A stretch of DNA of 62,943 nucleotides, the filler included, from Rhabdomonas costata (Eukaryota): NCBI GenBank assembly GCA_019059605.1. It is 40 parts of 40 records of this genome, joined end to end, with 100 filler letters (N's around TTAATTAATTAA, not from the genome) between each part and the next. Parts side by side here need not be neighbours in the genome. Positions count along the whole stretch, not along the records: positions 14,200 to 15,675 come from JAHMHO010014941.1; 39 more parts are not named here. One strand, 5' to 3'. The notes under the pieces were generated by a model. That model saw only the letters and a program-made list of their open reading frames with translations. It was not told the DNA's origin and made no database searches. Positions 1 to 62,943 of the stretch are shown piece by piece. A program made the translations under genes and the position numbers. Positions within the stretch are counted from its first letter, which is position 1. Every line of letters starts with the position of its first letter.

Positions 1-12684: not shown

Positions 12685-14090
12685 TCACTCCAGTCCAGGC
12701 AGTGGGGAATCCTCGGGGAGCTTCCGCTGGCGATTGATGTAGATCTTCACCAGCTTGAGCTGAGAGGAGGACAACCTGCGCAGCCACGGGTTCAGCCCCT
12801 GTTCCAGCACCAGATAGAGGTCCACCAGGCAGAACACCACAGCTTTGCGGACGTCCGGGCTCCTGTGGCGCCCCGTCCACCGCACGGGAAAGGACGCACA
12901 GCCAACAGAACAGACACACACATACACACCACATTCCTTGGCAAATCCCGACCTGCAGCCTCAGCAAATCCGGGGACAACGTGTTCGGTTTATTGGTGCA
13001 AGTTTCAGATTCAAACAGCACCCCAAAAAAGTTCCCCACCGTGGCACAACAAAGGTTCAGGCGAGGCACAGAAGCGAAGGACGAGAATAGTATGGCATTG
13101 CTCCAAAAAACTGCAAACCCAGGCGTGCAGGTTCCGATGTGCTGAGAAGTGAGAGTGAGACTGTAAAGGAATCCTTCACAAATCGGACGCCCTGCAAGTG
13201 ACAGCGGTTGAGGTCAAGACAAAGAAAATCAGATGAAGGCATCGAGACAATAGAAACTGGTGTTCCGACACAATGAATAGCAGTGTCACATTGCTTCAGT
13301 GTTGAGTAGCTAAATGAAACAAAAAGGGTTACCTGTGTCGGAATCCCTCAAAAAGAGCCTCGAAGAAAGTGGGCAGCCGCCTTTCGAGGTAATCCGCACC
13401 AACCCTGACGAGAGAACCCATTTTCAAATAAATTGCGTGCGGAATCTCCGAGAGGGCACGGCAAAAATAGGAAACTGGCAATGTAAGGAATACCAGAGTA
13501 TCAAGACCGGACGAACAACAAAGAAAAAAAATGGAATATTATCAATGGTACAGCCACACGCGCCACCCTTCCTATTTCCAAACACCACCACGGATACCAG
13601 CAGAGCATGGCAAACGTTCGCTCTCTCTATCGGCTCTGTGATTATGCTTCAAGAATGGAGCTGCAGCATGGAAACCTGGAGGCAACTTTCCCCAGCATTG
13701 CGGTGACGACTTGGGGGTGAGCGGCGGAACCGCAGAGCTCCCCCACCACAAACTCGAAGCACTGCCGGGGGTGCAGCCTCCGCATGGCCTCCTCCAGGCA
13801 CTCCTCCGCGCCCAGGCTGACCTCCCGCTCGGGGTGCGCACACCCCCGCAGTACCGTCGAGAGCAGCGCGGCGAGCCTCCCGTTGCACGCACCAGGGTTC
13901 ACACCGATCATCCTCTGAAGCACCTGGAAGGCGTCACGCCGAGCCGAGGGCTCGGGGAACTCCAAGCAGTCCATGGTGTACTCCAATAGAGCAGAAAATT
14001 GCTCGTCTGGCAGAGCGTGGGCATCAGCGGGGCTTTCAGTCAGAAAAGACAGAAAGGCACGCAGGGCAGCCTGTCGGCTGGTGTGATCTC
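12685..14090 (-). CDS. CLASP: CLASP-like HEAT/TOG protein, C-terminal three exons
   Basis: Exons ~14090-13676, 13404-13333 (LPTFFEALFEGF) and 12862-12685 (SPDVRKAVVFCLVDLY...LSSSQLKLVKIYINR), which is the CLASP C-terminal domain signature. All junctions are phase-2 GT-AG. Confidence 0.88.
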
Positions 14091-14688
14091 CACACCACAN
14101 NNNNNNNNNNNNNNNNNNNNNNNNNNNNNNNNNNNNNNNNNNNTTAATTAATTAANNNNNNNNNNNNNNNNNNNNNNNNNNNNNNNNNNNNNNNNNNNNT
14201 GTTGTTGTTCGCACTCGATTCTCACCACTGTTTCACGAATGGCACAAGCGTTCCGTTGGCAGCAAACACACGTTTGCTTGAGAATAGATATGGAGAAAAA
14301 CGACAGGTGTGCCAAGCAGAGAGTAGAAATTATGCTTACAATGTTCGGAAGTGAATACAAATTAAATGAATACACTTAATTCCAATTCGAACTTCATAGT
14401 TGTACAAGAAACTGCGTTGAGCTTACTCATCCCGAGACGAGACTGTCAGACTCCGCATTCTTCGATAAGACCCGACTAAGAGTCAACTTATATCCGAAGT
14501 CGAGCAAGAAAATTCTCAAACCACAACCGGCCCCACTGATAGCGAAGGCAGTAAGGAAGCTGTAGGCGAAAAAGAAAAACAAAACAAACTGCCCTCTACA
14601 ATACGAAATATACCAAAGAAGTATACTTCGTGTCACCGGTCCCGTTAGAAACAGTACCACCTCGCCCCAGGTCAAAAGTCCACAGGGA

Positions 14689-15675
14689 TCAGTGGCAGAG
14701 CAAAATTGATGCCAACCAGGCAAGCCCCAGGGTGGGCACGCGTCTCTGCTCGCACCAGTCCAACACTCCGAGTAGAAAATAGGCCAAATGGATGCCCAGA
14801 AATCGGAAGGGCTCGGGCTCCCACAAAGGAAGCGGGAGGTTCACCCATGGAAGTGCCGTGAGGGCGGTACGTCGTCGCAGGATCAGGTCGGCCAAGGTCC
14901 GCCCGGCGAGATTGGAGGTCGCCAATCCGTCTCCCAGGTACCCACCTGCCCACCCAAGACCTGTGGTGGTGTCGAAGCAGACTCGGGGCAGCTGATCCCG
15001 GGCCATCCCAAGGACTCCACACCAAGAATGAGCCAGAGGAACTCCCCGCGTATCGGGGAAATGGCGGTGGAGCTGCTCCACAAGGCGCTGGATGGTGAGG
15101 AGGTCAGGCTTCCCATCCTCGTCTATGGCGGAGCCAAAGCAGTTTAGAGCCTTGCAAACTCATGGGACCAATAAACGCCTATCTGGCTCAACGTTGGCTC
15201 GCCAAAACTTTAGGAAGAAACAAGACGACCAGAACTGGTTTTTCCTAAAGAAAGAAAGGAAACTTGCAGACCCGAAGATCGTCACCCATTTTTCTGGAGT
15301 GATACTGAAAAGGACCAGAGTGCAGAAATTTCGAGAGAAAGATAAATTAATAGGCGGATTTTGGTCCCAGCAGTCGCGCAGCCCATATGCGATAAGGATT
15401 CCCCCGCCCCCCCATAACAATACGGCCATCCGGGGTTCGGTGGGCATAGCAGTACATGTTACTGAAATCTCCAAGAAGCTCATTGCCATGCCAACCGATG
15501 CGCTCCCACGCCAACTTGGGGAGCGGCTCTGTGATGACCTGCGCGGAGTTCAGGGGGAGTAGCGCCCTCTCTTGCCCGGGAAACCCCGCAGTGAAGCCCT
15601 CGGTGGCTCGAATTACAAACCGTGAGAACACAACACCTCGGTCAGTGTAAACGCGGCCTGGGGCGATGGATTGCA
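14689..15675 (-). CDS. FAD-dependent oxidoreductase (DAO/PuuB-like, bacterial type), two exons
   Basis: Exon 15675-15391: VIRATEGFTA..PLNS..ITEPLP..W..IGW..YAHRTPDGRIVMGGRGNPY. Exon 15140-14689: FGS...HSWCGVLG..RD..GLGWAGGYLGDGLATSNLAGRTLADL..LPWV..WEPEPFR. Confidence 0.9.
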
Positions 15676-15953
15676 NNNNNNNNNNNNNNNNNNNNNNNNN
15701 NNNNNNNNNNNNNNNNNNNTTAATTAATTAANNNNNNNNNNNNNNNNNNNNNNNNNNNNNNNNNNNNNNNNNNNNTGCCCCAGGCAGGAAGTGCCTTTTT
15801 GGATCCTGGCTATCGCCGATCTGGACATATTTGTGTGGTTGAGTGTGAGTAGTGGGCGGAGGGTAAAACCTTCTGATTTAAAAAGACATGAGCACGTCAC
15901 ATGCACGTTATGTGTGACCGTGCGTGTGTGTGTATGTGTGTGTCGCGGATTAG

Positions 15954-16157
15954 GGCAATGCGATTACTCTGGCATTCATTTTGGCTCTGACGACCTACAA
16001 CGGGACTCAGGGCCCGGCAACCTACGTCTCCTCGGCCCCCTCGGGGGGCATACTGGTGTGGAAGGGCGAAGCCGACGCTCTGGTGACGGTCACTATCAGC
16101 CTACCCGATGCTGTTGTGCCCACTCTTTGGGCCACCGTGACTCCCTCCCAGATTCAG
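15954..16157 (+). CDS. Internal exon of an unknown protein
   Basis: AG...GT bounded, 204 nt, open frame with GC-rich codons (GNAITLAFILALTTYNG...). No recognised motif. Confidence 0.5.
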
Positions 16158-17844
16158 GTCTGCCTTGTTACACGAATGGCTTGAACGATTTCTGTGTAAC
16201 TCTTGTAAGTTAGAAGCTGGCAGCCATTTTTTCATTCCCGATTCCTTTTCGTCCACAGTTGTGATCGGTCATCTTCCCCCCCCCCCGGTCGCATTCACGT
16301 TTGCAGGCACATGTGAGAACATTTCATCTGTAAGTTTCGTCTGTTTTTATGCCACAGGGCCCTAGAACGGGTGTCTATACCGTGGCAAAGTTTTAGTTTA
16401 CGTCCCGTGGGAATTCATTTTGGGCCTTTTGGACCTACATACAACTTTTAGTGGATTTTTAGGGAGCCTGCTTGCCTACCACAGATGAGCCTGAACAAAA
16501 TGCACCCCGTTTGCATGGGCGTGCCCTGTTCCAGCATCACTCAAACCACGTTTTCCGCGATTATGTGTGTGCTGGACTTTGGACAATTACGATGTTTCTC
16601 TCTTTACAAAAAAGACAAAACAAGTTTTGGCTGAAACTCATTATTTTTGCACTGTGTACTAGAAGAAGAGGTCTGATGAACCACACAAACCATCCTTTTG
16701 TAGTCACCGTGAAAAGCTCCCAATCGGTACGCATCATTCTTTTGCGTTTCGGAGGTTTCCTGTTTTGCCCTCGTTAGTCCTGACGGACGTGACGAGACGT
16801 GGGTGGGCGAAAGTTTGAGATACCACTAGGTGCATTACAAACGGAGCCACATTTTGTTGATCCCTATTCCCTCACCCCACGGTTTGGGGGTCGCAGGTCA
16901 GCAGTGTGGCGCAGGGCAAAACAGGAAACCTCCGAAACGCAAAATTTTTGCTGCGTTTCTGCGATTAATTGCGCGTGTGGTGTGCGTGCGTGCGAGTCTT
17001 TTCATCATGCACAACACACGAATATTTGGTCATTTCGAGCGTTGGGATCCACCTCAACCCCACACCGCAGCGCCAAAAAAAGTCGAACAGGCAGGAAAGT
17101 TTTTTAAGACGGGCTGTCCACCCACAAGCATGCAGATGCCGGGCAGGGGTGCAATGACCGCGAGTAGTGATTTTGTGCAGCAAGGCCCTAAAGAACCCTA
17201 AAAGCGGTAGGGCCACAAACAAGAAGCCAACAAAGCCCTGTAAAACCAACANNNNNNNNNNNNNNNNNNNNNNNNNNNNNNNNNNNNNNNNNNNNTTAAT
17301 TAATTAANNNNNNNNNNNNNNNNNNNNNNNNNNNNNNNNNNNNNNNNNNNNGTGGTGGGTGTGTGTGGGTGTGGTTTTCCGTAATGTAATATAAGTAATT
17401 TGGGAGGTGAAGAATCACTCCCTTCTCCGCAGCTGGCCCTTCTTCAGAATCTGCTCTAACCATGTCTGCTTCTTCTCATTTCGGTATATTGGTGATCGAT
17501 GCAGGTAGGTTGTGGGGTGCTGGGGGATGCGCTGTCTGCCCTTTGCCGCTCATTTCATCCAGTTGAGGAGTACTGAGTTTCCTGCTTGTCCCCATGTGGA
17601 GATGTTTGCGGAAACCCAGCTGTATCGTTTCCTTCTGAGACGAATAGACGTTGTAATTGGCGCAAATATAAGCACTTGGTTGCCCCACTTTGGAGCTAGC
17701 CACTGTATAGGAGATGGACTGGACATAGCTCCTTATGTTGCTGTCTGAGTGGTCCGCCGCCACCGACCTTTGGACGCCGTGCAGCTCTAACGTCTGGTGT
17801 GACATGGGAGGCAAGGACCCTTTTGGTCTTATCCTCTTGTTTAG

Positions 17845-17928
17845 GCTGGAATGGACGCCTTCCTCAGCAAGCCCGTCTCCCGAGGCCTGCTGCTGCAGGT
17901 GCTGACCCGCTGGCTGCTGGATCGGGAG
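17845..17928 (+). CDS. Response-regulator receiver domain C-terminal exon (hybrid histidine kinase type)
   Basis: AGMDAFLSKPVSRGLLLQVLTRWL matches the GMD.FLSKP receiver signature. AG/GT bounded, 84 nt. Confidence 0.8.
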
Positions 17929-19479
17929 GTCTCTCTACCCACCCGCGGGGAGTTTGTTCTGGCCTCATGCTCCGTAGCCTCTGCCGTCCATCCGGCCCCA
18001 CCCACTGGCCCTATTGGCAGTGCCCCTGGATACATGTTTTCCATCTAAGGGCAATTTGTTCCGGTTTTTGACTGTGTTTGTTCGAAATTGTGCCTGTCAA
18101 ATATGCAGCTTGAAGAGGCCGGTGATGGGGTGACTGAAAAGTGGAGTCGAAAGAACGGAGGGCTGTGCAGCATTTTTGTGCTTTTGTGCTTTTGTGTCGG
18201 GCAAAGTGCATGCTTGTCCGCCCCTGGTATGTCACGCAGCCCACACCCCACCCCGCTCCGAAATTGCGTCTGCCGCTTGGTTTTGCAAGCGCGTGCCTCG
18301 CAACGTGTTTTTGCTTGATGTTTCGTGCCCGTGACCAAGGGCTCAGGACAGGGGGGCGGGAAGGGAACTGAGCGCCGAAAAGGTAAGGATTAAAAGGCGC
18401 TTATATTTGTTCTCCCGTGTATATATACCGTGCTGTGTAGTTGCATTTCTCTGAGGGGTTTTCCCGCAACCTCTTCCACCGACGTTGCCTGATACGGGCA
18501 CTGGCTTTTTTTCGTCGAATTTTGCTCCATCTGAGCGATGGGGTTCGAGTTGCTGGTGGTTCCGCAGAGCTGAAAAATAGTTGTCTTACATATGCGGCAC
18601 ATTTCTAATCACGTACGCATGTACGAAAATAGAAAAGAAAACGGCCCCGATGTGCTGGTCGAAATGCCATGAATCGTGGCAGGATAGCAGTCACGCATAA
18701 AAAAAATAGTTGGGAATGGTGTCTCGTTTAGGAGTTCACTGGATACCGTGCCATCCCTTTGATTGTCCCCTATGTCATGCAGCTGTATATGCGGCATCAG
18801 TTGTGTATCACAACAAATAACCCACAANNNNNNNNNNNNNNNNNNNNNNNNNNNNNNNNNNNNNNNNNNNNTTAATTAATTAANNNNNNNNNNNNNNNNN
18901 NNNNNNNNNNNNNNNNNNNNNNNNNNNGGTGGTTGGTGGCGATCCTTCCAAGTATAGAATCGCATAAACTCGATACGCACTGCCACTCTTGGGTTGCTTG
19001 AATTTTATTCGATGGATAGCAGTGCGTGTGACACGACCTTGTGTGCTTTTTTAGGTGCCTATTGTGTGTGGAGGTGACGGTGGAATTTTGTGAAATGTGT
19101 GTGTAATCTTGAAGCTCGGCAACGGGGCGTTTTTGGGAGCTCTGAAGACTGAAGGGCTTACATGCTTGCATATTACACGTATATGCGGAAATTTCTTGGT
19201 CATTTTGAGCTCCGGTTCTGAGTTCCTTTTGTTTGTGATGGCTGTGGAGATGTTCGTACACAACACCTCCACAACTAAATATACGCACACATGCAACTGC
19301 TTTTCATACTTAACATGGCGGTGTGGGGAAAGAGATGAAGAGAGAGATTGATCAGAAATTCTGGTAAATAGTTTTGTGGTGGGAATGGTGTGAATCTCAA
19401 GCATTTTTTGCTTGGTTTTCAGGCTCTGTTGAATCCATCGCCATTTGCGATCTGGACGAGGTCGACGCATAATCACCTT

Positions 19480-20386
19480 GTTCCACCTTCTCTCGTGCAT
19501 CATTCAGGCATTTGCTCACTCAAGCCCCACAAACCACGCACACCAGCAGCCATTCTTCCCCCGCCACCAGCTTGTGCCGCCGCTGAGGGCTGGCAGCTGC
19601 CCTCCGCACAGAATACCGCACCAAATCACACAAGAGCTGTGATTTACGCTGGTGTGAGTGTATCCCAACACTTCCAGTGTGTTGCGGTATGCCAAGAGAA
19701 CACAGTATTTTGAATGGGGTTAGAGGGTGGATCCAGAGTTAAATGGCGATGCAAGTACGGTGTGATCTGGGTGCTCCTCCACACAGCAAACTTACGTCGG
19801 GTTAGGAGGCGACGCCTACTGTTTTGCTTCTGCCCAAACTCTGCCTCGCCCACCTCCACTATGTGCCACTATGTGCCACTATGTGCCGTGTGCCATATAT
19901 CCCTATCTGCGGTCGGTTCTGCGTCACCTTCGCCTTGAAGTCCGTGCTGAAGATCAAGATAATCTTGCTGAGGGCATCGTTGACCACTCCAAGAACCCAT
20001 GTATGGAACTCAACGACGCCTTGTGCGCCAACAGGTGTGTGTGATCCGTAGCATGACTCGGAAGCTAATGCGTCGTTTTGTCCATTCCGGGGCCGACATA
20101 TGCTTGCTCACGACGTCACTTGTGGTCCGTGACACTTGACGTAAATTCCACCATCGTTGCGTGTGAACAGCTTCAAGTCATTCCTTCCACACTTGGTGCA
20201 AGGCTTTGCCAGGACAATGTTTGCCTCCTGCAGCCAGCGGATCATGTTATTTGTGGTGTCCACAATGGCTTTTTCGTGGCAAAAAACACTGTGTTGGATC
20301 CCATTACCACCGCGCAATTCTCGGGGCGCCATCCGCCCACCAAGAAAACACACGGCTCCTCGTGTGTGTGGATGGTCACGGCGCAC
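19480..20386 (-). mobile_element. Degenerate Merlin/ISXO2-like DDE transposase relic
   Basis: Motifs occur in order across frameshifts and stops: WLQE..L..PCTKCG (Zn ribbon), HIVEVGEAEFGQKQNSRRR (cf. HIVEIDES.FGKRKYNRGR) and AYRNTLEVLGYTHTSVNHS (cf. GY.H.TVNHS). Confidence 0.75.
19856..19887. repeat. 10-bp tandem repeat (CCACTATGTG)x3
   Basis: Seen directly; it frameshifts the Merlin relic just before the first catalytic motif. Confidence 0.9.
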
Positions 20387-21037
20387 ACCCTCACCCCACC
20401 ACCNNNNNNNNNNNNNNNNNNNNNNNNNNNNNNNNNNNNNNNNNNNNTTAATTAATTAANNNNNNNNNNNNNNNNNNNNNNNNNNNNNNNNNNNNNNNNN
20501 NNNGTGGGGTGGGGGTATGACATTGGAATCGAATCGCAGCTTAGCAAAATCGAAGTGAGATAGGAGTCCCTTGTTCACCAGTTTTTTTCAACAGAACAAC
20601 TGGGTGTGATCCATCGCCTTCAACAATGAAACTCGTCAACTTTCGTGGGGGCGTCTCTGAACCAAACCACCTTGATGTTAGGTTTCCGCTGTGTTCGAAA
20701 GCCCCAGAACCCCAGAACGCTAGCCAACTGTGACTGTTGCACACAGAGTCAGTCGGTCCATGTCAAAAGCGAGAGTAAAAAAACAACACCTAAAGTCCCC
20801 CTTTCAGCTGAAAAGTATCAGCGCATTCCAGAAAAAGTGGCCTGAGCTTAGCTTCCGAGCAATAATGTTGAACAAAGGGAGACTTTACATGCTAGCTCGA
20901 AATCCCCTGTAAATCCGAATGGTGGGCAGACACATACATGCAAAATGTAGACCTGCTACCACCTCTGTGGGTTTCCTTAAAGAAGCTTATGATTTATGAG
21001 GTGGGGCTTTTCCTCCACGCCGGTGTCCTTTTCACAG

Positions 21038-21979
21038 CCCCCAGAGGAGTTCGACGATGAGTCCTCCGCCACCTGGACCGTGGAGTCCACCGAAGAGGAG
21101 TACGTCAACCCGTACTACGAGGCTCTTCTGGCATGCGCTTGCGCAAGAGCCGCACAGCCCCCTCACCCTTGTGCAAGATAGATTATTGTGATTTGCGGTG
21201 GGTGTGATTCTAGCCCTTCCGTTTCCCCCAAAAGTCAAAGGCAACCCGCCAACCCGCAAAAAGAAGCAGCATCTTCACAGAAACAACAAACATCCGCATT
21301 AAGAAAAGTGGCCGCACGCACGGCCGATGATTTCGATCGATGTGCGCGGCTTCGTAGAAGCTGTATCGTAACTGCTACGAGGTACTGGTCTGTTCCAGAC
21401 TTGTTGTCATTGCCCCAACTGCTCGTTCGCTCATAAGACGGAGGTGGTCCCATGATGCTGATCACTGTCCAGGAAAAGGCTCACACACAGAAATGGGCGC
21501 CCAACCCCGCATACCCACCAGTACATTTCGGGACGTGTCAGCGCCAATGAGCAGGCTAAGGCCAAATCTCCACCTGCGGGCTGCAGGTGCTTTGCTGTTG
21601 GTTTCGGTGGCCTTCTTGTTCGGAACGGGTTGAGCACATCGGAATCCAGGAAGTTTATTGGCCTGCTATGTCTGACGTGGTCAAACTGTACAGTTCCCTC
21701 CATTCTCATCAAGGTAGAAGGTTGCCAAAAGCCGCTTCACCCCCCCCCCCATACACATGAAAAGATAGCCGCCCCTTGTGGATTGTATGGGTTGGGTTTT
21801 GCTTTGATATGGGTGTTTTTTTCCAGGAGTTGTGGGGGATGGTCTCGCTGACTGTGGACGAGGCCCTGCCCTCGGGGGAGGTGCGGGTGACCCTCCGAGC
21901 GCTTCTCGATCGCTGCTGCGGCGCCGTCGGGCCGAGCCCCCCTGTCTTCACCAGGCAGCTCTCAGGAATCCTCAACTCA
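21038..21979 (+). CDS. Two exons of an unknown protein
   Basis: 21038-21130 (PPEEFDD..YYEALL) and 21827-21979 (ELWGMVSLTVDEALP..). Both have AG acceptors; the first needs a GC donor. Confidence 0.55.
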
Positions 21980-22897
21980 NNNNNNNNNNNNNNNNNNNNN
22001 NNNNNNNNNNNNNNNNNNNNNNNTTAATTAATTAANNNNNNNNNNNNNNNNNNNNNNNNNNNNNNNNNNNNNNNNNNNNGGGTGTGGGGGGGAAGTGGAC
22101 CTCGAGTCCTCCCCAGAAAAAACTCATTCGTGCCAAGTGCACCAAGTGTGTCTGTGTGTGTTTCAAAATCGTGCATGTTGGTCCGCAGCACATGGGGTCT
22201 TGAATGTTATAAGCTGCCTTTAAACAACCTTGTACCGAAAAACAACAACTGAACGAACTGGACCGGGGTAGCTCGAGGTAGACCGCCCGTTTGGGACCCA
22301 TACTTGGTGGGATAGCAATCCTGCTGTGTTAAGTTCCCAGCTTCCCAGTCTCAAAATGACTGGCTCAATGTGGTCGCGCAGTTATGCCCCCCCCCTCCCC
22401 AACTTCTGTTGCACCTGTTCCACCGTCATGGCATTTTCAAAGGCCTGCCTGCATGCTAAGTCTTAACTTTTTGCCTCGTCTGCTCAGTACAGCTAAGGGT
22501 AGAAGCTCAGGAGCAGTTCATGCTGGCATCGGATTGTACCGGAATACTTCGATTTGCCCCCCTCCCCCCGGCCTTTGGGGATTGATGTCATTTTTGTGGT
22601 GGACGCCATGACAAAAAGAGGAATTCATGTTAGTTCACACACCAACTGCTTTGTGTGTATGTGTATGTGCAGAAGCGGAGAGTTGCCATGGCGTGAAGTG
22701 CGCTCTGAAGTCCCCTGTGACCATTCTTATGTCACTTAGCTCCTTATGAGTTGCATTCTGTGACTCATATATCATACCTCGGTGGTTACCGAAGTTTCTT
22801 GTTTTCTCAGAGCAATATCTCGTGACATCAGCATTCATAGAGGATCCTTGCATTCAGCTCCACCCTCAGCCCCATCCCATCTTTCGGCTCTCGTCAG

Positions 22898-23190
22898 ATG
22901 ATCTTCTACTTCACCGCCACGGGGACTGGTGACCTGGACCCTGGGATGGCGGGGTGCCTGGGGAAGGGCTGCGGCAACCTCTTCAAGATCACCAACTCGG
23001 CGCTCAAGGCAACTCCGGTGTACGCCCCAGTCAACGGGACCTGGCAGTGGACCTCGGTGATGTTTCCGACCAACCCCGCAATGGCCCGCAACCTGATTGC
23101 TCCTCCTGGGGACGCCGACACCATCCTGCCCTACATGGTGAAGTTCTCCTGGAGCTTTGCCCTGCTCGTGATCTGCGTGTGGCTCTTCAG
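22898..23190 (+). CDS. Exon of an unknown membrane protein
   Basis: AG/GT bounded with strong GC3 bias; hydrophobic end MVKFSWSFALLVICVWLF. Confidence 0.65.
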
Positions 23191-23737
23191 GTGTGCAGCC
23201 TTCCCGCATCCGGCTTCCGTCTTCTAAGTCAGCGCGTACACACATACACACACACACGTTGCAGACTGATTTGTTCGCATAGGTTCATTTTTCCGGCACA
23301 CCTGTGCGGGAAGGCATTATCACTGAAAATAGGCCGTCCTTCCCTCGCATCCGTGTTGTTCTTTGTAGAGTTGGTGGTACTCTCGAGTTTCCACTCATAC
23401 CTGCCTTATGCTCACTATTCTGAATCAGGGCGAAAGAAATTGTTCGTGCAGCATGGCAGCTGCAGTCTCTCAGAATAGTAGGTTGTGGATATTGTGAGCC
23501 AAAATGGCATATGATGCTATGGCTTCCGCAGGAGACTAAACCAGTCTTACCCGAANNNNNNNNNNNNNNNNNNNNNNNNNNNNNNNNNNNNNNNNNNNNT
23601 TAATTAATTAANNNNNNNNNNNNNNNNNNNNNNNNNNNNNNNNNNNNNNNNNNNNGAGCTGCAATTCAGTTCTCGCCTGAATCGATTTCCTTCTATGATA
23701 AATATCGCGCCTGAAGGACAGCTCCTCACCCCTGCAG

Positions 23738-25080
23738 TTCCCTGTGGAGTTCCAGTGGCAGTACTCCGATCCTGAGCTTGGGGCTTTCCAGATTATTCCT
23801 GCCCAAGGGGTGATACCAGCCTCCGACAAGCTCCACAAGGTAACTTGTCCCGAATCTTCCTGTTTCTATAAACGGGCGCCCATGCTTTTTTCGGGAATTC
23901 ATTGATACTTAGTCTGATTTGCTATGTGTCATTTTGTATTTCCTTGGTTACTGTTGGGGATCGTCACTGCACTGCACAAGTTCCGCAAATTACCAGAAAC
24001 GCTCAAGCAGATGTTTAGGCTGACACTGAATGCAAGTGTTGGGGAGATTGGGACAAGAAGAAGAAGTGGCGATACAGAAAATGAAGGGCGAGAAGACGGT
24101 TGGCTGCCGGGTCAGGTGCCCGTTCTTCTGTTGATGTGGACTGGAATGTGTGTGTGTTTGTGTGTGTGTGTGTGCCGTTTTCAGGGGAGAGTGCTGTGCG
24201 TGGTTAAGTTCTCGCCCAAGGAGCCTGTGAACCACTACCGCCGCGCATACTGCTTGCTGGGAAACACCTACACGGCGCTCTGTGTAGATCTCCTGGGCAG
24301 CGGGTTTGATGAAAAGGTGGCTGTTTCTCGCTGCGCAGCATGCCGCAATCGCTGTCTCTTCCTCCCTCCCCCACCAGCACCACACATGAACACCCCGGAC
24401 ACAGTTGTTGTGTATGTAGGTGGGCTGGGGCGCTTTTTGCTTTTACCAGGAGAACAAGCGGCCCGCTCCCTTCACCCAGAAGCATGTGGACCTGCATTGG
24501 AGCCGACTGAAGCAGGGCTTGCTGAAGATCACTCCAGAGGAGGCGGAGGCGACCTTGAAGGAGCTCGAGAGTTCGGTGTGCGCCTTTTGGGAAACCACTT
24601 AACAACGAAGCCCCATCCCTTGTCAGGATTGCTTGCTCACCTTTTGGTTCGAGAGGAAAAAGGTATGATTGCATATCGGGACCCTTGTTGTCGACTTATG
24701 CGATTTACTCGCAGGGTGATATGGCTTCCATGCAGGCGGGGTCTTTAGCCCTCAGCCCGACGACAGGATCACCCAAAAGCGCGCTTCGGAAGCCTGGCGA
24801 GATCTGGGAGGTGATTGTGATTGTGATGCCGATTACGTCGTTGGAGTCACAAAAAATTTGGTTGCGGTACCCTTTCTGCGTATATTTTGCATCTCGATTT
24901 GCATTTGTACTTGTGTGGTGCTAAAAGAAACCTTCCTCACCTGGTTAATCCGTCCCCAGGCACGACCTGGAGCTCCTGCTTTTCGACTTCTTAGGAGATC
25001 TTTGTCCGACCATCGGACTCTGCGAAGCTTCCGTTTTACCTGGACTATTCCGAGCTGGACTTCTCCACCGTCCCCGCAAG
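23738..25080 (+). CDS. CFAP65: Cilia- and flagella-associated protein 65-like, five exons
   Basis: Exons 23738-23839, 24185-24316, 24450-24575, 24715-24810 and 24995-25080, all phase-consistent. KFSPKEPVNHYRRAYCLL...VDLLGS...RPAPFTQKHV resembles CFAP65 F.P..PINYYRRV.CL...LDLIGT...KPA.L...HL. Confidence 0.78.
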
Positions 25081-27441
25081 GCGAGGGGGTGGCGCTAAGG
25101 GCGAGGGCCGTGCGGTCACTGTGTACAAACCNNNNNNNNNNNNNNNNNNNNNNNNNNNNNNNNNNNNNNNNNNNNTTAATTAATTAANNNNNNNNNNNNN
25201 NNNNNNNNNNNNNNNNNNNNNNNNNNNNNNNTGTTGGGTTTGATGCAAGAAAATGGGTAAAAAGAAGGCCAAGCTAAAAGAGTATTATAGAAGAGGTGGA
25301 GATAAAAGGCTTACGAGGATAAAGGAAATCCTCGATGCGCATGTGTACGCGTATGTTGAGATTTTGCCCAGCGAGGATAGACGAGGTCAAGATCCTGCAG
25401 AATGGATGAATTTGAAGACGAGTAGATGGAGGATTAAAAGAGGAACAAGTCGGTGTTCTTCAACGCCGATTTCAAGAGATTAGGAAAAAGATCCCGATAA
25501 AGGTCTGTAAACCGACGTCTGACGTCGGATGTTTTTTGGTTGAGTTTGATTTGGGTATACTTTGGTTTTCGTGGTGTTTTTGTGTTGTGATAAGAAATCT
25601 GTTCACCTATTTTACAGGTTGCAGCTAAAAGCTCGACGGAGCGAGGCTAAAGCGTGGTAGAAGCTACAAATGTTGAGAGCTGAACCTTCTTAATTTCCCC
25701 TGTGCCGTGCTCTGGTGCCGTTCCCTTCCTGTTTGCCTTGTTTTTGGGTGGGAAAGGCGTAAGCGGACGGCTGGGTAGAGGCAAGACCTCTAGGACCCAC
25801 CTCCCAGAGGAACCCTCGAAAGCAAAGGCCTTTGAAACGAGCAGCCAGCAGAAGCCACAGCAAGAGAAGTCCAGCTAAACAACCCGCTTTTCCCAAGACC
25901 CCGGCCCCACCTCAGCTAAAAGAGCCACCTCCCCCAGCTAGAGCAAGCAAGCGCGGAGCCGAAGAGCCCGACGCCATACACACCCAAGCCAGAAACCAAA
26001 GATATAGCCCACGAGGCGGCGACAGACCGCAGCGCACAAAGAGAGGAATCCATACCGGGATCGGGATAAACTCAGCCTCGTTCTGGGTGTTTCCACCCAG
26101 GTATACCCCGGAAGCGCCCACTTAGTGCAAAATAAGTCGGGATACAGGCTGTAAGAAGCGGAGCCCAGAGCCACGACCACCCGCCAGAGGTAGGGGGCAC
26201 GTAAGAGGCTCGGCGGATAGACGGCGTGTGACAACCGGTAGGAATCACCACTGCCGGGATCAACCACGCCATTACCACCGTAGAAGGCAATCAGGTGTGT
26301 GGATCAGCGTTTCCATATCTCTACTCTTACGCATCACCTCAATTCCTAAATCCATTGAATATCTTGTACTACTACAGGTCTTTCGTGTGATACCATGGTG
26401 GTGTAGTGTCTCTGTTCGGGCCATGTGACGTTTGCCAACCTTTGGTTTACATCAAAGGCTGACATTCTGCCATTTGGTTTCACGTCAGCACCTAAGCTTC
26501 GCAACCTGTGCCGTTCGCGTATAGCCTTCGCGTCATGATCACCCATGGCCCTATACCACACGTACTCCTTCGTTGCTCACACAATGACAATCCGCATCAG
26601 AAACGAATGCGAAGACCCATCCAGAAATCCGTACACTCCTTAACCCACATTTACAGTCACCATCCTCACCCTCATCACCCACCCTCCCATTCCAGAATCC
26701 TGCACACANNNNNNNNNNNNNNNNNNNNNNNNNNNNNNNNNNNNNNNNNNNNTTAATTAATTAANNNNNNNNNNNNNNNNNNNNNNNNNNNNNNNNNNNN
26801 NNNNNNNNGTGTGTGGTTAGCACCAGCAGAGGGAGGTGGGGGTGGATACCTGGAGAGTCACCATGAAATCAGTGAAGTCGCCTTCAGCCTTCTCGTGCTC
26901 AGTTTTAAAAATGCGAACTCAGGGGAATAACTTCATTTTACTATTCCGATTACGCGTTTCCAAAAAGGGGCGATTTCTCCACAATGGGATTCGATTTGAT
27001 AATCTTCTCAGCCGGAGTCGGAGTGCAGATTAGGAGAACTGGCATTTTGGATATACAACGTCCAAGGGGTCCTACTTGGGCGCAAAGTTGATTTGGCTGT
27101 TGACAAACAACCCGTTCTGAATTTACTTTGAAAACTTATCGAAAGTTTTCGTAAAATCGACTTTTTCTGTTAAATATTCGAATATTCGAATACATTGTCG
27201 CGGGCGGAAAAAGGGCGATTGTCTGGAACGAGTGGTGGCGCGGGTTCTTTGCTATTTGGCTTACAGTGGTTTCGTGCCCTGTCATACCAGAAAAGTTGAC
27301 AACAGCCAATTATTTTCATTGCTCGTCGAGCAATTGTTAATCTTCTCTAAATCATAGTACACCATCCGAAAGTCACGACAACCACACCAAAAAAAAGAAT
27401 AAGCAGTGAAAGAGTGAAGGAGGCGGGGGGCTGGCGCACAC

Positions 27442-27543
27442 CGGAGTGGGTGACCACCTCGTGCTGGTTGTAAGGGAGGTAGCCCAGTCCGCACTCCACC
27501 ACCAGCCGGGCCAACCTGTCCACGGCAAACTGGAACTCGTACC
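27442..27543 (-). CDS. Uracil phosphoribosyltransferase (or UCK-UPRT) exon
   Basis: EFQFAVDRLARLVVECGLGYLPYNQHEVVTHSG matches UPRT DF.F.SDRL.RL.VEEGL..LP....V.TP.G. 102-nt phase 1-1 exon. Confidence 0.82.
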
Positions 27544-28389
27544 CTGCGGGTGAACGTAAGTGAAGTGCGAAGGCTGATGTGGGGCATCCTAAACCGGTAA
27601 AAATGACGTTGACGAGGGGGGTGGGGGACGGAAGTGGTACCGGTTATCACTGGTAAGGGTTATCAATGGTTCGTTCCCCATGGTAACCCCAACCAGTGGT
27701 TTTCCATTGGACAATACATTAAAGAGTCATTATCGGCACCCCAGGGCACCTTCCCGCCACAGCCGCCCGTTCGGGCACAAAAGCTAATTAATGCTGTCCT
27801 ACTCGTACGTCCTATGCCAACCATCTACATTAATGCTGTCCCATTCGGCTGCGGACTGGCCTTGACCCCTAAAATAATGCTGCCTACTCGTCCGCCCGTA
27901 TCACAACCACTGGGCTAGTCCTTGACCAGCATTAGGTTTGACATGCAAACCAGGAATACTAGAGATCACGTGGAGAACAATGGCACACGTTTTCTAACCC
28001 TCCTACAACAAAATATTTTCTGAGTGCTGACATCAGTAAAAAAAAAAGCAATCATTTGATAACTTTTCTGCCGCCACTGGCAACCACCAAAAAAGAAAAA
28101 TGAAAAAAACCAAACCAAAATCTAGAAAACCATATGCTCCATATCTTCTTTCGCTGTACTGTTATTTTTGAGATTTTGCTATTGACAAAACAAGACTGAA
28201 AAAGGTGCACCAGGTTTTCACAAACACTCCTTCACAAGAGCCCCACGAGGAAGCGAGGGCGCAAGGCAGGAAGGCCAACCCCCCNNNNNNNNNNNNNNNN
28301 NNNNNNNNNNNNNNNNNNNNNNNNNNNNTTAATTAATTAANNNNNNNNNNNNNNNNNNNNNNNNNNNNNNNNNNNNNNNNNNNNGTGTG

Positions 28390-29859
28390 GTGTGGTGAGG
28401 ATGTTTGTGGTGGTGAGCGAGGCGGTGGGGCAGGCCGTGCTGCTGCAGAAGCTGGCTTGCAAGGCGTTTGAGTCCTCCGTTCTGGTCACGGACTCAGTTG
28501 CGCGCCAAGTGTGTTTACATTACAGCCACAAAACCTTTATTTTGGTCGATATGGAGATTATGGGTCTATCTGTGTTTCATTGCAGTTCGCGGGGGTTTAC
28601 CTCTTCTCGTGACCTCAGGTGGAATGCAGCCTTACGATATTGTCCAGGCTGCCCTTGCGGTAAACCGGCTTTTTGCTGACGAATTTGATTGCCATCCCAG
28701 TGGAGAAGCTCTGGGCTTCAGCAAAACCGATAGCGGCAACAAAACCGTCACTGTAAATGATTTCGCCAGTTCCCCATCCAGAGAGGCAGTGTTGAATGGG
28801 CTTCGGGTTCGCGTGGGAGTGGCCAGCGGCCCGGCGACGTTTGGCAACATGGGCAGCGATGTGGTGAGGATGTTTGTGGTGGTGAGCGAGGCGGTGGGGC
28901 AGGCCGTGCTGCTTCAGAAGCTGGCTTGCAAGGCGTTTGAGTCCTCCGTTCTGGTCACGGACTCAGTTGCGCGGCAGGTACAGCGACAGCCAATTTTCAC
29001 GTCCTTGTTGCATTTACCGGCAAGCATAACATAATGCTTTGCAGTTTTCCGTGCGAATGTGATACGTTGACTCTCATTGACCTCACTTGACCAGGTGGAA
29101 TGCAGTCTCACTCTGCTGCCGACGGGCATTCTCCGGCTGCCTGACAACAAGGTACTGGGATGTCACCAGCCCATGGGCGAGAATGACCCTGCCGCTTCCA
29201 ATGAATGGTGTGGTCTTCCATACTCTCTGCTCCCACATTAGATACCCAATGGTTACCAAAGCCGATTCGAAAAACCCCTATCACACAGCAAAGAATGGCT
29301 AATAATTCGGTTTCTCTTAGCTCCTTCACCACCACCCACTGCCCACCATGATGCGAGGTTTGCTCCAAATTATGTTTCCCACCACACTCACGCGCGAAGC
29401 GCTGCTTCAATTTTGGCCATTGCATAGAAGGGGGCTCCATGAGGAGAATTATGGTCCGAAAAAGCGCACTTTCAAATATAGCTTTGTCAGTTGCTGTTCC
29501 CAAGTCCCAGTGCAGTTGTCCTCATTGGTTCTAGTGCGCTCTTCGCTCGGCGGAGCCTTGTCCACTCCAAGTGGACAAGATTCCGCAGATTCCAAGATTT
29601 TCATGTATTCACGGCTCTCTGCACGCTCGCTTTTTTTTGCAGGATGTACGCCGTGGACTCCACTCTGCAGAGCCACCAGCCTGTCAAGGAGCTTTTCGAC
29701 GCCTACTTGGCAAGCGTGAGGCTCTGCCCATGGGTTGTCACACGGTCTTGCGCAGCCGCTGCCGGCCCCTCAGGCCATGCTGACGATGAGGTCATCCCGA
29801 GGCTTCGCAGCACGCTAGCTTATGGAAAGGTCTTTGGAGACGCAGCGATAAACACCCCC
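28390..29859 (+). CDS. Class III adenylyl/guanylyl cyclase-like protein, C-terminal exons (two paralogous pieces)
   Basis: LRVRVGVASGPATFGNMGSDVVRMFVVVSEAVGQAVLLQKLA...SVLVTDSV is the cyclase C-terminal half. Exons ~28637-28977, 29095-29151 and 29321-29357, with further pieces to the contig end. Confidence 0.8.
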
Positions 29860-32074
29860 NNNNNNNNNNNNNNNNNNNNNNNNNNNNNNNNNNNNNNNNN
29901 NNNTTAATTAATTAANNNNNNNNNNNNNNNNNNNNNNNNNNNNNNNNNNNNNNNNNNNNGTGGTGTGGGATTTTCAACTGCAAGTTGCAGCCACTGCTGT
30001 GATTCAAAGAAGAGAGATTTCAACCACGGCTCCACGGCTCCGATTCTGGCGGTGCGCGCTGTGGGGGAATTGTATTGGGGGGAGAAGGATGAGCGTGCTG
30101 AGAGGGGTCGACACCTGTGTAGGATGAACAGGGCCCTTCCGCTCGCGAGGTCCGGTGGTAGTGCCTGCGTCGTCAACCGCACCCTGCAACGGGAGGGAAT
30201 CATATAAATAATCCCATGCACACCACCCCATCACTCGAATCCATCCCTTTGTCTGCTTTCGTTTTGGATTTTGGGGACAGAGTTTCCGCCTTCGGCTCTG
30301 GCGCCACCGAGCAGCTCCCTTCCCCAAGAAGGGAGGGAACATACCCGTAGTGAAGGGTTGATTGCGGGATAAGGAAAACAAGGGAAGGGATGCGTTGATG
30401 ACGCAGAAAAACCGGATGCAGCACACGCGGGGGGTCAGAGAGACGAGATGAAGGGTAGATCTCCCCAATCTACAAAGTGAAACCATGGAAAATATAAGCA
30501 AGAGGGACATGCCGCGAAGGAGCGGTACCGACCACCGAACAGGGAAGACTTCCGGAGGTCGGGGGAAGTAATATCGGGTTCTGCCGGTTGGTCCTGTGCA
30601 GCAGCACAACAAACGGGGGAATCATAGTTGTAGCGGTTCCCACTCTCACAATCATTACATCTGGGTTACCAGATGTAATGATTGGGTTTCTGGGCCTGAG
30701 GTTTTCTCAAGGGTCTGCAAGCGTCCCGTTTTCTCGCTCAGGGAGGTTAAGCCAACACGGATGGTAGTGAGGAGTCAGTCTGGACGATCACAGCGCCCAC
30801 GGCTAGCCTGCTGTGAACGTGTGTTTGCCGTTTGCCGTGGGAGAGGTCATTTGTCTCCAGGTATATATAGAACGGTCTATCGAATTGCTGCCCGACAAAA
30901 AGGCGAAAAGCTGACGTAATCATTTTCAAAGGTCCTTGGTCCAACTGCTTGGGGACAGAAACGTTTTGCTGTCTCCATCTTTCGTATTCTGCGGCCATCT
31001 AAGATGGGCGCAGAATACTGATTCGATCGAACTCTTTCGTAGTCGGAACGAGTTGCAACACAACCGTCTCACTGAGACAAGCGCCGATATCGCTTGGCTC
31101 GGCATACACGGACTTAGTTTGCTTGCATTCTGGAGATGAAGTGATCACTTTCGAGTGACGCACTCGCAATCAGGATGTACGCCGGGTAGTAAGAGTAAAG
31201 AATAAATGTTCCTGGGTTAATCACCGTCCTAACGCGGGTGGTGTTAGTCGTGTTGTTACGATGGGCTGTGTCTGTTGGCTCTGCTGTCATGTCATTGGCA
31301 CATATAGCGATCCCAATGGGTGGGACTTCATTGGGGCCTGAATTACCGTGAGGAACTGTCACCTTTCATCCCCCCTCCACCTCCCCTCGCCGAGGTTTCC
31401 GCAATCACCCTAGAAGACCTACTCAACCCCCCACCNNNNNNNNNNNNNNNNNNNNNNNNNNNNNNNNNNNNNNNNNNNNTTAATTAATTAANNNNNNNNN
31501 NNNNNNNNNNNNNNNNNNNNNNNNNNNNNNNNNNNGGTTTTGGGGGTGGGTTAGATTTTTTTGATCATTTAGTAGTGATTACATAAGATAAGATACGCGT
31601 GACCTCCGTGACCGCCAGAGCAAGCAGTGCAACTCCAACTTTAGAATCTCGCAACGGCAACCTGGAAAAAGGAAAAAGGAAGTCATGTATTAATGAACCG
31701 CGTCTCCGCTGCCTTAAACACTCTCCCTCAAATGACTCCTTGGCGGGTCTCCTCTCAGCGCTACTTACTTACTTCACCGTAAACAGAAACTGGTTTGTCT
31801 GCCGGTTTTTGTCTCAACTGGCTTGGGTTTCGTACTGCTGCATTCGAGCGGTCGCAACTACGATTTGGCATCTGAAAAACCGTGTTGTCTTAGTGGTTGA
31901 GATCATTTCAATACTCAATCAGTAAAACTTTCGTGCAAAAGCGGTACAACATCGATCTACGCGGTCGATTGGATAAATCTAAGGCAAACGATATCCAAAG
32001 TCGAACTACACCACGCATGTTACGGCATTGGTGGTTGATGTGGGTACTTGGCTGGGGGAGGTGGTCAACCACAG

Positions 32075-32296
32075 GCCCTGCAGTACAATGAGAAGCTCAA
32101 AGAGCGCTTCAAGGTCTTCCCCGAGGTCAACCGGCTGCTGCAGCGGAGGCACATCCCGAAGGAGGTCCGTGCGGCGCTGCGTACCCGCCGCGCAATGGAG
32201 CGGGCGGAGATGCGGCACCAAGAGAACGTCGTGCTGCGCGGCGGTCAGGTCAAAAAGCATGTCCTCCGGGATGCCGTGCTCAAGGTGGAGCAGTGA
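32075..32296 (+). CDS. SOF1: SOF1/DCAF13 C-terminal (Sof1 domain) last exon
   Basis: ALQYNEKLKERFKVFPEVNRLLQRRHIPK...EN; AG acceptor and TGA stop. Confidence 0.88.
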   Translation, partial: ALQYNEKLKERFKVFPEVNRLLQRRHIPKEVRAALRTRRAMERAEMRHQENVVLRGGQVKKHVLRDAVLKVEQ

Positions 32297-32484
32297 GATT
32301 TGGGGATGCCATTTTGTGGCGCCGATCAGATCTTGCTTGTCTCTTACCTTCCAACCAACTCTGTTATTCTGCAAATGATACGTTCTTTCTTCTTCGTTCT
32401 TGGTTTTCCAAGTGCAGATATCTTCTGGTAAAACCGATGTAGATAGGTGCCTCGGTTTCATGGCTGACATATTTTGTGCTTGGT

Positions 32485-32530
32485 TCGGGTTAGGGTTAGG
32501 GGCTAACCGTAACCCTCACCCTAAGCCCGA
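32485..32530. repeat. Head-to-head TTAGGG/CCCTAA-like interstitial telomeric repeats
   Basis: TCGGG TTAGGG TTAGGG GC TAACCG TAACCC TCACCC TAAGCCCGA. Confidence 0.7.
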
Positions 32531-33250
32531 TTAATGGAATGAGCAGCCCTATTGGTGATGGGGGCATCGCAAGATCTCCTCCACCGGCTTTCCTTTCCAT
32601 CAAGTTTTGCAAGGCTCTTGTATTGTTTGTTTTGGAAACGTAGCATACACTGGCGGTGCACAAAATGGGCAGACACGGAAGCAACAAAACAGCCGCTGTA
32701 CCAAACCGCTAAACTGCTGCACGACAGACGGCCGCCTTTTTTGGTGGATGCGCCATCGATCGATCGATCGACCCATTCGGACGATCGACGCGACCATGGA
32801 CCATGGCTGTGACTGCCGTCAGAAAAACCAAAGGTATCAAAGCATTGGGCCATCTCTGCCGAACAAAAAACCTCAGGCGACCTTTGAATTTAAAGGTAAA
32901 TGCATCAGGCTTCCTTGTCTGCACGAAGGGCCGTTAGCCTTCGAGGCCTTCCGGGGCTCACTCATTCACTTCAATCCATGCGCCCATCACCCTCTTCCGC
33001 TCCACCACAACNNNNNNNNNNNNNNNNNNNNNNNNNNNNNNNNNNNNNNNNNNNNTTAATTAATTAANNNNNNNNNNNNNNNNNNNNNNNNNNNNNNNNN
33101 NNNNNNNNNNNGGTTTGTTTTTTTCCAACATCTTTCATGAGCCATCTGTTTTTATCGGATTCCTCCAATTTTTGCGAAATTACCATGCATAATTGCAAGA
33201 TAGCAAGTCAGCGGAATGGCTAGGCTTAATGGCTCAAAGGACTCGCACAC

Positions 33251-34537
33251 CGGAGATGCGGCTGTGGATCTTCTGGTAGCTGGAAGTCAGCCGCGCGACT
33301 TCATCGCGGGTCTGCCGGGCCAGGGCCTCCAGCAGGGCGGTGATGCACCGCGTGGCCTGCTCCACCAGCGCCGCCTTGGCCTCGTAACACTCCACCTTAA
33401 CCAGCTTGAAACAGACCTCGCTCAGCGAGCTGCAGTGGGAGGACGGAAAAGAACAACAAATGGCAAAGGCAAACCTATGCTCTACTTCGATCACTCTAAA
33501 CGTTTCACTTTCATTTCACCCAATCGCAGATTTTCCACTCATTGGAGGAAAAAAGGCAATTCGCCCGCGATAGGAAATGCAACCACACCACCACCACCAC
33601 CACCGCTTTTGCAGAAGTGAGTGAATGAGTGAGTGTGTGTGTGCGTCCTGATGGTGGAATACGCCATTGAGATATCCCAACAACTCCGCCCAGCAGCAGA
33701 GGGGTGATATGTTCCCCGAGAAGTGGCAGCGCGTATTCGAAAGCCAGAAAAGACCTTCACCAAAGCAATTTCTTCACGTAGTGTGTGTGTATGTGTGTTT
33801 ACACGTGTTTAACGCCCTTGGGACCGACGAAGGCCACGTTAGGGTTTTGTAACGGTCGCCAAAACCCATGACCAAGGCAGGGGTAGCGGCGATGAGATTC
33901 TGCAACATTTGCAAGGGGCATCTTAGTGCATCTCAGCGCAAAAATACATGAGTTGGGAGTCAAAACTCACCTGCTCCTCGAGCAAAAGAAAACCAAGTCC
34001 GAGGCGCAGTTACGTACGAGCTGCGTAACCATCACTTTATGATTGTGTGGTGAGTGGGTAAGTGGGTAAGTGGGCAAGGGTGTTCATGTTCTTGGGTGTG
34101 TGTCCCGAGGACAGACCGATTGGTGATTCGCTGAATGTCCCGCTGCAACCCGAACAGGGTGGCACTGATCTGCTCAAAGCTGGGCGGGGGCGTGGCCTCC
34201 AGCAGCTGCCTCACATAGGCCTCGGGATCCCTCTGCGCGAATTCGACACGAATTCGGAGACCACTCTCACACCAACGTCACTAACACTATAAACCTGAAC
34301 TCGTGAACACTTCAAAGCGTTTACATCATCAGTATAGTCCACTGCAGGGAAGCACGCAGGATGGGTGGGCAGGGACGAGCGCGAGAGCGTGTGGACAAGA
34401 AAGAAGCGAAGGAAAGGAAGAGAAATGGAATCGCTCGCGTGCGAGCACGCACGCATGCACGCACGCACGCACCGAAAGCAGGTACTCGAACTCCTCGTAG
34501 AGCTGCTGCACAGCACGAGGGCCAATCAGATTGCGCT
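33251..34537 (-). CDS. Axonemal dynein heavy chain-like, N-terminal tail exons
   Basis: Exons 34537-34473, 34232-34117 and 33429-33251 splice in phase: ..YEEFEYLLSRDPEAYV...EVCFKLVKVECYEAKAALVEQA...LL..LA. Confidence 0.65.
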
Positions 34538-35068
34538 CTATCGAGCCCCCAAAATGACACATACGTTAAGATAAAGCCACAAAAAAANNNNNNNNNNNNN
34601 NNNNNNNNNNNNNNNNNNNNNNNNNNNNNNNTTAATTAATTAANNNNNNNNNNNNNNNNNNNNNNNNNNNNNNNNNNNNNNNNNNNNTGTGGGTGTGCCA
34701 GGAGGATCAGTATGAACGTGCTCTGTCACGCTCAATTCAAAGCGACAAGCAAGGCGTTTGCAATGCCGCTGATCCACGATGTTTGACGAGCAAGGTTGTG
34801 AGCAACGCACAACAAAATGCCCGCGGTAACACCGTTCTGCGTGCCCTTTTGGAGCAAGAATAAAAAATGGCCGTTTATGCCAAAATGTTGTAAACAGCAT
34901 ACGGTACGGAATGCTAGTGGTCCAAACATGTGGGGGAAGGGCTATGCTCCACAACCACAAGTGTTTCGAATCAGCCCGATTCCGTGCAGTTAACTTGACT
35001 TGACCAAACTAGACCATATAGTTCAGGGCTCTGCAACCACAGCAAGAAAAGCATAAGAATGTACAGAC

Positions 35069-36075
35069 CAAACTGTGACCAGCGCGTCGCTGAACATCGA
35101 TTTGTAGCCTTCCATGACAAGCTGGTGGGACCGGGCAATGAGGTCAAGCTTGTTCGTGGTGTTGAACTGCGAATGCGAAACAAATATCAAGGTGAAAAAA
35201 CGTTCGGAATGCAGGTGCATGTGGACCTATCTTGCCTTTTCACAGCATGTGGAGCCTGGCCAAACGTCGGAGGAGCACTTTGGGACCTTGATTGCCTGCA
35301 TACAAGGCAGAAAGCATTCAATTTTCCATTTTAAACCGCTGTTTGGGGGGTCTCTGTAATATGCTTCCGAAAGAGCTCACCGTCCACCACGCCTCGTGCC
35401 TATTCCTGAGTGCCACCAACGTTTGCTGGGTCTGTTTCCGATTGTGGTGACAGAACCGTCATACCCCCTCCCCGGTCGGGGCTCGTTTGCATGGCGCTCG
35501 GAAGGCAAAATGCTGCCGTGGGAGCGTCCGTGACAGCAAACGATGTTGTGGGTATTAGTTCTGTGCAGGGCCCTCCCAGGGCAGCACCTAACTTGGGGCG
35601 TGTCCCAGTGCGTGTGCGTGCGCAACGCCTCCGTATGTGAGTCCGTATGCTCCTTCTTGGTAAAAAATTGGTTTCCCAGTGAGCGTGTGGGTGAGAGTGG
35701 AGGACGGAAGGGCCGTCAAGGGAGAAATCCGGACTCACATGGACGGACAAAAACACTGGGACCTACAAAACCGAGGCGATGCGTACACACAATGGAACAC
35801 CGCCGGATGTGGGCGCTGCGCTCACGGCCCGAACATTCATAAGCGTGGGAATGGAACTTCCCAGTTCGGCGGGGGTGCTGAAACCCGGACTCACAAGACT
35901 CACAAGAACAGAAACAAGCACTTCACAGAATGACAAAAGAACAGTGAACCCCGCCCACCTGGCCAACAACGTCAGCCCCGAACAAGTAGCCAGCCCCCCG
36001 CGGACTGAGGCCCCAACCGTCGATGTCCTCCGGGTCGGACCACAGCAAATCGCACATTGCACCGTCATGAGGGAC
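35069..36075 (-). CDS. PPP4C: Ser/Thr protein phosphatase PP2A family catalytic subunit (PP4-like), two exons
   Basis: Exons 36075-35959 ([39 protein letters not shown]) and 35166-35069 ([27 protein letters not shown]). Confidence 0.9.
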
Positions 36076-36702
36076 CTGAAGGAAAAAAGCAAACGTCATA
36101 TCACAGGTCTGCGACGGATACGCCGACGCTGCCTTGCAACTTCCCCTTCGCCAACCCCAAAAANNNNNNNNNNNNNNNNNNNNNNNNNNNNNNNNNNNNN
36201 NNNNNNNTTAATTAATTAANNNNNNNNNNNNNNNNNNNNNNNNNNNNNNNNNNNNNNNNNNNNGGGGGTTGTGTGTGGGTATGCTGCTACCCACAAGAGT
36301 CATGGGCTTCACCCCAGGGTACCTGCTTCCTCCTTTTGCCAGGGCTCGCACCCTTTTTTGGAGAGGAATCTGGATTTACGGGTTTCCTCTTCTCGAGCAG
36401 TGTTCACGCTTCTTTTCCAATCCTTTGAGACTTTGGCTGGCTTCGTGAGTTTTTCTTCGTTGTCTTCCCATCGCAAACTTGGAAACGGGACTTGTGTGGG
36501 TGTATAAAAGCACCTAGGATCTTGGACATCCTGAAAGTTGGCCTACAGACGTGTCCATCGCCTTCTAAACCCCTGCTAATCTTCTCTTACAGGGGACATG
36601 TGCCCAAAAAATATCGGTTGAGAGAGGGGGCAAACAACTGCCGTAAAACGGGAAAAAGGAAAAGTGAGTACAAGCAGGAAAGCTAACCTGGGCAAGGTCT
36701 TT

Positions 36703-37459
36703 AGCCCCACCAGCCTTGCGGTGGAGTTTCCTGTCCTCGAATCTCAGAGTTTCAAAGCACAAGAAGCTTGCAAATGAAAGCCAGAAAAACAAGCTCAAGC
36801 CATCACCGCATCCAGGGAATATTGTTTATGTCGGGAATGCGTCCTAGTTGTAAATTGCACTGCGCAAAAAAGAAGGCGAGATCAATCAACAATCGGCACT
36901 TAGCCAAGCCAGTAAATGATAGTTTGAACTGCAGGACGGGAATTCATGGAAGCAAAAGCGCTCGTTGAAACACAAAAAAGGAAGCAAGGGCGGAGGCGTA
37001 CAAAGGGACAGCGCAACCTCTAATTGATACAATTGATAAGGGAGGGCGTGCAAGTGAAAGTGGAAGTGGGCATGGGAAAGTGAATGGTGGGGGAGAAGAT
37101 TGGCTTCAGGTCGTGGGGCACGGGAGACTGCATGCTCACTTGCTTGCAAACAAATCCTTCCTTCTTAATCGCAGCCCTTTGGGTGACGCCCCAATCTCTC
37201 TTTTGTTGCGTGGTTTTTTTTTCCAACTGCAGTTCAAACTATCATTTACTGGCTTGGCTAAGTGCCGATTGTTGATTGATCTCGCCTTCTTTTTTGCGCA
37301 GTGCAATTTACAACTAGGACGCATTCCCGACATAAACAATATTCCCTGGAAGCGGTGATGGCTTGAGCTTGTTTTTCTGGCTTTCATTTGCAAGCTTCTT
37401 GTGCTTTGAAACTCTGAGATTCGAGGACAGGAAGCTCCACCGCAAGGCTGGTGGGGGCT
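36703..37459. repeat. ~232-bp inverted repeat (36703-36934 / 37227-37459)
   Basis: Arms are reverse complements with two substitutions and one homopolymer difference; spacer about 290 bp. Confidence 0.93.
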
Positions 37460-37839
37460 GGAGAAGAGAAAAGAGACGCAAAGCCTTGAATTGAGGTAGA
37501 GGATTTTAATTTTAGATTTGCTTGAATTCAATGCGAGAAAAGAATGAGAAGAAAATGAGGGCAACGACACAGTGTCAGCGAGTTGCCGCAGCACAATGCA
37601 TAGTGGCACAGCCGTCACCGTTCTTTGGAAGGTTTTGTTGTCTTTCCTTCGGGGTACTAAAAGTACACTGCGCACAAGCCACGCGGCAGCCACGTCGAAT
37701 GGTTGGTCACCCTAACCAAAGGGGGCAACACCCCCCACCNNNNNNNNNNNNNNNNNNNNNNNNNNNNNNNNNNNNNNNNNNNNTTAATTAATTAANNNNN
37801 NNNNNNNNNNNNNNNNNNNNNNNNNNNNNNNNNNNNNNN

Positions 37840-62586: not shown

Positions 62587-62943
62587 TACCGGAGGCTGAG
62601 CGGAAGAGGGCAGGAATAGCCCGCAACGCACCTATAGAGCGATGTGCTGGCACGGCAACGCCTGTGTATACCGGTGCTGCCCCTTCCCGCGAGAAAAGGC
62701 GCCAGCCTCCCAAAGAAGGAGTGTGGAGTTGCAATGACCTGAGCAGCAATGGAACCATGCAGGTCGCCGCTGGAAAAGAGCAGCTGCGCGACAATGGCCC
62801 GGGACCCGTGGGGCTGAAGGGAGGTCACCAGATTTGGAAAGGTTGGCGGTGAGCCGGTTTCTGTTCCCCGCGGCACCGTTCGCTCCACCCGTGGCCAACA
62901 GCGCGTGCGCCAGTCAGTCCAGAGTGGTAACCAACAACCACAA

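Follow-up and report, generated by a model that had tools for sequence, protein, structure and literature searches.

What is the 250-nt sequence that interrupts a conserved motif in an oxidoreductase gene of Rhabdomonas costata: an intron, and if so of what class, or an insertion in an inactive gene copy? The locus lies in a window (the whole stretch of DNA that was analysed) of 62,943 bases, which consists of 40 contigs of 1473–1485 nt each from a single, highly fragmented assembly. The contigs are joined by linkers of the form N44-TTAATTAATTAA-N44 (e.g. at 1477–1576, 14100–14199 and 15676–15775), and therefore adjacent stretches are not physically linked and features that cross a linker are meaningless. 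The locus under study is a minus-strand gene in the contig at 14200–15675.

The oxidoreductase gene and its interruption

Two open frames on the minus strand, 15350–15673 and 14692–15159, match the Pfam DAO profile (PF01266) at profile positions 187–271 and 276–353, respectively. The profile coordinates thus nearly abut across the interruption, one match ending at 271 and the other beginning at 276. The upstream exon (15391–15675, minus strand) is partial and extends to the contig edge; it encodes part of a DAO-family FAD-dependent oxidoreductase, as seen from PF01266 (187–271), TIGR03329 (214–304) and the homologue alignment, and ends with ...PYR, the last codon being split as C|GC. The downstream exon (14689–15140, minus strand; PF01266 276–353) runs from FGS to a TGA stop codon at 14689–14691, where the C-terminus of the homologues is reached. 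NCBIfam matches are weak and are of the aminophosphonate-oxidoreductase and pipecolate-oxidase type. The 3′ flank (14200–14688, minus strand) shows no Pfam match at E ≤ 0.0001 (14430–14840, minus strand; 14555–14779, plus strand, at E ≤ 0.001) among the three scanned stop-to-stop frames of at least 75 aa that overlap it.

The closest database relatives are FAD-dependent oxidoreductases of ~460 aa with 52–63% identity. Those that carry an organism name are bacterial without exception, and belong mostly to Paracoccaceae and other Alphaproteobacteria. The motif ...PY[RK][FY][GA]S... is uninterrupted in all seven homologues that were fetched. A previous inspection, the sequence-only reading, had proposed that removal of exactly 250 nt restores this motif, and the alignments bear this out: the joined exons align without a gap across the junction with each of three homologues (scores 744, 722 and 729), and the alignment reaches their C-termini. 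Both flanking frames are open, over 94 and 149 codons (243 in total), and they end where the homologues end.

The exons have a GC content of 0.61 (GC3 0.67); that of the insert is 0.45 and that of the 3′ flank 0.44, and this contrast is the pattern expected for a eukaryotic gene. The GC3 of 0.67 is lower than the 0.81–0.93 found in the CCT-gamma, ERI, myosin and EMP70 exons of the same window. Of the 116 columns that are near-invariant (conserved at 95% or more in 112 close homologues), the gene retains 90, a count that cannot discriminate a live gene from a pseudogene because the references represent one narrow bacterial clade. These 112 references are 440–480 aa in length; eight of the 120 matches listed were left out for length.

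Read on the minus strand, the last bases of exon 1 are ...TAT C, down to 15391, and exon 2 opens GC TTT at 15140. The interruption between them (15141–15390, minus strand) reads GCATATGG...CTCTAAACT from 15390 down to 15141, a length of 250 nt. The dinucleotide GC is present at both junctions; with the borders placed in this way, the first copy (15389–15390, minus strand) forms the first two intron bases, and the second copy (15139–15140, minus strand) opens the downstream exon. Since GC occurs at both junctions, three placements lead to an identical mRNA: 15141–15390 with borders GC..CT, 15140–15389 with CA..TG and 15139–15388 with AT..GC. These sliding borders had been described before and are present in the sequence as described; none of the three is GT-AG, and none has an AG end. 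The placement 15141–15390 reads C|G...T|G, i.e. it has Y|R at both junctions. It should be pointed out that a 2-nt GC repeat is weak evidence when taken alone, as it is expected by chance in about 1 in 16 cases.

An in-frame TAA is found at 15347–15349 (minus strand), 14 codons into the insert, and retention of the insert would truncate the protein (open reading frame 15347–15727). There is no pyrimidine tract in the 250-nt element: over −33 to −4 the pyrimidine fraction is 0.53 and the C fraction 0.20, versus 0.77 and 0.47 in the GT-AG intron of the CCT-gamma gene. A U12-type AT-AC reading of the AT..GC placement was dropped by eye against the U12 consensus, as its 3′ end is GC and only 3 nt separate the branch-like CTCTAAAC from the border. 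Rfam covariance models gave no family at gathering score in the window, and a search of the contig at E ≤ 1 gave a single match, located in exon 2 (E 0.37). With Rfam matches insufficient, a group I, II or III intron or another catalogued structured RNA was also dropped.

Pairing of the two ends

The 9-mer TGGGACCAA is found at 15163–15171 on the plus strand and at 15361–15369 on the minus strand. It is the perfect core of a longer subterminal inverted repeat, the 5′ arm of which spans 15350–15374 (minus strand; +17 to +41 of the intron) and the 3′ arm 15158–15182 (minus strand; −42 to −18 from the 3′ end). The 25-nt arms are 80% complementary. When the first and last 60 nt were compared after shuffling, an exact inverted 9-mer appeared in 8 of 2000 cases, and an ungapped score of at least 11 in none of 2000.

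Folding of the RNA, a check that the sequence-only reading had called for, indicates that the ends pair. With 10 nt of flank on each side, the intron has a folding energy of −79.4 kcal/mol (z = −3.08; 1 of 200 shuffles was as good). The predicted ensemble has 32 long-range pairs between +1 and +42, with probabilities that are mostly 0.84–1.0. Positions +1 to +3 pair across the 3′ border, with the final base of the intron and the two bases that open the downstream exon (0.84–0.89), +7 to +11 pair with −7 to −11 (0.87–0.98), and the 9-bp core (0.89–1.0) is followed by another block of 8 bp. In this model, an interrupted helix of ~32 bp reaches the junctions and zips both ends of the insert. With the borders at 15141–15390, the terminal 10 + 10 nt joined by seven U residues have an energy of −4.3 kcal/mol.

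The earlier proposal that the intron ends are complementary therefore holds, with one correction. The 9-mer is where it was said to be, and weaker pairs (0.84–0.98) extend out to the junctions, but the strongest repeat is subterminal and begins 16–17 nt inside each border. Of the outermost 17 positions, 7 are shared between the two ends (counted by eye; 4.25 are expected by chance). The insert also contains an internal hairpin at 15208–15250 (minus strand), with 15-nt arms that are 87% complementary and 13 nt apart. In addition, purine-rich direct repeats are present within the insert (15222–15348), spaced 83–87 nt apart and with 75–83% identity; these might stem from an old internal duplication.

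Introns of the window and the euglenid class

A Pfam scan of 394 distinct stop-to-stop frames across the window revealed genes for an ERI-type exonuclease, CFAP65, CCT-gamma, a myosin head, EMP70/TM9SF and Sof1, as well as a WD40 exon and a reverse-transcriptase fragment. In the ERI-type 3′–5′ exonuclease gene, which lies in the contig at 4730–6208, the reading frame shifts over 5339–5397 (plus strand), and removal of these 59 nt restores a frame that is colinear with the solved ERI3, exon 1 extending to about residue 118 and exon 2 starting from about residue 119. This nonconventional intron has CC..GG borders, CAG at +4 to +6, CTG at −9 to −7 and 7 terminal base pairs, and the terminal 10 + 10 test gives −8.0 kcal/mol. 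Its motif and spacers are those of the genetically defined code for Euglena nonconventional introns, 5′-N3CDG...CH′GN5-6|R (PMC12501133), but the downstream exon starts with T rather than with a purine. A downstream exon starting with T is described as tolerated in one of two introns tested (PMC12501133).

GT-AG introns are present as well. The CCT-gamma gene (contig 52017–53491) has one of 457 nt, from 53202 down to 52746 on the minus strand, with a C-rich pyrimidine tract (C 0.47), and the gene further shows an AG acceptor upstream and a GTATGT donor downstream. The gene for the flagellar protein CFAP65 has a GT-AG intron of 345 nt (23840–24184, plus strand), the acceptor of which follows a long (GT)n microsatellite. 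A myosin head exon (55568–55794, minus strand) lies between AG and GT. A WD40 repeat exon (59893–60126, plus strand) lies at a contig edge, and the C-terminal exon of Sof1 (32039–32293, plus strand) has the stop codon at its end.

The EMP70/TM9SF intron can be read in two ways. One reading (58619–58829, plus strand) has ACT CTG...CAG TGTAC|A, with spacers of 3 and 5 and a purine at the exon start, and has a single residue separating Pfam positions 322 and 324; the other (58635–58824, plus strand) is GT-AG, in frame, and adds eight more residues. Either reading may be correct; Pfam profile coordinates favour the motif-conforming one, and a solved homologue to fix the junction was not found. Two other features of the window are side observations. 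The frame at 57132–57521 (minus strand) matches RVT_1 (E 2.7e-9) and is a retroelement fragment, and ARAGORN reports a tRNA-Asn of 94 nt at 53339–53432 (plus strand), antisense within a CCT-gamma exon, which is probably a false positive.

The assembly is treated here as euglenid-type, because the ERI intron that carries the motif is found side by side with GT-AG introns, the mix described for Euglena. In E. agilis, GT/C-AG introns are reported as 28% of all introns (PMC12501133), and for E. gracilis, 11,527 GT-AG and 16,151 nonconventional introns are given (PMC11170887). The best ERI matches include kinetoplastid and bodonid proteins, and the fragmentation of the assembly resembles that of published euglenid drafts. 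A genome of the hemistasiid diplonemid type was rejected, as ~97% of the introns are noncanonical there and GT-AG introns are present here.

The 250-nt element shares several features with nonconventional introns as described for Euglena gracilis and E. agilis (Milanowski 2014/2016; Gao 2024; Nomura 2025). These are the non-GT-AG borders, Y|R at both junctions, the short direct repeat at the junctions, the structure that joins (zips) the ends, the lack of a pyrimidine tract and a length within the reported range. Y|R borders are reported in 49–55 of 55 characterized E. agilis introns (PMC4770533), and 84.4% of the introns of this species are described as slidable (PMC12501133). Most nonconventional introns of E. 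gracilis are reported to have terminal energies of −10 to −2 kcal/mol (PMC11170887), a range that includes the −4.3 kcal/mol found here.

The element differs from the class in the pairing near its ends, which is the feature most strongly conserved among such introns, and in the motif. In the 55 characterized E. agilis introns, +5 and +6 pair with −7 and −8 in all cases, +4 pairs with −6 in all but one, and CAG/CTG is present in 33 (PMC4770533). In the Y|R placement of the 250-nt element, positions +4 to +6 set TAT against TCT at −8 to −6, with no pairs. Only the placement 15140–15389 is in the canonical helix register, with +6:−8 as G-C and +7:−9 as G·U; it has mismatches at +5:−7 (U:U) and +4:−6 (A:A), and C would be the first base of the downstream exon. 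Full pairing of +4 to +6 with −8 to −6, and CAG/CTG, are absent from all three placements. There is no +4,+5/−6,−7 pair, the helix nearest to the ends starts from +7/−7 (+6/−8 when slid by one base), and the strongest repeat is internal to the borders. The element also departs from the genetically defined code.

Splices that follow the code were sought with donors between −45 and +59 nt of the 5′ junction and acceptors between −60 and +44 nt of the 3′ junction, without use of the purine rule as a filter. None of the eight in-frame combinations kept the conserved residues: five delete conserved residues, those of the split motif among them, and three give a stop codon. A code-conforming alternative splice was therefore dropped. 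Nonconventional introns that lack the code are nonetheless numerous, as the code is reported for just 61.2% of the RNA-supported nonconventional introns of E. agilis, and 38.8% are without it (PMC12501133). The original assignment to the euglenid nonconventional introns thus survives in a modified form: the Y|R borders, the junction repeat, the zipped ends and the presence of the ERI intron in another contig speak for it, and the unpaired +4 to +6/−8 to −6 and the missing CAG/CTG against it. The 250 nt may best be regarded, with a probability of roughly 0.55, as a member of this class, located in a nuclear gene, that has no motif and is atypical, because the CAG/CTG pairs at +4 to +6/−8 to −6 that are normal in the class are absent.

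If the element is such an intron, its ends in the pre-mRNA would zip together in the interrupted helix of ~32 bp, from the junctions via +7 to +11/−7 to −11 into the perfect 9-bp core, and this helix would set the two junctions side by side. The euglenid machinery for introns of this kind would then cut both junctions and join the exons to yield ...PYR|FGS.... The intron would probably be released as a circle, by analogy with tubA introns, for which a review reportedly describes circular release. It is less probable that the element is efficiently excised without the CDG/CH′G motif and the +4,+5 pairs. Knock-in assays are described in which the tested intron was no longer spliced once a single base of CAG or CTG was substituted or the donor spacer was altered by 1 nt (PMC12501133).

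Other explanations and significance

A MITE-like insertion has long been proposed as the origin of euglenid nonconventional introns, and the sequence-only reading had pointed to a resemblance to an intron derived from an element with terminal inverted repeats. Beyond the presence of an inverted repeat, this suggestion found no support. Like MITEs and transposon-derived introners, which have terminal inverted repeats and a target-site duplication, the insert is short and non-coding, it combines an inverted repeat with a 2-nt repeat at its flanks, and its removal precisely restores the frame. However, the arms at 15158–15182 and 15350–15374 are not at the very termini beside a target-site duplication, and the 40 contigs contain no set of related copies. 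A blastn search of the window with word size 7 found only chance matches of at most 15 nt in the other 39 contigs, and TGGGACCAA with at most one mismatch occurs 16 times in the window versus 22 expected.

Among known introners, those of Micromonas and Aureococcus are described as having canonical splice sites, which are absent here. For an inverted repeat at a variable distance from non-canonical borders, the closest parallel is with the non-canonical introner elements of Amoebophrya (Farhat et al. 2021, PMC7789003), as described there: these share non-canonical borders, inverted repeats (8–20 nt in Amoebophrya) at a variable distance from the borders, and direct repeats at the junctions. They differ in that they belong to dinoflagellate parasites, have direct repeats of 3–5 nt compared with 2 nt here, and form repeated families, whereas no second copy is found in the 39 other contigs here. 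Introns of hemistasiid diplonemids (Thakur et al. 2025, PMC12621601) share variable terminal dinucleotides and strong end pairing with the 250-nt element, but the proportion that is noncanonical (~97%) and the median lengths (37–91 nt) differ from the window, where GT-AG introns 345 and 457 nt long occur.

The main competing explanation is that the insert is not spliced at all, and that it is either a former nonconventional intron now decayed or an element of the foldback or MITE-like kind, in an inactive or recently disabled gene copy. Transcripts, if any, would end at the in-frame TAA that follows the first 14 codons of the insert. The absence of a motif reported as required in mutagenesis of a tested intron, the mismatches at positions that are reported as always paired in the class, the combination of an inverted repeat with a 2-nt flanking repeat and a GC3 below that of the housekeeping genes of the window all agree with this. 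So does the finding that the spliced product has no identical or near-identical protein among 5.8 billion proteins; with exon 2 as query, the best matches in the ‘longer’ and ‘near’ length classes have 63% and 60% identity, and no match spans the junction. The missing database protein says nothing on expression, however, because the ERI exon of the same assembly likewise has no match above 60% and the collection does not include this organism. Against a disabled copy, the flanking frames are intact over all 243 codons and colinear to the C-terminus of the homologues, the inverted repeat is neither terminal nor found in a second copy in the other 39 contigs, and code-less nonconventional introns are reported as very common in E. 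agilis (PMC12501133). An unspliced insertion is on this evidence unlikely, but it is the alternative that deserves most attention.

Two further explanations are less probable. A conventional spliceosomal GC-AG intron of 232 nt, from 15382 down to 15151, would be in frame, and GT/C-AG borders are treated as conventional in euglenids (PMC11170887, PMC12501133). It would leave six extra residues between PYR and FGS, where all seven fetched homologues are gapless, and the alignment scores fall to 728, 706 and 713, i.e. by 16 in each of the three alignments. The donor, GCTGCG, does not resemble any of the four GT donors of the window (GTTTGA, GTATGT, GTAACT and GTGTGC), and the tract before the AG is not rich in pyrimidines (Y 0.53, C 0.17). 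The exact colinearity obtained by removal of 250 nt would then be a coincidence, and the GC-AG intron is considered improbable. Still more remote is a bacterial contaminant gene with a small insertion element, or an assembly chimera. Although the best matches that name an organism are all bacterial and contamination has been reported for one published euglenid draft, the best identity among the 5.8 billion proteins is just 63%, and among metagenome contigs it is 54% (419 relatives, none of them close). A contaminant also agrees poorly with the strong step in GC content between the exons and the insert plus 3′ flank, and with the 489 nt of low-GC sequence past the stop codon that contain no Pfam-recognizable gene. 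The borders of a chimera would not restore the frame and the conserved motif exactly.

Euglenid nonconventional introns are already known as abundant, and the finding of one more candidate will not surprise specialists, since a single genome contains hundreds of thousands of them. In annotation, gene-prediction software that relies on GT-AG borders would truncate or split the DAO gene at its conserved motif. If the element is an intron, it offers a natural case outside the code whose exon borders are unambiguous by virtue of a conserved bacterial-type protein, and hence a convenient substrate for the rule followed by code-less introns. Because all of the relatives with an organism name are bacterial, such an intron was probably gained after the gene entered the lineage, and a gain of this kind would fit the idea of an insertional origin for the class. 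If efficient excision without the motif proves true, the machinery may be able to read geometry alone, i.e. a long helix that closes at the junctions, with +1 to +3 paired across the 3′ border. The element would then be a natural representative of the ~39% of nonconventional introns that lack the code.
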